Under the pieces are notes generated by a model. That model worked only from the letters and a program-made list of their open reading frames with translations, made no database searches and was not told where the DNA came from. From positions 202,434-266,433 of the forward strand of contig JAIOQZ010000032.1 in assembly GCA_021108395.1 (NCBI GenBank): a stretch of DNA of 64,000 bases, in the 5' to 3' direction. Positions 1 through 64,000 of this stretch are shown piece after piece (positions within the stretch are counted from its first letter, which is position 1; every line of letters starts with the position of its first letter). Both the position numbers and the translations under genes were made by a program. The DNA is from Candidatus Cloacimonadota bacterium. GTDB taxonomy: Bacteria > Cloacimonadota > Cloacimonadia > Cloacimonadales > JAIOQZ01.

Positions 1-3000
1 CGCGACCTCGCACGTGAAAAACGTATCCGTCTCGGTATCTCGGAGAAGTATCAGACTGTCGTTTCGACGGGAGAGTCCCTCGAAGAGGATATTCATCGCC
101 TCAGGTTCGAGAATGACGCATTGCTGTCGTTCCAGCCGGGCCAGGCATGGTTCATCGACGGTAATGCGAAGTTCATCAAGGCCACCGGACTCGAACTTGG
201 TGAGCGTATCAGTGACCCTGAAATTGTGCAGGGCAAAACGCTGGTCGAGGTGTTTGGCGAATCGGTCAACGATCTACAGCACCTGGTGGTCAAGGCGGTG
301 AACACGAAACAGCCTCTGTTGGGTCATGTGTTCGAGGCCTATCAGATTGATCATCCCGTTCATTACACTTTCGATATGCACCCGGTGTTCGACGAAGAAC
401 ACCGCTTTCGCTGTCTGCTCGTTATGGTGTATGACAGCTCGTCCATCAATGAGCTGCGCAATCGCGGCGAGCAGATGCTGCAACGCACTCAGGACGGCAT
501 ACTCATTATCCAGAACAACATCATCCAATATGCCAATACACAGATGGAAACCCTGGCAGGCGCAGGTCACGACGAACTAACCGGCCAGACATTCGATTCG
601 CTGTTTGACAGCAATAAGACCAAGCCCTGGAAGCCGAGTGAGGATGAGGATGTCTGGAATCCGATGAATCTGCGTCTATTCTCGTCCATGCTCCAGCGCG
701 ATGGGAAAAAGACGAGGTGCGTTATCTACACCATCGGCCATACACGCTGGGATGGCGCCGAAGCAGACCTGCTGTTTGTGTGTGACCGCGAGGGCAACAC
801 GCTCACAGAGCAGCGCCGGCAGGAATCGGTGACTGTGCTCAACACCATGCTGGACGCCATCGACCAGGGCGTCGTCGTCATCGATCATGAGGGTAAGATA
901 AGTCATTACAACCAACGCCTGCTCGATATGTGGGATCTGTCTGAAGCCATCTTCACGGTCAAAAAGTGGGACTCGGTTTCCAATTCGATGAAGACGAAGG
1001 TGAGTAATCCACAGGAATACAAAGCCTGGCTACAGAGGAATTCTGCGGGCGAGCCCGTCGGGAGCATCGAGCTGTCTCTGAAGAACGGCAACGTGCTGGT
1101 GGGATGCGAGCGACAGTACAGTCTCGGTGATGGGTTCACAGGCCGTGTCATCTCGTTCATCGATGTGTCCGGCAGCATGAAGCGCGAAGCCGAACTCAAG
1201 AAAGCCCTCGACCAGGCAGAAGTCGCCACCCAGACCAAGAGCGAATTCCTGGCCCGCATGAGCCATGATATCCGCACCCCCATGAACGGTATTATCGGCG
1301 TGGTGACACTGATGGAGCAAACACAGCTCAATCACCGTCAGCACCGCTATATGGACGTCATCCAGGCATCGGCAGACTCGCTGCTGAACCTCATCAACGA
1401 CATTCTCGATTTCTCCAAAATCGAAGCAGGCTATCTGAAACTCGAAAAGATCGACTTCGACCTGATTGAAACAATCGGCTCGGTAACCAGTCTCCTGGCT
1501 CTCAAGGCTCAATCAAAGGGGATCGAGCTTCTCACCTTTGTTCGCCCCAGTGTGCCGACCTTCTTCCGTGGCGACCCCAACCGCCTTCGTCAAATACTCA
1601 TCAACCTGGGCAATAACGCCATCAAATTTACCAAAACAGGCCAGGTGGTCATTCACTGCGAAGTGGAAAACACCAGTAAAGGCAAGTGCATGCTCCACTT
1701 CACAGTCAGTGACACAGGAGTAGGCATCAAGCCAGACAAGCTTGATACAATCTTCGAGAGCTATGAGCAGGAAGATGTGAGCACGGCGCGCAATTACGGC
1801 GGTACCGGGCTGGGATTGTCGATCTGCAAGCATCTCGTTGACTTGATGCATGGCCGAATCTGGGTAGAAAGCGAATACGGCAAGGGCGCCGACTTCCATT
1901 TCACTCTTCGCATGAATCAGCTCGAAGACAACGATCTCGAACGCGACATCGAGCTGTTTGAAAAGCGCAAGCCACGCATACTCATCGCTGTGCGCAACGA
2001 TGTCACCAAGCAGTTCATTTCTGAGACCCTGCGCTATTACGGCATCGCGTGCACCGTTATCGAGATGCCGGAGCTTGTCATCGACGCGCTCAAGGCGGCG
2101 GCGCAAGCCAAAGAGGACTTCGATCTGCTGTTGATGGAACCTTTCGAGGACGCCTATGCAGATATTGCCCGCGCTCTATCCACCGATCGTAAGCTGATGA
2201 GAGTACACCTTATTCTACTGGTCTCGTTCGCCGAGAGCTCCACTTTGGTTGTGCCCGATGACGTGGTTGTCTCCGAGATGATAAATCTGCCGCTCAAGCG
2301 CGCCGACCTGCTGCTTACCATCAAGCGTGAACTGGGACTTGTGCAGAAGAACGAGACGCCTGTAGTTCTCCCACTCACAGGTGGTGGGGCATCGGCTGTA
2401 ACGGAGTCATATCGTATCCTGCTGGCCGAGGACAACCCTATCAATCTGGGCATCGTTACTGAAATCCTTGAATCGGAAGGCCATGCGGTTGTGCAGGCCG
2501 GTAATGGCGAAGAGGTGCTGCGACAGATGGACGAGCACGAATTTGACGTCGTTTTCATGGACATACATATGCCGTTGCTGGACGGCTTCGAGGCTACAAG
2601 CGCCATCCGCGAGAAGGAGAAGGATGGCCATCACCAGATAATCATCGCCATGACGGCAGACGTCCTCTCCGACGACCGCGATAAATGCCTGGCCGCCGGC
2701 ATGGACGGATTCATCACGAAGCCGCTCAAGCTCGATGATCTGCGCCTTGTGCTGCATCGGGTCATGTCGGCCGAGCGAGGTGAGGCAGCGGTGATGAAGG
2801 AAACGGAATCCGTAGCGGCTAATGTCCTCGATATTCGCATCGACCTGGCTCACGTTCGCGAGACTCTGGGCGACAATGTCAAGGTCATCGCCAAGACGTT
2901 TGAACTGATCTACAAGAAGTTTCCGCGGTCACAACAGGAGATCGAGCAGGCGCTGAAAGATGAAGATACCGAGAGCATTCATCGCGCCGCGCATGGGATG

Positions 3001-3171
3001 AAAGGTTTCATGAATTACTTCGACATTCCCGATATGACCGAGCTGGTCGTCGATATGGAAAACGCCGGCAAGAACGGCGACATCAAGCGTGCCCGCCAAC
3101 TGTTCATAGACCTTGAACCGTACATCGAGGCTTTCCTGGCCGCCCTGAATAACGCCCGCAAAGAGCTGTAA
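1..3171 (+). CDS. Hybrid sensor histidine kinase/response regulator (PAS - HisKA - HATPase_c - pseudo-receiver - receiver - HPt); 5' end probably outside the window
   Basis: The listed ORF begins at TTG 121, but the same frame is open from nt 1. H-box [15 protein letters not shown] and G boxes [10 protein letters not shown] and [10 protein letters not shown], receiver [29 protein letters not shown], HPt HRAAHGMKG. Confidence 0.9.
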
Positions 3172-3237
3172 TCGCTTAGCTCTTTCGAGAAAAAAGTAAG
3201 CAGGGCTCAGGAGCAATGCCCCTCTATTATATATAGA

Positions 3238-3262
3238 AAGGCCGCAACCTGGTTGCGGCCTT
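3238..3262. terminator. Hairpin between the convergent kinase gene and the secG/tRNA-Leu unit (probable bidirectional intrinsic terminator)
   Basis: aaggccgcaacc / t / ggttgcggcctt is a perfect 12-nt inverted repeat. On the minus strand it is followed by tttctatatat. Confidence 0.6.
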
Positions 3263-3267
3263 AAACA

Positions 3268-3354
3268 TGGTGCAGAAGGGGGGACTCGAACCCCCACACC
3301 CTTGCGGGCACAAGATCCTTAGTCTTGCGTGTCTGCCAATTCCACCACTTCTGC
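3268..3354 (-). tRNA. tRNA-Leu (type II, long variable arm); anticodon reads AAG by hand folding
   Basis: Acceptor GCAGAAG/CTTCTGC, D-arm GTGGAATTGGCAGACAC, anticodon stem CAAGA/TCTTG with loop CTAAGGA, 15-nt variable arm, T-arm GGGGG-TTCGAGT-CCCCC, discriminator A, encoded CCA. The loop gives U33 A34 A35 G36 G37. It lies 19 nt downstream of secG. Confidence 0.85.
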
Positions 3355-3373
3355 GCTGTATGGGTGTCTTGAG

Positions 3374-3763
3374 CTATTCGTCGCTGGCGGGAGCGGGAGC
3401 GACATCGATTTGCACGGGTGCGTCCCCGGCTTCTTCCGCCGGCGCCTGCTCATCGAGCGCTTCGGTTTGCTGCTCGTCCTGTTGCAGCTGGCGTTGCACG
3501 TCAGACTGCGGGGCGTCGGAGGTGTTGATGTTCTTCACGACAACGGCCAATAGAATGGACGAAAGCATGAAGACAAATGCCAGCACGCGGGTGGTCTTTT
3601 TCATAAAATCGCTGGCGCCCTGGCTGCCAAGTGAATTGGTGGCCATTCCGCCCAACATACCGTCAAGAGCGCCGCCTTTGCTCGACTGGGCCAGAATCAC
3701 CAAAACGAGGCCCAAGCTGACGATGATATGAAATCCAAGCATTACAAAGTATAAAATATCCAT
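3374..3763 (-). CDS. secG: Preprotein translocase subunit SecG (with an acidic Gln/Glu/Ala-rich C-terminal extension)
   Basis: Two TM helices flank the Gly-rich loop LAQSSKGGALDGMLGGMATNSLGSQGASDFMKKTT, which is typical of SecG. A tRNA-Leu follows immediately, as in the E. coli secG-leuU arrangement. Confidence 0.85.
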   Translation of the reverse strand: MDILYFVMLGFHIIVSLGLVLVILAQSSKGGALDGMLGGMATNSLGSQGASDFMKKTTRVLAFVFMLSSILLAVVVKNINTSDAPQSDVQRQLQQDEQQTEALDEQAPAEEAGDAPVQIDVAPAPASDE

Positions 3764-3879
3764 TGAGGTCTATCTCCTATCAGAGCTTGAGACACATTTA
3801 AGAAGGACAGTTCGAGTGTCAATGAAATTTATGATGTGATCTGAATTGAGGCAATGGAAGGCCGGTGGAGCAGCGAGGG

Positions 3880-4818
3880 TCACTCTGTGCTGACCCGGAT
3901 ATCGTCCTCTGTTTTGCTGAGGAAGTACCACGGATTGCGGTGCTTGCCGTAGTGGATCACCTCGTAATGCACATGCGGCCCGGTCGTGCGGCCGGTTCGA
4001 CCCATCAGCCCGATAATCTGTCCCTTCTTCACTTCGTCGCCCTTGGCGACATTGAACGAATCGAGGTGGCCGTAGCGCGTGACATAGCCAAAACCGTGAC
4101 GCAACTCGATGTAGTTGCCCATGTATTTCTGGAATGTCGTTCTGGTGACGACGCCGTCTGCGGTGGCGTAGATGGGAGAACCTGTGCTATTGCTGATGTC
4201 GAGCCCGCGATGGAAGTCTCGGCGGCCGCTGACTGGATGTGTGCGCCAGCCGTAGCTGCAACTGAAGCGACCGAAGGCGGGATAGATGGACGGGGTGCTG
4301 TGGAATATTTCGTCACGAATGCTGATCTTGTCTAACACCTCGCGGTGTGTTTCCAGGGTGTAATTGGTGATGCCGCCAATCTGACGCATACGCTCGATTA
4401 CGCGGTTATAGGTGTGGTGCAGGTCGCTGTCGCAATCGGCGAAGGTGCGATCTTCGCGGGGCACGCCACCGATACCGGCGGCGCGAAGGGTGGGGTCTAT
4501 GGGGCGCAGGTGCTCCTCATCGCGCACGCGGTCTTCCCAGTCCTGCATGAGGCAGAGGCGGTCTTCGATGGAGTCGAGCTGGGTGAGCATGCCGTCGAGC
4601 CGATGGCGGAGAGTGGAGTTGTCATGGTTCATCCGGTCCCAGTGGCGCAAGCGAAGCAACCCCTGGCCACTGGCCAGCGAAGCCACCAGAAGACCTATGA
4701 CGAACAGGATGGCGCTCAGAACCAGCACATTGCCGACAGAGCGACGCACACTGAAACACCGAACACTACAGGAGTCGGTTCGTGTGCAGGTGACATGCCA
4801 CTTTCGTGTAACAAGCAT
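3880..4818 (-). CDS. M23/LytM-family metallopeptidase (membrane-anchored, coiled-coil N-terminal half)
   Basis: HRGLDISNSTGSPIYATADG and GRTGRTTGPHVHYEV (HxxxD and HxH zinc motifs). N-terminal TM segment VLVLSAILFVIGLLVASLA. Confidence 0.9.
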   Translation of the reverse strand: MLVTRKWHVTCTRTDSCSVRCFSVRRSVGNVLVLSAILFVIGLLVASLASGQGLLRLRHWDRMNHDNSTLRHRLDGMLTQLDSIEDRLCLMQDWEDRVRDEEHLRPIDPTLRAAGIGGVPREDRTFADCDSDLHHTYNRVIERMRQIGGITNYTLETHREVLDKISIRDEIFHSTPSIYPAFGRFSCSYGWRTHPVSGRRDFHRGLDISNSTGSPIYATADGVVTRTTFQKYMGNYIELRHGFGYVTRYGHLDSFNVAKGDEVKKGQIIGLMGRTGRTTGPHVHYEVIHYGKHRNPWYFLSKTEDDIRVSTE

Positions 4819-5086
4819 ATTTTAATCCCATCCAAACATTGTTCTCAGTTAACTCACACTTTATTTCGAGCGATGGTTGGTGTCAATCAATTTCTTGTCC
4901 ATCAACGCTCTACGGCGTTTTCGTTGTGAGCGGGCTGCGCCGGCTATGAGACGATAATGCGCTGCAATAACAGGGATAAGGGGATAAAAGCGAATTTGCG
5001 AGGCTACAGTTGACGAAAATCAAAAAAGGAAATAAAAATCTTGATAAAAAACACTGGTGCAATACATGTGAGCATATGGAGGTAGC

Positions 5087-6304
5087 ATGATTCGTACCGT
5101 CATTGTTTTGTTTCTGGCAACCTGCATTCCATGCGCCTGCGCTTGGCTGCCCCCCAATCCTGCATACATCACCCCCAGCGCGCCACCTCAGACCGAAATC
5201 GCCGCCGAGCAATCCACACAGCCGCCACTCGCCACAGCGAGCGAACAAGTCCCGCCAGAGCCGCTGCCAGAAGCCAGCGAGCCGCCGCCGGGGACGGAAC
5301 CACCCGTTGAGTACGAACCGCCGCCAGAGCCACCCCGTCATCTCACTGTGGCCGCCGTGGGCGACATCATGCTGGGAACCGACTTCCCAGAGGCGCACTA
5401 TCTGCCGTCCGCCGATGGCCGCGGCCTGCTGGACAGCGCCCTCATCGAATTGCTGGCGAGCGCCGATGTGGCGCTGGGCAATCTCGAAGGCGTCTTTTGC
5501 GATGGAGGAGAACCTCGCCTGCCCAACAAGACCTACAGCTTTCGCATGCCGCCGCGCCTGGCGCCGCGACTCGCCGAATGGGGCTTCGATTTTGTCAGCC
5601 TGGCCAACAACCACGCCCGTGACTTCGGTGACGACGGCTGCGCGCAGACAATCGCCGCTTTGCAGGCGGTCGGAATTGTCTATGCCGGGCTTGAGGAACA
5701 CCCCACCGCCGTGCTGCGCCGCAATGGACTGCGCGTGGGCTTTGCAGCCTTCGCGCCCAACGCAGGAACGGTGAATTTTCATCGCCAGGCGGAAGCGCGG
5801 CGCATCGTGGCCGCTCTGGCAGACAGTTGCGACATCGTGCTGGTGAGCGTTCATGGCGGGGCCGAGGGCGCCGACGCCTTGCATGTGCCCCGTGAAGAAG
5901 AGATGTATCTGGGCGAGAACCGCGGCGACATCTACGCCTTTGCGCGGCTGGTTATCGACGCGGGCGCGGACGCCGTGTTTGCGCACGGACCGCATGTGCC
6001 CCGTGCCCTCGACCTCTACAACGAGCGCATCATCGCCTACAGTCTGGGTAACTTCTGCACACCGGCGCGGTTCAATCTGTCGGGCACAGGCGGCCTGGCT
6101 CCGCTGCTGCTGGTGGAGCTGGACGAGGCGGGGCGTTTCGTGTCGGGCCAGCTTGTCTCGTGCAGGCAGGCCTATGGTCGCGGCCCGCGCCTTGATGACA
6201 CCCGCGAAGCCGCCGCGCTCATTGGCGACCTCACCCGCGAAGACATCCCAGAAGCGCCGCTGCGCATCGAGGCGGACGGGCGTGTCTGGCCGGTGGTGGA
6301 ATAG
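5087..6304 (+). CDS. CapA-family (PGA_cap, metallophosphatase-fold) protein, paralogue 1
   Basis: VAAVGDIMLG, LGNLEGV, SLANNHARDFG, VSVHGGAEG, FAHGPHV, YSLGNF. SD GGAGG before the ATG. N-terminal signal-like segment followed by a Pro/Glu-rich linker. Confidence 0.85.
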   Translation: MIRTVIVLFLATCIPCACAWLPPNPAYITPSAPPQTEIAAEQSTQPPLATASEQVPPEPLPEASEPPPGTEPPVEYEPPPEPPRHLTVAAVGDIMLGTDFPEAHYLPSADGRGLLDSALIELLASADVALGNLEGVFCDGGEPRLPNKTYSFRMPPRLAPRLAEWGFDFVSLANNHARDFGDDGCAQTIAALQAVGIVYAGLEEHPTAVLRRNGLRVGFAAFAPNAGTVNFHRQAEARRIVAALADSCDIVLVSVHGGAEGADALHVPREEEMYLGENRGDIYAFARLVIDAGADAVFAHGPHVPRALDLYNERIIAYSLGNFCTPARFNLSGTGGLAPLLLVELDEAGRFVSGQLVSCRQAYGRGPRLDDTREAAALIGDLTREDIPEAPLRIEADGRVWPVVE

Positions 6305-6363
6305 CTTGACTGTTTCGTACGAGATGCAGTTGACTGAACACATACTTTGAGTGGAGGACGACA

Positions 6364-6840
6364 ATGAAGAATATCGCAATGAGTTGTTTGGTATCGTTAC
6401 TGATATTGCTGCCGGTGACACTTTCCAGCAATGAGGAGCCACTGAACGCGATAGAGGTTTTTCATAAGAATCAGCCCCCGTCTCTACAGACACTGGAGAA
6501 GGTAAACGGCCTTCTCGACGAGTATAGCGGCGAATATGAAATGACATTCTACAACATAAGCGATTCCGTAAATATCGCCCTGATCAGGGAATACAATCTG
6601 CCGGACACTCATTTTCCGTTTGCGGTTGTAGTTAACGGCAACTACTCGGCAGAAATCGATGGCAGGAAGGTGGATTTTGTCCATTTCCCTTTGTTCATGC
6701 ACGGTATCGGACGACATGAGGGTAACTGGTCGCTGAATGACTTGAGCGCTGTACTGGACGATAACTCGTTGCTGCTTGAAGAAAACATTCTGCCCGTTTT
6801 AGAGGATGACGAGGACAGCGAAGACGAATGCCTCGAGTGA
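6364..6840 (+). CDS. Hypothetical exported protein with acidic C-terminal tail
   Basis: Signal-like N-terminus MKNIAMSCLVSLLILLPVTLSS and C-terminus EDDEDSEDECLE. No catalytic motif recognised. Confidence 0.55.
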   Translation: MKNIAMSCLVSLLILLPVTLSSNEEPLNAIEVFHKNQPPSLQTLEKVNGLLDEYSGEYEMTFYNISDSVNIALIREYNLPDTHFPFAVVVNGNYSAEIDGRKVDFVHFPLFMHGIGRHEGNWSLNDLSAVLDDNSLLLEENILPVLEDDEDSEDECLE

Positions 6841-6940
6841 GATTTACGAGTAAACAGTCTTAAGGGCTTCCAGCCACAGTTAAGTTAACGCTATCATTAT
6901 TCGGAAGTACTACACATTACCCAGCTTGTACCACCTTTTT

Positions 6941-6986
6941 CACCCCCCTGTCAAGGGGGGAAGCCGCGAAAGCGGCAGGGGGGTAT
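6941..6986 (-). repeat. R-module repeat, copy R1 (inverted relative to R2/R3)
   Basis: cacccccctgtcaaggggggaagccgcgaaagcggcaggggggtat. This is the reverse-complement counterpart of the 46-nt core of R2/R3. The inner hairpin is GCCGC-GAAA-GCGGC. Confidence 0.9.
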
Positions 6987-6998
6987 AATCCGCCTATT

Positions 6999-7382
6999 CT
7001 ATATTCCCAGCTCACATTTACGATTATTGATGCGTCTCAGCAGATCATCGCAAACACCTTCCAGATTCTGCATCACATCCCGATTCGAATAGCGTATAAC
7101 CGTGATGCCCTGCCGATGCAATTTATTTTCTCGTGACGCATCATAATCTTGTTTTTCTGCATGGTTATCCCCGTCGATTTCCACAGCCAGTTTCAAAGCA
7201 GCACAATAGAAATCCACGATGAAATCACCGATGGGTCGTTGCCGGGTGAACTTATAGCGTACAGTCTCTCGCCTGGATAATAGCTGTTTCCACATACGGA
7301 CTTCAGGGAGACAGCCCGAACGACGATTTTGTCGTGCATAATCTACGAGTTGTGGTCGGTATTTGAGATTTTTCTTTGGCAA
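6999..7382 (-). CDS. DUF559 (Vsr-like) endonuclease-domain protein
   Basis: RMWKQLLSRR..YKFTRQRPIGDFIVDFYC..KLAVEIDGDNH..ITVIRYSN matches the DUF559 signature as I remember it. The TTG start directly abuts repeat R2. Confidence 0.8.
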   Translation of the reverse strand: MPKKNLKYRPQLVDYARQNRRSGCLPEVRMWKQLLSRRETVRYKFTRQRPIGDFIVDFYCAALKLAVEIDGDNHAEKQDYDASRENKLHRQGITVIRYSNRDVMQNLEGVCDDLLRRINNRKCELGI

Positions 7383-7384
7383 AA

Positions 7385-7460
7385 ATACCCCCCTGCGGCG
7401 TTGCCGCTTCCCCCCCTTGACAGGGGGGTGTAAATCGGATGCAAACCGGTCACACCGGGT
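7385..7460 (+). repeat. R-module repeat, copy R2 (46-nt core plus a 19-nt conserved tail)
   Basis: atacccccctgcggcgttgccgcttcccccccttgacaggggggtg ... caaaccggtcacaccgggt. About 89 percent identical to R3 over 76 nt by hand alignment. Confidence 0.9.
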
Positions 7461-7500
7461 ACATTACCGTAATCTCACAGCCTTTGAACACCCCATCGAT

Positions 7501-7546
7501 GTTACCTATGTCCCCGGTTCAATCTGTAACCCATGTGAGCAGTTTG
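7501..7546 (+). repeat. S-module repeat, copy S1
   Basis: tgtccccggttcaatctgtaacccatgtgagcagtttg (7509-7546) matches 54783-54820 at 34 of 38 positions without gaps. It is preceded by the related sub-repeat gttacctatg. Confidence 0.85.
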
Positions 7547-7605
7547 TTGCAACTTCAAATTCACAATGTACTTAGCAATTGCATGTAGATATATGTGCTG
7601 GTTTG

Positions 7606-8163
7606 TTATTTTCTGCTACTCAGGACTAATGTCGATGGCAACGGGAATGAAGTAGGCAATAATTCGATTCTGAATGGTAATCCCATATTCGATAATTCTT
7701 CCATCTTCATATTCATCAGACTATTTACTACACAATAATTATGAACCAGCTTCAAGTAGCGTCGAATAATCATCAACGGCAGGAAATGGTCTTTATCTTT
7801 CATCCACTCCATCAAATCTTTTTTTCCCTTTGAACTGTTACAAGATTTACAGGCATAGACTAAATTATCGGCATTGTCTGTTCCCCCGTATTTCTTCGGA
7901 AAAATGTGGTCCATAGACAGATTGGAATTTGAGCCGCAATAGTTACAAATTTGCCCTGTTTCCAATTTAATTTTTTCGTCATCAAATATTGTTCTCATGT
8001 TCATAGTTCCATTTTTCAGACCTTTGAATAATTTAGCTCTTATCATAAAATTCAACCTTGAATATCTATCTTGTTTCTTTTTAACTGCCATATGAGCCAT
8101 AGCTAAATTCGCATACGACCAATATATTTTATCGCAGACTATTTCAATATTCTGTTTTGCCAT
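7606..8163 (-). CDS. HNH (His-Me finger) endonuclease
   Basis: CNYCGSNSNLSMDHIFPKKYGGTDNADNLVYACKSCNSSKG (CxxC..DH..N..CxxCN). SD-like GAGGAAG just upstream of the ATG. Codon usage is strongly AT-rich, unlike the flanks. Confidence 0.85.
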   Translation of the reverse strand: MAKQNIEIVCDKIYWSYANLAMAHMAVKKKQDRYSRLNFMIRAKLFKGLKNGTMNMRTIFDDEKIKLETGQICNYCGSNSNLSMDHIFPKKYGGTDNADNLVYACKSCNSSKGKKDLMEWMKDKDHFLPLMIIRRYLKLVHNYCVVNSLMNMKMEELSNMGLPFRIELLPTSFPLPSTLVLSSRK

Positions 8164-8312
8164 TTACTTCCTCACGATATATGTAATTGCCCACAATGTT
8201 TCTCACTGCCACGTTCTTCGACATGCGACTTCTACTTTGTCCCAGAAACTCAAACCTGTTACCCATGTCATGATAATAAACTGAGTACCATGTATTGGAC
8301 TTGACATGAATG

Positions 8313-8387
8313 ATACCCCCCTGCGGCGTTGCCGCTTCCCCCCTTGACAGGGGGGTGAACCCCCGGTACAAACCGGTCACACCGGGT
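8313..8387 (+). repeat. R-module repeat, copy R3 (direct repeat of R2)
   Basis: atacccccctgcggcgttgccgcttccccccttgacaggggggtg ... caaaccggtcacaccgggt. It ends 3 nt before the stop codon of the XdhC-like gene. Confidence 0.9.
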
Positions 8388-8390
8388 GCG

Positions 8391-9197
8391 CTACTTCAAA
8401 CTCCCCACATCCTCCACCCCATTATACACCCCCAGCATCTCGGCGGCAATGGCTACGGCAATCTCGGCGGCGGTGGTGCGCGCCACGTTCAGCCCGATGG
8501 GTGCATGCACCCGCGACAGCCAGTCGGCCGCATCATCCACTTGTTCTTCGATGGCCGCGAACGTGGCCGCCACCTTGCGTTTGCTGCCAATCATGCCGAT
8601 GTATGCGCAGTCAACGCGGCGTGCGCAGAGCGTGCGCAGGATGTCGAGGTCGGCGCCGTGGCCGTGGGTGAAGATGATCACCGCGTCATGCGAGCCAGGC
8701 GAGAACGTGGCGGCGTAGTCGGCGTAATCGACAGTGTCGAAGGCGCTGGCCTGCGGGATGCGCTCGATCGTGGCCATGCCGGGGCGGTCGTCGAGCGCCA
8801 CCACGTGGAAGCCGACGCTACGCAGAATGGGCGCAAGCGCCTGGCATAGGTGCCCCGCGCCGAACAGAAAGGCCCGTCGCGCCGCCGGGATGTGTTCGAG
8901 GAAGACGCGGATGTCGCCGCCGCAGGCCATGCCGAGTCCATCTGCGTCCTCTGTGAGGGTGTAGGTGAGCAGCGCCGTGCCGCCGTCTTGCAGCAACTCG
9001 CGGGCTTTCTGCGTCACCACACGCTCCACATTGCCGCCGCCAACGGTGCCGCGTGTTTCGCCGTTTGCACACACCAGCAGCTTGAATCCCGGCCTGCCGG
9101 GCATACTCCCAGCCGCTTCGACGACCGTGCACAGCACATAGCCCTCGCCGGATTCGCTCAGTCCGGCGGCCAGACGCAGAACGTCGGCGGGGTTCAT
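8391..9197 (-). CDS. XdhC/CoxI-family accessory protein
   Basis: GYVLCTVVEAAGSMPGRPGFKLLV..GTVGGGNVE (XdhC_CoxI block) and FLFGAGHLCQALAPILRSVGFHVVALDDRP (Rossmann-like C-terminal block). Confidence 0.8.
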   Translation of the reverse strand: MNPADVLRLAAGLSESGEGYVLCTVVEAAGSMPGRPGFKLLVCANGETRGTVGGGNVERVVTQKARELLQDGGTALLTYTLTEDADGLGMACGGDIRVFLEHIPAARRAFLFGAGHLCQALAPILRSVGFHVVALDDRPGMATIERIPQASAFDTVDYADYAATFSPGSHDAVIIFTHGHGADLDILRTLCARRVDCAYIGMIGSKRKVAATFAAIEEQVDDAADWLSRVHAPIGLNVARTTAAEIAVAIAAEMLGVYNGVEDVGSLK

Positions 9198-10981
9198 GCG
9201 TCGGCCCCGTAGCGTATTCGCATAACGTTCAGCAACTTATCGAGCCGGTGACGGTAGGTGTGCGCCCGCAGAATTGATTCCCGCCCCGCCTGCGCGATGC
9301 GCCTGCGTTCGTCCTCGTGACCGAGGTAATAACTTACAAGGTCGGGTATCTCGTTCACATCGTTGAAGAACACGACGTCGCTGCCGTTGCCCGTGAAGAT
9401 TTCGTCGAGCTGCGCTTTGTAGTCGGTGAGCAGGAAAGCGCCGCAGGCCGGCGCGTCGAACACGCGCTGATTGACGGCGTTTTTCATCTGGCGACTGGTC
9501 ATGTTGAAGTTGAGGCGCGACTGGTTATACAGCGTGGCCAGGCCGTCGTAGTACATCACCTCGCGGTGGATGTGATAGCGGCCGTCGCGCAGCAGGTCGT
9601 CCCAGTTTGGGTCGCCGAAGATGTCGGGATAGAACGGCGCCAGCTTGTCCAGTCCGCCCAGACGGTAAACCTGCGTGGCGCGCCAGAGCACGGCGGCCAG
9701 GAAGTCCTCGCGCTGGTCGTCGCTGTCGAAGCGGTAGGTCTCGCCCTCGCGTTCGAGCGCATCCATCGCGTCGGGCACATAGCGCGTGTCGAGTTCGAGG
9801 AAGCGCAGCGCGGTCGGTTCCAGCTGGCGCAGCAGGTCGGGCCTGTACACCAGTCGCCGCAGGTTCTTGTGTGTGCTATAGACCATGCTCGAACCAACGA
9901 AACTTATGTCATAACGCTGCGGCAGTTCCAGCGGACGGAACAGCGATGGCAGCGTAGCCAGCGGCAGGTAGTCCACGTGCGGGTAGCCGCGTTGGTGCAC
10001 GTCGTCGATGTAATCGCGGTCCCACACGAAGATGCTGCACCAGTCGCTGACGTTGGTGCCGCTCTCGGACAGGACGATGGTGGGGCTGTCCACGTACCAC
10101 GAGGCGTAGGGGATTTCAAGCTCGCTCAACAGCTCGGTGAGGCGGCCTTCCTGGTCGAAGCCGAGGTGGTTGATGGTGAGCACGAAGTCGGGACGGAACT
10201 CGGCGATGAGCGAGAGAAAGCTGCGCACAAACTCGGCGTAGTCGTAGTTGTCGCGGTCGATGTGCACGTAGCGCACTTGCTGTCCAAGCCCGTTGAGCGT
10301 TTCGAGGCATTCTTTGGTCAGCACGTAGCCGCTGTCGATGAAGATAATGCGTGCCTGCGGCGTGGCGAACTTGCGGTAGCGCCAGCGGTCGCTCAGCTCG
10401 TAGGCGGGGCGGCCCTCGAGGCGTTGCTTCACCTGGGCGAAGTAATCGGGCAGCAGCCTGGTGCGCGCCGTCAGCTCGACGATGTCGTACCCGCCCGGGC
10501 GAACAGCGGCCAGTCGCGGCGCCTCGAAGCTCTCGTGTCCCACGATGTAGGTCACGCGCCCGCCCAGCGCTCGCAGGCTTGTGTGATGCAGCGCCAGGTT
10601 GAACAGGTGCTTGTCCGGCTCGATGACCACCAGGCACCCCAGGTGCTTCTGCGCCAGCGACTGCAAATGGTAGCCTAAACCTATGCCCAGCACGACGAGC
10701 GTGTCGTGTGCGGGGACGAGAGCGGCGGCGAGTTTGGCAGCGTCACGGACGGGGTAGTAGGGCGAGTGGACGGTCTGCCGTTGCTCGCCGAATTGCAGCA
10801 CGAGCGCGGGCAGTTCTTCGCGGCTGGGCGGTGTTTGCCAGTCGGCGTCCCAGCGGCACCAGCCCGGCTTGATGTGGACGTCGGTGCGCATTTGCAGGTA
10901 GGCGTGGTTGTCGTCGAAGAGGTTCATGTTCCATCCCGAAGCAGTTTTCGTTAGATAGCCGAAGAGCGTTAGTTTTGTCAA
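9194..10981 (-). CDS. CgeB-family / DUF3880-type glycosyltransferase-like protein
   Basis: The C-terminal block NQRVFDAPACGAFLLTD..VVFFNDVNEIPDLVSYYLGHEDERRRIAQAGRESILRAHTYRHRLDKLL resembles the CgeB/Glyco_trans_1_2 signature. The listed start is TTG; an internal ATG at 10927 is possible. Its stop overlaps the XdhC-like start (ATGA, 9194-9197). Confidence 0.7.
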   Translation of the reverse strand: MTKLTLFGYLTKTASGWNMNLFDDNHAYLQMRTDVHIKPGWCRWDADWQTPPSREELPALVLQFGEQRQTVHSPYYPVRDAAKLAAALVPAHDTLVVLGIGLGYHLQSLAQKHLGCLVVIEPDKHLFNLALHHTSLRALGGRVTYIVGHESFEAPRLAAVRPGGYDIVELTARTRLLPDYFAQVKQRLEGRPAYELSDRWRYRKFATPQARIIFIDSGYVLTKECLETLNGLGQQVRYVHIDRDNYDYAEFVRSFLSLIAEFRPDFVLTINHLGFDQEGRLTELLSELEIPYASWYVDSPTIVLSESGTNVSDWCSIFVWDRDYIDDVHQRGYPHVDYLPLATLPSLFRPLELPQRYDISFVGSSMVYSTHKNLRRLVYRPDLLRQLEPTALRFLELDTRYVPDAMDALEREGETYRFDSDDQREDFLAAVLWRATQVYRLGGLDKLAPFYPDIFGDPNWDDLLRDGRYHIHREVMYYDGLATLYNQSRLNFNMTSRQMKNAVNQRVFDAPACGAFLLTDYKAQLDEIFTGNGSDVVFFNDVNEIPDLVSYYLGHEDERRRIAQAGRESILRAHTYRHRLDKLLNVMRIRYGADA

Positions 10982-11086
10982 GTATTCCTCATATTCAGTT
11001 GCCTTCCGACGACACAGTTGACGAAATCATTGTAACGGTGTTCTTCGAATTTAGTTATTTCTAGTGACTTACACAAAAAGGAGGCA

Positions 11087-11245
11087 ATGATTATGTCTAA
11101 GAAATCGCCAATGACTGGGAAAGCTTCTTCTAGAATCCAAAGTTCTGGTGCGAAAAATCCAGGTGGAGCTACAAGCAAAACCGGCTTTGCTTCCCGTGCA
11201 CAGCGAGGTGCTGCAAAAAACAGTGGCAATTCTTCAAAGAAATGA
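11087..11245 (+). CDS. Unlisted small ORF (52 aa), basic and Ser/Gly/Lys-rich, with an internal duplicated motif
   Basis: Hand translation: MIMSKKSPMTGKASSRIQSSGAKNPGGATSKTGFASRAQRGAAKNSGNSSKK. Strong SD AAAGGAGG lies 3-9 nt upstream. Internal repeat ASSRIQSSGAKN / FASRAQRGAAKN. It is below the 60-aa cutoff of the ORF track. Confidence 0.6.
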   Translation: MIMSKKSPMTGKASSRIQSSGAKNPGGATSKTGFASRAQRGAAKNSGNSSKK

Positions 11246-11320
11246 ACACTGGGAGGTCTGTCCCTCACACTGTTGACAAAGGCTCACTGACGTAGATATT
11301 TGTCTACAGTTTTTCATCGA

Positions 11321-11514
11321 GAAGTGCTGTAAGCCTGTTAGAAGGCTTACAGCACTTCACTACATGACAAGCTCGCTTTTTGTAAAAAGCGAGACCAAAA
11401 ACTTTTGCGGAAACTTCGTTTCCTATGTACACAATAATTCTCTTGTGCCCAGGATGCGTTAGCATCCACCAAAAGTTTTTGATCCAAACTTTTTACAAAA
11501 AGTTTGGGTTTTTC
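11321..11514. other. Cluster of five perfect hairpins plus one long-range inverted repeat in an AT-rich spacer
   Basis: H1 11321-11358 (15-bp stem). H2 11372-11393 (ctcgcttttt/aaaaagcgag). H5 11409-11423 (ggaaac/gtttcc). H3 11452-11467 (ggatgc/gcatcc). H4 11484-11507 (ccaaacttttt/aaaaagtttgg, followed by gtttttc). caaaaacttttg at 11396 and its reverse complement at 11470 enclose H5 and H3. Confidence 0.8.
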
Positions 11515-11591
11515 TTGTCCCGTGTTCTTTGCTTGACACCCCGCGCCCCTGCCTGCTTCATGGTAAACAAATTTTGCTTGAGAGGTATCTT

Positions 11592-12575
11592 ATGGTACGC
11601 ATCGCGGTAGCAGGCGTAGGGCATCTTGGTCAGCATCACGCACGGGTTCTGCACGGCATCGACGGTTGCACGCTCAGCGGCGTGTTCGACACGGACAAGA
11701 AGCGCGCCCGTGAGATCGCGCAGCGCCACGGAGCGCCGGTGTTCGACACCTACGAAGCGCTGCTGGCCGCCAGTGACGCCGTCGATATCGCCGTCACCAC
11801 CACGCACCACCACGCGCTGGGCAAGGCTGCGCTGGAGGCCGGGCTGCATGTGTTTGTCGAGAAACCCATCACCAGCGAGCTGTGGCAGGGCGAAGAACTG
11901 GTCGCGCTGGCCGAGGCGAACGATCTGCGGCTGGGCGTGGGGCACATCGAGCGGTTCAACCCGGTGGTGCTCGAGGCGCAGGCGGCTATCGACAACCCGA
12001 TGTTCATCGAGTCGCACCGGCTGGCGCCGTTCCAGCCGCGTGGCAGCGACGTGCCGGTCATCCTCGACCTGATGATTCACGACATCGACCTGATACTCGC
12101 GTTCGTGAACAGCGAAATCAGTGGTATCCACGCCTCGGGAGTGAGCATCCTCACCCCCAGCATCGACATCGCCAACGCGCGGGTCGAGTTCGCCAACGGC
12201 GCCATCGCCAACGTGACATCGAGTCGCGTGAGCATGAAAACCGAGCGCAAACTGCGATTCTTCCAGAAAGACGCCTACATCTCGATGGATTTCCAGGCGA
12301 AAACCGTCAAGATTCTACGCAAATCGGCCAATATCGCCAAACTGCTGCCCAAGATTCTCACCGGCGGCCTCGGCAAGATAGACCCCGCCGAGCTGGTTGA
12401 CATCACGGAGGTGGATGCTTCCACCCGCGACAAGGATGCGCTCACCTGTGAGCTCGAAGCCTTCGTTCTCGCGGTCGAAGCAGGTTCGAATCCGCTGGTG
12501 GACGGTCGCGCCGGACTGCGCGCACTGCGCGTGGCGCACCAGATCATCGACCGGATCATACCTGCAAAAATGTAA
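11592..12575 (+). CDS. Gfo/Idh/MocA-family NAD(P)-dependent oxidoreductase
   Basis: N-terminal Rossmann IAVAGVGHLGQHHARVL and the VFVEKPIT motif. ATG 11592 (SD GAGAGG) is preferred over the listed TTG 11529. Confidence 0.85.
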   Translation: MVRIAVAGVGHLGQHHARVLHGIDGCTLSGVFDTDKKRAREIAQRHGAPVFDTYEALLAASDAVDIAVTTTHHHALGKAALEAGLHVFVEKPITSELWQGEELVALAEANDLRLGVGHIERFNPVVLEAQAAIDNPMFIESHRLAPFQPRGSDVPVILDLMIHDIDLILAFVNSEISGIHASGVSILTPSIDIANARVEFANGAIANVTSSRVSMKTERKLRFFQKDAYISMDFQAKTVKILRKSANIAKLLPKILTGGLGKIDPAELVDITEVDASTRDKDALTCELEAFVLAVEAGSNPLVDGRAGLRALRVAHQIIDRIIPAKM

Positions 12576-12584
12576 GGAGAAAAC

Positions 12585-13883
12585 ATGCAGACTATTCAGA
12601 TATATCAGTTAAAGGACTTTGTTGGACAGGAAGTGAAACTGCGCGGCTGGGTGCGCAACTGGCGCAAGCAGTCCAGCAAACTGCGTTTCGTCGTCCTGCG
12701 GGATGGCACAGGCGAGGTGCAATGCGTGGCGCACAAGCCCGACATGGGCGAGGAAGCGTTCGAGGCCGTGAAGGCGCTCAGCATCGAGACCTCGCTCGAA
12801 GTGTGGGGCACTGTGGGGCGTCACCCGCGCCGCGAGGGCGTCTTTGAAATCGCCCTGAAGCGCGTGGTCCCCATGCAAGTAGCCGTTGACTACCCCATCG
12901 GCAAGAAGGAGCACGGCCCCGATTTCCTGCTGGGACAACGCCACCTGTGGTTGCGTTCCAGCCGGCAGTGGGCGCAGCTTCGCATCCGTCACACGGTGTA
13001 CAGCGCTATCGAGGGATTCCTCAACGGCCAGGGCTTCATCCGCTTCGACTCGCCCATCCTCACCCCAAGTTCCTGCGAGGATACCACAACGCTGTTCGAG
13101 GTGCCCTACTTCGACATGGGCAGCGCCTACCTCTCGCAGTCGGGGCAGCTCTACCTCGAAGCAGGCATCATGAGCCTGAGGCGCGTCTATGACTTCGGGC
13201 CGGTGTTCCGCGCCGAGAAGAGCAAGACCCGCAAGCATCTCACCGAGTTCTGGATGATGGACGCCGAGGCGGCCTTCGTCGAGCACGAGGAGAACATGCA
13301 GATTCAGGAAGACCTCATCCGCCACATCATCCGCACCGTGCTCGAACGTTGCGCGACAGAGCTCGAGACGCTCGAACGCGACACAGACACTCTGCGCCGG
13401 GCAGACGCGCCATTCCCCCGCTGGACTCACCGCCAGGCCATCGACTATCTCAAGTCGAAGGGCTGCGACATCGACTATTCAGACGACTTCGGCGCGGCTG
13501 AGGAAGAGATGCTCACCGCGGAGTCGGACACGCCGGTGTTCATCGAGCGATGGCCGGCGGAGATCAAGGCGTTCTACATGCGGCGCGACCCGGAGTCGCC
13601 GGGACTGGCGCTGTGTTCCGACCTCCTGGCGCCGGAGGGGTTTGGCGAAATCATCGGTGGCAGCGAGCGCGAGACCGACCACGACGAGCTACAGAGCCGC
13701 ATGAAGTCGCTGGGTATGCCCATGGACGAGTACCAGTGGTACCTCGACCTGCGCAAGTATGGCAGCGTGCCGCACAGCGGGTTCGGCATCGGGCTCGAGC
13801 GCACCGTTGGCTGGATGGCCGGCAGCCGCCACGTCCGCGAGTGCATCCCCTTCCCGAGGATGATATCGCGGGTAACGCCGTAA
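12585..13883 (+). CDS. asnS: Asparagine--tRNA ligase
   Basis: Class II aaRS with an N-terminal OB fold (VKLRGWVRNWR). Motif 2 FRAEKSKTRKHLTEFWMMDAE, motif 3 GFGIGLERTV. The C-terminus IPFPRMISRVTP and the ~430-aa size fit AsnRS rather than AspRS. Confidence 0.9.
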   Translation: MQTIQIYQLKDFVGQEVKLRGWVRNWRKQSSKLRFVVLRDGTGEVQCVAHKPDMGEEAFEAVKALSIETSLEVWGTVGRHPRREGVFEIALKRVVPMQVAVDYPIGKKEHGPDFLLGQRHLWLRSSRQWAQLRIRHTVYSAIEGFLNGQGFIRFDSPILTPSSCEDTTTLFEVPYFDMGSAYLSQSGQLYLEAGIMSLRRVYDFGPVFRAEKSKTRKHLTEFWMMDAEAAFVEHEENMQIQEDLIRHIIRTVLERCATELETLERDTDTLRRADAPFPRWTHRQAIDYLKSKGCDIDYSDDFGAAEEEMLTAESDTPVFIERWPAEIKAFYMRRDPESPGLALCSDLLAPEGFGEIIGGSERETDHDELQSRMKSLGMPMDEYQWYLDLRKYGSVPHSGFGIGLERTVGWMAGSRHVRECIPFPRMISRVTP

Positions 13884-13910
13884 ACGACCCTAACCGCCAA
13901 GATATGCAGA

Positions 13911-13940
13911 AGCGCCCCCGGAAAGGGGGCGTTTACTTTG
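13911..13940. terminator. Intrinsic terminator hairpin shared by asnS (+) and the convergent AT-rich cassette (-)
   Basis: agcgccccc ggaaa gggggcgtt followed by tactttg. On the minus strand the same stem is followed by cttctgcatatctt. Confidence 0.65.
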
Positions 13941-14007
13941 ACTCCCTCACCCGGTTTCGCTGAGCTCAACCACAGAATGAAGGCCTTTCACGGCTCAGCT
14001 CACATAC

Positions 14008-14358
14008 TCACCTCACGAAACAATCCCAAGATGTAGAAGACCATTGAAAAGTGGGGATTGCAGGGATTGGTGGAAGGTTTGGGATGGGTGGAATTGGTGG
14101 GATATAGGGTATAGGTGGAATAGGTGGAATACACGGGACAGGAAGTATTGGACCACCAGTTGCTCCTTTGATAAAAGCAACAGCTGCACCTTGATGATCA
14201 CGGAAGAATCCCTTGTTGAAGATGCCTAAATGGTTGCCATTATAGGAGAATAGGTTGGATCTGTTGATAAACGCAACATGCTCTCCTGACATGCTCAGTA
14301 TTGCATTTTCCTTCAGCCAGCTTACAACAGAACCGTTTCTATTGTATATAGGTTGCAT
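14008..14358 (-). CDS. 4-fold beta-flower-like repeat protein with an (I/L)PP-repeat tail
   Basis: Four ~16-aa units: IYNRNGSVVSWLKENA / ILSMSGEHVAFINRSN / LFSYNGNHLGIFNKGF / FRDHQGAAVAFIKGAT. These are followed by GGPILPVPCIPPIPPIPYIPPIPPIPNLPPIPAIPTFQW. SD GGAGG sits 5 nt upstream. AT-rich. Confidence 0.7.
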   Translation of the reverse strand: MQPIYNRNGSVVSWLKENAILSMSGEHVAFINRSNLFSYNGNHLGIFNKGFFRDHQGAAVAFIKGATGGPILPVPCIPPIPPIPYIPPIPPIPNLPPIPAIPTFQWSSTSWDCFVR

Positions 14359-14388
14359 ATAACCTCCAAGCAGTGAGTGATGTGCAGA

Positions 14389-15135
14389 TTAGTCTGAAAT
14401 ATCCAATATATGCTCTCTTGCAGCTTGAGCAACGATATCTTTTAAGCAAAGAACAGATGTTGGAAGATGTTCATCATTCGTCTCATCATGCTCCCAGCAA
14501 ATTAGGACATCTACTTCATCAGGTCTATGATTCCCAATGAAATCGCGAGACCTAATCTTGAACTCTGCAATGAGATATTGAGATGTGTTCCGATCAATTA
14601 ATATTGCATCTGGTTTTGCTCTGGATGACCCATCATCTCTTTGCTCTCCATAGTAATTGGGGAGCAGATTCTGAATAAGTGATTCAGAGGTTCCAGCGCA
14701 GTATTTGAATTCGGTGAGATCTTGGATACTTCCAAATATCATGTATAGATCTGTCTCATATCGAGGCATCCAAGTCTCGTGAAGCAATGGAGTATAATGC
14801 TCTATGTGTATATGCTTTGCATGTTGTCTATCTAGCACTGTTTGGGCGGCTTCTGGTTTTTCGTATTGGACTATTTCAGGTAGAATTATCAAAATTAAGT
14901 GATTTGATTTTGAGTACTTAACTTCAACTTTGTTTTTGTCCTTAAGATCTGGAAAAGACTCATAGAGCTTGCTTAGTCCAGTAATGACATGAGTGTAAAT
15001 AAGTTTCCCCTTCATTTCTACGTCTTCCTCATGGCCTTTGACTTGGACATTGATTCTACCAGGCTCAAGATTGTACTTCCGAACGAAACTTGCTCCTAAA
15101 TGAAGTGACATTATTTCCTTATACAATTTGGCCAT
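14389..15135 (-). CDS. Hypothetical protein with a C-terminal PD-(D/E)xK (restriction-endonuclease-fold) motif
   Basis: KPD(195)AILIDRNTSQYLIAE(210)FK(212), then VDVLICWEHD (numbering from the listed 267-aa ORF). ATG 15135 with SD AGGAGG is preferred over the listed start at 15192. AT-rich. No adjacent methyltransferase. Confidence 0.65.
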   Translation of the reverse strand: MAKLYKEIMSLHLGASFVRKYNLEPGRINVQVKGHEEDVEMKGKLIYTHVITGLSKLYESFPDLKDKNKVEVKYSKSNHLILIILPEIVQYEKPEAAQTVLDRQHAKHIHIEHYTPLLHETWMPRYETDLYMIFGSIQDLTEFKYCAGTSESLIQNLLPNYYGEQRDDGSSRAKPDAILIDRNTSQYLIAEFKIRSRDFIGNHRPDEVDVLICWEHDETNDEHLPTSVLCLKDIVAQAAREHILDISD

Positions 15136-15324
15136 CTCACCACCTCCTGTCCAGATTTCAACAATCCTGCTTTTCTCTCTTCTTTTCGTCAAGATAAAAC
15201 TCGTTTCTGGACAAAATCAACTATAGTTAATCCAACAACTTGCGCCATTCCTCCTCTCCTCGTTGCTAATTACTACCTGCTAATTGCTAATTGATATTGA
15301 CAGCTTTCCCTCCACGCGCAAACT

Positions 15325-15410
15325 TAGTTTGTACGGGGGTGCTCCGGTTGGGGCTGAGAACATACCCTTTGAACCTGTACGGGTAATGCCGGCGTAGGGA
15401 GCAGCATTTC
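15325..15410 (+). promoter_or_regulatory. TPP (THI-box) riboswitch
   Basis: ACGGGGGTGC..GGGCTGAGA..ACCCTTTGAACCTG..GGGTAATGCC..GCGTAGGGA matches the conserved THI-box core. It lies about 60 nt upstream of thi4. Boundaries are approximate. Confidence 0.9.
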
Positions 15411-15469
15411 TCAACCACCAGCCCACCCTCTCGAGTAGTATGCACAAAATACACATAGAGGGGGACTTA

Positions 15470-16240
15470 ATGGAACTCAAGGTATCAACCGCTATCGTCG
15501 AATCATTCTTTGCCAAGCTCAAGAAACATCTCGAAAGCGACGTCATCATTGCCGGGGGCGGCCCCAGCGGACTCGTCTGCGCCACCGAACTGGCCAGAAA
15601 GGGTGTGCGCGTGTGTCTGTTCGAGCGCAACCTGGCGCCCGGCGGCGGCATGTGGGGCGGCGCCATGCTGTTCAACCAGATAGTGGTGCAGCAGGAAGCG
15701 CTCCACCTGCTGGACGACTACGGCATCAACCACGAGCTTTTCTGCGACGGCCTGCACACCGCCGATTCTGTCGAGGCGACAGCCGCGCTCATCTACCACG
15801 CCCGTCACGCCGGGGCAGTCATTTTCAACGGCTTTTCCATCGAGGACGTGGCGTTAGACGGCGAGCGCGTGAGCGGCGTGGTGGTCAACTGGTCGCCGGT
15901 GCACCGTGAAGGCATGCACGTTGACCCGCTGGTGTTCCGCGCGAAGGCCGTGCTTGACGCTACCGGCCACCCCTGTGAAATCGCCGCTGTGCTGTCACGC
16001 AAGAACGGCGTCAAGCTGAACACTCCCACGGGCGAGGTGATGTGGGAAGGCTCGCTGGACGTCGAGCGCGGCGAGCAGGCCACCGTCGAGCACACAGAGG
16101 AAATCTACCCTGGCCTGTTTGTCTCCGGCATGGCGGCCTGCGGCGTGAGCGGCAGTTGTCGCATGGGACCCATCTTTGGCGGAATGCTGCTGTCGGGCGT
16201 GCGCGCCGCGAAGATCATCGGTGAGGCAATCGGCCTGTGA
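15470..16240 (+). CDS. thi4: Thi4-family thiazole (ADP-thiazole) synthase
   Basis: VIIAGGGPSGLVCATELARKG, GGGMWGGAMLFN, VLDATGH, LFVSGMAA. ATG 15470 (SD GAGGGGG) is preferred over the listed 15440. Confidence 0.85.
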   Translation: MELKVSTAIVESFFAKLKKHLESDVIIAGGGPSGLVCATELARKGVRVCLFERNLAPGGGMWGGAMLFNQIVVQQEALHLLDDYGINHELFCDGLHTADSVEATAALIYHARHAGAVIFNGFSIEDVALDGERVSGVVVNWSPVHREGMHVDPLVFRAKAVLDATGHPCEIAAVLSRKNGVKLNTPTGEVMWEGSLDVERGEQATVEHTEEIYPGLFVSGMAACGVSGSCRMGPIFGGMLLSGVRAAKIIGEAIGL

Positions 16241-16866
16241 GCCGCGACTTCGGCCTCTACGTCATTTTGACGCAACCGCGAGCGGGGCATATCGCCGTGG
16301 CCGAGGCCTGCGTGCGACTGGGTGTGCGCATGATGCAACTGCGCGAAAAACACCTCGCCGACCGCGAACTGTTGCGCCTGGCGCGGGAGCTGCGCACCGT
16401 CACTCGCGGTACCGACACCGCACTGTTCATCAACGACCGCCCCGACATCGCCGCGCTGTGCGACGCAGACGGCCTCCATCTGGGACAGGACGATATGTCC
16501 CTGGGAGAGGCGCGCCGCATCGTGGGCGACGACATGCGCATCGGCCTGAGCACGCACAGCCTCGAGCAGGCCAGCGCCGCCCTGGCGCAGCAGCCCGACT
16601 ACATCGGGTTCGGCCCGCTGTGGAGCACGCCGACGAAGGCGAATCCCGACCCCATTGTGGGCACAGGATTGTTGTCGCAAGTATTGGCCATCGCCGACGT
16701 ACCAGTGGTAGCCATCGGCGGCATATTCCCCGAGCGAATCCCCGAAGTTCTGGCCGCCGGCGCACGCAATCTCGCGCTGGTGCGCCATTTCATGGATACA
16801 GACGACCCCGCGCCGCGCATCGCCGAGGTAATGGCGATGCTGGCCGGACAAAGGAGCAAAACATGA
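16237..16866 (+). CDS. thiE: Thiamine-phosphate synthase
   Basis: LYVILT, MMQLREK, LFINDRPDIA, GLHLGQDD, IGLSTHS, DYIGFGPLWSTPTK, VVAIGGI. The GTG start overlaps the thi4 stop. Confidence 0.9.
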   Translation: MSRDFGLYVILTQPRAGHIAVAEACVRLGVRMMQLREKHLADRELLRLARELRTVTRGTDTALFINDRPDIAALCDADGLHLGQDDMSLGEARRIVGDDMRIGLSTHSLEQASAALAQQPDYIGFGPLWSTPTKANPDPIVGTGLLSQVLAIADVPVVAIGGIFPERIPEVLAAGARNLALVRHFMDTDDPAPRIAEVMAMLAGQRSKT

Positions 16867-18149
16867 CACAAATGCAAGCAGCCCGCAAGGGCGAAATAAC
16901 CGAGATAATGAAGCAGGCTGCGGCCTATGATAAGGTCGAGCCGGAGTTCATTCGCGCCGGACTGGCCGACGGGACTATTGTCGTGCCGCGCAACGTGCAC
17001 CACAACTTTTCTGCGCGTGCTATCGGGCGTGGGCTTTCCACCAAGGTCAACGCCAACATCGGCACATCGGCCGAGCACTGCGACCTGGCCGAGGAGGTGC
17101 GTAAGCTCGAAGTGGCCGTGAAGCATGGCGCCGACAGCGTGATGGACCTATCCACCGCCGGACGGCTCGACTTCGCGCTTTCCACCATCATCGAACGGGC
17201 AGGGGTGATGGTGGGCAACGTGCCCATCTATGCCTGCATAGCCAAGCTGGCGCAGGACGGCAAGACCATCCTCGACATGACCGCCGACGACCTGTTTGCC
17301 GAAATCGAGAGCCAGGCGCGTCTCGGCGTCGATTTCATGACCGTTCACGCCGGTATCACCCTGCGTTCGCTCAGCTTCCTCGAAAACGACCCTCGCGTGA
17401 TGGGCGTCGTCAGTCGCGGCGGCTCGCTGCTAAAGCGCTGGATGCTGCACCACGACCGCGAGAACCCGCTGTACGAGCATTACGACCGCCTGCTCGACAT
17501 TTGCGAAGAGCACGACATCACACTCAGTCTCGGTGACGGGTTCCGTCCCGGCGCGCAGGCCGACGCTACCGATCGCGGACAGGTGGCCGAGATGCTGGTG
17601 CTGGGCGAGCTTGTTGACCGCGCTCGCAAGCGCGGCGTGCAGGTGATGGTCGAAGGCCCCGGCCATGTGCCGCTGGACGAAGTGGTGGCCAACGTGATGT
17701 TGGAGAAGAAACTGTGCAATGACGCGCCATTCTACGTCCTCGGGCCGCTGGTCACCGACATTGCGCCAGGCTACGACCACATCGTCGGCGCCATCGGCGG
17801 GGCGCTGGCGGCGGCGCACGGCGTCGATTTTCTCTGCTACGTCACCCCGGCGGAGCATCTCTGCCTACCCACCGAGGACGACGTGAAGCGCGGCGTCATC
17901 GCCAGCAAAATAGCCGCGCACGCCGGCGACATTGTGAAGCGTGTGCCGGGCGCTATCGAGCGTGACCATGCAATGTCACACGCCCGCCGTGAGTTCGACT
18001 GGAAGGCGATTTATCGCCTGTCGCTCGACCCTGAGCTTGCCCGTGAGCGCAAGGAAAACTCGGAGAGCGGCGGCGAGGATTACTGCTCGATGTGCGGCGA
18101 ACTCTGCGCTGTTCGCACCGACCGCGAATCGGAGAAGGAGCGGCAGTGA
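16863..18149 (+). CDS. thiC: Phosphomethylpyrimidine synthase
   Basis: MTQMQAARKGEIT.., VDFMTVHAG, GVVSRGG, LSLGDGFRPG, VMVEGPGHVP, PFYVLGPLVTDIAPGYDHI, and a C-terminal Cys cluster CSMCGELC. ATG 16863 has SD AAAGGAG. The 687-nt upstream extension in the ORF track overlaps thiE and is discarded. Confidence 0.95.
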   Translation: MTQMQAARKGEITEIMKQAAAYDKVEPEFIRAGLADGTIVVPRNVHHNFSARAIGRGLSTKVNANIGTSAEHCDLAEEVRKLEVAVKHGADSVMDLSTAGRLDFALSTIIERAGVMVGNVPIYACIAKLAQDGKTILDMTADDLFAEIESQARLGVDFMTVHAGITLRSLSFLENDPRVMGVVSRGGSLLKRWMLHHDRENPLYEHYDRLLDICEEHDITLSLGDGFRPGAQADATDRGQVAEMLVLGELVDRARKRGVQVMVEGPGHVPLDEVVANVMLEKKLCNDAPFYVLGPLVTDIAPGYDHIVGAIGGALAAAHGVDFLCYVTPAEHLCLPTEDDVKRGVIASKIAAHAGDIVKRVPGAIERDHAMSHARREFDWKAIYRLSLDPELARERKENSESGGEDYCSMCGELCAVRTDRESEKERQ

Positions 18150-18865
18150 CGTTCGTGCTGTGCGTCTCGGCCAGCGACAGCTCCGGCGGCGCGGGTATGC
18201 AGCGCGATGTGGCTGTGGCGCGGGCGCATGGCTGCCACGCGCTGTCAGCGCTCACCGGCATCACCGTGCAGACGCACAGCGGCCTGCTGCACGCCGAGGC
18301 TGTCTCGCTTGCCCTGCTGCGCCGGCAGCTCGAAGCCTGCCTGACGCATTATCCGGTGGCGGCGGTGAAGGTGGGCGCGCTGTGCGACGTCGAGCAGGTG
18401 GGCGTTCTGGCCGATGCCCTGTCCGGCGTGACCGCACCTATCGTCCTCGACCCCGTATTCGCCCCCACCGCCGGCGCGGCTTTCCTGCACGATGTGGCCG
18501 CCTACCGTGAGCGCCTGCTGCCACTGGCGGCGGTTGTCACGCCCAACCGGCAAGAACTGGCGCGGTTGGCCGAGCTGCCTGTTGACACACCGGAGCAGGT
18601 TGAGGCGGCAGTACTATTGCTGACTGTGCCAGTGTTTGTCACCGGCGGGCACTTCGCGGGCGAGGAAATTGTCGAGTGGCTGGTGCGTAGGGGAGAGGTC
18701 GACGTGTTTCGCAAACCGCGCTTGTCCCTGCGCGAGACGCACGGCACCGGCTGTGCGCTGTCAACGGCGCTGGCCTGCCGCCTGGCGCAAGGCGAGCCGC
18801 TGTCCGTCGCCTGCCGCGCCGCCAGCGCGTGGGTGGGGGAGGCACAGGGGCGTTGCCCCTCATGA
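18146..18865 (+). CDS. thiD: Hydroxymethylpyrimidine/phosphomethylpyrimidine kinase
   Basis: VLCVSASDSSGGAGMQRD, VKVGAL, VVTPNRQELARL, VTGGH, THGTGCALSTALA. GTG 18146 overlaps the thiC stop (GTGA). Confidence 0.85.
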   Translation: MTFVLCVSASDSSGGAGMQRDVAVARAHGCHALSALTGITVQTHSGLLHAEAVSLALLRRQLEACLTHYPVAAVKVGALCDVEQVGVLADALSGVTAPIVLDPVFAPTAGAAFLHDVAAYRERLLPLAAVVTPNRQELARLAELPVDTPEQVEAAVLLLTVPVFVTGGHFAGEEIVEWLVRRGEVDVFRKPRLSLRETHGTGCALSTALACRLAQGEPLSVACRAASAWVGEAQGRCPS

Positions 18866-19091
18866 AGGCTCATTTTGCTTCGCTATAAACCAGAAATATT
18901 TGGTTTAACTTGTAATTTGAAAGAAGCTCATGGCGAGCATGGGGTGAAACATGCATTATCCTGTTGATCCTAATTCACCAACATATTCGCTTCATTTGCC
19001 AACTTGGTGATACTATTTGCCACGAAAAGATCAGGACGTACTAACTGCCGGAGACCAGGAATCATCTCTGTCGATAAATCAATCGGAGCTT

Positions 19092-19301
19092 CACTATCGC
19101 TACTATCGCCTGTTCCGGTGACTTATGGCTATCTTGCGCTATGAAAGGAACTTAATGTGCCGTCAAAGTGGAACCATTGTGCCATTATAGTGATACCAAA
19201 AGAACCGATAGTAACCGTTCTTGCCAATAAGCTACTATCGTTACTATCGACTTAACTCTTAATGTGTTCAACCCTTGCTCAAGAATGGGAGCGATAGTAA
19301 C
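19092..19301. repeat. Six dispersed copies of an 8-10-nt motif (CTATCG core) in an AT-rich segment
   Basis: cactatcg 19092, ctactatcg 19100, ctactatcg 19232 and ttactatcg 19241 on the plus strand. cgatagtaac at 19206 and 19292 is the reverse orientation. Confidence 0.75.
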
Positions 19302-20299
19302 TCTCGCCAAGGGGGGGTGAGATTTTATAGCGGCCGTCTGCCTCGATACGCACGAGATAGACGCCGTTCGGTCGGTTGCGAAAGTCCAGTGTCAACTGCT
19401 GTAATCCTGATGACAATGAGGTTTGTACGGTCTCGCCGCAATGACGCCCGCGGATATCGTACACATCGACTTCAATCTGTTGCGCCTGCCGAAGCTGTAG
19501 TTGCAGCGTCGCGGTATCCCGCACAGGCTGGGGGTATATCGTGATATCGGCCATCTTCGCCAGTTCGTCTTGATCGACGGAAACACCGTCCCAGTAAGTG
19601 AAGTAGAGCCGGGGCCAGTGCTCTGGATTCGATGCATCTGAGGTGGAAAAATCAATCCTATCCAGTAGGTCATCGTAATCGGTGTCAATCTCGAAGGCGA
19701 TGCGGTATTGTGTATGTATGTTATCCAAGACGTAGTCGAGGAACACACAGTAGGTTACATCAAGATAACGGTAGCCTTGCTCTCCGTGGCTGTTCGGCAC
19801 GCTCATTCCTTCGGCGGTAATAACGCCTACGTTATGCGTGTATGTAAAGGAGCTACCGACATCTCCCTTGGTCCAGTCATTGAACCAAAGCTCATCGCCA
19901 TAGTCGATATGACTGACGATGCAATCTATCGTGTCACCGCCAGCGACGTTCCACACAGGATACGGTAGGGGTGTCCCCATGAAATCCAAATTCCCGATGC
20001 TGCCAAATTGAAAAACGCACAGAGTGGAATTGGTCATCACATAACCGCCGGGAATTGGGGGTAGGCTAAAGGAAATGTAACCTCGCAAAATTCTGTTAGA
20101 GCGGATCATCCCAGACCTCATATGTGTCTCCAACAAATATCTTAGAGCTTGACGTGTTTAAACTGAAGGGAGCGCCACCAGATGTAAAGCATATGTCTCC
20201 ATCCAATTCAGGGTCGGCGAACACGCTATCCATGTAGGTGTGGCACAGGGCCAGCGCGGGCAGGAGGAGGAGAAAGAGAGCGAGGCAAGCGTGTTTCAT
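19279..20299 (-). pseudogene. T9SS-cargo-like exported protein, apparently frameshifted and with an atypical C-terminus
   Basis: A signal-peptide ORF (20299-20096, MKHACLALFLLLLPALALC) and the body ORF (20136-19279) overlap in different frames. The body ends with a Por/T9SS-type CTD (ITIYPQPVRDTATLQL..NGVYLVRIEADGR), but the usual final strand is replaced by YKISPPLGESYYRSHS. Confidence 0.6.
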
Positions 20300-20308
20300 G
20301 GGTATTCG

Positions 20309-20800
20309 CTATCGCTCCGGTAGGCAGGGGGGGATGGGAACCTCGTACTCCTCGCATTTGGCGCGAAGCTCGCTGTAAAACGATGCGAACAGGGAGTCGG
20401 CATCGGCCATTGACTGATTGTAGGAATCCATGCGTATGACCAGCTCGGGGCCTTCATACTGGCCCAGGAAGTCGTTCCAGGCGAACAGCCTGTGCTCGTT
20501 AGCCGCGACAAAGCGTTCGTGCAGCGGGCGCAGGTCTTCCGACTTCGGCTGTATAAGCTTGAGCAGCCTGATGAAATGCTCGTAGTTCTTTGTTTGCCGG
20601 GCAAAGCCTTCTGCTGTCGAGTCCCACTCGTCCAGCGGGTTGCCGATGCGATTCTGCTCCATCAGCGGAATCTGTTCGAGATACCGCACCAACCGCTTCG
20701 CTTCCGGTGTCACCTTCTCGCCGCAGGAGGCCAGCGTCAGCAAGAGGATGAGCGCACTACTTACTGCCAAGAATTTCAAGGATGTTTCCTGTTGGGTCAT
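20309..20800 (-). CDS. Hypothetical lipoprotein
   Basis: LKFLAVSSALILLLTLASCGEK lipobox. Start is ATG 20800 or a downstream TTG; either overlaps the VOC gene's 3' end. Confidence 0.6.
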   Translation of the reverse strand: MTQQETSLKFLAVSSALILLLTLASCGEKVTPEAKRLVRYLEQIPLMEQNRIGNPLDEWDSTAEGFARQTKNYEHFIRLLKLIQPKSEDLRPLHERFVAANEHRLFAWNDFLGQYEGPELVIRMDSYNQSMADADSLFASFYSELRAKCEEYEVPIPPCLPER

Positions 20801-21122
20801 AGAACTGGAACCAGTAGTTTTCGTCGCCCATGTGGAGCGGTTCATCGTGCACGAAGCGCACACCGGCGGCCTTGAGCCTGCCGTGCCATTCTCCGGCAGA
20901 GTCAACCGATAAAACAAAGCCGCACCGTTGCGTGTCGTGGTTATGCTCGCAGGGCTTGTTGCCGCCTTGCAGATACAGCCCCGAGTCGTCGCTGAGGCTG
21001 AAGAAGCAGGCGTTGTCGCCCATGTCGAACTGCTTTTCGAGACCCAGCGCCTCGCTGTAGAACTTGTAGGCGACGGCGAAATCGGTTGTGTAAACAGACG
21101 CGAAAGCGATTCCTTTGATCAT
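20757..21122 (-). CDS. VOC (glyoxalase/bleomycin-resistance/dioxygenase) family protein
   Basis: MIKGIAFASVYTTDFAVAYKFYSEALGL..FYDPTGNILEI is the typical VOC beta-alpha-beta-beta-beta module. SD AGGAGA. ATG 21122 is preferred over the listed 21254. Confidence 0.8.
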   Translation of the reverse strand: MIKGIAFASVYTTDFAVAYKFYSEALGLEKQFDMGDNACFFSLSDDSGLYLQGGNKPCEHNHDTQRCGFVLSVDSAGEWHGRLKAAGVRFVHDEPLHMGDENYWFQFYDPTGNILEILGSK

Positions 21123-21421
21123 AGTGTTCTCCTGGCTATATCCTGTTCTTTTTTCACATTCCTGGCGATGTAGAAACGCATGGGGCAGGTGCAGAAATTC
21201 TTGTAGCCGAACCCGACCGAAAAACGGCACTTGGCGGGATTCTCCTCGAGGCATTCGAGATACGAATGCAGCCCTATATCGTGTGATTTACACAGGGCCT
21301 CGAACCCCGAGCGGATGCAGACGAAGTCCTTGGGGCAGGACATCGTGCGTACAATCTCAGCGATCTTCTCATGTAGCGTTTCGTCGCTGATCGAGTCCAG
21401 CAGTTTGTCATCAGACGACAT
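21119..21421 (-). CDS. Small cysteine-rich protein (hypothetical)
   Basis: MSSDDKLL..MSCPKDFVCIRSGFEALCKSHDIGLHSYLECLEENPAKCRFSVGFGYKNFCTCPMRFYIARN has 7 Cys in a conserved-looking pattern. SD GGAG. Its stop overlaps the VOC start (ATGA). Confidence 0.6.
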   Translation of the reverse strand: MSSDDKLLDSISDETLHEKIAEIVRTMSCPKDFVCIRSGFEALCKSHDIGLHSYLECLEENPAKCRFSVGFGYKNFCTCPMRFYIARNVKKEQDIARRTL

Positions 21422-21528
21422 TATTTCTCCAACGGTTGTATATGGCGATTTCCGGCAGTTTCCGGCGTTGTCATAGCTCAAATACAACTAAGAGTATAAG
21501 CGATTCGATGGCCAGGGCATTCACTTTT

Positions 21529-24057
21529 TTATGTTTTTGCTGCTGCGGGCGCCAGAATGACACCGCTAAGGGGGGCGAGCGACAGTTTCAGGCCGTTCGA
21601 ATCGGCCAGGTGCTCGCCGCCGTTGAAGATGTCTTCCCATATGCCCGGCGCGAGCGGCAGAAGCGCCTCGCGTGGGTTTTCCTCGTTGTTGAGCGCCACC
21701 ACCAGCTTCTCCTGCCCAAGCTGTCTGCGGTAGGCATAGAGACGGCCATCTGTGAGCAGCGTATGGAATTCCCCGCGAGAAAGAACCTTGCGCTCTTTGC
21801 GCAGGTGGATGAGCTTCCTGTAATAGCGATGGAGGTCGATGGCGGCGTCATCCTGCTGCCAGCGCCAGTTGAACGGACGGCGGTTGTCGGGGTCGTGGCC
21901 GCCCTCCATGCCAATCTCGTCGCCATAATACACATGCGGCGCGCCGACGTAGGTCATTTGAAAGAGCACCACGAGTTTGAGACGGCGAATGTCGCCCTGG
22001 CAGGTTTCGATAACGCGGTGAGTGTCGTGGCTGTCCAGCAGGTTCATCATCGCCTGCACGGCCTGCTGCGGATAGACCAGTCGCCCGGGCTTGATGTCGC
22101 GGTCAAAGGTGCGGGCGCTGCACACGCGCAGGCAGAAGAAGCGCAACGCCGGATCGCGGAAATAGGCGTAGTTCATCACGGCGTCGAAGTACAGGCGATT
22201 GACCCAGTCGCTGGCCTGATGCCAGATTTCTCCAACGAGGTATGCGTCGGGCTTCACATGCTTCACGCGGCGGCGGAACAGCTCCCAGAACCACCAGGGT
22301 ACTTCGTTGGGCACATCCAGGCGAAAACCGTCCGCGTCCATCTCGCCCAACCAGAAATCGGCCAGCCCCAGGATGTACTCGACAACCTGCCAGTTCGGGT
22401 TGGCGTCCGAGATGTCGCGGATGCCGTTCTCGCACCAGGCGGGGTGGCTCTTGTCGAAGTCGAGATCGGGCATCGTGCCGTGCCCCCACCAGCACTGGTA
22501 GTAGTCGGCGGGATTGAAGTCCTTGTCTGGCAGCGGCCACTGCTTGAACTCATACCAGTCCCAGAATGGCGACGAGGGGCCGCGCTCGCGGGCGTCAACG
22601 AAGGCCATGTGCGTGTCGCCGGTGTGGTTGAACGCGCAGTCCAGAATGACGCGGATACCGCGCTCGTGGCATTCCTGCACCAACTGGCGGAACTGCTCGT
22701 TGCCACCGAGGTGGGGGTCGATGCGGCGATAGTCGGCGGCGTCATAGCGGTGAGTGCTACGCGCCTCGAACAGCGGATTGAAGTAGATGACGTTTACGCC
22801 GAGGTCGGCCAGGTAGTCGAGCTTCCGGCGGATGCCCGGCAGGTCGCCACCGTAGAAGGCGGCCCAGTCCCCCCGGCCCTCTGGATGCAGCGGGTTCTCC
22901 CGCAGGATATCGGTATCGTACCAATCGCCCACGAAGTGATGCCACACCTGGCCATATGCGAGCTTGCCGTCTGTCGGGGGAGTGCGCGTATCGTTGTAAT
23001 ACCATTCGGAAAAGTCCTGGTTGAGGCTGGGATCGCCGTTGCAGAAGCGATCGGGAAAAATCTGGTAGATGATGGCGTCGCGGGTCCATTCGGGAACCAG
23101 GAACGCCTCGGTGTGTTTCGGGTCGTAGGCGAACAGGCGTTGCTCGTCCCATTCGGCGCAGAACCCGCCGCGCACCAGAAACAGCTCGATGTCGCCGTCA
23201 TGGTAGATGAAGGCGAAGCGAAAGCCGGCGCCTGGCTCTGGCAGCTCAACGACACATCTCCAGTACTCCCAGGCGTTGTCACGTTCATAGCAGTGCAGAG
23301 GCAGGCGAGCGCCGTCCACCCACGCATCCACCGACTCGACATCGTCAACGTGGCTGCGACATTTCAGCTCGATGCGGGTGGGAGACAGCGGATTGATCAT
23401 GCCCATGTCGGGCTCGATGGGCAGTCCCCAGGTGAGGATTTTGCCATCGCAGCGTTCGAGGCGAACCCGCGGGTGGTCGAGCGTGACCTCGAAAGTGGCG
23501 TTCTGGCCGCCAAAACCGTCTGGAATCAACTCGTCGGCCTGCGGATCGGGCAGCCAGTTGAGGCCATCGATGACAAATTTGTATTCGTAGATACCGGCGC
23601 ACAGCAGCAGATCGACAATCCAACTGCCGTCGTCGAGCCGGTGCATGGGGCTACCGGTTGGATTCCAGGCGTTGAAACTGCCGGCCACTGCTACGACGCT
23701 GGCTTCATACGGCGGGTCGAAGCGCAGGACGATCTTGCGCAGCGCCTCGACAGCTTCGGTGTCGCCCACAACGACAACAGCGTTCTGCCCGTCGAATCCG
23801 GCGCCGGCCAGTTCATCGGCGCCTTCATCCACCAGCCAGAGACCATTGACAACGAACTTGTAGGCATAGCGCCCGGCAGGGAGTTCCAGAACAGCGCTAT
23901 ACACTCCCTCGTCCGACTGCATGGGCGTGGCTGCGGGATCCCAGCCATTGAATTCGCCAGCCAGAAACACTTCGTGGTGTCCCCCGATGAGCGGCTGGTA
24001 TTCAAACCGGATGCGGAACAGGTTGGTGTCGGCCAGCGGTGATGAGAAAGTCGGCAT
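21529..24057 (-). CDS. GH13 alpha-amylase-family glycoside hydrolase with N-terminal CBM48/E-set domains
   Basis: IIYQIFPDRFCNGD, VILDCAFNHTG, GFRLDVPNEVP, YLVGEIWH, NLLDSHDTHR (GH13 regions I-IV). Two N-terminal AMPK-beta-like carbohydrate-binding modules (EVFLAGEFNGWD, VAVAGSFNAWN). No signal peptide. Confidence 0.9.
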   Translation of the reverse strand: MPTFSSPLADTNLFRIRFEYQPLIGGHHEVFLAGEFNGWDPAATPMQSDEGVYSAVLELPAGRYAYKFVVNGLWLVDEGADELAGAGFDGQNAVVVVGDTEAVEALRKIVLRFDPPYEASVVAVAGSFNAWNPTGSPMHRLDDGSWIVDLLLCAGIYEYKFVIDGLNWLPDPQADELIPDGFGGQNATFEVTLDHPRVRLERCDGKILTWGLPIEPDMGMINPLSPTRIELKCRSHVDDVESVDAWVDGARLPLHCYERDNAWEYWRCVVELPEPGAGFRFAFIYHDGDIELFLVRGGFCAEWDEQRLFAYDPKHTEAFLVPEWTRDAIIYQIFPDRFCNGDPSLNQDFSEWYYNDTRTPPTDGKLAYGQVWHHFVGDWYDTDILRENPLHPEGRGDWAAFYGGDLPGIRRKLDYLADLGVNVIYFNPLFEARSTHRYDAADYRRIDPHLGGNEQFRQLVQECHERGIRVILDCAFNHTGDTHMAFVDARERGPSSPFWDWYEFKQWPLPDKDFNPADYYQCWWGHGTMPDLDFDKSHPAWCENGIRDISDANPNWQVVEYILGLADFWLGEMDADGFRLDVPNEVPWWFWELFRRRVKHVKPDAYLVGEIWHQASDWVNRLYFDAVMNYAYFRDPALRFFCLRVCSARTFDRDIKPGRLVYPQQAVQAMMNLLDSHDTHRVIETCQGDIRRLKLVVLFQMTYVGAPHVYYGDEIGMEGGHDPDNRRPFNWRWQQDDAAIDLHRYYRKLIHLRKERKVLSRGEFHTLLTDGRLYAYRRQLGQEKLVVALNNEENPREALLPLAPGIWEDIFNGGEHLADSNGLKLSLAPLSGVILAPAAAKT

Positions 24058-24313
24058 CCTATGCCTGGTTCCCCAGCGTATTCGGGGCGCTGATTTTGGT
24101 CTGCATTGGGTTCATTTATTCACCTCGCAAGTTTGGGATAAAATAGCATAGCGCACCTTATTCGACAACGGAATTCCGCGTTCAACGTCTTTTTTCTTTA
24201 CACCACAACGTTTCTGGCGTATATATGTAATATGTGAATACGATTTATATCTGCGTCAATATTAGATTGCGAAGTGCTTAACAAAAGCATTATTGCTTGA
24301 AGGGGTTTATCGA

Positions 24314-25390
24314 ATGACAGAAGCGCTGCTTGGACAATTGCAGAGCAACTTCCTGTTCCACAGCATCACGCCGGATGTGCTGAAGCAGATCGACGAAGCC
24401 TACTTCCGTCATCAGATATTTCACAAAGGCGACATACTCATCCGACCGGAAGACGCCAGTTATGAAATCTTTCTCATCATCGAGGGCTTTGTCGAAATTA
24501 TCAAGAGCAAATCTGACAAAACGCGTGAGCAGTTGTTGCAAAAAGGCCCTGGCGAATTCCTCGGTGAGGTCAGCCTGCTGCTTTCCGTGCCGCGCAACGC
24601 TACAGTCACCTGCATTACCGACGTAGAGGTTTTCATTGTCTCGGCGCAGGATATGAGGAGCATCATCCGTCATATTCCCTCCGTACGCAAGAACATACTC
24701 AAGAATATAATAGAGACGGTTTTCAGCGAAGACCAGCGCGTGGTGCGAGAGATTATCCAGGGCAACCTGATGGCCGAAATGTTCAATGCCGTCAGCCTTT
24801 CCACCAAGCAATTGGAGCGACTGAACAGGAAGCTGAAACAGACAAACATGGAGCTTGACCGCAAGAACAAGAAGCTCTATGAGTTGGCCACCTACGATTC
24901 GCTGACGAAGATATACAATCGCGCCTTTGTGATGGACATGTTCAGCCGTGAGTTCAGCAAGAGCCAGCGTCACAATCTCAACCTCACCTGTTTGCTGATC
25001 GATGTTGACAACTTCAAGCTTGTCAACGACAATTTCGGCCACCTCATTGGCGACATCGTGCTGAAGCAACTGGCCTCGAATATGCTCAGTTGCCTGCGTG
25101 AGCAGGACATCATCGGGCGTTACGGGGGAGAGGAATTTCTGGTGGTGCTGCCCAACGTAGCGATTGAGGGCGCTGTCACTGTGGCCGAGAAACTGAGAGC
25201 CAAAGTGGAAAACTCGATGGACAAGATCATCGAGGACATCGATCTCGAAGTGACCATCAGTATCGGCGTCTCCGACAACTTCCTGAGCGAGCCGAAAAAA
25301 GAAGACGACATGCTTTTCTGTGCCGACACAGCCCTGTATGTCGCCAAGTCCAAAGGAAAGAACTGCGTCGTCGTGTTCACTCCGAGCTGA
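24314..25390 (+). CDS. Cyclic-nucleotide-binding domain / GGDEF diguanylate cyclase
   Basis: An N-terminal cNMP-binding beta-barrel (FLGEVSLLLSVPRNATV), a coiled-coil linker, then a GGDEF domain with RYGGEEFLV and an upstream REQD (RxxD I-site). Confidence 0.85.
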   Translation: MTEALLGQLQSNFLFHSITPDVLKQIDEAYFRHQIFHKGDILIRPEDASYEIFLIIEGFVEIIKSKSDKTREQLLQKGPGEFLGEVSLLLSVPRNATVTCITDVEVFIVSAQDMRSIIRHIPSVRKNILKNIIETVFSEDQRVVREIIQGNLMAEMFNAVSLSTKQLERLNRKLKQTNMELDRKNKKLYELATYDSLTKIYNRAFVMDMFSREFSKSQRHNLNLTCLLIDVDNFKLVNDNFGHLIGDIVLKQLASNMLSCLREQDIIGRYGGEEFLVVLPNVAIEGAVTVAEKLRAKVENSMDKIIEDIDLEVTISIGVSDNFLSEPKKEDDMLFCADTALYVAKSKGKNCVVVFTPS

Positions 25391-25453
25391 ACAAAGACCA
25401 GTTTCCGCACGGAATTGCTTGACAGGCCATCGTTCATCCTCTGTTTTGAAGAG

Positions 25454-26656
25454 ATGGGCGTCATAATAAAGAAATTCGGCGGCTCCTCTGTGGCCGACAT
25501 TGACGGCATCCGCCGCGTAGCGGCGAGAATCGCCGAGGACAGACGCACCCAGCCCGACATCGTGGTGGTGGTGAGCGCCATGGGGCAGACCACCGACGAG
25601 CTGTTCGCCATGGCCTATGGCATCTCGCGCTTTCCGTCTCAGCGGGAGCTCGATATGCTGCTCACCGCCGGTGAACGCATCTCGATGAGCCTGCTGTCGC
25701 TGGCGCTGCATGAGCACGGCATCGATTCTATCTCGTTCACCGGCTCACAGAGCGGCATCATCACCGATGCGCGCCACGGCAACGCCCGGATACTGCGTGT
25801 TTCGGCCTTTCGCCTCCGCGAGGAACTGGCCAGGGGTAAGGTGGTCATCGTTGCCGGGTTTCAGGGTGTGAGCACCACCAAAGAGGTGACGACTCTCGGT
25901 CGCGGCGGCTCTGATACCACTGCGGTGGCGCTGGCTTGCTATCTCGATGCCGAACGCTGCGAAATTTGCAAGGACGTGGATGGTGTCTATACCGCCGACC
26001 CGCGATTTGTGCCTGCGGCCAGGCGACTGGACAGCGTCACATACGAGCAGATGCTAACGCTTTCGTGCACCGGCGCCGGTGTGTTGCACTCGAGGGCGGT
26101 CGAGTTCGCCGACCACTATCGTCGGCCCATCGAGATTACTTCATCGCGGCAGCGCACACGCGGTACCAGGATTGTTCCTGGAGAAGCCGCCATCGCCAGG
26201 CCGCTCCCACAGGGAGACGACATGGAAGCGAGACGCATACTCGCCTTGACCAGCAAGAAGAATCTGGTGTGTTACACCTGCTCCGGTGAAGAGTCGGCAG
26301 GCTTCTGGGACGATCTCAATCGCGATGAGCTGGATATTTTCTGGTATGAATTCAGCGGAAGCGGCGTTATATTGTATATCGACAATGCGTTCAGCGAGTG
26401 CCTCGAACGTGTGCTCGCAAAACACGACATGACATATGAGTGCATCAGGGAGCTTGCGGCCATTACGCTTGTGGGCCACAACATCTGGAACGATTTTTCT
26501 CTGGTGGGCGAGGTCAGAGAGTTGCTTCGCAATTGCAGCGTCGCCAGAGTGACGCACGGCACTATGCACATAACTTTCTTCTTCGCAGAGACATATGAGG
26601 CAGAAGCGCTATGCTTGCTACACGAGAAGTTCATAGAAACAAACGACAGTGATTAG
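25454..26656 (+). CDS. lysC: Aspartate kinase (monofunctional, ACT-domain C-terminus)
   Basis: [71 protein letters not shown]. Confidence 0.9.
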
Positions 26657-26669
26657 AATGGTGAACACT

Positions 26670-27041
26670 ATGGCCAACAAGAAAACGATCATGCTGGTTG
26701 ACGACGACTCGACATTGCTGGGCCTTGCTGTCGAGATGCTCGGTTTCTTCGACATCTTTGTTCATGGCGCAGAAACCCTGGAAGAGGCCTGCGAAATCTA
26801 TTCACAGAACCGCGAAGCGATAGCGCTTGTAATAACAGACATGAATCTGGAGAATGCCAGCGGTATCGATGTGTTTGAAGCGTTGAGAGACATCGATGAC
26901 GACTTCATCTCTGTGCTCGCCTCTGGCATGATCACCGACATGGATATAAAGAGTTACAAAGAAAAGGGTTTCGACGAAGTCATTAAAAAGCCATACAGCT
27001 TTCAGTCGTTGCAGGAGATGATTAACCGGTATCTCGCCTGA
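26670..27041 (+). CDS. Single-domain response regulator (receiver only)
   Basis: TIMLVDDD..LVITDMNLENASG..VIKKP. The start is uncertain: GTG 26649, ATG 26658 and ATG 26670 are all in frame. Confidence 0.8.
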   Translation: MANKKTIMLVDDDSTLLGLAVEMLGFFDIFVHGAETLEEACEIYSQNREAIALVITDMNLENASGIDVFEALRDIDDDFISVLASGMITDMDIKSYKEKGFDEVIKKPYSFQSLQEMINRYLA

Positions 27042-27084
27042 TATCGAATCCCGTAGAGACTCAAGATTTCAGCAAGGAGACATC

Positions 27085-29199
27085 GTGGAGAAATACCTGG
27101 TTACAAGCGCTCTGCCATATGCAAACGGACGGCTGCATATTGGTCATGTGGCAGGCGCCTATCTACCGGCAGACATCTTCGTCCGCTTCCAGAAACTCAT
27201 CGGCAACGAGGCGTTATACATCTGCGGCACAGACGAGCACGGCACTCCCGTGGCGCTCAAGGCCGAGGCCGAAGGCACCACGCCGCAGGCAATCGTTCAG
27301 CGTTATCACGACAGCATCAAGGCCAGCTTCGAGGGCCTGAACTTCTGTTTCGACAACTTCTCCGGCACATCCAGGCCGCAGCACCGCGAGCTCTCTCAGA
27401 AGTTTTTTCTCAACCTGTACGAACGCGGCTACATCACGCAGCACACCATCAAACAGCATTTCTGCCCCGTCGAAAATATCTTTCTCGCCGATCGCTACGT
27501 TGAAGGCGTGTGCCCTCACTGTGGCGCCGCTGGAGCTCGCGGAGACCAATGCGATGCCTGTGGCAAGCTCATCGACGCCATCACGCTGGCCAACCCTGCC
27601 TGCAAGCTTTGTGGCGCAGCGCCCGAGGTGCGGGAAACCACCCACTGGTACATCGATCTTCCGAAGTTCGAGCCTGACCTGCGCGCCTGGCTCGAGACCA
27701 AGAGCGCGTGGAAGGACAACGTGCTCAACTTCATCCTCAGCTGGCTTGACCAGGGGCTGAAAGAGCGCTCGATCACCCGCGATATCTCGTGGGGCGTGCC
27801 CGTTCCGCTGCCGGACGCCGAGGGCAAAGTGCTCTATGTCTGGTTCGACGCTCCCATCGGCTACATCAGCAGCACAATCGAATGGGCCGAGCAGCGTGGC
27901 GAGCCGGATAGCTGGAAGGATTACTGGCTCGATCCGCAAACGAAGCTGGTGCACTTCATCGGCAAAGACAACATTCCCTTTCACACCATCATCTGGCCGG
28001 CCGTGCTCATGAAGCAGGACGACGACTATATTTTGCCCCACGATGTGCCGGCCAACGAGTATCTCAACCTCGAGGGCCAGAAGATTTCCACCAGCCGCGA
28101 CTGGGCTATCTGGGTCGAGGAATACCTGAAGTATTTCGATGGCGACCTGTTGCGCTATGTGCTCGCGGTCAACGCCCCCGAAACCCGCGACAGCGACTTC
28201 TCCTGGAGTGACTTTCAGGCGAGGGTCAACAGCGAACTGGCCAATGTGCTGGGCAACCTGGCCAACCGCGTATTCGCGTTCGCCGCCAAGTTTTTCGACA
28301 GCGGCATCTCGCGTCCCGACCAGCTCGACGCCGAGGCGCAGACCACCCTCGATACGGCCACGGCCATCTGTAACGAGGTGCGTCTTAGCTATCAGGGCTA
28401 TCGGGTGAGACGCGCCGTTGGACTGATCATGGACATCGCCCGCCTGGGCAACAAGTACTTCGATGAGACAGCTCCCTGGAAGAGCGTGAAGACCGAGCCG
28501 GAGCTGGCCGGCCAGACGCTATATGTTTGCGCCGAGCTTCTGCGTATCATCAGCATTGTGTTCAATCCCGTGCTGCCGCATAAGATGCAGGTGCTTCGCA
28601 ATATGCTCTCGATGGTGTCTGCTGTCTCCTGGGAGCGCATTCACGAACCCTGTACACACTATCAGATACAGGATGTCGAGCCGCTGTTTCCCAAGATAGA
28701 CGACGCGGCCATCGAAGAGCAGACCCGCCTGCTGATCGAGCAGTCAAAGGTGGCGGTCGAGCGCCGGAAGGCAGCGGAAGAGGCTGTTCGCGAGAAGGCT
28801 GCCGCGCAGGCTTGCAAGGATGAGCTTGCCGCACAGGCTCACAAGGACGAATCTGCCGAGCAGACGCAGTTCAAGGCCGAGATTGAATACGATGATTTCG
28901 CTCGGCTGGATTTGCGGGTGGTCGAAGTGCTCACGGCAGAGCGGGTGCAAAAATCTAAGAAGCTGCTTCGCCTCGAGGTGAAGTGCGGCGCCGAGCAACG
29001 CCAGGTGGTGGCAGGGCTGGCAAAGCACTATACACCCGAGCAGCTCATTGGCCGCAAGGTATTGATGCTGGCCAATCTCAAGCCCCGCAAGCTCATGGGC
29101 CTCGAATCGCAAGGCATGATTCTGGCGGCGGAAGACGACAGCGGCCTGGCCGTGCTGTTGCCGGAGCGCGATGTGCCCGACGGCAGCTCGGTGGAATGA
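27085..29199 (+). CDS. metG: Methionine--tRNA ligase with a C-terminal tRNA-binding (Trbp111/EMAP-like) domain
   Basis: ALPYANGRLHIGH (HIGH), zinc knuckles CPHCG..CDACG and CKLCG, KISTSRD (KMSKS variant), and a C-terminal LDLRVVEVL..VVAGL..LANLKPRKLMG OB-fold. An Ala/Lys/Glu-rich linker separates body and OB-fold. Confidence 0.95.
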   Translation: MEKYLVTSALPYANGRLHIGHVAGAYLPADIFVRFQKLIGNEALYICGTDEHGTPVALKAEAEGTTPQAIVQRYHDSIKASFEGLNFCFDNFSGTSRPQHRELSQKFFLNLYERGYITQHTIKQHFCPVENIFLADRYVEGVCPHCGAAGARGDQCDACGKLIDAITLANPACKLCGAAPEVRETTHWYIDLPKFEPDLRAWLETKSAWKDNVLNFILSWLDQGLKERSITRDISWGVPVPLPDAEGKVLYVWFDAPIGYISSTIEWAEQRGEPDSWKDYWLDPQTKLVHFIGKDNIPFHTIIWPAVLMKQDDDYILPHDVPANEYLNLEGQKISTSRDWAIWVEEYLKYFDGDLLRYVLAVNAPETRDSDFSWSDFQARVNSELANVLGNLANRVFAFAAKFFDSGISRPDQLDAEAQTTLDTATAICNEVRLSYQGYRVRRAVGLIMDIARLGNKYFDETAPWKSVKTEPELAGQTLYVCAELLRIISIVFNPVLPHKMQVLRNMLSMVSAVSWERIHEPCTHYQIQDVEPLFPKIDDAAIEEQTRLLIEQSKVAVERRKAAEEAVREKAAAQACKDELAAQAHKDESAEQTQFKAEIEYDDFARLDLRVVEVLTAERVQKSKKLLRLEVKCGAEQRQVVAGLAKHYTPEQLIGRKVLMLANLKPRKLMGLESQGMILAAEDDSGLAVLLPERDVPDGSSVE

Positions 29200-29273
29200 G
29201 GTTATTGCTCGACAGCGAGTAGAATACACAGCGATGCGTCCGTTACGGTACTGACGTTATCAGGAGCGACTGC

Positions 29274-29567
29274 ATGAAACATGTGCTTGAATTGACCGAA
29301 TTCGAGATCCGCGCCATCCTGGGGATTGTTTATCCGGCGTGGGATGATGATAATTATGAAGTGATGAAAGAGAAACACACCGCAGATACGCGCACCATCA
29401 TTTTTCGGAGTCTGTTGACCAAGGCCAGCCGCAGGAAATACGATGTCATTATGCATTTCAACCACGACATTGATATTTGGGAAACCTACATCTCCACCGG
29501 TTCTCGCGGTAAGATCGAAATACGTAACGTGGCGGCCTACATTCAATTCCTGATGACGCTGGAATAA
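29274..29567 (+). CDS. Hypothetical protein (97 aa, cytoplasmic)
   Basis: ORF only. No signal peptide or recognisable motif. It is followed by a good terminator. Confidence 0.45.
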   Translation: MKHVLELTEFEIRAILGIVYPAWDDDNYEVMKEKHTADTRTIIFRSLLTKASRRKYDVIMHFNHDIDIWETYISTGSRGKIEIRNVAAYIQFLMTLE

Positions 29568-29613
29568 ACAAACGCCGCAGGGCGCCAGGCTGTTGGTTTT
29601 GCCAGAAATATGT

Positions 29614-29640
29614 AGAGGAGAGCGCTGCTCTCCTCTTTTC
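29614..29640 (+). terminator. Intrinsic terminator
   Basis: agaggagagc gct gctctcctct followed by tttcgtt. Confidence 0.75.
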
Positions 29641-29724
29641 GTTATTAAGAATTTGTCGAATCAGGATTTTACAGGTTTCCCAATACTGTCAATCCCTCAT
29701 CTTGAAAATCCTGATGCTGAAATA

Positions 29725-30123
29725 TCAGCGAATCGCCTGGAAGCTGTAGCCCCTCGCCGCCGGCTCGTGCCCCTGTCTGTCGGGGTCTGGCTGTAGCCAG
29801 GCGGGACAGGTCTCGCCTGCTTCGAGCAGGGGGATGGGGCGCGGCCCCATCACAACGCGCTTGGGGTGGTCGTGGATGTAGCGGATGTGCAGCACATCGC
29901 CCAGCGCCCTCGCCGAAGAACAGCGATAGATGGTGGTGACCCGTACGGTGGCGTCCACCGCCGTCTGCTCGGGCCCCAGCGACTCGATCTGCACACTCAA
30001 CACCTCGATGCCGTAGTGGTCGGGCGCCTGCTGCTGACGGTCACGGTAGAATTGCGGAGACAGTTCTGCTGTGAGGCAACCACTGAGCAGCAATGCGATA
30101 ACGGCCAGTAGAGCGTGTCTCAT
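29725..30123 (-). CDS. Hypothetical lipoprotein
   Basis: MRHALLAVIALLLSGC lipobox. Weak similarity to the upstream 161-aa protein (VLHIRYIHD..PLLEAGETCPAWL vs ITIKYDRYN..TLVERGQEYQAYL). Confidence 0.6.
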   Translation of the reverse strand: MRHALLAVIALLLSGCLTAELSPQFYRDRQQQAPDHYGIEVLSVQIESLGPEQTAVDATVRVTTIYRCSSARALGDVLHIRYIHDHPKRVVMGPRPIPLLEAGETCPAWLQPDPDRQGHEPAARGYSFQAIR

Positions 30124-30608
30124 TATTCCAGCACTGCCTCGATTTTAGCGATGCGCTCTCTGATGCGTTCAACGCCCCGCTGCACTTCCGCCAGCTCCAG
30201 GTCGAGCGTCTCAGTGTAGCTGGTAAAACTGGCGTTTCCCGCGATGGGCACATAGAAGCTATAGCGATATGTGGCGAGATATGCCTGGTATTCCTGCCCT
30301 CGTTCGACCAGTGTGATAGGCGTTGATCCGGTCCAGCCGTCTGGAGGATTGTACCGATCGTATTTGATAGTGATTCTGTCGCCAACCTCGAGGTTGGTCT
30401 GCGTCTTGCGCACTTCTATTACCTCGGCCCTGACTTCGATATCGCAACGCGTTCCCGTTTCGCAACCATTGTCATCCGCAGATATGACTCGGATGATAAG
30501 TTGCTCGGGAGCGAATATCTGGTCGGCCAGCTTGCCCATCATCTCCTGCGCCGATAAAGCGCCGACAATGATGATCAGGACAAACAGCAGCATCCCCTTC
30601 TTGCCCAT
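30123..30608 (-). CDS. Hypothetical exported protein with a C-terminal coiled-coil
   Basis: Signal/anchor MLLFVLIIIVGALSA and C-terminal ELAEVQRGVERIRERIAKIEAVLE. Its stop overlaps the next gene's start. Confidence 0.6.
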   Translation of the reverse strand: MGKKGMLLFVLIIIVGALSAQEMMGKLADQIFAPEQLIIRVISADDNGCETGTRCDIEVRAEVIEVRKTQTNLEVGDRITIKYDRYNPPDGWTGSTPITLVERGQEYQAYLATYRYSFYVPIAGNASFTSYTETLDLELAEVQRGVERIRERIAKIEAVLE

Positions 30609-30637
30609 GAAAGCCTCCTATACTATTTCAGTGTTGT

Positions 30638-31021
30638 TTATTGTCGAATCAATTTCCAGTCGGTGTCGATGGCGGTGACGAAAAGCAGTGTGTCGCCTGC
30701 AATGAAGCGGTAGTCCACCGTTTCGATGTCACCCTCATCGTCCGGTACGAACGAAAGAGTCTGTGGTGTGAAGCTGTATGATCCGATGATGTGGCCGGTG
30801 TGCAGAGAATCGCCAGTGTCTGGATGCAGGGTGATGGTGGAAGAGGTATAGCGCAGGTGTTCATCAAAGGTTATTCGGTTGATGTAGTTCCCCCGCTTCT
30901 CGAACTGCCACACTCCCGTGAAGGGATTTTCGGGCACAGTTTGCCCGATGGCGCAAGCAGACAGCGCAATGACCAACGCTATGGCCGATACAACGAGTTG
31001 CAGCTTTCGTGTACGTTCCAT
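30638..31021 (-). CDS. Hypothetical lipoprotein (small beta-rich, lipocalin-like by pattern)
   Basis: LVVSAIALVIALSAC lipobox. FTGVWQFEKRGN..YSFTPQTLSFV..DTLLFV has an alternating beta pattern. Confidence 0.55.
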   Translation of the reverse strand: MERTRKLQLVVSAIALVIALSACAIGQTVPENPFTGVWQFEKRGNYINRITFDEHLRYTSSTITLHPDTGDSLHTGHIIGSYSFTPQTLSFVPDDEGDIETVDYRFIAGDTLLFVTAIDTDWKLIRQ

Positions 31022-31062
31022 TTGTGATAAATTAGCGAAAAACCGGCTGTGCGCAAGCCAAA

Positions 31063-31941
31063 TCAGAGCTTGCGGACATCATAGCCGCCGTCACTCAGCA
31101 GACGGACAACGCCGCGGTCGCCCACGAGGTGCCCGGCGCCGACGATAACAAACCAGGTTTCTCCGCTCTCCAGATACTTCGCTATTTTGGCAGTCATTTC
31201 ATCATTTCGTTGATAGATGAGCGTTTCGTACAGCTCGCTCATCTCCGGGTCGTTCGATTCCTCGAGAATCAGCGCCTCCAGCTTGGCTTCGTCGCCGTCC
31301 TGCCAGGCAGTGGCCATCGTCTCGAGCATCCGTAGCGCCTCGGTCTGGTTGTCGAGTATATCGAGCAGAAATTTCTCTTGCATCTCATCGTCAAAATCGT
31401 TGAATAGATTGATCTGATACTCGAGGCCCTCGATCTCGACAATTTGTGTGCTGTCTCTGGTGGCGCGTTCGAGGAAGTGCATGTCGATGCCGAGGTTGGC
31501 GTCGAAGCCGAGCTTCTGCATTTCAAGGCTAATGATGGTCATGCCGACCATCCACGGTTTCATGCCGGCCATCATCTCTGCGTTCAGGCCGTATTGGCGC
31601 AAGCGTTTGTCCGCTCTGGCGATGGTCTCCTCCGACAGATGGTCGGACAGCGTCTCATCGCCCTGATACATGGCCATCATGGCTATCTTGCCGGCCAGTT
31701 CCATCTGTTTGGCTTCGCTCACGTCCGCCTCGACAACGAGGTAGTCGGCGGTGGCGTAGGCGTCTGTGATGACCTGCGGCAAGGGATAAAAATCCTCGAT
31801 GCCGGCGTGCAGCGACCCCAGCAGATATACGCTACTGGATTCAGTTTCGACCAGCCAGAAGAGCTGTCCAGCGCCCAACGGCGCCAGCAGCGTGAGAATG
31901 CCGAAGAAAAGATAGAACCGTTTGTGCATATTATGCTCCAT
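31063..31941 (-). CDS. TraB/GumN-family protein
   Basis: LFWLVETESSSVYLLGSLHAG..VVEAD and the C-terminal WFVIVGAGHLVGDRGVVRLL. Confidence 0.8.
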   Translation of the reverse strand: MEHNMHKRFYLFFGILTLLAPLGAGQLFWLVETESSSVYLLGSLHAGIEDFYPLPQVITDAYATADYLVVEADVSEAKQMELAGKIAMMAMYQGDETLSDHLSEETIARADKRLRQYGLNAEMMAGMKPWMVGMTIISLEMQKLGFDANLGIDMHFLERATRDSTQIVEIEGLEYQINLFNDFDDEMQEKFLLDILDNQTEALRMLETMATAWQDGDEAKLEALILEESNDPEMSELYETLIYQRNDEMTAKIAKYLESGETWFVIVGAGHLVGDRGVVRLLSDGGYDVRKL

Positions 31942-32159
31942 TTTTTAGTATTCTAATTCAATGATACCATGCAATAACGTCAACTTATTTCTTGTCTGGG
32001 AGGGGTAATCTCACAGATGTACATAATCAATCGGCAAGGTCTCTGTCGATTCAGGGTATAGACGAATCGCAGACTCGCATCATTTCAATGAGTTACAGTA
32101 AAATAATTTGACACCGATTGCAGAATTGTACACATTTAGCATGATTCCAATTCACCCGT

Positions 32160-34871
32160 ATGGCAAACCACTTCGGAGGATGTATGTCGCTGTCGGTTGC
32201 CCCTCGATTGTCGGTGTCCCACATATTCCTGTCAGTTCTGTTGTTGTTTTTTCTTGTTCCAGCTCTCAGCGCACATGAAGGGCATTCGGATGTCCTGGTG
32301 CTGCATGCATATCACCAGGGCTACGACTGGACCGATTCTATCCACAGAGGGATAGTATCTGCGCTGGAAGAGGACAATATTGAACTCTTTGTCGAGCACA
32401 TGGACACCAAACGACACTATTGTGACGAATACTACGACTTTCTTGAAACCCTCTATTTTTGCCGGTACGTGGAGAGCGGTATTCACTTCGACGCCATCGT
32501 CTGCTCCGACGACAACGCGCTCAATTTCCTTCTCGACCGGCGCGACAGGCTGTTCCCGGGTGTGCCCATCGTGTTCTGTGGCATCAATCGGTTTACGCCC
32601 GAGCGCATTGCCGGCCACGAGGGCATCACCGGCGTCAACGAAGACATCAGCATGCGCGCCACCATAGACCTTGCCCTGCGTTTGCGCCCCAATGCCCGGC
32701 GACTCGGCGTCATCACCGATGACGTAGTGACAGGCCGTCTGCACCGGAAATCGGCTGAACAAGCCGTGCCCTTCTTCGAGGACAGAGTGGAGTTCGTTTG
32801 GCTTACCAACATGGAACCAGAGGATATCAAAACGGCGGTGGCCACTTTCAACGAGCAGGACATTATTCTATTCCTCAGTTATTTCGTCTCGCCGTCAGGC
32901 GATGCATACCCCATTACAGAAATTGCGCAGATGGTCAGCGAGGCATCGCCTGCGCCAGTGTTCAGCCTTTGGGATTTCATGATGGGTTCCGGTACGCTGG
33001 GGGGCGAGATGCTTTCTGGTGAGGAGCAGGGCGCTACGGCTGGCCGGCTGGCCCATCGCGTCCTGAGCGGTGAAGATGTGTCCACCATCGACCCCGTGCT
33101 GGAAAGCCCCAATATGTTTATGTTCGATTATAGGTTGCTCCAGCGCTTCGGCATCACGCAGTCAGAATTGCCAGAGGACTCGGTCATCATGTTCGAGCCA
33201 CCACAATCCATGTGGCAGAAGTACAAGCTCTGGATAATCTTTGCTCTGTCCTTCATTTTACTTGAGGCCTTGCTCATCCTAAGGCTCATCATCGGTCGTC
33301 ATCGGCGCATTCAGCTCGAACACAGCCTGCGCGCCAGTGAAGAATACAACCGCGTTCTGTTCGAGAACATCCGTGACGCCGTTATAGTGGTAAACACAGA
33401 CAGGCTTATCCAGTATGTCAATCCAGCCACCGGAGAGTTGTTCGGTTACGATGTTTCCGCACTCATTGGGCAATCTGCCCGTATGCTGTACAGCAATGAC
33501 TTCGAATATGAAAAAATCGGCAAGGCAATGATATTCAGTGGCGGCGTAACTGCCAGGCTGATAGAAGCGCGCTTTTCCAAGAAATCGGGCTTGGTATTCG
33601 ATGGCGAGGTGCATTTCAGCGAATTGCTCGACGGTGGCGGTGTCAGCGTTGGCTATCTCGGCTCCTTCCGCGACATCAGCGAGCGCAAACGCGCCGAGAA
33701 CCACCGCTTCGAGATGGAGCGGCAGATTCAGCAAACGCAACGGCTGGAGAGCCTGGGCGTGTTGGCCGGTGGTATCGCGCACGATTTCAACAACATCCTC
33801 ATGGCTGTGCTCGGCTATGCCGAGTTGGCTCTCGAACAGATTTCACCGGTGTCCCCAGTGCGTCATAACCTACAGGAAATAACCATTGCAGCTCACCGCG
33901 CCGCCGAGCTGTGTCGCCAGATGCTCGCCTATTCCGGCAAATCGACCTTCATGATGGAGCGTACTAGCCTTGCCGAGCTCATTGAGGAAATCGCGCATCT
34001 GCTGAAGATGAGCATATCGAAGAAAGCCGTGCTCAACATGCATCTCGAACACAACCTGCCAGACATCATGGCCGATGCAAGCCAGATTCGCCAGGTTATC
34101 ATGAACCTCATCATCAACGCCTCAGAGGCAATCGGCGACCGTAGCGGAGTCATCACCATTCATGCTGGCGCCACCCGTTGCGACTACGACTACCTGCGCA
34201 AAACAGAACTGAGCAATGACCTTGTTCCCGGACTCTATATCCACATCGAGGTTATCGATACGGGCTGTGGCATGGACGTTACGACCCAGGCTCGCATCTT
34301 CGAACCCTTCTTCAGCACCAAGTTCACCGGGCGCGGACTGGGACTGGCTGCCGTGATGGGCATCATCCGATCGCATAAGGGCGCCCTCAAGGTGTACAGC
34401 GAGCCAGGTAAAGGTACCACTTTCAAGATACTCTTTGCGGCGCTCGAGACATTGAGCACAGCAAACGACAAGAGGGAGCACGAAATACCGTCCACCTGGC
34501 GCGGCTCTGGCACCATCCTGCTGGCCGACGACGAGGAAAGCCTGCGAGCAATGGGCGCGGAAATCATGGAGAATCTCGGCTTTTCGGTTATCACAGCCTG
34601 TGATGGCCAGGAGGCAGTCGAAGTATTCACTCAGCACAAAGACGATATCGACGTCGCCATGCTCGACCTCACCATGCCGCACCTGGACGGTACCCAGGTA
34701 TTTAGTGAGCTGCGCCGCATAAACCCGGAACTGCCTATCATCATCGCCAGTGGCTATAGTAAGGAAGATATCGCCTCACGCTTCGTTGGCAAGGGTCTCA
34801 CCGGAGTTTTGCAAAAGCCGTTCACCATGAAGTCACTGCGCGATGTATTGCAACAGGCAATGGATCCCTGA
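32160..34871 (+). CDS. Hybrid sensor histidine kinase (periplasmic PBP-like sensor - TM - PAS - HisKA - HATPase_c - receiver)
   Basis: N-terminal ABC-substrate-binding-like domain (VLVLHAYHQGYDWTDS..), PAS, H-box GGIAHDFNNILMAVLGY, GRGLGLAAV, receiver ILLADDEESL..DVAMLDLTMPHLDG..QKP. Confidence 0.9.
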   Translation: MANHFGGCMSLSVAPRLSVSHIFLSVLLLFFLVPALSAHEGHSDVLVLHAYHQGYDWTDSIHRGIVSALEEDNIELFVEHMDTKRHYCDEYYDFLETLYFCRYVESGIHFDAIVCSDDNALNFLLDRRDRLFPGVPIVFCGINRFTPERIAGHEGITGVNEDISMRATIDLALRLRPNARRLGVITDDVVTGRLHRKSAEQAVPFFEDRVEFVWLTNMEPEDIKTAVATFNEQDIILFLSYFVSPSGDAYPITEIAQMVSEASPAPVFSLWDFMMGSGTLGGEMLSGEEQGATAGRLAHRVLSGEDVSTIDPVLESPNMFMFDYRLLQRFGITQSELPEDSVIMFEPPQSMWQKYKLWIIFALSFILLEALLILRLIIGRHRRIQLEHSLRASEEYNRVLFENIRDAVIVVNTDRLIQYVNPATGELFGYDVSALIGQSARMLYSNDFEYEKIGKAMIFSGGVTARLIEARFSKKSGLVFDGEVHFSELLDGGGVSVGYLGSFRDISERKRAENHRFEMERQIQQTQRLESLGVLAGGIAHDFNNILMAVLGYAELALEQISPVSPVRHNLQEITIAAHRAAELCRQMLAYSGKSTFMMERTSLAELIEEIAHLLKMSISKKAVLNMHLEHNLPDIMADASQIRQVIMNLIINASEAIGDRSGVITIHAGATRCDYDYLRKTELSNDLVPGLYIHIEVIDTGCGMDVTTQARIFEPFFSTKFTGRGLGLAAVMGIIRSHKGALKVYSEPGKGTTFKILFAALETLSTANDKREHEIPSTWRGSGTILLADDEESLRAMGAEIMENLGFSVITACDGQEAVEVFTQHKDDIDVAMLDLTMPHLDGTQVFSELRRINPELPIIIASGYSKEDIASRFVGKGLTGVLQKPFTMKSLRDVLQQAMDP

Positions 34872-34891
34872 GAGAACGTAAGCCAATAAAG

Positions 34892-34921
34892 AAGCCCCCG
34901 AATGGTCGGGGGCTTTTCTTT
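34892..34921. terminator. Bidirectional intrinsic terminator between convergent genes
   Basis: aagcccccg aatggt cgggggctt with T-runs on both strands (ttctttg on plus, tttattgg on minus). Confidence 0.75.
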
Positions 34922-34931
34922 GTGCGGAAGC

Positions 34932-37900
34932 TTATTTGAGCAGTACCGCTTTGCGGATGGCTGTCTTGTCGCCTGCTGTGAGGCGATAGAAATAGACGCC
35001 GCTGGCAGTTGGTGCGCCGCTGTCGTTCCGGCCATCCCACACAATGGCGTGTTCGCCGGCTTTGCGGGGTTCCCGCAGCAGCGTGCGCACGCGCTCGCCC
35101 CGGATGTTATACACCTCGAGGCGGCAGTCGTCGGTGGCGGACGCCAGGCTGAAGGCGATGGTGGTCTCCGGATTGAACGGGTTGGGGTGGTTCTGCCGCA
35201 GCCCGAACACGAGCGGTGGCGTGTCACCCTCGGTGCCAGCGATCTCGAAGGAAACATGGTTCGACTCGGAACTCATGCTGCCACCCACATGCCGCGCTTT
35301 TATCCAGAACTCATATGTGCCCCAGGAGATAATATCTCGCGAGTATGTTGTCTCGGTGGTATAGGCGTGATAGAAGAAGGCATCGCGATAGTGCAGCGTG
35401 ACGTCGAAGTAATCGAGCTCGCGGGGCGTTTCCTGGGTGCGCTGGGCGGCGTTTACCTTGCGTGTGAACAGAGCGTCTTCATACTCCCAGGTGAGCGTGA
35501 TGGACTCACCATCGAGCTCGTATCCGAGATTGTATGGCGCAGAGAGATATTCGAGCGTGGCGTCAATGACGGGCGGATTGTCGTAGGTAACGTTCACGTT
35601 TTCTACGAAGTGCATCGTATAGCCGTCCAGGGTGTAGTTGATATTGAAAATACCCTCGTAGAGCGGCAGTTCGTAGTAACCGGTTTCGTCGGGGTGCACG
35701 GTTTGCCCCTCAGTGGAGATGTTGACCTCTTCCACGTCGCCGTCGCCGCCGTTGAGAGTGACAACACCGGTTACGAGGGCGGGATCGTGACGGATGACGC
35801 TGACATTGATGTCGTCCAGCGCCCAGGTTTGCTCGCTACCGGGTTGGATTGGATTGAGCACGAAGGCGAGTATCCAGTCCTGTTGAAGGCTGCTGGGTGG
35901 TATGTACTCGATTCTCAGATGCTCCGGTTCAGTCATGTCCAGAGTATTAGCGTAAGGAAGGAATATCTGGCCGGTGTTAACCTCTTGTATCACGATGAGA
36001 TAGAAATTCCCGCCACCAATGGAGCGGTGGTTGAAGTCGATGACGAACTTCTGGATGTCCTGAGCCGGCATGATATGCGAGACCAGCAACTGCTGTTGTG
36101 TGGCGTTGCCAATCATCAACGCCTCCTGGCCTGTGCTGCCGGCGAGGTTGTCATTGCCGAGTGAGGCGAGGTACAGATCCCACACTGTATCATCGAAGCC
36201 GTCGTTGAAGTCGTCGAAGATAATCTGCTCGAGGACGCCTACGATGAAGGGGACGGGGGCGCTTTGCTCGTAGTAGTCGTCATGGCTGACGGTGATGACG
36301 ATTTCTATGTGGGTGCCATTCAGCATTCCGTCAGCGGCGCTGATGTCGGTTGTCACCGTGAAGGTCGTGTCTGTGATGGTTCCGAGCGAGACGCTTTCCG
36401 GGTCGAAGCTGATGTCGGGGGAGTCGCACCCGAAACTCACCACCACGTCTGCGAGGTTTTGATAGCTGATTCGCTCGAAGGTGCAGACCATCGTGCCGGT
36501 TTCGCCCGGGGCGAGCTGGTCATCATTGCCGTCGGTGAAGCTGTGGCCGGTGAAGCGGGCGTCGGGAGCGTAGGTGCGCAATTGCAGCACCACTTCGCGT
36601 TCTCCCTGGTCGCTGCTGATGCGCAGCATCAGGTTCAGCAGATGCTCGTTGGGGCAGTTGTTGGCAACGGTGAAGCTGAAATCGTCGGCGCCAAATGCCA
36701 CTTGGTCGAACACCAGGTCGGGGTAGGCGGCGCTGTCTTGCTGCAGCGTGATGTAGGGGTCGTTGGCGATAAGCTGCGCCGACACGCCGGTGGCCGTTTC
36801 GAGGCCGAGATTGCGCAACGAGATATTCAGCTCGATGCTTTCGCCGTTGTCGATAAGCTCGTTATTGTTGCCTGCGCTGTCGTCAATGACGACATCCCCC
36901 AGAACGACATAGACGCCGGCGGGTGGGGCGGGCGGACCGCTCACCATCAGGGCGAGTTCGTTGGCCAGCGGTGTGGCGCCGGGAGCGTAAACGTTGCTGC
37001 ATGTGTATTGCAATCCACGCAGACCGGTGTGGTCGCCCACGCCTACGGTGGCGTACTCGCCGTGGTCGATATTGAAACCCTGATAGGTTCCCTGATCGAC
37101 GTTGGCAATGGTGTCGTATTGGAAAAGAATCTTGCTGTCGCCCAGATAGGTGGCGTTGTATTCCGGGTCGTGAATGATAACCTGGAATGTCTCGATTGAG
37201 TTGTCGTGGCGGTTCAGCATCTCGCTCCACTCGATGATGAAGCGGTGGTTGGCGTCATCATACCAGGTGCACACGCGGCTGTTCGCGTCGATGATGAGGT
37301 CGTCCCAGAAGGGCGCGATGATTGGTCGCGGCACCATCGGGCCGGGGATGGGCCAGTTCATCCACTCGAAGCTGTATCGGTCGCCCGGCATGATGAAGCC
37401 GTTGGATGAGACGCTGATCTGGTCGTAGCCGATTTCATAGAACCGGAAGGTGAACGGCAGATCGACCAGGGCGATGTCGCCGGAGCCTTCGTAGTCATTG
37501 TCAGTCATGGGGTGCACCGTGCCCAGGCCGCCCTGGCCGGGATCGATCTCGACCCAGTCATAGACGGGGGTGTCGATGTATCCGACGTCAGAGCTGTCGT
37601 AAATCCAATATCCGTAGTCGTCGGGGCCGGTCGGTATGTTGTCCAGGCTGGTACCGAATGTCACATCGCGGATGTGCACCACCTGGTAGAATTCAGGCTG
37701 GCTTTCCAGCGTGACGATGAAGGTGAGCGGAGCGCCCGGGACGTAATCGCTGTCCAGGTGGAAGGTGATGTCGCTCGCGCCGGTGGCGGTTTGGCCTGGC
37801 GCGATAGAGCCACCAAAGTCGGTGGTGGCGTTGAGCAGCGTGATGTCAGCCGAGAGGCATTCGACGGTGGCCAGCGGGGACGAGGCTGTCAGAGCGCTGT

Positions 37901-40241
37901 CGTTGGTGAAACTGAGTGAAAGCGTGCCGTCTTCGCTCGGCGCCGGGTCGCTGAAGCTGTGCGTCAGCGTACCGAATACGCGCTCGACCGGCATTTCGAA
38001 CCATGTGCAGTGTGTTTCCCAGGATGTCGTGATGTCGAGATCGAAACGGATGACATGGTCGCCGGGGGTGTCGGTGGCGAGTGTGCCACTGAACGGATCA
38101 GACGCGACAACTGTCTGCCCGGTGGCGAGAGCGCCGAAGCTCGACAGGCTGTCGGTGACGGTAAAATATGGGTCGCTGGTGCGAACCGTCGCCAAAGCGC
38201 CCGGCAGGGCGTTGGCGCCATCGTTGTGCAGATTGAGCAGCACATCGTGGTCGCCGGCCCAGAAGGTGCCGCCAACGGTGTATCCGGCGAAGGAGAGGAA
38301 GTCGTCTTCCTGTGCTACGGTAATCTCGCCCAGCCAGGGTACGCAGTCCGGCTTGCCGGCGGTCAGCAGCGCCTCGCCGGCGGTAGCTGCGTCGAAGAAG
38401 AGCACGGCTGCGCCGTCGGGGCCTGTCCATGCCGAGGCGACTGCATCATCGCTGCGGGCTGTTACCCACACATCGTTCACGGGCTGGCCGTCGATGTCAA
38501 TGACAACTACCTCGAATGCGGTGCTGCCCAGCGGGATGGTGGCGGGAGCGCTCACGAAGAGAGAATCTGCGGAGCGAGTGCGCAGCCAGGTACCTGGGTC
38601 GCCCAGGAAGCTCTTGCCGATGGTGTACCAGTCAACGAACTCGTTGGGATTGCTTGGATAGGCTTCATAGAGCGCGAGCTTGCCGCGATTGAGCGCGGCG
38701 GCGAAGCTGCGCATACCTTCTACATAGATGCTCTGTGCGATACCGCCGGTGATGATGTTGTTGAAGCAGGTGTGCGTGGCGCTCGAAGACCCAATAACAC
38801 CCACCGCGCCGATGCGCTGCGACGGGGTACCGGCTTTCAAGAACACCTCGACATCGCAGTCGTTGCCGTTGGCGAAGTCGCCCGTGTAGCAGGTGAGGGC
38901 GCTCATGAAGGGCGTCATGTCATAGTTGACCAGGTCGTGCGTGTACTGGGAAGTCCAGTTCGAGAAGTTGCCGAATCCGCGATAGAAGTAGGCGCCGACG
39001 CCCGTGTTCAGCTCATTCCTGATGCGGTTCACCAGCGGATGCGCGAGGACCAGCGGATACTCGCCGCCTGGGTTATAGTCTTCCAGCAGACCCAGGATGT
39101 AGAGCATCGTGGTGATGGTGGAAGAGCCTGAATCATACGGGTCGGCCAGAAGCAGGGCGCGGTCGAGCCAGGGATTGTCGGTCGGCGGATCGATCTCATA
39201 GTGCAGAATCTTCATGACGATGGTCTGAAGCTGCGTGAGACTGCTGAAGGTGAGGCGGCCGATGAGAATTTCGGGGAAGACATCGTCGCCGTCGAGCAGA
39301 GTGTATGGGTGATCACCATAAACGGTCTCTCCCGTGTAGGACTCATAGAACGTGGGCACGGTGTAATTCATAGAGCCGTCGCCGACCAGACAGACAAACT
39401 CCGGCGGGTTCGACCATGTATCGTAGGCGGTCTGGAGAAAGCCCTTGATGGCGATGTTCGACGTACCGATGCTGTCCATGCTTATCAGGTGCACCTCGTA
39501 GCCCTGGCGCTGGCGCCAGTCGAGCAGCGGCTGCAGCCAGGTGACGACTCCCGCGTCCCCGTTGTATATGTAGATATAGCTGCCGGGGTTGTTGTATGAG
39601 CGGCTGGCGGGAAGTGGATTGACGATAACGGCGTCGAGCAGTTCAGTGAAGGCCTGCGAGCTTCGCCCGCTCACCTTTGGCTGTGCGCCGCGGCCAGCAT
39701 AAGTATATCTGAGCGTGAGCTGCATCCGCCGGGCCACATGCAGTTCGCGGGTGGCGGCGCGATAGCGGAACGGCTGTACGGTGATGCGCACCAGCGCGGC
39801 TTCTCGCATTATCCCAGGTTCGCCCACTGTAGCCAGCTCGACGGGCAACAGATCTGTTGATGTGTAGGCGGAATCATCGAAAGGGTAGTCGTTGTTGCCG
39901 CTCTTGATGGCATCGAGATCGCGGCAGGGCAGCAGCAGCACGTCGTTCAGCGTCTCCTCATCGAGGATGTCCAGCGTCAGCTCGACCGAGGCGCCCGCCG
40001 GGATGCGCACAAGACGCGAGAAGAGCGGCACATCGGGCTGGCCGGGCAGTCCGGCGCCATATGGCGGGTAGTCCTCACCCAGGTCGATGCGCATACCCTG
40101 TGTCTCCGGGGTGAGCTTGAATGCCGGCGTGGTGAATTCGATTGTGGTTGCGGTGTCGGTGTCATCGAGGCAAGTGAAGAGAGAGGCTGCCCCCAGAGTG
40201 GCCATTAAGGCCAGGATTACGACAGTCATGCAGATTTTCAT
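34932..40241 (-). CDS. Peptidase C25 (gingipain)-like giant surface protein with a T9SS C-terminal sorting domain
   Basis: Signal peptide. C25 blocks EFVCLVGDG, VYGDHPYTLLDGDDVFPEILIGRL, FYRGFGNFSNW, MSALTCYTGDF, LGDPGTWLR. Long Ig-like/lectin-like middle region. C-terminal NHPNPFNPETTIAFSL..EVYNIRGERV..GVYFYRLTAGDKTAIRKAVLLK. Confidence 0.9.
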   Translation of the reverse strand: MKICMTVVILALMATLGAASLFTCLDDTDTATTIEFTTPAFKLTPETQGMRIDLGEDYPPYGAGLPGQPDVPLFSRLVRIPAGASVELTLDILDEETLNDVLLLPCRDLDAIKSGNNDYPFDDSAYTSTDLLPVELATVGEPGIMREAALVRITVQPFRYRAATRELHVARRMQLTLRYTYAGRGAQPKVSGRSSQAFTELLDAVIVNPLPASRSYNNPGSYIYIYNGDAGVVTWLQPLLDWRQRQGYEVHLISMDSIGTSNIAIKGFLQTAYDTWSNPPEFVCLVGDGSMNYTVPTFYESYTGETVYGDHPYTLLDGDDVFPEILIGRLTFSSLTQLQTIVMKILHYEIDPPTDNPWLDRALLLADPYDSGSSTITTMLYILGLLEDYNPGGEYPLVLAHPLVNRIRNELNTGVGAYFYRGFGNFSNWTSQYTHDLVNYDMTPFMSALTCYTGDFANGNDCDVEVFLKAGTPSQRIGAVGVIGSSSATHTCFNNIITGGIAQSIYVEGMRSFAAALNRGKLALYEAYPSNPNEFVDWYTIGKSFLGDPGTWLRTRSADSLFVSAPATIPLGSTAFEVVVIDIDGQPVNDVWVTARSDDAVASAWTGPDGAAVLFFDAATAGEALLTAGKPDCVPWLGEITVAQEDDFLSFAGYTVGGTFWAGDHDVLLNLHNDGANALPGALATVRTSDPYFTVTDSLSSFGALATGQTVVASDPFSGTLATDTPGDHVIRFDLDITTSWETHCTWFEMPVERVFGTLTHSFSDPAPSEDGTLSLSFTNDSALTASSPLATVECLSADITLLNATTDFGGSIAPGQTATGASDITFHLDSDYVPGAPLTFIVTLESQPEFYQVVHIRDVTFGTSLDNIPTGPDDYGYWIYDSSDVGYIDTPVYDWVEIDPGQGGLGTVHPMTDNDYEGSGDIALVDLPFTFRFYEIGYDQISVSSNGFIMPGDRYSFEWMNWPIPGPMVPRPIIAPFWDDLIIDANSRVCTWYDDANHRFIIEWSEMLNRHDNSIETFQVIIHDPEYNATYLGDSKILFQYDTIANVDQGTYQGFNIDHGEYATVGVGDHTGLRGLQYTCSNVYAPGATPLANELALMVSGPPAPPAGVYVVLGDVVIDDSAGNNNELIDNGESIELNISLRNLGLETATGVSAQLIANDPYITLQQDSAAYPDLVFDQVAFGADDFSFTVANNCPNEHLLNLMLRISSDQGEREVVLQLRTYAPDARFTGHSFTDGNDDQLAPGETGTMVCTFERISYQNLADVVVSFGCDSPDISFDPESVSLGTITDTTFTVTTDISAADGMLNGTHIEIVITVSHDDYYEQSAPVPFIVGVLEQIIFDDFNDGFDDTVWDLYLASLGNDNLAGSTGQEALMIGNATQQQLLVSHIMPAQDIQKFVIDFNHRSIGGGNFYLIVIQEVNTGQIFLPYANTLDMTEPEHLRIEYIPPSSLQQDWILAFVLNPIQPGSEQTWALDDINVSVIRHDPALVTGVVTLNGGDGDVEEVNISTEGQTVHPDETGYYELPLYEGIFNINYTLDGYTMHFVENVNVTYDNPPVIDATLEYLSAPYNLGYELDGESITLTWEYEDALFTRKVNAAQRTQETPRELDYFDVTLHYRDAFFYHAYTTETTYSRDIISWGTYEFWIKARHVGGSMSSESNHVSFEIAGTEGDTPPLVFGLRQNHPNPFNPETTIAFSLASATDDCRLEVYNIRGERVRTLLREPRKAGEHAIVWDGRNDSGAPTASGVYFYRLTAGDKTAIRKAVLLK

Positions 40242-40370
40242 GAAAGCTCCTTAGGGAATAACGTAATTATAACATTTTAGGGGGGTGAATCCCATTTTGC
40301 ACAAGCAATCCATCGCGTCAACTTCTTTATTCCGGCTTTTCAGATACAAGAATTATTCCAATCCGGGCGC

Positions 40371-40399
40371 AAAAAAACGCCCGAGTTTGCCCGGGCGTG
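40371..40399 (-). terminator. Intrinsic terminator of the TPR lipoprotein gene
   Basis: The minus strand reads cacgcccgggcaaactcgggcg followed by ttttttt. Confidence 0.75.
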
Positions 40400-40418
40400 A
40401 AATATATGCTTGCTGCGG

Positions 40419-41018
40419 TTAGCCGTTCAGCAGCTCCTGTGCTCTGGTCGAGCCCATGTTAACACCCTGCTGGTAATAGCCGTTTGCTTTGCTCCTGTCG
40501 CCTTTGGCTTCATGGCATTGCCCCAGAAAGATGATTGCCTGCACGTTGTCCGGTTCGCGCCGAGTGATCTGCTCGAAGTAATACAGCGCCATGTCATACT
40601 GGCCGGTTTCCAGGTAGGAAATCGCCAGGGGGTAGTGGGCGTCGAACAGTTTCGGATTGAACTCGAGCGCTTTCAGGAAATGCCCGATAGCTTCCTGGTG
40701 ACAGGCTTGAATCCGGTTGTCGATGGCCAGCAGGGAATCTCTGTCAACTGTCACCTCGCTGTTATCGACGGATGACAAAGCGCAGTATTGAGTGCGCTGG
40801 ATGAGCAGCATGTTGGTTTCCCTGTTCTTGTTGCGTCCCAGCAAATAATGCAACTGAGCGTTCTCCGGTTCTTTATCGAGAGCTTTTTCATAGTATTCTT
40901 CGGCTTTGTCTGGGTAGTTGTTGGCCTCATACCACTGGCCGTTTTCGATCATCTGTTTGGGTGATGAGCATCCAGCCAGCAACACAGTGACAATGAACAG
41001 AAGCGCAAATGTTCTCAT
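40419..41018 (-). CDS. Tetratricopeptide-repeat lipoprotein
   Basis: LLFIVTVLLAGC lipobox. Several TPR units (AEEYYEKALDKEPENAQLHYLLG, AIGHFLKALEFNPKLFDAHYPLA, ALYYFEQITRREPDNVQAIIFLG). Confidence 0.85.
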   Translation of the reverse strand: MRTFALLFIVTVLLAGCSSPKQMIENGQWYEANNYPDKAEEYYEKALDKEPENAQLHYLLGRNKNRETNMLLIQRTQYCALSSVDNSEVTVDRDSLLAIDNRIQACHQEAIGHFLKALEFNPKLFDAHYPLAISYLETGQYDMALYYFEQITRREPDNVQAIIFLGQCHEAKGDRSKANGYYQQGVNMGSTRAQELLNG

Positions 41019-41045
41019 ATATCCTCCCTGAGCAGATTTGAGTGT

Positions 41046-42143
41046 TCAATCTATGGGCAGCCCTTTTGTTCCGTCAAGAACTTCTTGCCCACACGGTTTT
41101 GCCATCGGCTGCGCCAGCGCCTGGCGAGTATCCCGCTCCGACTGTTCGAGATGCGAGCGCAGGGGGTCTTTCTCCATATCCGTTGCGAACGAGGTGGGGA
41201 GGATGGCGTAGCGCCAGCTGCCGTCTGTGCGCCTGCGACGGTGCACCCAGGTGGGCAGTGTGTCCACAGCGGCAAGGCGCAACCCGTCCGCGCTCTTTTG
41301 CAGCGTCAATACGAGGATGACGCCGTCCTCGGTCCAGCGAACGCCGGGGTTGCCCTCCCGTTGCGCCGAGATGAAATTGCCCAGCGAGTAGGCGACAAGT
41401 CCGCGCTCATCGTGGCGCAATGGCTGGATGACGTGCGGGTGGCTGCCGATAATCGCATCTGCGCCCCAGGCCAGCAGACTGTCGGCCAGGGTAACCTGCT
41501 CGGCGCTGGGACGGCGGCGGTATTCGACGCCCCAGTGCAGCATCACGATGCGGTAGTCGGCGACAGCGGCGGCGAGATCGGCGCGGATGCGTTCTGCATC
41601 GAGCATCGCGGGCGCCACGTCGCCTTTCGCTGCAAGGTTGCTGCCGTAGGTGTATGCCGCCAACCATATCCACGCGCCGTTCACTTCGACCACCAGGGGC
41701 TGGCGGCCATCCACCCCGATGGTGTGAAGCCTGCGCTCTGCGGTGGCCGCCAGCGTCTGTTCGAGGCCTGCGCCGCCCTGGTCGCACGAGTGGTTGTTGG
41801 CCAGGCTCAGCACATCGAACCCGGCGTCTGCGAGGGCGTCCAGCAGCGACACGGGTGCGTTGAAGCGCGGGTAGCCTGTGGGCGGCGACGTTGCGCACAC
41901 GGTCTCCAGATTGCCGATTGCGAGGTCGGCGGCAGACAGGATGGGCGCCACCTGCCGGAACGACGGCCCGAAGTCGTAGTCGCCCGAGGCAGTGAGCGCC
42001 CCGGATATCTGGCTGGCGTGCACCATGATGTCGCCAACGAACGCGAGCCTCAGCGTGTCACCAGCGGCTACTGTTTTTGTTGGCGCATCGATGGCAAATA
42101 GCAGAGTGGACATCATCAGCAATAACAGGACAGTGAGCAGTCG
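41046..42143 (-). CDS. CapA-family (PGA_cap) protein, paralogue 2
   Basis: LAFVGDIMVH, IGNLETV, SLANNHSCDQG, MLHWGVEY, IIGSHPHVIQP, YSLGNFIS. ATG 42143 (MRLLTVLLLLMMSTLLFA signal) is preferred over the listed 42209. Confidence 0.85.
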   Translation of the reverse strand, partial: RLLTVLLLLMMSTLLFAIDAPTKTVAAGDTLRLAFVGDIMVHASQISGALTASGDYDFGPSFRQVAPILSAADLAIGNLETVCATSPPTGYPRFNAPVSLLDALADAGFDVLSLANNHSCDQGGAGLEQTLAATAERRLHTIGVDGRQPLVVEVNGAWIWLAAYTYGSNLAAKGDVAPAMLDAERIRADLAAAVADYRIVMLHWGVEYRRRPSAEQVTLADSLLAWGADAIIGSHPHVIQPLRHDERGLVAYSLGNFISAQREGNPGVRWTEDGVILVLTLQKSADGLRLAAVDTLPTWVHRRRRTDGSWRYAILPTSFATDMEKDPLRSHLEQSERDTRQALAQPMAKPCGQEVLDGTKGLPID

Positions 42144-42231
42144 CATAGTTACCTCGCACAGAATTTGCTTGACGAATTTGCGGGATATTCCGGTTCTATG
42201 TCCAGTCATTTATCTACAGAAGGAGTTACCC

Positions 42232-42408
42232 ATGGGTAAGACACATCGCGGAAAAGGTTTGCTGGCCGAGCATTCCGACAAGGCGCGCGGCATTTGCCCC
42301 ATCTGCGGCCGCACCGGCGTCAAGCTTCTGCACGAAGTGAAAGACGGCGACACCAAGATCATGGTGTGCAAGCTCTGTCGCAAGCGCACTCCGGCCAAAG
42401 CGGAATAA
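42232..42408 (+). CDS. Small zinc-ribbon protein (58 aa, hypothetical)
   Basis: MGKTHRGKGLLAEHSDKARGICPICGRTGVKLLHEVKDGDTKIMVCKLCRKRTPAKAE has CxxC..CxxC. SD GAAGGAG sits 7 nt upstream. It is in frame within the longer listed ORF 41992-42408. Confidence 0.65.
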   Translation: MGKTHRGKGLLAEHSDKARGICPICGRTGVKLLHEVKDGDTKIMVCKLCRKRTPAKAE

Positions 42409-42430
42409 CCACGAACGCCGAGTAATATTG

Positions 42431-42459
42431 AAGCTGCTCCCGATGGGGCGGCTTTTTTT
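42431..42459 (+). terminator. Probable intrinsic terminator
   Basis: An imperfect stem aagctgctccc / ggggcggctt followed by a T7 run. Confidence 0.55.
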
Positions 42460-42629
42460 GTTGGCAAACAGTGTTTAGGCCGGTTTTTCCTCACAAGCGA
42501 GCAAGCCATTACGGCTTATATTTGTGGGCTTACTCCTTTGGTTGCACAGCCATGCGGAAAAAGACATGAAACGGGCAAAAAAAGAGTTGACGTTCTGCGT
42601 ATGAGTCCCCAAAATGCCTCTATTCATAA

Positions 42630-44564
<1,935 letters not shown>

Positions 44565-44608
44565 CAACGTTGATGCACTGTTGTGAAATGTTTTGTTGGA
44601 GGTGAGAT

Positions 44609-46912
44609 ATGAGAAAGAAAAGATCCGAATCAAGGTCACGATATTTTATTCGAGATCAATCTGAGAAAAGGGGGTGGAATCTACAACATCCTGCGCGAAA
44701 TGGAGATTGTTTAGAAGAACAAGAGATTGTTGATTTTTTTCCTGATATCGGACTGGGGCTTGGCCGCCCCGATTTCTTGCTATGCAGAAATGGTTTACCC
44801 GCGTTAGTTATCGAAGCAAAAAATGAAGCTGGTAAAATTGAAAAAGCAATCAATGAAGCGATAGATTACGCGAACACAATCAACACGGCAGGAAATTACA
44901 CAATCAAGATAGCAGTTGGGGCTGCAGGGGAAGAAAATCATGGATTTGTTGTGGAAGTGCGATACTTGCAGGATAATTTGTGGAAACCACTTAAATACAA
45001 CGGTTATGAGATAACAACGATCCCCTCTAAAAGAGAGGTTGATAGAGCTTTGCTTGCTGATGACGCTACAACAAGTGTAGAACCACCGTCGGTTGAAGAA
45101 TTCATTGCTACAGCAATCGAATTAAGTAAAATCCTGCGATTATCGAAAATAGAGGCATCCCTTAGGCCAAAAGTTATTGGGGCTCTAACTCTCGCTATGT
45201 ATCAAGGGGATATTAATACAAGAAGCGAAAGGTCTCTACATAGTATTAACAAACTTTTAGAGGATGCTATTAATGGATTAGTAGATTTAACTGACGAAAA
45301 ACGAGATAGACTCTCTGAATCTCTCAGGCTTCCGAGTGCCGATTATGATAGGCTTAGTTCTTATATTGCTAAAATAGTGCATTTGCTTCGAGGTTTGAAT
45401 ATCTGTGCCGTGCTTCAAACTGACACTGATTTCCTTGGTTTATTTTACGAAGCATTTCTTCGTTATGGATATGATAATAAAGCACTTGGTATCGTTTTCA
45501 CGCCAAGGCATATCACAAATTTCTGTTCTGAACTTGTCAGTGTGAAACCGACAGACAAAGTGATTGATATTGCATGTGGCACAGGTGGTTTTCTTGTTGC
45601 AGCTTTCGACAGAATGATGGCTGCTGCTCATGGGCCTAAAGCAATACTGAAAGTGAAGAAGAGTCTTTGTGGTTTTGATACAAACCCAACAATATGGGCA
45701 TTGGCAACTCTCAATATGTTTTTTCGAGGTGACGGTAAAACGCACATAGAATATCAAAGTTGTTTTAATGAACAATCAAAGAAGGCAGTTGCTGATTCTT
45801 TTACGAAAGCATTTCTGAATCCACCATTTTCACAGGAAGGTGAGCCGGAGCGAGACTTCATTGATGCATCTATGCAGGCCTTAGAGCCAGAAGGTATTCT
45901 CGTTTCGGTTGTAAAGGCGGGTATTTTTGCAGATGATGAGCATAAAAAATGGAGAAAAGAATTTACGCGAAATCATACCATTCTTGGAATGATAAGTCTC
46001 CCTGAAGATCTTTTTTATCCAACGGCTGCCCAAACTACGATATTAATTGCATTGGCTCATGTTCCACATCCCACTGACGGAAGAATCTTTATGGCCAGAA
46101 TATGGAATGATGGATTTGAGAAATTGAAAGGAAAACGAGTGCAAGTTGAAGGTAGTCAATTGCATTCAACAGTGGAGGCTTTTCATAAAGCAATGGCGGG
46201 AGATTGTGTAGAAAGTGTTAATGCCGTTACAGTTTCATCAGAATTAGTTGTTAGTGGAAATGAATGGAGTCCTCAGCAGTGGCTACCTCAACAAGAAGAG
46301 TCAGAAATGGGGATGGAAAAATTGAAAAAAGATGTTCGCATTTCGATATTCAGGGCTGTTACGATGTTGCCAGAACTTGCTGATTGCGTTATAGGTGGTT
46401 TTAGTGAATCATGGGAAAATAATGGGAAACTTGAGCTTGATAAATCAGAAGCTGTAAGTTACTTTTTTCATGTAATAAATGGAAAATCTAGAGGAGAAAA
46501 AAACTATCGAGAAGGCTCAATCCCCTATATATCTAGTGGTGACACCTCAAACAGTATTATTAGAACAATTGACCCAGAAGACGGTGAGGTTTTTGAGAGT
46601 GGTGGTATTACTGTTACAGCTTTTGGGCAAGCGTATATGCAACCTTGGGCATTCATGGCAAGGGGTAATGGTGGCAGTGCGGTTCGTGTCCTGATTCCTA
46701 AATTCGACATGACAGTAAATGATCTGATCTGGTTTGCAGCTCAGATAAATTCACAGAAATGGCGTTTCTTTTATGCTCGGATGGCAATTAAATCTCGCCT
46801 TCAGAGACTAGTAGTAACTAGCCCACATAGCAGATTGAAGGATAGCGGAAAGAAAATTGAAAACAGAGTGCGTGAATTTAAAAAACTACTATACAAACTT
46901 AGTGAAACATGA
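44609..46912 (+). CDS. Single-polypeptide restriction-modification enzyme (type IIG-like: HsdR-N-type nuclease, gamma-class N6-adenine methyltransferase, HsdS-like target-recognition region)
   Basis: N-terminus RPD(55)FLLCRNGLPALVIE(69)AK(71)NE. Methyltransferase motif I VIDIACGTGGFLVAAF and motif IV NPPF. The C-terminal ~230 aa resemble half of an HsdS subunit (GKSRGEKNYREGSIPYISSGD). SD GGAGGTGAG. Strongly AT-rich compared with gyrB and gyrA. Confidence 0.8.
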   Translation: MRKKRSESRSRYFIRDQSEKRGWNLQHPARNGDCLEEQEIVDFFPDIGLGLGRPDFLLCRNGLPALVIEAKNEAGKIEKAINEAIDYANTINTAGNYTIKIAVGAAGEENHGFVVEVRYLQDNLWKPLKYNGYEITTIPSKREVDRALLADDATTSVEPPSVEEFIATAIELSKILRLSKIEASLRPKVIGALTLAMYQGDINTRSERSLHSINKLLEDAINGLVDLTDEKRDRLSESLRLPSADYDRLSSYIAKIVHLLRGLNICAVLQTDTDFLGLFYEAFLRYGYDNKALGIVFTPRHITNFCSELVSVKPTDKVIDIACGTGGFLVAAFDRMMAAAHGPKAILKVKKSLCGFDTNPTIWALATLNMFFRGDGKTHIEYQSCFNEQSKKAVADSFTKAFLNPPFSQEGEPERDFIDASMQALEPEGILVSVVKAGIFADDEHKKWRKEFTRNHTILGMISLPEDLFYPTAAQTTILIALAHVPHPTDGRIFMARIWNDGFEKLKGKRVQVEGSQLHSTVEAFHKAMAGDCVESVNAVTVSSELVVSGNEWSPQQWLPQQEESEMGMEKLKKDVRISIFRAVTMLPELADCVIGGFSESWENNGKLELDKSEAVSYFFHVINGKSRGEKNYREGSIPYISSGDTSNSIIRTIDPEDGEVFESGGITVTAFGQAYMQPWAFMARGNGGSAVRVLIPKFDMTVNDLIWFAAQINSQKWRFFYARMAIKSRLQRLVVTSPHSRLKDSGKKIENRVREFKKLLYKLSET

Positions 46913-46998
46913 TGCAAGTAATATGATGCGTAGTGTTTAAGACACTCATACATAGCTTTTCTATAAGTTAACGCATCGGTTATCATCGGAGGACTCTT

Positions 46999-49554
46999 AT
47001 GATACACGACAGATCGCGGATTGAGACCGTCGAAATCGAGGACGTACTCAAGAAGGCGTACCTGGAATATTCTATGAGCGTCATCGTGTCGAGGGCACTT
47101 CCCGACGCACGCGACGGCCTCAAGCCATCCCAGCGGCGCATCCTGTACGCCATGCACGAGCTAAACCTGCAACCCGGCAAAGGCTTCCGCAAATGCGCCA
47201 AGATTGCCGGCGACACCTCGGGTAACTATCACCCGCACGGCGAGCAGGTCATCTATCCCACGCTGGTGCGCATGGCGCAGCCGTGGAGCCTGCGCAACAT
47301 GCTCATCCAGGGCCAGGGCAACTTCGGCTCGCAGGACGGCGACCCGCCGGCGGCCATGCGTTACACCGAGGCTCGCCTACAGGCCGCGGCCGTCGAGCTT
47401 ATGGCCGACCTCGACAAAGACACCGTTGACTTCCGTTCCAACTACGACGACACCCGCAAAGAGCCGGTCGTATTTCCTTCCAGGTTCCCCAACCTGCTGG
47501 TCAACGGCAGTTCGGGCATCGCCGTTGGTATGGCCACCAATATGCCGCCGCACAACTGCGGCGAGATTTGCGACGCCATCACAGCGCTCATCGACAACCC
47601 CGAACTCGAGCCGCTGGATCTGCTCGAATACGTGAAAGGCCCCGACTTTCCCACCGGCGGCTACATCATCGGCAGCAAGGGCATCCGCGACTACTTTCTC
47701 ACCGGTCACGGCCGCATCATCATGCGTGGCAAGGCCGTCGTCGAGACCAAGAACAACGGCACCGAACTGATCGTCATCAGTGAAATTCCATATCAACTGA
47801 ACAAGACGCTGCTCATCAACCGCATCGTGAACCAGGTGAAAGAGCGCCGCATCGAAGGCATCTCCGACATCCGCGACGAGTCTGGCCGCCAGGGCATGCG
47901 CCTTGTCATCACCGTCAAGCGCAACTACGAGGCCGGCGCAGTTCTCAACAAGCTCTATAAATACTCGCAGCTCCAGGATTCCTTCAGCGTAAACAACCGT
48001 GCGCTGCTGCATGGCGAACCCAAGGTTGTCGGCCTCAAGGAGCTGATACAGTATTACATCGACTTCCGCCACGAGGTGGTGGTGCGTCGCACGAAGTTCG
48101 AGCTTGACGCAGCCGAGAAGCGGCTGCACATCCTCGAGGGTTATCGTATCGCGCTGGACAACATAGACGCTATCATCGCCACCATACGCGCCAGCAAGAC
48201 CACTCAGGAAGCCAACGAGAACTTGCAGAAGGCGTTCAAGCTGTCCGAGATACAGGCAAAGGCTATCCTCGAAATGCGTCTGCAAAAGCTTACCGGCCTC
48301 GAACGCGAGAAGGTCGAAGAGGAATATCGCAGCATCGTGAAGACGGTCGATCACCTGCGCAAGATACTGTCCGACGTGGGCATGCGCATGGGCATCATCA
48401 AGAGTGAAACGGACGGGATTCGCAGTAAATACGCCGACATGCGTCGCACAGTCATCCTCGAAGGCTCCGCCGACATCGAGACCGAAGACATGATTGCCGA
48501 CGAAGATATGGTCGTCACCATCAGCCACCAGGGCTACATCAAGCGTCTGCCGGTGGATACATACCGCAAGCAGGGTCGTGGCGGCAAGGGCCTGGCCGGC
48601 GGCAACCTCAAGGACGAGGACTTCGTCGAGAGTATCTTTGTGGCCAGCACCCACGCTTACATACTGTTCTTCACCGATTTTGGCAAGTGCTACTGGCTCA
48701 AGGTGCACCGCATTCCACGCCTGGGGCGCCTGGCGCGTGGCAAGGCTGTGGTGAACCTGCTGCAGCTCGAGCAGAGTGAGCGCGTCGAGGCGTTCGTGAC
48801 CGTACGCGACTTCGAGCAGCCGCACTTCATCACCATGGTGACCAGGAACGGCATCGTGAAGAAGAGTGCCCTGAACGCATTTGCGCGCCCCCGTAGCACC
48901 GGCATCATCGCCATCAGGCTCATCGACGGCGATCAGCTCATTGACGCCCAGATTACCGATGGCGGCAACGACATCATCCTGGCCACCCGCGACGGCTTCG
49001 CCAACCGCTTCGCCGAGTCCGATGTGCGCTCGGTGGGCCGTGCTTCGCAGGGCGTTCGCGGCATCCGACTGCGCGAGACTGACCGTGTTGTGGCGATGGT
49101 TGTGGTGCGCCGCGAGGGCACGCTGCTGTCCATCAGCGAGAACGGCTTTGGCAAGCGAACTCTCATCAGCAGCTACAAAAATACGCATCGCGGCTCGAAG
49201 GGCGTCATCACCCTGAAAACCACCGATCGCAACGGCCACCTGGTGTGCCTGCTCGAGGTGGTGGACAACGACGACCTCATCATCGTCAGCCGCGGGGGCA
49301 TGATCATTCGCCAGGCAGTCGAGAAAATATCCGTCATCGGGCGCAACACCCAGGGAGTGAAGCTCATCGAGCTGCGTGCTAACGACAAGGTTTACGACGT
49401 CACGCGAATCGCTTCGGAAGAAGAAGATGACGACGACGAAGAATCAATTGACGAAACCGCCGCGACAGTGGATGCTGACGGAGAATCTTCCGGCAAGGAC
49501 GGTGGCGCCGATGAAACGACAATGCCCGACACAGATGTCGAGGACCAAGAGTAG
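46999..49554 (+). CDS. gyrA: DNA gyrase subunit A (with an acidic C-terminal tail)
   Basis: [54 protein letters not shown], and beta-pinwheel repeats. C-terminus EEEDDDDEE... Confidence 0.97.
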
Positions 49555-50167
49555 CGCGGTCTCGAATAACGCCCCCTGGCGAGGCGGCAGGCGCATTCTG
49601 GTCTCTGTGCTGGCTACGCTGGCGCTGTTCCTACTGGCTGGTTGCATGGCGCGCTATCTGCCTGTGCCCGAGCCGGGCATCGAAGTGGACGACGACCACG
49701 CGGTGTTCACCGTCGATGGCTTGCGGGTGATTGTGAGCAAGCGTTCCTGGCTGCGCGAGCCAGACAACCTCAACGACTACTTTACCACCTTCTATGTGCA
49801 GGTGCGCAATATGTCCGCTCAGGACACCTGGCGCATTCTGCCCGGCGAGTTCAGCATGCTCGACGAGTTTTCCAGCCAGTTCGACGCCGTGTCGCCGCTG
49901 GATGTTGTCGGGCTGCTGCTTGACCGCGACCCCTATGCCCACTACGTCGGCGACCTGAACCAGTCGCTGGTAGAGCGGGACGCGCTGGTGCGCAAGCAGA
50001 CAGAGGGCAGAGCGAACATGCAGGCCTACGCCTTTTCTTTCGGAGACATCCTGCCCGGCGCTACCAAGTCGGGATACATCTTCTTCAACCGCTTGCCCTC
50101 GAGCAACCAGTCGGCCACCCTCGTTTTTCGCGGACGCCGTGTGCGTTTCGTGCGCTCGAAAGACTGA
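49535..50167 (+). CDS. Hypothetical lipoprotein
   Basis: ILVSVLATLALFLLAGC lipobox. The start is uncertain (ATG 49511 or 49535); both overlap the gyrA 3' end in another frame. Confidence 0.6.
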   Translation: MSRTKSSAVSNNAPWRGGRRILVSVLATLALFLLAGCMARYLPVPEPGIEVDDDHAVFTVDGLRVIVSKRSWLREPDNLNDYFTTFYVQVRNMSAQDTWRILPGEFSMLDEFSSQFDAVSPLDVVGLLLDRDPYAHYVGDLNQSLVERDALVRKQTEGRANMQAYAFSFGDILPGATKSGYIFFNRLPSSNQSATLVFRGRRVRFVRSKD

Positions 50168-50178
50168 CAGGACGGACT

Positions 50179-51714
50179 ATGCAGCATCAACAGTGCCTCA
50201 TCATCGATTTCGGTTCGCAATACACCCAGCTTATCGCCAAGACGGTGCGTCGCCTGAACATCTTCAGCGAGATTGTGCCCTGCACCATCACCTGGGAGGA
50301 GTTCCAGCAGCGCAACCCCAGGGCGGTCATCCTGTCGGGCAGCCCCTGGTCCATCACCCGTCCCGACGCTCCTGTGCTCGATCCGCGCATCCTTGCAGCC
50401 GAGATGCCGATGTTAGGCATCTGTTACGGTATGCAGTTGCTTGTCCAAGCCGGTGGGGGCAAGGTGATTGCCGCCAAGAAAAAGGAATACGGGCGGGCGC
50501 GCATACACATAGAAGACCGCGACTCCATCTTTCGCGGCCTCGATTCTGAGGAAGAGGTGTGGATGAGCCACGGAGACGCGGTGCAGACATTGCCGGAGGG
50601 ATTCCGGCGCATTGCGCGTTCCGACAACAGCCCCTTCGCCGCCATTATGCACGAGAGCCGTCCGGTGTGGGCGCTACAGTTTCACCCGGAGGTGGCCAAC
50701 ACGCCACATGGCGCCATCATGATCGAAAACTTCTGCGACATCGCCGGTTTCTCGCTTGACTGGACGCCAACGTCCTTCATCGAATCGACAGTGGCTGACA
50801 TCCGCGCTCAGGTGGGCGAAGACCGCGTCATTCTCGGCCTCTCCGGCGGGGTGGACAGCTCGGTGGTGGCCGCTCTGCTGCACAAGGCAGTCGGCGAGCA
50901 GCTCGTGCCCATCCTGGTCGATACCGGCCTGCTGCGGCAGGACGAAGCCGGCCAGGTGCGCGAGGCGTTTCAGCAGGCATTCGGGATGGAGCTCATCGTC
51001 ATCGACGCCGCCAGCACATTTTTCGAGCGTCTGGCGGGCGTTGCCGACCCTGAGTATAAACGCAAGATTATCGGCAAAACCTTCATCGAGATTTTCGAGG
51101 CGGAGGCGGCGAGGTATCCCGATGCCCGCTTCCTCGCCCAAGGCACGCTCTACCCCGACATTATCGAGAGCGTGAGCTTCAAGGGGCCATCGGCCACCAT
51201 CAAGAGCCACCACAACGTGGGCGGCCTGCCGGAGCAGATGAACCTCGAGCTGGTCGAGCCACTGCGCGAACTGTTCAAGGACGAGGTGCGCGAGGTGGGG
51301 CGCAAGCTGGGACTGCCCGGCTTGCTGGTCAATCGGCATCCATTCCCTGGCCCTGGACTGGCCATTCGCATCATCAGCGATGTTACCAGAGAGAAGGCGG
51401 AGTTGCTGCAGCGCATCGACGTCATCTTCATCGACGAGCTGCATGAGGCAGGACTGTACGACAGCACCTGGCAGGCCTTTGCAGTGCTGCTGCCCATCCA
51501 GTCGGTCGGGGTGATGGGCGATGAACGCACCTATGAGAACGTGTGCGCCCTGCGCGCCGTGTGCAGCACCGATGGCATGACTGCCGACTGGACAGAGTTT
51601 CCGCACTGGTTCCTCAAGCGGGTGTCCAATCGCATCATCAACGAGGTGCGCGGGGTCAACCGGGTGGTCTATGACATCTCGTCCAAGCCGCCGGCCACCA
51701 TCGAATGGGAGTGA
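50179..51714 (+). CDS. guaA: GMP synthase (glutamine-hydrolysing)
   Basis: GATase GICYGMQ, HPE. ATP-PPase LGLSGGVDSSV. C-terminus VVYDISSKPPATIEWE. Confidence 0.97.
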   Translation: MQHQQCLIIDFGSQYTQLIAKTVRRLNIFSEIVPCTITWEEFQQRNPRAVILSGSPWSITRPDAPVLDPRILAAEMPMLGICYGMQLLVQAGGGKVIAAKKKEYGRARIHIEDRDSIFRGLDSEEEVWMSHGDAVQTLPEGFRRIARSDNSPFAAIMHESRPVWALQFHPEVANTPHGAIMIENFCDIAGFSLDWTPTSFIESTVADIRAQVGEDRVILGLSGGVDSSVVAALLHKAVGEQLVPILVDTGLLRQDEAGQVREAFQQAFGMELIVIDAASTFFERLAGVADPEYKRKIIGKTFIEIFEAEAARYPDARFLAQGTLYPDIIESVSFKGPSATIKSHHNVGGLPEQMNLELVEPLRELFKDEVREVGRKLGLPGLLVNRHPFPGPGLAIRIISDVTREKAELLQRIDVIFIDELHEAGLYDSTWQAFAVLLPIQSVGVMGDERTYENVCALRAVCSTDGMTADWTEFPHWFLKRVSNRIINEVRGVNRVVYDISSKPPATIEWE

Positions 51715-51716
51715 CC

Positions 51717-54554
51717 ATGCGCCGCTTGCTCGCTCTTGCGCTGTTGCTGGTTCTCGCTGCGTTTCTGTGCGCCCAGCCAGTTGCCCGCGTGGGTGAACAC
51801 GACATCACCCTCAGCGAGCTCGAAGAGCAGATGGACGTGCTCTACGACAACTCCGAGGAGCCTTACGCCTACGATCAATTGCGCGAGGCGGCGCTACAGA
51901 AGCTCATCGACGAATCTTTGCTGATGCGCTATGCAAATGAAGCGGGCATCATGGTTTCTGCCGGCGAGGTGGACAGCTATTTCATCAATCTTTACGGCAG
52001 CCATGAACGGCTGATGACCAATGGCCGCTTCGACCGGACAAAGTATTACCAGCTCAAGCGAACGCCGGAAATCCAGGCGATTCTCGTCGATTTGCGGCGT
52101 GAACTTCTCGTCGGCAAGACGCGCTCGATACTCGAGACCCAGTTCCGCATCGGCGACGAAGCCCTGCTCGAACAATACGTCCTGGATAATTTCCGTTTCG
52201 ATATCGGCTATGTGATTATCAACGAGAATCTGGCCGACGTGCCCCCAGAACTGCGCCCGCAAGACGCCTATGACTGGTGGCTACAGCGTCAGGACAGTTA
52301 CCAGTCGCCGCGGCGCGTGAGCCTCGAACTTCTCATCGTCGCCGATGAGGAAATGACGGATCGCGTGTCGGTGAGTGACGCCGCTCTGTTGCAGGCGCAC
52401 ATCAATCTTGGCCTGACGCGCCCGTTTGAAGAGGTGAAGGACAGCCTGGCAGTAATCATGCGACACGATAACCTTCGCGCTCTGGCACAGCGCGAAGCCA
52501 AGACGTTGCGAAGCCACTTGCAGCGCGGCGACGAAGTGAACCACGCACTGCTGCAAACCCGCCTGCTAACCTGGGAAGACTCGATCGGGCAACTGCCGCA
52601 ATCCCGCCGCATGCTCGAACGCGCCTTCGATATGCGCCCGCACCGCTGGTCAGAGCTGTTCGACCTCGGCTGGGGCTGGGCCGCGTTTCAGGTGACGGCA
52701 ATCAAGCAGACCGCGCCCGCAGGCCTGAACGAGACAGGGCACAAGGTGTGGCGCGACTACATCGACTGGCAGGCCATCAACCCGGAGGACGACACCTACC
52801 GCGACTATTTCTACACTCATATCGATTCGTTTATCGTTGCCGCCGCCGGTATCACCAGAGTCATCATCAATTCCGACTCGCTCGATGTGGGCAATGTCAT
52901 TGGCGAGGGTGCCATGCGGCAGTATTACAATGACAATATCGAACGCTTCACGCGGCGCACCGGCGTGTTGCCATTCGAGGACGCTGCCCCCGAGGTACGC
53001 CTGGCGCTTCTGGCTCTCGAACAGCACCGTCTGGCCACCGAACTGCGTCAGAACGTGCGCGGGGCGCTCTATCGTCCCGGCGAGCTTGTTCGCCTGGCAG
53101 ACACCTACAATCTCGATGTCAGCCGACGTGTGGTTCTGCTGGACCGCTTCGAGAACGCATCGGAAGTGGACGACCAGATTTCCTACAACATTGACATAGA
53201 CTCCGCCGAAAACACCGGCGAACTGGTGCATGGCAACTCTTTCGTGCTCTGGCGCATCAACTCGATATTCCTCAACTACATCCCCGATTTCGACGTAGTG
53301 CGCAACCAGGTGTATCGCCTGGCCGGTGGTGGCGCTCAGGATGAGCTGGACATCGATTACGAGGCTTACTTTCAGCAGAACAGTTCCAGCTTTCAGACTC
53401 CCGACAGCCTGGCTCTGGCCGGGGTGGCCGTTCCGGTGGTCGCCGACACGATTCAGGTGAACGAGTGGGAAATATCGGGCTACTACGACGCTCACGAGGC
53501 CGAGTTCTATACATCGCCGCGTGTGCGTGCCGACTTCCTTTACTATGAAGACCCCGACGGCCTGCACCGCGATTATGTGCTCGGCCTGCGCGAGCAGGTG
53601 GAGAGCGGCATGTCGCTCTCATTCCTGCAACGGGTGTTTGGCTCACGATGCGGCCTCTCCAACAACGCGCCGGTTTCGTTGGCCGACCTGCCGACGCCGG
53701 TGAAGAGCGTTCTCAACCGTTTGCCCGCCGGCGAGCTATCCCCGCCGGTGTTTCATGGGCGCGGCTGGTACATTGTTCGCAAGCTTGCCGATTACCCGTC
53801 GCATCTACAGCCGCTGGAAGAAGTGCGCGACCGCATTCGTCATAAACTGGCGGCAGCCACCGCACAACGCAATGCCTATGCGATTGCCCGCAGGGTCTTC
53901 GAGCAGGCTGCCGGCTATCGCGAGTGCGCCGCGTATGCCGATAGCGCCTTGCTGTTCGAGACGGAGCTGGCGCCTGTGAGCGACAACTATCCGCCTCTTG
54001 GCAATATTTTATCCTTCAAAAGCCAGCTTATGCAGCTTCGGGCAGGCGAGAAATATTCATCCATCGTGCGCACCGACAGTCTCGTCGCCGTCATATTTCT
54101 GCGCCAGAAAGCCCATGCTCACCCCGTCACATACGAGGAAGCCTTGCCGCGCCTGAAACAGGCCTACGCCGAAGAGAACCGTCAGCGGCGCATCAAGGCC
54201 TATCTGAATCGCGTCATAGGCTGGCTGCGCGAGGGTGAAGACCCCGCCCGCGTCATGCCGTTCTTTGGTCGCTGGCGCCAGATGCAAAACCTCACCCTCG
54301 ACAGCGATCTGCCCGGCGTCGAATTCTCGAGCCTCATCCTTGCAGAAATCCCCGACCGCCGCACCGGCGAATTCAGTCCGCCGCTACGCATCTCAGAAGA
54401 TGAATACCTGTTCTACCGAGTCGGGCGGGTGCAGCATGTTCACAAAGAAGAGTTCGAGCGCAACAGGGAAGCGTATCGTCGCAAACTGCAGCGAAACGCC
54501 TTCAATCGCTGGCTACTGGATTACCGCACCCAGGTCGGAGTCGAAATCTTCTGA
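51717..54554 (+). CDS. Large PpiD/SurA-like periplasmic chaperone with a parvulin-type PPIase domain
   Basis: Signal peptide MRRLLALALLLVLAAFLCA. SurA-N-like start VGEHDITLSELEEQ. Parvulin-like GELSPPVFHGRGWYIVRKL. Confidence 0.7.
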   Translation: MRRLLALALLLVLAAFLCAQPVARVGEHDITLSELEEQMDVLYDNSEEPYAYDQLREAALQKLIDESLLMRYANEAGIMVSAGEVDSYFINLYGSHERLMTNGRFDRTKYYQLKRTPEIQAILVDLRRELLVGKTRSILETQFRIGDEALLEQYVLDNFRFDIGYVIINENLADVPPELRPQDAYDWWLQRQDSYQSPRRVSLELLIVADEEMTDRVSVSDAALLQAHINLGLTRPFEEVKDSLAVIMRHDNLRALAQREAKTLRSHLQRGDEVNHALLQTRLLTWEDSIGQLPQSRRMLERAFDMRPHRWSELFDLGWGWAAFQVTAIKQTAPAGLNETGHKVWRDYIDWQAINPEDDTYRDYFYTHIDSFIVAAAGITRVIINSDSLDVGNVIGEGAMRQYYNDNIERFTRRTGVLPFEDAAPEVRLALLALEQHRLATELRQNVRGALYRPGELVRLADTYNLDVSRRVVLLDRFENASEVDDQISYNIDIDSAENTGELVHGNSFVLWRINSIFLNYIPDFDVVRNQVYRLAGGGAQDELDIDYEAYFQQNSSSFQTPDSLALAGVAVPVVADTIQVNEWEISGYYDAHEAEFYTSPRVRADFLYYEDPDGLHRDYVLGLREQVESGMSLSFLQRVFGSRCGLSNNAPVSLADLPTPVKSVLNRLPAGELSPPVFHGRGWYIVRKLADYPSHLQPLEEVRDRIRHKLAAATAQRNAYAIARRVFEQAAGYRECAAYADSALLFETELAPVSDNYPPLGNILSFKSQLMQLRAGEKYSSIVRTDSLVAVIFLRQKAHAHPVTYEEALPRLKQAYAEENRQRRIKAYLNRVIGWLREGEDPARVMPFFGRWRQMQNLTLDSDLPGVEFSSLILAEIPDRRTGEFSPPLRISEDEYLFYRVGRVQHVHKEEFERNREAYRRKLQRNAFNRWLLDYRTQVGVEIF

Positions 54555-54656
54555 TGCCGCGCCGAGCACCATGAGCAGCAAGCTTTTCACAATTTGTCTT
54601 GACACGCTGTCAGAGGTTTTCTTTGTTGCTATTGTCACAGTTGAAGTAAGCAGTGA

Positions 54657-54732
54657 GGCGGGATAGCTCAGTTGGTAGAGCAGTGGACTGAAAATCCATG
54701 TGTCCCCAGTTCAAGTCTGGGTCCTGCCACCA
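54657..54732 (+). tRNA. tRNA-Phe (GAA)
   Basis: GGCGGGATAGCTCAGTTGGTAGAGCAGTGGACTGAAAATCCATGTGTCCCCAGTTCAAGTCTGGGTCCTGCCACCA. Anticodon loop CTGAAAA, encoded CCA. Confidence 0.95.
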
Positions 54733-54737
54733 TTTTC

Positions 54738-54763
54738 AGCGCTCCGGTGGGGCGCTATTTTTT
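54738..54763 (+). terminator. Intrinsic terminator after tRNA-Phe
   Basis: agcgctcc ggt ggggcgct followed by attttttg. Confidence 0.75.
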
Positions 54764-54782
54764 GTTCATCACGGAATACCGG

Positions 54783-54820
54783 TGTCCCCTGTTTAATCTG
54801 TAACCCATGTGATCGGTTTG
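54783..54820 (+). repeat. S-module repeat, copy S2 (51 nt downstream of tRNA-Phe)
   Basis: tgtcccctgtttaatctgtaacccatgtgatcggtttg is 34/38 identical to 7509-7546, in the same orientation. Confidence 0.85.
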
Positions 54821-54941
54821 ACAGCCTGAGCATCTGCTGAGACCCGCAGTACGTCAGTTTGCGCCGGGGCAAAAGATTTTTCGAGTGACATGCTCTGACA
54901 ATTGATTACTTTTTTTATCAAATACTCTCTATCGAGATACC

Positions 54942-56930
54942 ATGACAGCAAAACAGATAATCGAAAAACTCGAAGCCATTTCGTTGCGCACCGTCGATAT
55001 CGACGAGCTGAATGACACAGAATGGCAAGCATTCCGCACAGAGATGAGCGAGATGCTGCGGATTCTTGGAGCCGCCAGGAAACCGGTTGTTCAGAAGGCG
55101 CGTAAGGAACTGGCGAAAGCGTTCATGCAGCTCAAGCATGACGATTACGATACTTACGAGCCATTCTCATTGCAGCTTGACGCCATGCAGCAGGCCCTGC
55201 TAAAAGCCAAAAGGGCGCCTGTCGCCGTCAGTCAGAGTGACCAGGATACCGACGACGACATCTTTCGCGACTATCTGGCCGAGATGAGCGAGTTTGTCGA
55301 GCAGCTCGAAGAGGCGGTGCTCGATCTCGAAGCTTCTCCCGACAACCCCGAAAGCATCCACCGCGTGTTTCGCCTGTTCCACACCGTCAAGGGCACCTCG
55401 GGTGTGATGAATCACATGCGATTGAGCAAGCTGGCGCATCAGACGGAGAACCTGCTCGACTATGTACGCGACGGCGAGCTGAAACTCATGGGCGAACACA
55501 TCGATATCTTTCTCGCCTCGCTCGATCAGATTCGCATCATTCTTGGCGGACTGAGCATGAGCCAGCGCGAGGAGCACATCGAGGAAGACGCCTATCAAAC
55601 GCAGATGGAGCGCCTCGAAGACGTTCTGAGTGACATCGCACAGCCTGCGGCTGCTGAACAGCCTGTGGCTGCTGCACAGCCTGTGGCTGCTGAACAGCCT
55701 GTGGCTGCTGAACAGCCTGTGGCTGCTGCCGAGGTAGTTGAACAGCCAGTGGCTGCCTCTGGCCGCCGAGAAGGTTCTATTCGCATCGACACAATGAAGC
55801 TGGATTCTTTGATCGATCTGGTTGGCGAGCTGGTCATCAGCGCCAACCTGGTGCGTGAGGACAAGCTTGTGCGCCACAGCGGCAATCTTGAACTGCGCAG
55901 GAAGGTGGGACAGCTTTCGGCAGTCGTCGGTGACTTGCAGCGTAGATCGATGGGCATGCGTATGATTCCGATTGGCAGTACATTGCAAAAGATGAAGCGC
56001 GTGGTGCGCGACATCGACAGCAACTCGAACAAATCAATCGACCTGAAGATAGTGGGGCAGGAGACCGAAATAGACCGCCATATCGTTGACAAGCTCTATG
56101 AGCCGCTGGTGCACCTTGTGCGCAACGCCTGCGATCATGGACTCGAACAAACACCCGAGCGCAGGAAAAAGGGCAAAGCGGAAATGGGCACAATCACCCT
56201 TACCGCCTCGCATCTGGGCAACAACATCGTCATCGACATCACCGATGACGGGCGCGGCCTCGACCCTGCCGCCATTTGCAGGAAAGCCATCGAGCGCGGA
56301 CTGCTGCGCGAGGGCGAACAGCTCGACAGCAAAGACGCCTGGCGGCTAATCCTGTTGCCTGGCTTCACTACGGTCGAGGAGGTGACCGACATCTCGGGAC
56401 GCGGTGTTGGCATGGATGTCGTCAATCGCGCTGTGAGCAAGCTTGGTGGCCACATTGAAGCGTTCTCGGAGTTGGGGACAGGCACTACGTTTCGGGTGTC
56501 GCTGCCGCTCACGCTGTCCATTATCGAGGGTATGCAGGTGCGTGTGGCTGGTGAGTTATTCATCATTCCGGTGGTGAACGTACGCCGAATCATTCATGCC
56601 GGCAATGATGCGCTCAGCCATGTGTTCGGTTCCGGCGAACTGGTGAAGGACGGCGAGCAGCTTATTCCCCTGACACGGCTGTATGAGGTGTTCAATCTCG
56701 ACAATGCCTGCACCGAGTTTGACAAGACGGTTCTGGTCATCGTATCGGGGATGCGGCGCACTTTCGCGCTCATGGTCGATGAACTGATTGGCATACAGGA
56801 TGTGGTCGTCAAGAGTCTGGGCCCCAAATTCCGCAAGCTGCGCGGGGTTTCCGGTTCCACTATTCTCGGCGATGGCAGTGTCGGCCTCATTCTCGATATC
56901 AATAGCCTGCTCCCCGAAGACCTCACATAG
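54942..56930 (+). CDS. cheA: Chemotaxis histidine kinase CheA (no P2 domain; repeat linker)
   Basis: HPt FRLFHTVKGTSG, dimerisation region, HATPase HLVRNACDHG..DDGRGLD..GRGVGMDVV..GTGTTFRV, and a CheW-like C-terminus. Confidence 0.9.
   Translation: MTAKQIIEKLEAISLRTVDIDELNDTEWQAFRTEMSEMLRILGAARKPVVQKARKELAKAFMQLKHDDYDTYEPFSLQLDAMQQALLKAKRAPVAVSQSDQDTDDDIFRDYLAEMSEFVEQLEEAVLDLEASPDNPESIHRVFRLFHTVKGTSGVMNHMRLSKLAHQTENLLDYVRDGELKLMGEHIDIFLASLDQIRIILGGLSMSQREEHIEEDAYQTQMERLEDVLSDIAQPAAAEQPVAAAQPVAAEQPVAAEQPVAAAEVVEQPVAASGRREGSIRIDTMKLDSLIDLVGELVISANLVREDKLVRHSGNLELRRKVGQLSAVVGDLQRRSMGMRMIPIGSTLQKMKRVVRDIDSNSNKSIDLKIVGQETEIDRHIVDKLYEPLVHLVRNACDHGLEQTPERRKKGKAEMGTITLTASHLGNNIVIDITDDGRGLDPAAICRKAIERGLLREGEQLDSKDAWRLILLPGFTTVEEVTDISGRGVGMDVVNRAVSKLGGHIEAFSELGTGTTFRVSLPLTLSIIEGMQVRVAGELFIIPVVNVRRIIHAGNDALSHVFGSGELVKDGEQLIPLTRLYEVFNLDNACTEFDKTVLVIVSGMRRTFALMVDELIGIQDVVVKSLGPKFRKLRGVSGSTILGDGSVGLILDINSLLPEDLT
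55641..55757 (+). repeat. In-frame 18-bp tandem repeat (about 5.5 units) encoding (E/A)QPVAA in the CheA linker
   Basis: cagcctg(c/t)ggctgctg(aa/ca/cc) is repeated head to tail. It translates to QPAAAEQPVAAAQPVAAEQPVAAEQPVAAAEVVEQPVAA. Confidence 0.9.
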
Positions 56931-56934
56931 AAAT

Positions 56935-58473
56935 ATGCCCCCTCAGACTCTCGTTCGCAACGTGATGTCGCCGCTGGTGAGCGAGCCAGACCTGGCAATG
57001 GCGCTGGCGGCCAAGTTGCGCTTGCCGTCATCGGCGTTCGAGCACATCGAGCTTCACCGCCGCTCCATCGACGCCCGCCATCGTAACCGCCTGCGATACA
57101 ATTTCACTCTGCTGGTGCGCTTCTCAGGCGCGTCACCCGCTCATCCGGACGTTCGCCCCTGGAACGCTCCGCAACCAGAGTCGCAGACCTCGGTCAGCCT
57201 CACCGATCCGCATCCATACGTCATCGGGGCGGGGCCGGCCGGTCTTTTCGCTGCCCTGGCGCTTGTCGAGCGGGGGTTCGCGCCGTTGGTGTTCGACCGC
57301 GGCGACTCCATCGAGGAGCGGGCCGCCAGTGTCGAACGATTCCGGGCGGACGGCACGCTCGACCCTGACAGCAACGTGCAGTTCGGTGAGGGTGGGGCAG
57401 GGGCGTTCTCGGACGGCAAGCTGACCGCGCGCGGGCGAAACCACTATGCCTGCGAGGTGTATGACAAACTGGTGTCGTTTGGCGCGCCGCCAGAGATTGC
57501 CATCGACGCTCGCCCACATCTTGGCACCGACGGTATGCGAGCCGTTGTTTCACGGATTCGCGCCTGGCTCGAAGAGCGTGGCTGTCGTTTCTTCTGGCGG
57601 CATCGCCTCGAGGACATCACCATTTGCGACGGCCGACTTTCTTCGGTGAGCATCAACGGCGAGAAACATTCGCCCGGCGCTCTTGTGCTGGCGGTGGGCA
57701 ACGCCGCCCGCGACACCTTCCGCCTTCTGCATGACCGCGGCGTGGAGCTACAGGCAAAGCCGTTTGCCGTTGGGTTTCGCCTCGAACACACGCAAGCCTT
57801 CCTCAACGATTATTTCTATGGCGAGCGCAATGACTTTGCGCTGTCGGGCCCGGCGGTCTATCGCATGGCCACGAAGTCCGGCGGACGCGGTGTTTACAGC
57901 TTTTGCATGTGTCCGGGCGGCGAAGTGATTGCGGCTGCCTCGCAGCTTGACGGGCAGGTTGTGAACGGCATGAGCGCCTCGATGCGCGGGGGAGCCTGGG
58001 GCAACGCCGCCATCGTGGCCCAGGTTGGCCCGGATGACTTCGGTGGCGCTCCTTTGGACGGCCTCGTCTTTCAGGAGGCCATCGAGCGGCGCTGCTATAG
58101 GCAGGGGTTTGCGGCCCCGGCGCAGGCGGCTGCGGCGTTTGTCGGTGTGGGCAGGGGCGTTCGTTTCGCGGGCAGCTACCGTCCCGCCATAGTCCGCGAA
58201 GACCTGTCGGTTGTTTTTCCGCGAAAGGTGAACGCGGCGCTACGCGGGGCGCTGCGACGCTGGGATGCTCGTGGCTTCACGCGAGAAGGCCTGCTGTTGG
58301 CCGCCGAGACTCGCACGAGTTCTCCATTGCGTATCATGCGGCGCGAGCAGACGCGGGATTCGCTATCCTGCGCCGGGCTGTATCCTGTCGGCGAGGGCGC
58401 CGGCTATGCGGGCGGCATCATCAGCAGCGCCGCCGACGGCCTGCGCACCGGCCTTCAGTTCCGGCGAACATAG
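56935..58473 (+). CDS. FAD-dependent oxidoreductase (COG2509-like)
   Basis: YVIGAGPAGLFAALAL, FGEGGAGAFSDGKL, VYSFCMCPGG, PVGEGAGYAGGIISSAADG. ATG 56935 lies 4 nt after the cheA stop and is preferred over the listed upstream start. Confidence 0.8.
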   Translation: MPPQTLVRNVMSPLVSEPDLAMALAAKLRLPSSAFEHIELHRRSIDARHRNRLRYNFTLLVRFSGASPAHPDVRPWNAPQPESQTSVSLTDPHPYVIGAGPAGLFAALALVERGFAPLVFDRGDSIEERAASVERFRADGTLDPDSNVQFGEGGAGAFSDGKLTARGRNHYACEVYDKLVSFGAPPEIAIDARPHLGTDGMRAVVSRIRAWLEERGCRFFWRHRLEDITICDGRLSSVSINGEKHSPGALVLAVGNAARDTFRLLHDRGVELQAKPFAVGFRLEHTQAFLNDYFYGERNDFALSGPAVYRMATKSGGRGVYSFCMCPGGEVIAAASQLDGQVVNGMSASMRGGAWGNAAIVAQVGPDDFGGAPLDGLVFQEAIERRCYRQGFAAPAQAAAAFVGVGRGVRFAGSYRPAIVREDLSVVFPRKVNAALRGALRRWDARGFTREGLLLAAETRTSSPLRIMRREQTRDSLSCAGLYPVGEGAGYAGGIISSAADGLRTGLQFRRT

Positions 58474-58679
58474 CACGGCATGTGACTCAAATCACAGGAG
58501 ATGCCTTTTCTGGCCTGTATTGATGAGGCAAATTCAATAAACAGCGGCGATAGGAACTATTGTCGATCTTTGTAGAGAAATGCAAGAAAAGCAAAAAATA
58601 ACTTAACACATTTGTGCCCTTATAAAATAATGAACTAATATTCATATTCTTATTAAATGGTATATATTAAGGAGGCAAG

Positions 58680-60131
58680 GTGAAGATAAGCTTGCAACAC
58701 ACTCGTGGTGACATACGTCATGCAATTGTGCTCGCACCCTCGTCATTTACCTTCGAGATGACACTCCCCGGCCTCGATGAGCCGCTTCGCAAAGCGTTGC
58801 AGGCATACATCGAGCGGGAAAACTGGGAATGGAAGGCTGACAAGACGGCAGTCGTTTCCTTTGCAGACAGCGCCGACACAATTATCCTCGCCGGTTTGGG
58901 CAAGACAGACAGAATCACCCCGTCCGGATTGCGCAAGTCGGCAGCCGTTGCAATTCGCAAGGCCTGTCAGCTCAAGGCAGGCAGGGCCGCGCTTTGGTTG
59001 GCGACGCTGCCGAAGCTCGACAATGTCGCTGGAATCGTTGCCGAGACCGCTCTGCTGGCCGATTACACCTTTGACACATACTTGACCAAGAAAAGCAAAA
59101 ACCGGCTCGATGAGCTTGTGCTGGTGGGCGATGCAGACAAGGCCGCGCTGGAAGAGGCGCAGCTCACGGCAACGGCGACGATGCTTGCTCGTGATCTCGT
59201 GAATGAGCCTGCCAACACATTGCTGCCCGAAGAACTGGCCAGTCGTGCACAGCAGGCAGGGGCCAGGTTTGGTTTCGAGGTCGAAGTCTTCGATGAGAAA
59301 GCCATCCGCGACGAGTTCAAGATGGAGGCGTTCTGGTCGGTTGCCCAAGGTTCCGACAACCCGCCCCGTTTCATCGTAATGCGCTGGAAGGGCGCTCCCT
59401 CCGGCGACATCACTGCGCTGGTGGGCAAGGGCCTCACCTATGACTCCGGTGGCTACGCGATGAAACCCCCGGTCGGCATGGTAAAGATGAAGTGCGATAT
59501 GGGTGGCTCGGCTGCGGTTATCGGCGCCATGTGCGCCATCGCCGGAGCAAAGCTGAAAGCCAACGTGACAGCAGTGGTGGCCGCCTGCGAGAATATGGTT
59601 TCCGGCCATGCTTTTCGCAACGGCGACATCATCGGTTCGATGGCCGGCAAGACCATCGAGGTCGTCAACACCGACGCCGAGGGCCGTCTCACGCTCATTG
59701 ACGCCATCACCTATGTGCTGAACTACGAGAAGGCCAGCCGCGTCATCGACATAGCTACCCTCACCGGCGCTGTTGTCTCGGCTCTGGACGGAGTGCGCCT
59801 GGGCGTAGTCAGCAACGACGATGAACTTTGCGCCCAGCTCGAAACCGCCTCCGAGGCATCCGACGAACGCATCTGGCGCTTGCCGCACGACAAGGAATAT
59901 CTCGAATTGATCAAGTCAAAAATCGCCGACCTGCGCAATTCGGGCAAGGGCGGCGCCGGCACAATCACAGCCGGATTGTTCATTCGCGAGTTTGTGCAGG
60001 ACAAACCCTGGCTGCATCTCGACATTGCCGGAACGGCTTTCGCCGACAAACCAGGAGCCTATTGGCCGGAAGGCGCCACCGGCTCTGGTGTGCGTCTGCT
60101 GTATCACCTCATAAAGCAACGGCAGTCTTAA
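58680..60131 (+). CDS. pepA: Leucyl aminopeptidase (M17)
   Basis: LVGKGLTYDSGGYAMKP, MKCDMGGSAAV, NTDAEGRLTL, LDIAGTA. GTG start with SD AAGGAGG. Confidence 0.93.
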   Translation: MKISLQHTRGDIRHAIVLAPSSFTFEMTLPGLDEPLRKALQAYIERENWEWKADKTAVVSFADSADTIILAGLGKTDRITPSGLRKSAAVAIRKACQLKAGRAALWLATLPKLDNVAGIVAETALLADYTFDTYLTKKSKNRLDELVLVGDADKAALEEAQLTATATMLARDLVNEPANTLLPEELASRAQQAGARFGFEVEVFDEKAIRDEFKMEAFWSVAQGSDNPPRFIVMRWKGAPSGDITALVGKGLTYDSGGYAMKPPVGMVKMKCDMGGSAAVIGAMCAIAGAKLKANVTAVVAACENMVSGHAFRNGDIIGSMAGKTIEVVNTDAEGRLTLIDAITYVLNYEKASRVIDIATLTGAVVSALDGVRLGVVSNDDELCAQLETASEASDERIWRLPHDKEYLELIKSKIADLRNSGKGGAGTITAGLFIREFVQDKPWLHLDIAGTAFADKPGAYWPEGATGSGVRLLYHLIKQRQS

Positions 60132-60145
60132 CAGTATCTATAACA

Positions 60146-60175
60146 AAACGCCCGACATCAGTCGGGCGTTTTTCT
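60146..60175 (+). terminator. Intrinsic terminator of pepA
   Basis: acgcccgac atca gtcgggcgt followed by ttttct. Confidence 0.8.
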
Positions 60176-60231
60176 GTATAAATTCTTGGTGGCGCTGGAA
60201 AAAGTGTACAGAAGCCAGCCCAATCCTGCTA

Positions 60232-60774
60232 TTACATTCGTATCAGCCGCAACGATTCGTATTGCAGTTTCCAGCCGTCCCTGGCATAGGTGGCTCCGGC
60301 CAGCAGGATGGCGTAACGCCGGTTGTTCCAGGAGAATATCACCCGCACATCGTGGCGGATACGCTGTATTCCCGACTCGATCTCGTCAGCGTAATCGATG
60401 CTCTCGAAAGCGATGTCCGCCCAGTCGATGCCGTACATATCGCTGCCTTTGGACAGCAGCTTTTCGAACTGCTGCTGTAGCTTGTAGAGCTGAAACTCGA
60501 ACTCCTGGCGGGTGGTGTGCTTGGCTTCAGCCAGCCAGGCATCGACGAGGTAGCGTTCTTCGGGAGACATTCGTATATATTCTTCGCTGAGAGTCGTTTG
60601 ATTGAGAAAGCGGGCGACGTCGTCTGCATCGAGCAACAGGGGGCGCAGACTGGCGAAGTCCTGGCCGGCGAATGCCGAACAGATGGCCTCGCCGAGTTCT
60701 TCCATCGTCATCTCTTCGGCGTACATCGCCGTCATCGTGATTGTGATAGCCAACAAAAGCACCGCTTTGCGCAT
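60232..60774 (-). CDS. Hypothetical exported protein, tandem paralogue B
   Basis: Signal MRKAVLLLAITITMTAMYA. ATG 60774 with SD GGAGG. Shares YGIDWADIAFESIDY and RRYAILLAGATYARDGWKL with the upstream paralogue. Confidence 0.65.
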   Translation of the reverse strand: MRKAVLLLAITITMTAMYAEEMTMEELGEAICSAFAGQDFASLRPLLLDADDVARFLNQTTLSEEYIRMSPEERYLVDAWLAEAKHTTRQEFEFQLYKLQQQFEKLLSKGSDMYGIDWADIAFESIDYADEIESGIQRIRHDVRVIFSWNNRRYAILLAGATYARDGWKLQYESLRLIRM

Positions 60775-60785
60775 TGAGAAACCTC

Positions 60786-61325
60786 CTACAGAATGACGAA
60801 AATCACCAGGCTGTCGGGGCCGAGCCGCCAGCCGTATCGCGTGTGGAAGAGCCGACCGAAGGCCAGGCGATATTGTACGCCTTCCGCCTCGAACACCACC
60901 ACAAGGCCATCGTGCATAGACAGCCCCATCGACGACCATTGCCTGCCCTCGATGTATTCGATGTAGCCGGCGTTTTCCCAGTCGAATCCGTACAGGTTGC
61001 TGCCACGCACCAGAATACTGTCGAAGCAGCGGCGCAGGCCGCGTCGCGCTTCGGAATCCGTCTCGATCAGGGCGGCTTTCAGCCCTCGCAGCTCTTCTTC
61101 GGCCGTTATTCGATCAGAGTAGTGCATGTCTGCCCATTCGCTGCTTGCATGCAGGCTGTCAAACAGGCTGGGAATGTCTTCATCCCCAAGCTGCAACTGC
61201 ACGAATCGGGAGAAACGCTCGGCCTTCAATGCATCAACGGCGTCACGGCCAAAACGTTCCAGCCCGTCCTGGGCAAATATCGGCAACGCCAGGCAGGCCA
61301 GAATAACGATGATAACGGTTCGCAT
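60786..61325 (-). CDS. Hypothetical exported protein, tandem paralogue A
   Basis: Signal MRTVIIVILACLALPIFA. YGFDWENAGYIEYIE and VQYRLAFGRLFHTRYGWRL. Confidence 0.65.
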   Translation of the reverse strand: MRTVIIVILACLALPIFAQDGLERFGRDAVDALKAERFSRFVQLQLGDEDIPSLFDSLHASSEWADMHYSDRITAEEELRGLKAALIETDSEARRGLRRCFDSILVRGSNLYGFDWENAGYIEYIEGRQWSSMGLSMHDGLVVVFEAEGVQYRLAFGRLFHTRYGWRLGPDSLVIFVIL

Positions 61326-61356
61326 GAAACTCTCCTCGTAACGGGGGCCGCCCCGC

Positions 61357-63264
61357 TCATTTCTTGATTGTTTTGTTTTCGCGTTTGCGCTTTGAGAGCA
61401 GCATCATGGCGCGCAGGTCTTCGGTGTCGCGGGCGTTCAGCCACCGCTTCATGAAGTCCTGCTGCTGCACAATCTGGGCGATGGCCATGAGGGCGCGAAG
61501 ATGAAAGTCTCGCTGGTCCATGCTGCCCAGAAGCACAAACACGGCATGCACCGGCGGCTCACCGTCTGTCCACATGATGCCCTGGTGACTGCGCACCAGC
61601 GCCACCTCGAAACGGTCTTTGCCTCCAACGAGGATGTGGGGAATGGCGAGTCCGCGGCTGATGTTTGTGTTGCTCATCGCCTCGCGTTCGCAGAACAGGT
61701 TCTGCACGTCGTCAGGGGTCAGGTCGAGACCGGGGGCGAGGTCGTGCGCGAGGGCGTCGAAGAACTCGCGGCGGGTGACCGGGCCGTCCATGTCGCGCAC
61801 GAGGGCGTTTTTCAGCAGGCGGTCGAAGCGATCTTCCTGGATGTCATCGCGATCCTGGAGGATGCCGAGCAGCTCGACTTCGAGCTCCTCGAAGTGACCA
61901 TCGAGCAGATTGCGGTTGAGCATTCGGGCGCTCAGCTTAACCAGCGCCGAGTTTCGCTTGTCGTGCTTGTGAGCGAAAAGCGAGTACCACCCGAAGGCGA
62001 ACATGATGAAGCCAAAGGTGATGAACAGCGGCACGCGGCCCATCTGCGCGATAAGGACGCTGTAGGCGATGATGGCGGCGATTTGAATCCAGGGGAACAG
62101 CGGCGAACGATAGGTGGGACGATAATATCTAACCCGCGAGTAGCGCACCACCAGCAGCGCAAAATTATCGATGATGAACAGCAGAATCATGAAGGTCGAG
62201 GCGACTTTGGCTAACATTTCAATGTCGAGCAACAGAACCACCACCACCATGAAGAGGCTTGTCCACAAGATGGAGACCCACGGCGTTCCGGTGCGGCCCA
62301 CTTTGCCGAAGAATCCAGGCACCAGGCTGTCGCGGCCCATGGCCATGGGTACTCGGCTGGCCGAGAGGATGCCGGCGTTGGCCGTGGTGATGAACGCCAG
62401 CATGGCGGCCACAGCCAGCGCAATGCCCCCAACCGGGCCCACGATAGCGGTGGCGGCGGCGCTGATGGGTGTGAGGCTGGTACCCAGGGTTTCGCTGTCC
62501 AGCACGCCGATGGTGACCGCCACCACAAGCAGGTAAAGGCTGGTGACTACGCCGAACGCCCATAACATCGCACGGGGTAACTGCCTGCCCGCGTCCCGAG
62601 ACTCCCCGGCTACGCTGACGATCTTGGTGAGCCCGCCAAAGGAGATGAACACCAGCCCCGTCGCCTCGAGCACGCGGCGCAGAAGGTCGTCCTGGGCGCT
62701 TGATGCTGGATCGAATACATGCAGTACGCTCACGAAGCGAGCAAAGTTCACATGGCGCCAGCCGATGATGACAAACAGCCCCAGGATTGTCAGCAGGCCC
62801 ACCACCAGGGCGCTTTGCATCCCGCCGGAGGTTTTGACGCTGACGAGGTTGAGCACGGTGAACAGCAGACAGGTGCCTGCCGCGATGAACTTTATATGCT
62901 CAAAAGTGAGATGAGGAAACAGCATCACCACAAAGGCGCCGATGCCGATGAGCGCGAAGCTGCTCTTCAGCGCAATCGAGAACCAGTCGGCAAAACCGGC
63001 TATCAGCCCGACGGGGGTACCCAGAATGCGCTTTACATAAAAGTATGTGCCGCCCGAACGTGGCATGGCGGTGATGAGTTCGGCTTTAGTAAACACGCTG
63101 GGCAGCATGAGTACCCCGGCCAGAAAATAGCTGACCAGGCAGGCCGCACCGGCCTCGCTGTAGGCGATGGCGGGCAGTACGAACAACCCCGATGAGATCA
63201 TGGCGCCGGCGGCCAGACTGAACAGGGCGAAGAAGCCGAGGCTTTTTTGTAGTTTGGCGGTCAT
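61357..63264 (-). CDS. APC-superfamily (amino-acid/polyamine-type) permease fused to a C-terminal PTS EIIA type-2 domain
   Basis: About 440 aa of 12-TM permease (MPRSGGTYFYVKRILG), then a C-terminal domain with NISRGLAIPHILVG..AVFVLLGS..HLRALMAIAQ. Confidence 0.8.
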   Translation of the reverse strand: MTAKLQKSLGFFALFSLAAGAMISSGLFVLPAIAYSEAGAACLVSYFLAGVLMLPSVFTKAELITAMPRSGGTYFYVKRILGTPVGLIAGFADWFSIALKSSFALIGIGAFVVMLFPHLTFEHIKFIAAGTCLLFTVLNLVSVKTSGGMQSALVVGLLTILGLFVIIGWRHVNFARFVSVLHVFDPASSAQDDLLRRVLEATGLVFISFGGLTKIVSVAGESRDAGRQLPRAMLWAFGVVTSLYLLVVAVTIGVLDSETLGTSLTPISAAATAIVGPVGGIALAVAAMLAFITTANAGILSASRVPMAMGRDSLVPGFFGKVGRTGTPWVSILWTSLFMVVVVLLLDIEMLAKVASTFMILLFIIDNFALLVVRYSRVRYYRPTYRSPLFPWIQIAAIIAYSVLIAQMGRVPLFITFGFIMFAFGWYSLFAHKHDKRNSALVKLSARMLNRNLLDGHFEELEVELLGILQDRDDIQEDRFDRLLKNALVRDMDGPVTRREFFDALAHDLAPGLDLTPDDVQNLFCEREAMSNTNISRGLAIPHILVGGKDRFEVALVRSHQGIMWTDGEPPVHAVFVLLGSMDQRDFHLRALMAIAQIVQQQDFMKRWLNARDTEDLRAMMLLSKRKRENKTIKK

Positions 63265-63265
63265 A

Positions 63266-64000
63266 TCATCCCCCGTCGAAGAACGGATTGAGTTTGTCCA
63301 CTTCTTCGTTTTGCAGCAGTTCGTACACTTCTTCCGGCAGGCGGGCGTTGATTATCTTTTCCTTGATGATGGAGTGGTGGCCGAATATCTTGGCGACATT
63401 GGCCAGCACCTGTAGGTGCATCTCGTAGTGGTCTCGCGGGGTGGCGATGAGGATGATAATCTTGACGGGCTTGCCGTCAAAGCTTTCAAATTCGATGCCG
63501 TTTGCGCAGATACCGATGACGCCGCGAATCATGGGCCCGCCGTCGATGATGGCGTGGGGGATGGCGAGGTTTTGCCCGACGCCTGTCGTAATCTCGTGTT
63601 CACGCTCTCGCACCGATATTTTCAGTTCTTCGAGGCTGAGCTCCTTGATGTTGTGCGTCATATACAAGAACTCGGCCATCTCGTCGAGCACCTCCCATTT
63701 GTCCTCTGCGTCCAGGCCAATCTTGATGTATTCCTCCTGTAGGAAGTCGAGCAGGCGCAGGCGGTTCTTGTGGGCTTCCCCCGAGCGTTTGATGGCCACG
63801 CCGGTCAGCACCGGGCCCATCAGCTCGAACACCACGACGGCTGTGAGCACTATGGCCGTGAGCAGTGAGGCGTGTCCGGCGAACATCTCCGAACTGCCTG
63901 CGACGAGCACAAGGCCGATGGCCACCCCTGCCATCGGGAACAGCGAGATGCCAATCAGACGACGGGTGGTCTTTGTGCTACGGGCAAAAACAGCGCCCAG
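63266..64000 (-). CDS. C-terminal part of a cation:proton-antiporter-like membrane protein fused to a PTS EIIA type-2 domain (5' end outside the window)
   Basis: The frame is open to nt 64000 (LGAVFARSTKTTRRLIGISLFPMAGVAIGL..FELMGPVLT resembles the last CPA2 helices). The EIIA-2 domain has GVGQNLAIPHAIIDG..IIILIATP..HLQVLANVAKIF. Confidence 0.7.
   Translation of the reverse strand: MGAVFARSTKTTRRLIGISLFPMAGVAIGLVLVAGSSEMFAGHASLLTAIVLTAVVVFELMGPVLTGVAIKRSGEAHKNRLRLLDFLQEEYIKIGLDAEDKWEVLDEMAEFLYMTHNIKELSLEELKISVREREHEITTGVGQNLAIPHAIIDGGPMIRGVIGICANGIEFESFDGKPVKIIILIATPRDHYEMHLQVLANVAKIFGHHSIIKEKIINARLPEEVYELLQNEEVDKLNPFFDGG

Follow-up and report, generated by a model that had tools for sequence, protein, structure and literature searches.

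The 64,000-nt window of the Candidatus Cloacimonadota contig analysed here contains a short islet between two convergent genes, a plus-strand ORF of 158 aa (6364..6840) and a minus-strand XdhC-family gene (8391..9197) that represents the host flank. The islet carries two small intact ORFs, both on the minus strand: a DUF559/Vsr-like ORF of 127 aa with a TTG start (6999..7382) and a stand-alone HNH ORF of 185 aa with an ATG start (7606..8163). The first-pass annotation had described the 127-aa DUF559 gene, the AT-rich 185-aa HNH gene and the convergent flanks ending at 6840 (+) and 8391 (−), and the ORF calls, Pfam matches and GC3 values agree with it. It had also placed a low-GC islet at 6841–8390; the low GC content is real, but the left limit is not, the true start lying near 6301. 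The low-GC segment (6301–8350, 43% GC) takes in the 158-aa ORF, which forms its left part (47% GC, GC3 0.59), has a signal-peptide-like N-terminus and gave no match in a search for its family. GC content falls to 34% in the HNH gene (GC3 0.39) and is 45% in the DUF559 gene (GC3 0.43), compared with 66% and a GC3 of 0.74–0.81 in the neighbouring XdhC and PGA_cap genes. By composition, both nuclease genes are foreign. A further minus-strand ORF of 78 aa (8144..8380) runs through one of the repeats described below, copy C (...PLSRGEAATPQGG...), and is probably a translated repeat and no gene.

No methyltransferase, recombinase, transposase or integrase gene lies within ±10 kb of the islet, and the Rfam scan detected no intron RNA family in it, either at gathering thresholds or at E values up to 5. 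The DUF559 and HNH ORFs are free-standing, with no intron or intein context, in line with what had been noted at first reading, and an intron- or intein-borne homing gene was rejected on these grounds. Since the Rfam scan was empty throughout the islet, the repeat corresponds to no curated RNA family. Promoter and terminator scans of the islet yielded nothing above shuffled sequences, save one promoter-like site in the 3′ end of XdhC, and no T-tract terminator. Both nuclease genes run in the same direction as XdhC, so that transcription may read through from XdhC into them. Elsewhere in the window, a type IIG-like restriction–modification (R-M) fusion is encoded between gyrB and gyrA.

Both nuclease genes are delimited by the same structured repeat, as had been claimed: its three copies share an exact 18-nt core, for which 0 copies are expected in shuffles, and the window holds no further copies. 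Copy A (6937–6990, plus strand) is, in the DUF559 unit, the inverted arm on the downstream side. On the plus strand it reads C-run, TGTCAA, G-run, mini-hairpin GCCGC-GAAA-GCGGC and G-run, which in the sense of the DUF559 gene is C-C-G. Copy B (7385–7476, minus strand), the upstream arm of the same unit, reads in the sense of the gene C-run, TGTCAA, G-run, GCGGC-AAC-GCCGC and G-run, and has a 45-nt extension containing a CCGG hairpin. Copy C (8313–8403, minus strand) is direct with B and overlaps the last 13 nt of XdhC. Around the DUF559 gene, A (6937–6986) and B (7385–7434) are inverted and 84% complementary over 50 nt; around the HNH gene, B and C are direct, representing a 91-nt duplication of one arm. 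B and C agree in all of their first 31 nt and in 79% of the next 66 nt. Of five C5-loop-G5 hairpins in the 64 kb, three are in the islet. Triplex-motif blocks (C6-7/G6-7/G6) are found in all three copies, with a first loop of 6 nt and a second spacer of 17–19 nt that closes into the mini-hairpin, where A differs from B and C by compensatory changes. The upstream arm is predicted to fold into two hairpins followed by an unpaired terminal G-run. We considered the TTGACA of the hairpin loop as a −35 box and rejected it, as the loops vary freely in relatives and no consistent −10 box accompanies them.

Judged by its sequence, this repeat resembles the known BoxC/PIT kind of triplex-motif repeat, which the first-pass annotation had not recognised. 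Like the BoxC/PIT/TMECO elements (Hoyne et al. 2000; Holder et al. NAR 2015, PMC4666352), it is composed of a C-rich and two G-rich blocks, which become C-C-G on the opposite strand; both lie between genes, occur singly or in inverted pairs, are widespread in bacteria and are found near locally variable DNA. The blocks here are pure C6-7/G6-7 runs whereas those of BoxC are CCCTCNCCC, and the second spacer of 17–19 nt, with its mini-hairpin of 13–15 nt, contrasts with 1–6 nt in BoxC/TMECO. Three blocks of at least 6 nt suited to C-G*G triads are present, but of the two spacers only the first falls within the short loop range expected of a triplex (1–6 nt in ITxF, 0–10 nt in Hoyne et al.). The BoxC literature connects these repeats with no gene or mobility function, and according to the 2015 survey (PMC4666352) mobility activity had never been detected in the vicinity of triplex repeats; in the window, a nuclease unit has this motif as its inverted ends. 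Within the literature available for searching, we found no link between DUF559 and repeats or between triplex repeats and nucleases.

The 127-aa protein matches DUF559 (PF04480) with an E value of 1e-29 and 102.9 bits (cut-off 20.6) over profile positions 4–108 of 109, and PDB entry 3HRL, the NGO0050 protein of N. gonorrhoeae, with an E value of 1.4e-18. It consists of the same full-length domain as NGO0050 and E. coli YcjD. Residues D57, E68, D70, H74 and others that are invariant across a 27-sequence alignment are kept, the conserved core comprising the D of IVDFYC, ExD and H, so the loss of catalytic residues that the first-pass annotation had named as an argument against its reading is not seen here, nor in the HNH protein. 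The score against the YcjD model NF007294 is 74.7 bits, below the equivalog cut-off of 218 bits; the protein is therefore no YcjD orthologue and belongs to an ‘IVDFYC’ clade. VSR, DUF559 and DUF2726 form one clade within their fold superfamily (PMC3424549). Pfam assigns the protein to DUF559 and MTES_1575, not to Vsr, and a role in Vsr very-short-patch repair was discarded on the lack of a Vsr family match and of a C5-methyltransferase gene in the islet or within ±10 kb. The ORF is absent from the ENA gene calls, and an exact-protein look-up returned no record; an identical 127-aa protein is annotated by NCBI (P0001), which supports the TTG start. The upstream arm ends in AGGGGGG, 5 nt before this TTG, and from its Shine–Dalgarno-like position the terminal G-run is probably the ribosome-binding site (RBS) of the gene.

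Together with its inverted arms, the DUF559 gene makes up a discrete unit of about 0.5 kb (about 6937–7434), and this arm–ORF–arm arrangement is conserved across phyla: the repeat is tied to the DUF559 gene. Translated repeat motifs (PPCQGG, PPDKGG, PPLVRGG, SPDKGRAGEG) appear in the called termini of many of the ~60 closest homologues. Among 80 metagenome loci the C5/G5 hairpin was found upstream in 29/77 and downstream in 26/76, over a background of 4 per 166 kb, and inverted arms enclose the gene at 54 of 108 loci versus 1 of 368 shifted controls. Orientation follows the gene, with C-G-G upstream at 73 of 132 loci (C-C-G at 31) and C-C-G downstream at 53 of 116 (C-G-G at 21). After dereplication into 128 clusters, the upstream C-G-G motif is present in 64/120 (53%) and the inverse motif downstream in 48/109 (44%), against 5–7% in a control of 105 other intergenic segments from the same contigs. 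By the criteria used, about half of the DUF559 relatives are without arms.

The elements measure 450–690 bp, with arms of 25–70 nt directly adjoining the ORF. The spacer is a mini-hairpin in 36 arms and at most 7 nt in 33; the 20 different stem sequences among those 36 arms indicate covariation. The closest DUF559 relative (60% identity) is laid out in the same way with another loop, and in about 20 other DUF559 loci the G-run stands 6–8 nt before an in-frame start. In three pairs at unrelated sites (L220/L227, L259/L281 and L262/L279), with 83–90% nucleotide identity, homology is bounded by the outer ends of the arms, and one unit exactly fills the junction between binding-protein and permease genes of an opp-like operon. 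Most close pairs have common flanks, which points to vertical inheritance and slow turnover. No target-site duplication was seen by eye outside the arms in 26 elements or at the pair boundaries.

The link is much less apparent from the side of the repeat. Many other MAGs hold several copies of the 18-nt core, and among the matches listed a DUF559 gene lies within 8 kb at 1 of 113 core-bearing genomic loci (the loci numbering at least 113); a viral scan for the core gave six matches, none adjoining a DUF559 gene. In E. coli, BoxC/TMECO copy no. 9 lies 165 nt downstream of the DUF559 gene ycjD and on its strand, and a duplicated ycjD 3′ fragment is also present at the locus. The ycjD segment occurs in 3375/5426 genomes, with a breakpoint about 40 nt past the motif; it alternates with the eef operon and is conserved within E. 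coli phylogroups.

The HNH protein is of a different kind. It matches PF01844 (E 9e-12, 45.3 bits, cut-off 21.4) and has a beta-beta-alpha-Me core with a CCCC zinc site, in which the invariant residues C73, C76, D85-H86, N100, C105, C108 and N109 are all kept. In the structure model (pLDDT 71) the core alone matches solved structures, the Gme HNH nicking endonuclease (4H9D) and EcoKMcrA (6GHC), sharing with these and with the HNH domains of IscB/Cas9 the CCCC zinc site and the catalytic DH…N…N. The helical N- and C-terminal extensions of the predicted model found no fold match (TM-score ≤0.28) and are, compared with 4H9D and 6GHC, specific to the family of the window protein. Neither profile nor fold searches recognised a modified-base reader domain in it. 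Unlike IscB/Cas9 and McrA, it has no RuvC domain, guide-RNA partner or McrA-type reader, and its identification as an IscB/Cas9 nuclease was rejected (53 bits against a cut-off of 175, in the HNH region only).

Between the direct copies B and C, the HNH cassette occupies 836 nt (7477..8312, minus strand). Members of the family, at about 70% identity, number more than 1000 and are distributed across phyla. One homologue, L122, is 82% identical in nucleotide sequence, the similarity being confined to the ORF; a homologue sits between menC and menE, one adjoins a C-C-G motif, and one is found in a defence-like island with SLFN/AlbA_2, ResIII and T5orf172 genes. The closest relatives show no repeat association, and for the family there is no general link. 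The initial view that each nuclease gene forms a repeat-flanked cassette holds, accordingly, for the DUF559 unit, which recurs with its arms across phyla, and not for the relatives of the HNH gene. As regards vehicles, a phage origin of the HNH gene was rejected, as a single-protein query of viral contigs was blank and a profile query gave one full-length relative. So were plasmids as the usual vehicle, the HNH family being absent from them and DUF559 relatives rare.

The slot downstream of XdhC is variable. In the nearest available relative, a distant one (XdhC 71% identical), it is filled by a different low-GC cassette with an unrelated ORF bounded by similar hairpins. The comparison with relatives that had been proposed earlier thus finds both nuclease genes missing from the slot, but in the nearest relative only, where synteny is broken as well; no empty-site/filled-site pair was found for this window. 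An array of integron-like attC cassettes, or an assembly artefact at the repeat, is very improbable: small ORFs are separated by structured repeats and the independent k=31 Logan contig L002 (7386–8342) ends in both repeats, but copy A is inverted, the repeat has no RYYYAAC/GTTRRRY cores and no integrase (IntI) gene lies within ±10 kb, which led us to reject an integron gene cassette; two independent long assemblies (contigs of 308 kb and 285 kb) carry these genes, and because B and C diverge after 31 nt, longer k-mers resolve both copies.

We propose, with a probability of a little under 0.6 that includes the mechanism, that two selfish nuclease cassettes, acquired independently of each other, together make up the segment, in a variable slot just downstream of XdhC in a high-GC Cloacimonadota genome. 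The DUF559 ORF and its inverted arms of ~50 nt and BoxC/PIT type would be a miniature element (about 6937–7434) whose parts move together. Its nuclease would nick or cut at or beside structured repeats, solo or paired; the cleaved repeat may act as a hairpin, cruciform or triplex, and host recombination or repair would then copy the unit in by a homing-like route. Such copying would account for the occurrence of units among arrays of the same repeat and for the lack of a target-site duplication. The HNH cassette (7477–8312) appears to have been inserted secondarily, duplicating one arm. It may have entered by recombination at the upstream arm, in a Campbell-type integration that would have left this arm and its extension (91 nt) on both sides; the HNH gene would then be the second of the two insertions. 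Several points weigh against this reading. To our knowledge, there is no transposition chemistry for a lone 127-aa PD-(D/E)XK nuclease, the HNH family shows stronger conservation than is usual for a selfish gene, the repeat-side link to DUF559 is weak, and the arms could be just expression or insulation signals.

Known mobile elements match the DUF559 unit in part. IS200/IS605 elements and MITEs are likewise short with structured ends, and the former also generate no target-site duplication. The window unit has no HUH or DDE transposase, its sole ORF being a PD-(D/E)XK nuclease, and we know of no IS family that uses such a nuclease alone. With neither a target-site duplication nor a transposase within ±10 kb, a DDE/IS transposon or MITE was rejected. 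Free-standing homing genes are similar in being small nuclease ORFs of foreign composition wedged between conserved genes or in operons. The Vsr-like EDxHD homing family (I-Bth0305I; Dassa et al. 2009, PMC2677866; Taylor et al. 2011, PMC3239194) belongs to the same fold superfamily as DUF559. Its known members reside in group I introns or at split-intein loci of phage and environmental genes, neither of which is the context in the islet, and known homing genes do not have the inverted structured arms of the DUF559 unit.

Among the alternatives, an unlikely one is that BoxC/PIT-like repeats are fragile, recombinogenic sites beside which any foreign DNA gathers, the nucleases being incidental cargo with no functional tie to them. 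These motifs have been tied to local genomic instability in E. coli, with no mobility genes (Holder et al. 2015, PMC4666352). The unrelated ORF between similar hairpins in the slot of the nearest relative fits this idea, as do the C-C-G motif beside one HNH homologue and the solo repeats, which far outnumber DUF559 genes. However, a hot spot leaves unexplained the fixed orientation of the arms (C-G-G up, C-C-G down), their abutting the ORF, their 6–7-fold excess over other intergenic DNA and the copies at unrelated sites whose homology ends at the arm tips. The HNH family, with no general repeat association, also fits poorly with repeats that gather foreign genes.

We consider it improbable that the islet serves defence, with solitary restriction-type nucleases, McrA-like modification-dependent or methyl-directed, acting on phage or plasmid DNA and the repeats irrelevant. 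In PADLOC the HNH protein matches the PtuB and PDC-M01B models (E 4e-9) and the DUF559 protein matches mREase_II (3e-5); EcoKMcrA is among the HNH fold matches, one HNH homologue lies in the SLFN/AlbA_2, ResIII and T5orf172 island, and the R-M fusion between gyrB and gyrA is in the same window. But the PADLOC matches are domain-level, weak for mREase_II and with no partner such as PtuA, so that a known PADLOC defence system was rejected; the HNH protein has no recognisable reader of modified bases, other homologues are inside housekeeping operons, and the conserved arms are left unexplained. The first-pass annotation had spoken of modular selfish or defence cassettes. They are foreign, intact and repeat-bounded, as it held, and of its two options the evidence favours the selfish one, since the PADLOC matches are weak or domain-level and homologues lie inside opp-like and men operons.

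Similarly improbable is a domesticated host factor comparable to RAYT, in which a single-copy DUF559 protein acts in trans on the triplex/hairpin repeats of the genome, spreading or maintaining them or resolving non-B DNA, while its gene stays beside one repeat pair. REP/RAYT systems (REPtrons, REPINs) show the same arrangement: a nuclease-type gene between inverted GC-rich structured repeats, many solo copies and no target-site duplication. Elements at orthologous loci are mostly vertically inherited, and ycjD is conserved within E. coli phylogroups. RAYT, however, is an HUH/Y1 transposase of the IS200/IS605 family, whereas the window gene, though flanked by inverted repeats as in a REPtron, encodes a 127-aa Vsr-like PD-(D/E)XK protein. 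REP sequences are hairpins and those of the window triplex-type repeats, and RAYT genes are vertically kept in single copy, in contrast to a unit that is foreign and portable. The DUF559 gene is foreign by composition here, there are no further repeat copies in the 64 kb, and most of the sampled contigs have few repeats at a distance from the gene (4 in 166 kb).

There is still less to recommend the view that the arms act as RNA-level expression signals of a portable gene, that is, as a 5′ leader with an RBS, a 3′ stabilising hairpin or insulator, or pairing mRNA ends. The G-run 5 nt before the TTG here, and 6–8 nt before an in-frame start in those other loci, is consistent with it, as are the predicted fold in which this G-run stays unpaired after two hairpins, the co-directionality with XdhC and the lack of an outstanding promoter. 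Against it, the stems are always C-runs and G-runs, not arbitrary pairs, an indication that recognition takes place at the level of sequence or DNA; T-tract terminators are absent, and the same motifs are abundant as solo repeats with no orientation relative to genes (PMC4666352).

The composite of two selfish cassettes can be extended to a bolder proposal, possible though on balance doubtful: that the ‘IVDFYC’-clade DUF559 protein is the missing mobility or maintenance enzyme of BoxC/PIT triplex repeats. The ~0.5-kb unit would then be an autonomous, new and minimal mobile element with a Vsr-like nuclease, ends of non-B DNA and no target-site duplication, and the solo and paired repeats would be its non-autonomous derivatives or its targets, as REPINs are to RAYTs.

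Two foreign nuclease genes in one islet are ordinary by themselves. Free-standing DUF559 proteins such as E. coli YcjD are among the commonest bacterial ‘endonuclease-like’ proteins without a known function, and BoxC/PIT triplex repeats, known since the 1990s, are without a known function or means of spreading. The DUF559–repeat link, with its fixed orientation, abutting arms, sharp boundaries and recurrence across phyla in varied contexts, gives both a testable hypothesis: the structured repeat would be what the nuclease acts on, and it would mark either the ends of the nuclease gene or its targets. If true, this would be a mobile element of very small size whose enzyme is unusual, and the reported instability of genomes at triplex repeats would gain a mechanistic basis.

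An intact, foreign DUF559 gene lies in the window within a portable, widely recurring unit bounded by inverted arms. In themselves, the two nuclease genes of the islet are ordinary selfish or foreign genes. They lie between a 158-aa ORF (6364-6840, +) and XdhC (8391-9197, -). The 127-aa product of the TTG-initiated DUF559 gene (6999-7382, -) matches the whole DUF559 profile (E 1e-29) and the solved DUF559 protein 3HRL (E 1.4e-18), and the 185-aa product of the other gene (7606-8163, -) matches HNH (E 9e-12). Both proteins keep the invariant residues of their families, which answers the first-pass annotation's question about catalytic residues in the affirmative. The GC content of the DUF559 and HNH genes is 45 and 34%, respectively, versus 66% in neighbouring host genes, and GC3 is 0.43 and 0.39 versus 0.74-0.81. 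No methyltransferase, recombinase, transposase, intron or intein was found in or near the islet. ORFs, profile matches and composition therefore agree with the earlier description of two stand-alone, low-GC nuclease genes without partner functions. Its bounds hold for the two ORFs, which do lie between 6840 and 8391, but the low-GC stretch actually runs from 6301 to 8350 and takes in the 158-aa ORF. This ORF had no match in Pfam, NCBIfam, PHROGs or PADLOC; its N-terminus is signal-peptide-like, its tail acidic and its GC content intermediate (47%). In the ENA annotation of the same region (ERZ26872896 NODE_3, 10782-11162) the DUF559 ORF is uncalled and a 48-aa out-of-frame ORF is called instead. 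Non-ATG starts and read-through of the repeat make genes of this clade easy to overlook or to call with a wrong start. Several plasmid matches (H1-H5) likewise have no annotated gene.

Three copies of a structured repeat, A (6937-6990), B (7385-7476) and C (8313-8403), have in common the exact 18-nt core CCCCCCTTGACAGGGGGG. They are the sole copies in the 64-kb window, against a chance expectation of none. The DUF559 gene stands between A and B in inverted orientation (50 nt, 84% complementary), and the HNH gene between B and C in direct orientation (31 identical nt, then 66 nt at 79%), bearing out the claim that both genes are delimited by copies of one repeat. In the sense of the genes, the repeat reads C-run, TGTCAA, G-run, small GC hairpin, G-run. 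This hairpin differs between copies in a compensatory way: B and C have GCGGC-AAC-GCCGC, whereas A has GCCGC-GAAA-GCGGC. The arm is predicted to fold into two hairpins, leaving the final G-run unpaired 5 nt ahead of the TTG start. The repeat has no match in Rfam.

Comparison of sequences argues that the repeat belongs to the DUF559 gene beyond this window too. Many DUF559 homologues, spread over different phyla, carry in their called termini PPCQGG, the exact translation of the core of the window repeat, or PPDKGG(K/E)GG, PPLVRGG or SPDKGRAGEG, which are translated C-run/loop/G-run hairpins. We then fetched 160 loci that encode relatives, half viral and half metagenomic (80 each). C5-loop-G5 hairpins occur within 200 nt of the gene upstream in 29/77 and downstream in 26/76 metagenome loci, with four in 166 kb elsewhere in those loci. 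At 54 of 108 loci the gene stands between the two arms of an inverted repeat (score at least 14), versus 1 of 368 shifted controls. The orientation of the motif is skewed. Upstream, the C-run and G-run blocks stand in the order C-G-G at 73 and C-C-G at 31 of 132 DUF559 loci; downstream, C-C-G is found at 53 and C-G-G at 21 of 116. After dereplication (128 clusters), the motif remains upstream in 64/120 and downstream in 48/109, versus 5-7% of 105 other intergenic segments from the same contigs. The arms measure 25-70 nt and abut or overlap the ORF ends, with about 350-430 nt between them in most elements; in a subset of loci the terminal G-run lies 6-8 nt ahead of an in-frame start codon. The spacer between the two G-runs is at most 7 nt in 33 arms and a mini-hairpin, as in the window, in 36. 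These mini-hairpins have 20 different stem sequences, so the structure is kept although the sequence changes. The closest relative (L303, 60% identity) has the layout of the window with the loop pair TGGGAA/TTCCCA, and a C-G-G motif lies upstream of a DUF559 gene in a repeat-rich Rickettsiales MAG. Arms were undetected in about half of the relatives, and no direct repeats were visible outside the arms in the elements inspected.

Most close pairs of elements have common flanks and thus represent orthologous loci; inheritance is mostly vertical. Unrelated flanks surround the units of five pairs with 83-90% nucleotide identity. In three of these pairs (L220/L227, 486 nt; L259/L281, 464 nt; L262/L279, 684 nt) homology runs from the outer end of the left arm to the outer end of the right arm, and by analogy the window unit would span about 6937-7434. 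Several units at unrelated sites are surrounded by more copies of the same motif. At locus L128 (4001-4477), a DUF559 unit exactly fills the junction between the solute-binding-protein and permease genes of an opp-like operon. At both ends its codons overlap those of the neighbours (called start with preceding stop, stop with following start), and a palindromic motif pair lies upstream. At three orthologous pairs (L136/L147, L145/L160 and L148/L156), the flanks are about 91% identical and the DUF559 gene only 80-82%, which suggests that the unit evolves faster or that one allele has replaced another at a fixed site. Many units in IMG/VR (L129-L175) are found close to the ends of predicted viral contigs that are short (6-9 kb) and were excised from isolate genomes; these placements may reflect prophage-boundary calls rather than phage genes.

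The repeat shares its block order with BoxC: C-rich, G-rich, G-rich, or C-C-G when read from the opposite strand. BoxC has been re-described as potential intrastrand triplex (PIT) elements, or triplex motifs (the E. coli ones, TMECO, share the consensus CCCTCNCCC-N3-6-GGGNGAGGG-N3-GGGNGAGGG; PMC4666352). These motifs are reported to occur widely and in inverted pairs, and E. coli strains to vary more in their surroundings; no transposase, integrase or other activity for mobility turned up close to them, and endonucleases and DUF559 are unmentioned (PMC4666352). The long second spacer of the window repeat falls outside the formal definition of a triplex motif, so the repeat is termed BoxC/PIT-like here. 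E. coli provides an independent check on the DUF559-repeat tie: in K-12, TMECO no. 9 (1,351,239-1,351,204) lies on the same strand 165 nt downstream of the DUF559 gene ycjD. Between the two is a second, partial copy of the 3' end of ycjD, and a partial hairpin also lies downstream (L289 4041-4828, K-12 1351041-1351828). Of 5426 complete E. coli genomes, 3375 have the segment and 2051 lack it whole; in the latter the match picks up again some 40 nt past the motif, and the eefRABCD operon takes up the site (PMC12817139). DUF559 genes near solo repeats are very few, 1/113 among the loci listed with the 18-nt core. Among the matches listed (L009-L121), the core is highly multi-copy in some MAGs; core-rich genomes include Nitrospinota, Poribacteria, Entotheonella, Burkholderiales and a 'Rhizobium' MAG, and the isolates jk18x34bins.43 and p16x63bins.49. 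In these matches it often forms inverted pairs 35-100 nt apart, always with a second C-run upstream.

In the nearest relative found (L290, JGI Ga0226655_10000412; XdhC 71% identical), the glycosyltransferase-XdhC pair is conserved and is followed by a different low-GC ORF and then flagellar genes. This unrelated ORF (199 aa, 33-41% GC) lies in the slot at L290 5200-6400 and is bounded by the CTCCCC...GGGGAG-type hairpins CTCCCCTTTTGTAAAAGGGGAG and TTCCCTCCCCTGCATAAGGGAGGGAA. A more distant relative has yet other genes after XdhC, so the site is variable, and since its content in L290 is hairpin-bounded, it may be a general landing place for such cassettes. That the repeats mark merely a hot spot with passenger genes is unlikely. 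Of the proposed presence/absence comparison, both nuclease genes are indeed missing from the L290 slot, but the relatives are too distant for a clean empty/filled contrast. Elsewhere in the window, a 767-aa, low-GC (40%) ORF with HSDR_N and N6_Mtase domains (44609-46912, +) is wedged exactly between gyrB (42630-44564) and gyrA (46999-49554). Resembling a type IIG-like restriction-modification fusion, it has no flanking C/G-run hairpins. A TPP riboswitch (15325-15417, +; 62.6 bits) edges another low-GC stretch (14001-15400), and in the ENA contig the thiamine genes Thi4, TMP-TENI and ThiC come after it.

The HNH gene appears, on comparative grounds, to have arrived separately from the DUF559 unit. 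Its family, found in Bacteroidota, Margulisiibacteriota, Cloacimonadota and others, has more than 1000 members that are about 70% identical along their full length; it is nearly absent from viral contigs, and none was found in plasmids. The nearest copy (L122) matches over the ORF only (82% nucleotide identity), with nothing similar outside it and no such hairpins. The idea of cassettes sharing one repeat thus holds for DUF559 relatives, where the repeat recurs, but does not extend to this copy. Another copy (L297) lies between menC and menE and a third (L296) in a defence-like island. In L297 (4900-5010) the C-C-G motif AACCCCTAAATCCCCTAAAGGGGAC precedes the HNH homologue, a single case that may be due to chance. 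The HNH core alone matches structures (Gme HNH nickase, EcoKMcrA, Cas9/IscB HNH); the helical extensions had no structural match. A 91-nt direct duplication, made up of the upstream arm of the DUF559 unit plus its extension, borders the HNH cassette (7477-8312) on both sides. Such a duplication is what would remain if a circular or donor DNA bearing the repeat had recombined with the resident arm. The breaks of an independent k=31 assembly fall exactly at the two repeat copies (contig L002, 7386-8342), and variants without HNH may be present in the population.

From these patterns we infer that the DUF559 nuclease would act on the structured repeat, solo or paired, as a hairpin, cruciform or triplex, and that host recombination would then copy the unit beside or between such repeats in a homing-like manner. 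Such copying fits because target-site duplications are lacking and units lie among repeat arrays, and because instability of BoxC loci is reported and Vsr-like homing endonucleases exist (PMC2677866, PMC3239194). A role as defence nucleases seems more doubtful than a passive hot spot, and a RAYT-like domesticated factor just as doubtful. The last G-run of the arm is probably the ribosome-binding site of the DUF559 gene, and DUF559, HNH and XdhC are all co-directional, so transcription may simply read through; arms acting purely as RNA-level signals are the least probable of these rival explanations. As far as could be found, the conserved association of this DUF559 clade with BoxC/PIT-like repeats, which form the inverted ends of a 0.5-kb unit, is undescribed, no paper in the literature searched tying such repeats to a nuclease gene. 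The pairing of DUF559 and repeat makes two old 'function unknown' items testable together.

Follow-up and report, generated by a model that had tools for sequence, protein, structure and literature searches.

A covarying double-hairpin module flanks DUF559 nuclease genes in inverted orientation and may form the arms of a compact selfish DNA element

The window, the whole 64,000-nucleotide stretch of contig JAIOQZ010000032.1 from a Candidatus Cloacimonadota bacterium analysed here, comprises a low-GC stretch (6305-8390; GC 0.34-0.47) set between host genes with a GC content of 0.66, a foreign base composition that points to a foreign origin. This stretch carries (i) a gene for a DUF559 (Vsr-like PD-(D/E)XK) nuclease, whose GC content is 0.45 (flanking host genes: 0.66), and (ii) a free-standing HNH endonuclease gene, both bracketed by copies of a structured repeat, R1, R2 and R3 (Table 1). 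The DUF559 protein keeps every family-invariant residue, as judged from the invariant alignment columns, among them the candidate active-site positions D57, D70 and H74. It matches NCBIfam DUF559 and PDB 3hrl (E = 1e-18), and has an identical counterpart at NCBI, assigned to a Candidatus Cloacimonetes MAG; the matches of the neighbouring proteins are confined to the same genome and sample. All genes from xdhC through DUF559 share one orientation, and a candidate promoter in the xdhC 3' end is directed through R3, HNH, R2 and DUF559, with promoter-like sites in the region numbering 6 against 4.2 expected from shuffles, which is no enrichment.

Table 1. Positions of the repeat copies, genes and candidate promoter in the window.
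Feature	Positions	Strand	Details
R1	6911..6989	+	core 6937-6986; C6 6943-6948, loop TGTCAA, G6 6955-6960
R1 inner hairpin	6963-6976		GCCGC-GAAA-GCGGC
R1 lone G6	6978-6983		followed by TAT
R1 degenerate tail	6911-6936		
DUF559 (Vsr-like PD-(D/E)XK) nuclease gene	6999..7382	-	127 aa, TTG start; Pfam PF04480 E = 1.1e-29
R2	7385..7460	-	order on + strand: ATA, C6 7388-7393, T, inner hairpin GCGGC-GTT-GCCGC 7395-7407, TT, C7 7410-7416, TTGACA, G6 7423-7428, tail with hairpin 7446-7458
HNH endonuclease gene, free-standing	7606..8163	-	between R2 and R3; GC 0.34; Pfam HNH E = 9e-12
R3	8313..8387	-	orientation as R2; inner hairpin 8323-8335, hairpin 1 8338-8355
Tail hairpin CCGGT-CAC-ACCGG	7446-7458 (R2); 8373-8385 (R3)		
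Promoter-like site TTGCCG-17-TATAAT	8421..8449	-	within xdhC 3' end; candidate

The repeat follows a three-tract design, comprising a C-run/loop/G-run hairpin (hairpin 1), a variable inner hairpin and a lone G-run, to which all three R copies conform. The original prediction described R2 and R3 as direct repeats and R1 as an inverted copy, which global alignment bears out, positions included, with 68/76 = 89.5% identity between R2 (7385-7460) and R3 (8313-8387), and ~75% over 76 nt between the reverse complement of R1 and either of them, so that a degenerate tail is retained in R1. By repeat search, a 31-nt exact direct repeat (7385-7415 = 8313-8343) extends to a 66-nt repeat of 79% identity, and a 50-nt inverted repeat (6937-6986 against 7385-7434) is 84% complementary, with 398 nt between its arms. 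The predicted core layout of two hairpins plus an extra C6 tract stood, except that the spacer after the first C6 is T and not TG; the small tail hairpin that had been claimed is present in both R2 and R3. R1 lies directly past the DUF559 3' end and R2 adjoins the gene on its upstream side, each with the lone tract toward the gene, whose TTG start is 5 nt past the lone G6 of R2, while R3 forms the right edge of the low-GC stretch, the xdhC stop codon lying 3 nt beyond its end. The window holds only these three copies, and thus no dispersed family of modules within 64 kb of this genome.

Chance similarity or an assembly artefact is a negligible explanation of these repeats. In dinucleotide shuffles, the 28-nt left part is expected 0.00 times against 2 matches found and the 18-nt hairpin CCCCCCTTGACAGGGGGG 0.06 times against 3, no shuffle reproduces the repeats, and the three-tract architecture recurs in hundreds of unrelated contigs. 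Logan contigs do break exactly at the repeats, as an artefact might, but a 31-mer graph is expected to break at a 31-nt exact repeat, and the same arrangement is found in an independent 308-kb ENA/NCBI contig. The same consideration disposes of a circular or excised form, since the 957-bp Logan contig that could have represented it ends at the 31-nt exact repeat, where a graph with k = 31 breaks; the two Logan contigs beside it likewise stop at or next to repeats.

The HNH gene is probably an independent mobile gene outside the R/DUF559 unit. Its homologues comprise more than 1000 proteins at ~70% identity and are located in ordinary operons; the module-derived signature peptide motif occurs in 0/120 of them, two of the three contexts examined are free of the module, and the window locus has the HNH coding sequence alone in common with locus L206. 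A role for HNH as part of the system was rejected on these grounds, and with it the suggested link of the element to HNH genes. The HNH flanks in the window hold no remnants of a second DUF559 gene (blastx E > 0.05). In one HNH context, L214, one weak module-like match lies ~70 nt upstream.

The 50-nt cores fold into two adjacent hairpins with DNA parameters (z = -3.2 to -4.9; 0/200 shuffles as stable). The inner stem reads GCGGC-GTT-GCCGC in R2 and R3 and, in the same orientation, GCCGC-TTTC-GCGGC in R1, the middle pair being flipped (G:C/C:G) on both arms; the change in R1 is therefore truly compensatory, as had been proposed. Across related modules, the inner hairpin position holds more than 20 different stem sequences. 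A first covariation count was dropped as circular because its instances had been picked for pairing, and was replaced by two tests free of pairing selection. Firstly, 26/30 unique spacers anchored by flanking motifs only form a hairpin of at least 4 bp, compared with 32% of shuffled spacers (maximum 60%). Secondly, a looser spacer set gives 45% against 12.5% in shuffles. In a covariance-model alignment of 135 distinct sequences, 9/11 pairs vary on both sides, with 153 doubly changed cells against 61 in shuffles (0/500 shuffles reach 153). The expectation that more copies would reveal selection on the hairpins, and that a covariance model would support them, thus held. Trained on other loci only, with no window sequence, and run over 435 kb, the model found the three R copies in the right orientation, namely R1 at 6941-6985(+) (16.3 bits, E = 0.024), R2 at 7384-7430(-) (16.8 bits, E = 0.016) and R3 at 8313-8357(-) (15.0 bits, E = 0.065), and no further full-length match in the window.

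Inverted module pairs flank DUF559 genes in many bacterial phyla. An upstream module lies within 150 nt in 49/74 metagenomic DUF559 loci, compared with 6/1385 background windows (~0.4%); module calls were made with simple regular expressions, and the locus counts are not phylogenetically independent, since the loci derive from the best 80 of more than 583 matches, without taxonomy. Among 65 unique and unrelated DUF559 loci with both flanks available, 44 display an upstream module, 33 an inverted downstream module and 27 both. The lone tract of the nearest module points toward the gene in 43/51 upstream and 33/38 downstream cases. The layout of the window recurs in L215 and L216, the closest two of the homologues examined, and arrays of arms upstream of the DUF559 gene, such as R2 and R3 would form here, are common in other loci. 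The proposal that the element travels widely with DUF559 genes accordingly stands for the architecture and fails for the exact 46-nt core, whose pattern CCCCCCT-N10-22-CCCCCCTTGACAGGGGGGTG has 0 matches in metagenome and viral contigs. The nearest relative of the exact R architecture, Caldisericales locus L086, differs in the inner stem and has the same AAC loop. Reading the TTGACA loop as a conserved -35 box was rejected, as the loop varies across the family (TTTGAA, TTAATAA, TCATA and others).

The peptide TPLSRGEAATPQGG corresponds to R3 translated on the minus strand, and, according to the original prediction, translations of the core appear as spurious N-terminal extensions of DUF559 proteins. 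Extensions of this PPxxGG type are found in 32/112 DUF559 homologues, and an in-frame start codon lies past the module in 43/47 loci, so the extensions are probably gene-calling artefacts and a translated N-terminal extension is unlikely.

The exact bracketing of DUF559 by 50-nt inverted repeats would also suit an invertible switch, in which recombination between R1 and R2 inverts the DUF559 segment and so switches a possibly toxic nuclease on or off with respect to a promoter outside it. In a survey of predicted programmed-inversion targets, 'DUF559 domain-containing protein' has an odds ratio of 14.3, DUF559 genes being statistically flagged as inverted-repeat-associated (PMC9881135). We regard this reading as very improbable: no recombinase or integrase gene occurs among the genes neighbouring R1-DUF559-R2, no inverted variant is found among the loci, and a switch leaves unexplained the double-hairpin design, the tandem arrays, and the GNA loops and gene-less copies described below.

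The inner hairpins bear on the level at which the module acts. In 64 unique modules, the inner loop is GNA in 33 and TTC in 1, and the closing pair is C-G in 49/64, matching the d(C-GNA-G) type that, together with GCGNNAGC, forms very stable DNA mini-hairpins (PMC3201870, PMC13037366). The published examples d(GCGAAGC), d(GCGAAAGC) and C-GNA-G thus resemble the inner hairpins of the family, which are mostly C-GNA-G, and R1 includes GCGAAAGC; they differ in being a physical-chemistry motif rather than a genetic element, and R2 and R3 carry an AAC loop, not GNA. The strand bearing GNA tracks module polarity at both gene ends and not the mRNA strand. On that strand, two hairpin-1 positions show 45 T.G wobbles against 3 other non-pairs; the count of G.T against A.C in the inner stems of DUF559 loci is 1 to 1 and uninformative. 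The pattern suggests that the module acts at the DNA rather than the RNA level.

A different account places the module in an RNA expression cassette, with the upstream copy as a 5' UTR structure in which the lone G-run either is or hides the ribosome-binding site, the inverted copy downstream as a 3' stabiliser or processing site, and the inverted repeat as no more than a reflection of hairpins at both mRNA ends. The constant orientation to the gene and the proximity of the module to the start codon fit this account, as do the lone G6 located 5 nt before the TTG start in the window, the RNA fold of R1 (z = -3.1), the tolerance of wobble pairs on the upstream sense strand, and the co-oriented genes from xdhC to DUF559 with a promoter-like site upstream. 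Nevertheless, the start codon lies anywhere between -1 and 65 nt from the lone G-run, no spacing being preferred, and a dedicated Shine-Dalgarno role was rejected for this reason. An intrinsic terminator role finds no prediction in 6200-8600, where terminator-like sites number 0 against 2.1 expected and no U-tract terminator occurs. All Rfam matches in the window are at chance level (the best scores 19 bits, the cutoff being 40), and 20 module-bearing loci yield only tRNAs. Moreover, in the downstream copies it is the antisense strand that bears the favoured GNA loop and the wobbles, which would leave the mRNA with the disfavoured form; C-GNA-G triloops are characteristic of DNA and not of RNA; and many copies are gene-less or in tandem arrays. 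The RNA cassette is for these reasons improbable.

Comparison of loci delimits the unit. Loci L133 and L140 are 88% identical over 486 nt and L172 and L194 are 83% identical over 464 nt, and the pairs L143/L172 and L187/L194 behave in the same way: with 800 nt of flank available on each side, homology runs from the outer edge of the upstream module to just past the downstream module. These pairs of loci therefore have only the module-gene-module unit (~0.5 kb) in common, in unrelated flanks. This recurrence is compatible both with transposition of the entire unit and with repeated homing of the gene into dispersed palindromes. No empty site, presence/absence polymorphism or clear target-site duplication at the arm ends was found; one subfamily has AATT at its ends, which is self-complementary and hence not interpretable as a duplication.

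Palindromic module pairs without a gene are found both within the same genomes and elsewhere, and some MAGs hold many module copies and doublets. Among genome loci, the lone tracts of such pairs point outward in 61 cases, the commonest arrangement, and face each other in 28, with a further 12 face-to-face palindromes in DUF559 loci; some of the face-to-face pairs have a palindromic centre. The length of the lone tract correlates with that of the hairpin C-run (Spearman 0.56, n = 179). The lone tract, together with a subfamily-specific short motif (TGGTT/AACCA, ATGT/ACAT or TAT/ATA), always abuts the gene.

These palindromes bring in a further reading, in which the modules are an independent REPIN- or MITE-like palindromic family spread by another enzyme and DUF559 homes into the palindrome centre. 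The nuclease would cut the junction of lone G-run and lone C-run and split its own site, with R1 and R2 as target halves rather than transposon ends. Cutting of a palindrome by a dimeric PD-(D/E)XK enzyme is plausible, as with restriction-type enzymes. The 28 genome and 12 DUF559-locus palindromes with facing lone tracts would provide suitable targets, the constant position of lone tract and subfamily motif next to the gene is as expected of a split site, only 1/113 module-rich genome loci has a DUF559 gene nearby, and the Vsr/DUF559 clade includes a homing endonuclease family (PMC3424549, PMC9403480). On the other hand, the window is without other R copies as possible targets, the commonest gene-less arrangement has its lone tracts outward, and no pair of filled and empty alleles was found; we consider homing rather unlikely.

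With about even confidence, we favour a compact selfish DNA element in which R is the structured arm and DUF559 nuclease the sole gene product. The repeat anatomy, the covarying structure, the oriented association with DUF559, the unrelated flanks and the foreign composition are observations on which this reading draws, and from them we infer mobility, a route through single-stranded or cruciform DNA, and action of DUF559 on the arms. The unit would be R1-DUF559-R2, ~0.5 kb in length (6937-7430, or 6911-7460 with tails), each arm comprising the C-run/loop/G-run hairpin, the variable inner hairpin and the lone G-run, which would be directed toward the gene and would be the complement of the lone C-run in the opposite arm. 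The arms may work as DNA, folding on an exposed single strand or extruding as cruciforms, and could be the structure that is recognised or processed in the copying of the element and of the gene-less palindromes derived from it. The enzyme is probably the DUF559 nuclease, R3 would be an additional tandem copy of the upstream arm, and HNH an unrelated free-standing mobile gene lying between two arm copies. Several observations weigh against this reading: the window has no more than three copies, the exact core is absent from the other contigs scanned, R2 and R3 carry AAC in place of a GNA loop, and module-rich genome loci seldom have a DUF559 gene nearby. Nor is any transposase or structure-specific activity known for DUF559, the relatives characterised so far being nickases of mismatches or homing enzymes.

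The proposed element shares features with several known systems. REP/REPIN-RAYT (PMC3337134) likewise comprises gene-less inverted doublets, a DNA-cleaving enzyme encoded by a short gene (~0.4-0.5 kb) between repeats, and an apparent subfamily-specific match of repeat type to gene; a gene flanked by inverted repeats is found at R1/R2 and in 27/65 DUF559 loci. The gene in the window, however, encodes a PD-(D/E)XK DUF559 protein and not an HUH/Y1 (IS200-like) tyrosine transposase, and the module has three tracts with an extra variable hairpin and is present there in three copies, not hundreds. Vsr-like (EDxHD) homing endonucleases such as I-Bth0305I (cited in PMC3424549 and PMC9403480) are small selfish genes of the Vsr/DUF559 clade with patchy distribution and foreign base composition, and reside in group I introns or inteins without structured repeats, whereas the window DUF559 gene is free-standing between arms, with no intron or intein at its locus. 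MITEs and small insertion sequences have inverted repeats at their ends, unrelated flanks and shorter gene-less versions, but the module arms are nested hairpins of 45-75 nt, no clear target-site duplication is seen and the gene is no known transposase. IS200/IS605 ends are comparable in the presumed reliance on one-strand DNA hairpins and in strand-asymmetric conservation; unlike the R unit, they do not form inverted repeats and depend on a Y1 transposase. The survey of predicted programmed inversions (PMC9881135) found DUF559 enriched among genes overlapped by inverted repeats and does not describe the repeats, their structure or a link to a mobile unit, and the window has no invertase nearby. 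Co-oriented sites and an integrase, as in an integron attC array, are lacking here: R1 runs opposite to R2 and R3, and no integrase is among the neighbouring genes.

More tentatively still, DUF559 genes, hairpin arms and gene-less palindromes might together constitute an unrecognised cross-phyla selfish class, a PD-(D/E)XK counterpart of REP/RAYT that spreads via single-stranded or cruciform hairpins. The original prediction knew of no formal description of the element, and full-text literature searches and Rfam likewise yielded none for the module.

Bacterial genomes very commonly encode small stand-alone DUF559 proteins, an uncharacterised family to which annotation pipelines often add spurious proline/glycine-rich N-terminal extensions. 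The covarying module in fixed orientation to these genes provides a testable hypothesis, that DUF559 proteins serve as the nucleases of a selfish element bounded by hairpins, whose non-autonomous copies resemble REPINs. If true, this would (i) add a new enzyme class to the few systems that spread structured repeats in bacterial genomes, (ii) give a function to the small stand-alone DUF559 family, and (iii) account for both a recurrent annotation artefact and the statistical signal of DUF559 'programmed inversions'. If false, the modules would remain an undescribed and very widespread structured element deserving a curated model.

The two nuclease genes of the window lie in a low-GC insertion between host genes, and their arrangement along the minus strand, the coding strand of both, is R3, HNH, R2, DUF559 and an inverted R1, where R1, R2 and R3 are copies of a ~75-bp double-hairpin repeat and DUF559 denotes a Vsr-like PD-(D/E)XK nuclease family. 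On that strand R3 and R2 each comprise a [C6-TGTCAA-G6] hairpin, an inner hairpin and a lone G6; the lone G6 of R2 lies 5 nt ahead of the TTG start of the DUF559 gene and, in this copy only, may have a double role as ribosome-binding site. The R1 and R2 arms are separated by 398 nt, nearly all filled by the 384-nt DUF559 gene. For each of the two nuclease proteins NCBI has a Candidatus Cloacimonetes entry with 100% identity, and a 308-kb ENA/NCBI contig displays the identical arrangement of repeats and nuclease genes. A promoter-like TTGCCG-17-TATAAT in the xdhC 3' end (10/12 matches) is directed into R3-HNH-R2-DUF559, with no enrichment of promoter-like sites around this cluster compared with shuffles.

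Features of the window, including other low-GC inserts
Feature	Position	Strand	Remarks
PGA_cap gene	5087-6304	+	GC 0.66 host gene, left border of the low-GC stretch
Low-GC stretch	6305-8390		GC 0.34-0.47
158-aa ORF	6364-6840	+	GC 0.47, signal-peptide-like N-terminus, no Pfam/NCBIfam match; inside the low-GC stretch
R1	6937-6986 (core)		inverted copy
DUF559 gene	6999-7382	-	Pfam E = 1e-29; nearest solved structure 3hrl
R2	7385-7460		direct repeat with R3
HNH gene	7606-8163	-	inside the low-GC stretch
R3	8313-8387		direct repeat with R2
xdhC	8391-9197	-	GC 0.66 host gene, right border of the low-GC stretch
Promoter-like site	8421-8449	-	in xdhC 3' end
Second low-GC islet	14008-15192	-	GC 0.40, directly after asnS; 116-aa '4-fold beta flower' protein (PF21784, E = 5e-33); also a 267-aa ORF lacking Pfam matches
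gyrB	42630-44564		
N6_Mtase/HSDR_N gene	44609-46912	+	767 aa, restriction-modification-like, GC ~0.39; insert between gyrB and gyrA
gyrA	46999-49554		

The original prediction described R2 and R3 as direct repeats and R1 as an inverted copy of their core, and both descriptions hold: R2 and R3 share a 31-nt exact block and 68/76 positions (89.5%), and the R1 core is 84% complementary to R2 across 50 nt, with a degenerate copy of the tail retained in the three-way alignment. These matches were reproduced in 0/100 dinucleotide shuffles, and no further copy was found within the 64-kb window. Each core folds as a pair of neighbouring hairpins (z = -3.2 to -4.9 with DNA parameters; equal stability in 0/200 shuffles), and the compensatory change proposed for the inner stem is indeed two-sided, with GCGGC/GCCGC in R2 and R3, GCCGC/GCGGC in R1 and a different loop; R1 carries GCGAAAGC.

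The same module, comprising a C-run/loop/G-run hairpin (hairpin 1), a variable inner hairpin and a lone G-run (lone tract), accompanies DUF559 genes elsewhere. Among loci drawn from the best 80 of >583 metagenomic matches encoding relatives of the window protein, a module, defined as C-run, 3-14 nt, G-run, 1-30 nt, G-run, occurs ≤150 nt upstream of DUF559 in 49/74 loci versus 6/1385 background windows from the same loci. The 65 unique loci with both flanks comprise 44 with an upstream module, 33 with a reverse-complement module just downstream and 27 with both, the lone tract of the nearest module facing the gene in 43/51 upstream and 33/38 downstream cases. This module-DUF559-module layout is exactly the R2-DUF559-R1 arrangement of the window, also present in the two closest homologues looked up, one of which (locus L215) has a flanking inverted repeat of at least 44 nt. 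The N-terminal extensions often seen in DUF559 homologues, e.g., FPPDKGGKGGY, NPSQPPLVRGGA...SPDKGRAGEGF and QPPSIPPCQGGG, are translated C-run/loop/G-run/G-run DNA, most likely gene-calling artefacts since an in-frame start codon follows the module in 43/47 loci. The module-derived peptide motif appears in 32/112 DUF559 homologues versus 0/120 HNH homologues. The suggestion of an element travelling with DUF559 genes stands, and the link does not extend to HNH. DUF559 loci commonly have the upstream module in tandem arrays, a pattern that R3 and R2 fit. Locus L133 displays six upstream modules with a 66-nt period (~945-1305), and the DUF559 homologue P0052 carries seven in-frame translated FPPDKGGKTDRQ units with a 36-nt period ahead of the domain.

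Scanning for modules with both hairpins gave 64 unique instances with diverse inner stems, including GCCC/GGGC, GGTC/GACC, CAGGC/GCCTG, CAGTCG/CGACTG, GGCGC/GCGCC, GTCCC/GGGAC, CATTGC/GCAATG and TGTCCTGC/GCAGGACA, among others; the high covariation count of this set is circular, because the scan demanded pairing. Two tests escape this circularity: modules selected on the three runs only, with spacers of 9-24 nt, contain a spacer hairpin of ≥4 bp in 45% of cases versus 12.5% (max 21%) in shuffled spacers, and a subfamily selected on its constant flanks only (GGAGGGG ... GGGGTGGT) in 26/30 unique spacers versus 32% (max 60%) in shuffled ones. A covariance model built from 12 sequences of this subfamily, none from the window, was run against 435 kb and gave 244 matches at E up to 1. 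Its matches within the window were R2 (E = 0.016), R1 (0.024) and R3 (0.065), all in the correct orientation, with no other match except a weaker, overlapping one on the self-complementary hairpin of R1. The alignment of 135 distinct sequences, biased toward structure because it was fitted to the model, shows (i) pairing in 95% of cells versus 84% shuffled, (ii) both-side changes in 9/11 pairs, and (iii) 153 doubly changed cells versus 61 shuffled, a count reached in 0/500 shuffles. Covariation across more copies thus supports the hairpins, and with them the selection on structure originally proposed.

All-against-all comparison of DUF559 loci, including 800 nt of flank per side, delimits a unit: L133/L140 (88% identity across 486 nt), L172/L194 (83% across 464 nt), L143/L172, L187/L194 and other pairs have only module, gene and module in common. 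One subfamily comprises an upstream arm AATT-[CCCCTCC nnn GGAGGGG]-T-[inner hairpin]-GGGG-TGGTT, the gene, and a downstream arm AACCA-CCCC-[inner hairpin]-A-[CCCCTCC nnn GGAGGGG]-AAT(T), the DNA outside being AT-rich and unrelated. The two arms of one unit bear differing inner hairpins in L172, L194 and L216, as in R1 versus R2, and their lone tracts are complementary, with a correlation between lone-tract length and the C-run of the hairpin (Spearman 0.56 over n = 179 phylogenetically non-independent modules). No empty site, polymorphism or target duplication was found among the loci compared. These boundaries are compatible both with a selfish unit and with the main rival, in which a palindromic repeat was already in place and the DUF559 gene homed into its centre, an explanation we regard as rather unlikely.

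The module appears to act at the DNA level. Inner loops are GAA, GCA, GTA or GGA (the GNA class) in 33/64 modules and the complement TTC in 1, with a C-G closing pair in 49/64; C-GNA-G and GCGNNAGC are classic extraordinarily stable DNA mini-hairpins (PMC3201870, PMC13037366). The favoured strand tracks module polarity and not gene polarity, inverted downstream copies placing GNA on the antisense strand, and at two hairpin-1 positions T.G wobbles on the GNA strand number 45 versus 3 other mismatches; a Rhizobium family likewise retains G.T pairs at hairpin positions on this strand. Together with the lack of predicted intrinsic terminators around the R repeats, the variable distance from lone G-run to start codon (-1 to 65 nt) and the probably artefactual extensions, these features favour DNA over RNA and leave an RNA-level cassette improbable. 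An invertible switch, still less probable, draws one independent hint from the enrichment of 'DUF559 domain-containing protein' (odds ratio 14.3) among predicted programmed-inversion targets, present in the data of that study without discussion there (PMC9881135); we read this enrichment as statistical pick-up of the same inverted repeats.

The HNH gene has a separate history in our reading, as a putatively independent, free-standing mobile gene between two tandem arm copies. Its family spans several phyla (Bacteroidota, Margulisiibacteriota, Cloacimonetes) and shows ~70% identity over >1000 proteins, and only the coding sequence, from -10 to near the stop, is shared with the locus of the nearest homologue (82% nucleotide identity). 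Homologues are embedded in ordinary operons, e.g., between menC- and menE-like genes; the module is absent from 2/3 contexts, the third (L214) having one weak module-like match ~70 nt upstream, and no DUF559 remnant was found in HNH flanks. Judging from the window, L206, L213 and L214, this is apparently a very successful free-standing mobile gene. The Logan k = 31 assembly of the same organism (SRR15668623) has contig ends at or next to R2 and R3: contig L121 has both ends in the 31-nt exact repeat by direct reading, and, by coordinate inference, L203 ends ~77 nt beyond the xdhC stop, at R3, and L205 in a DUF559 call extended to 137 aa and reaching the contig end at R2. The 957-bp Logan contig from R2 to R3 was rejected as a circle, being a k-mer graph break.

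Modules also occur away from DUF559. The loose pattern C6, 2-24 nt, C6-TTGACA-G6 matched more than 113 loci in species-representative genomes; the matches listed include Nitrospinota, Burkholderiales, a Rhizobium MAG, Geobacter-like Deltaproteobacteria, Caldisericales and others. A single MAG frequently carries numerous copies, palindromic pairs are frequent, and only 1 of the loci listed has a DUF559 gene. An R-layout-specific pattern gave 0 matches in metagenome and viral contig scans; the exact R sequence is therefore rare. The nearest relative among the matches listed, Caldisericales locus L086, shares layout and AAC loop with a wholly different 8-bp inner stem. Its two modules (5380-5570), 130 nt apart in one orientation, lie inside a long YD/RHS-like-repeat ORF, one spacer being plain AATAAA and the other the 8-bp hairpin; the inner hairpin thus behaves like a spacer insertion. 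Gene-less pairs occur in both arrangements, with lone tracts facing either each other or outward, and some have a palindromic centre. In the Rhizobium MAG (L010, L016, L026, L099), palindromic pairs carry inner-stem G.T wobbles at fixed G-rich-strand positions, occasionally replaced by A-T or T-A pairs, which suggests that folding is needed in one strand only. Burkholderiales MAGs (L014, L018, L081, L092, L112, L116) contain REPIN-like ~110-nt palindromes (module, ~20 nt, inverted module) with no internal gene, whose centre, e.g., TTGGTTTTCGGAAAACCAA, is itself a hairpin.

No Rfam family matches R or the modules at other loci, and the openly accessible literature mentioning DUF559 describes no flanking structured repeats, in agreement with the original prediction. 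In REP/REPIN-RAYT systems hairpin repeats flank the short gene of the enzyme that moves them (PMC3337134), a way of working that R1-DUF559-R2 would share; it falls outside that system because the gene it carries does not encode an HUH/Y1 transposase. In the best-supported reading, which we consider about evenly balanced between right and wrong, R1-DUF559-R2 would be a compact, putatively mobile selfish element, its arms structured inverted repeats acting as folded DNA, the Vsr-like DUF559 nuclease its likely enzyme, and the gene-less palindromes its non-autonomous relatives.
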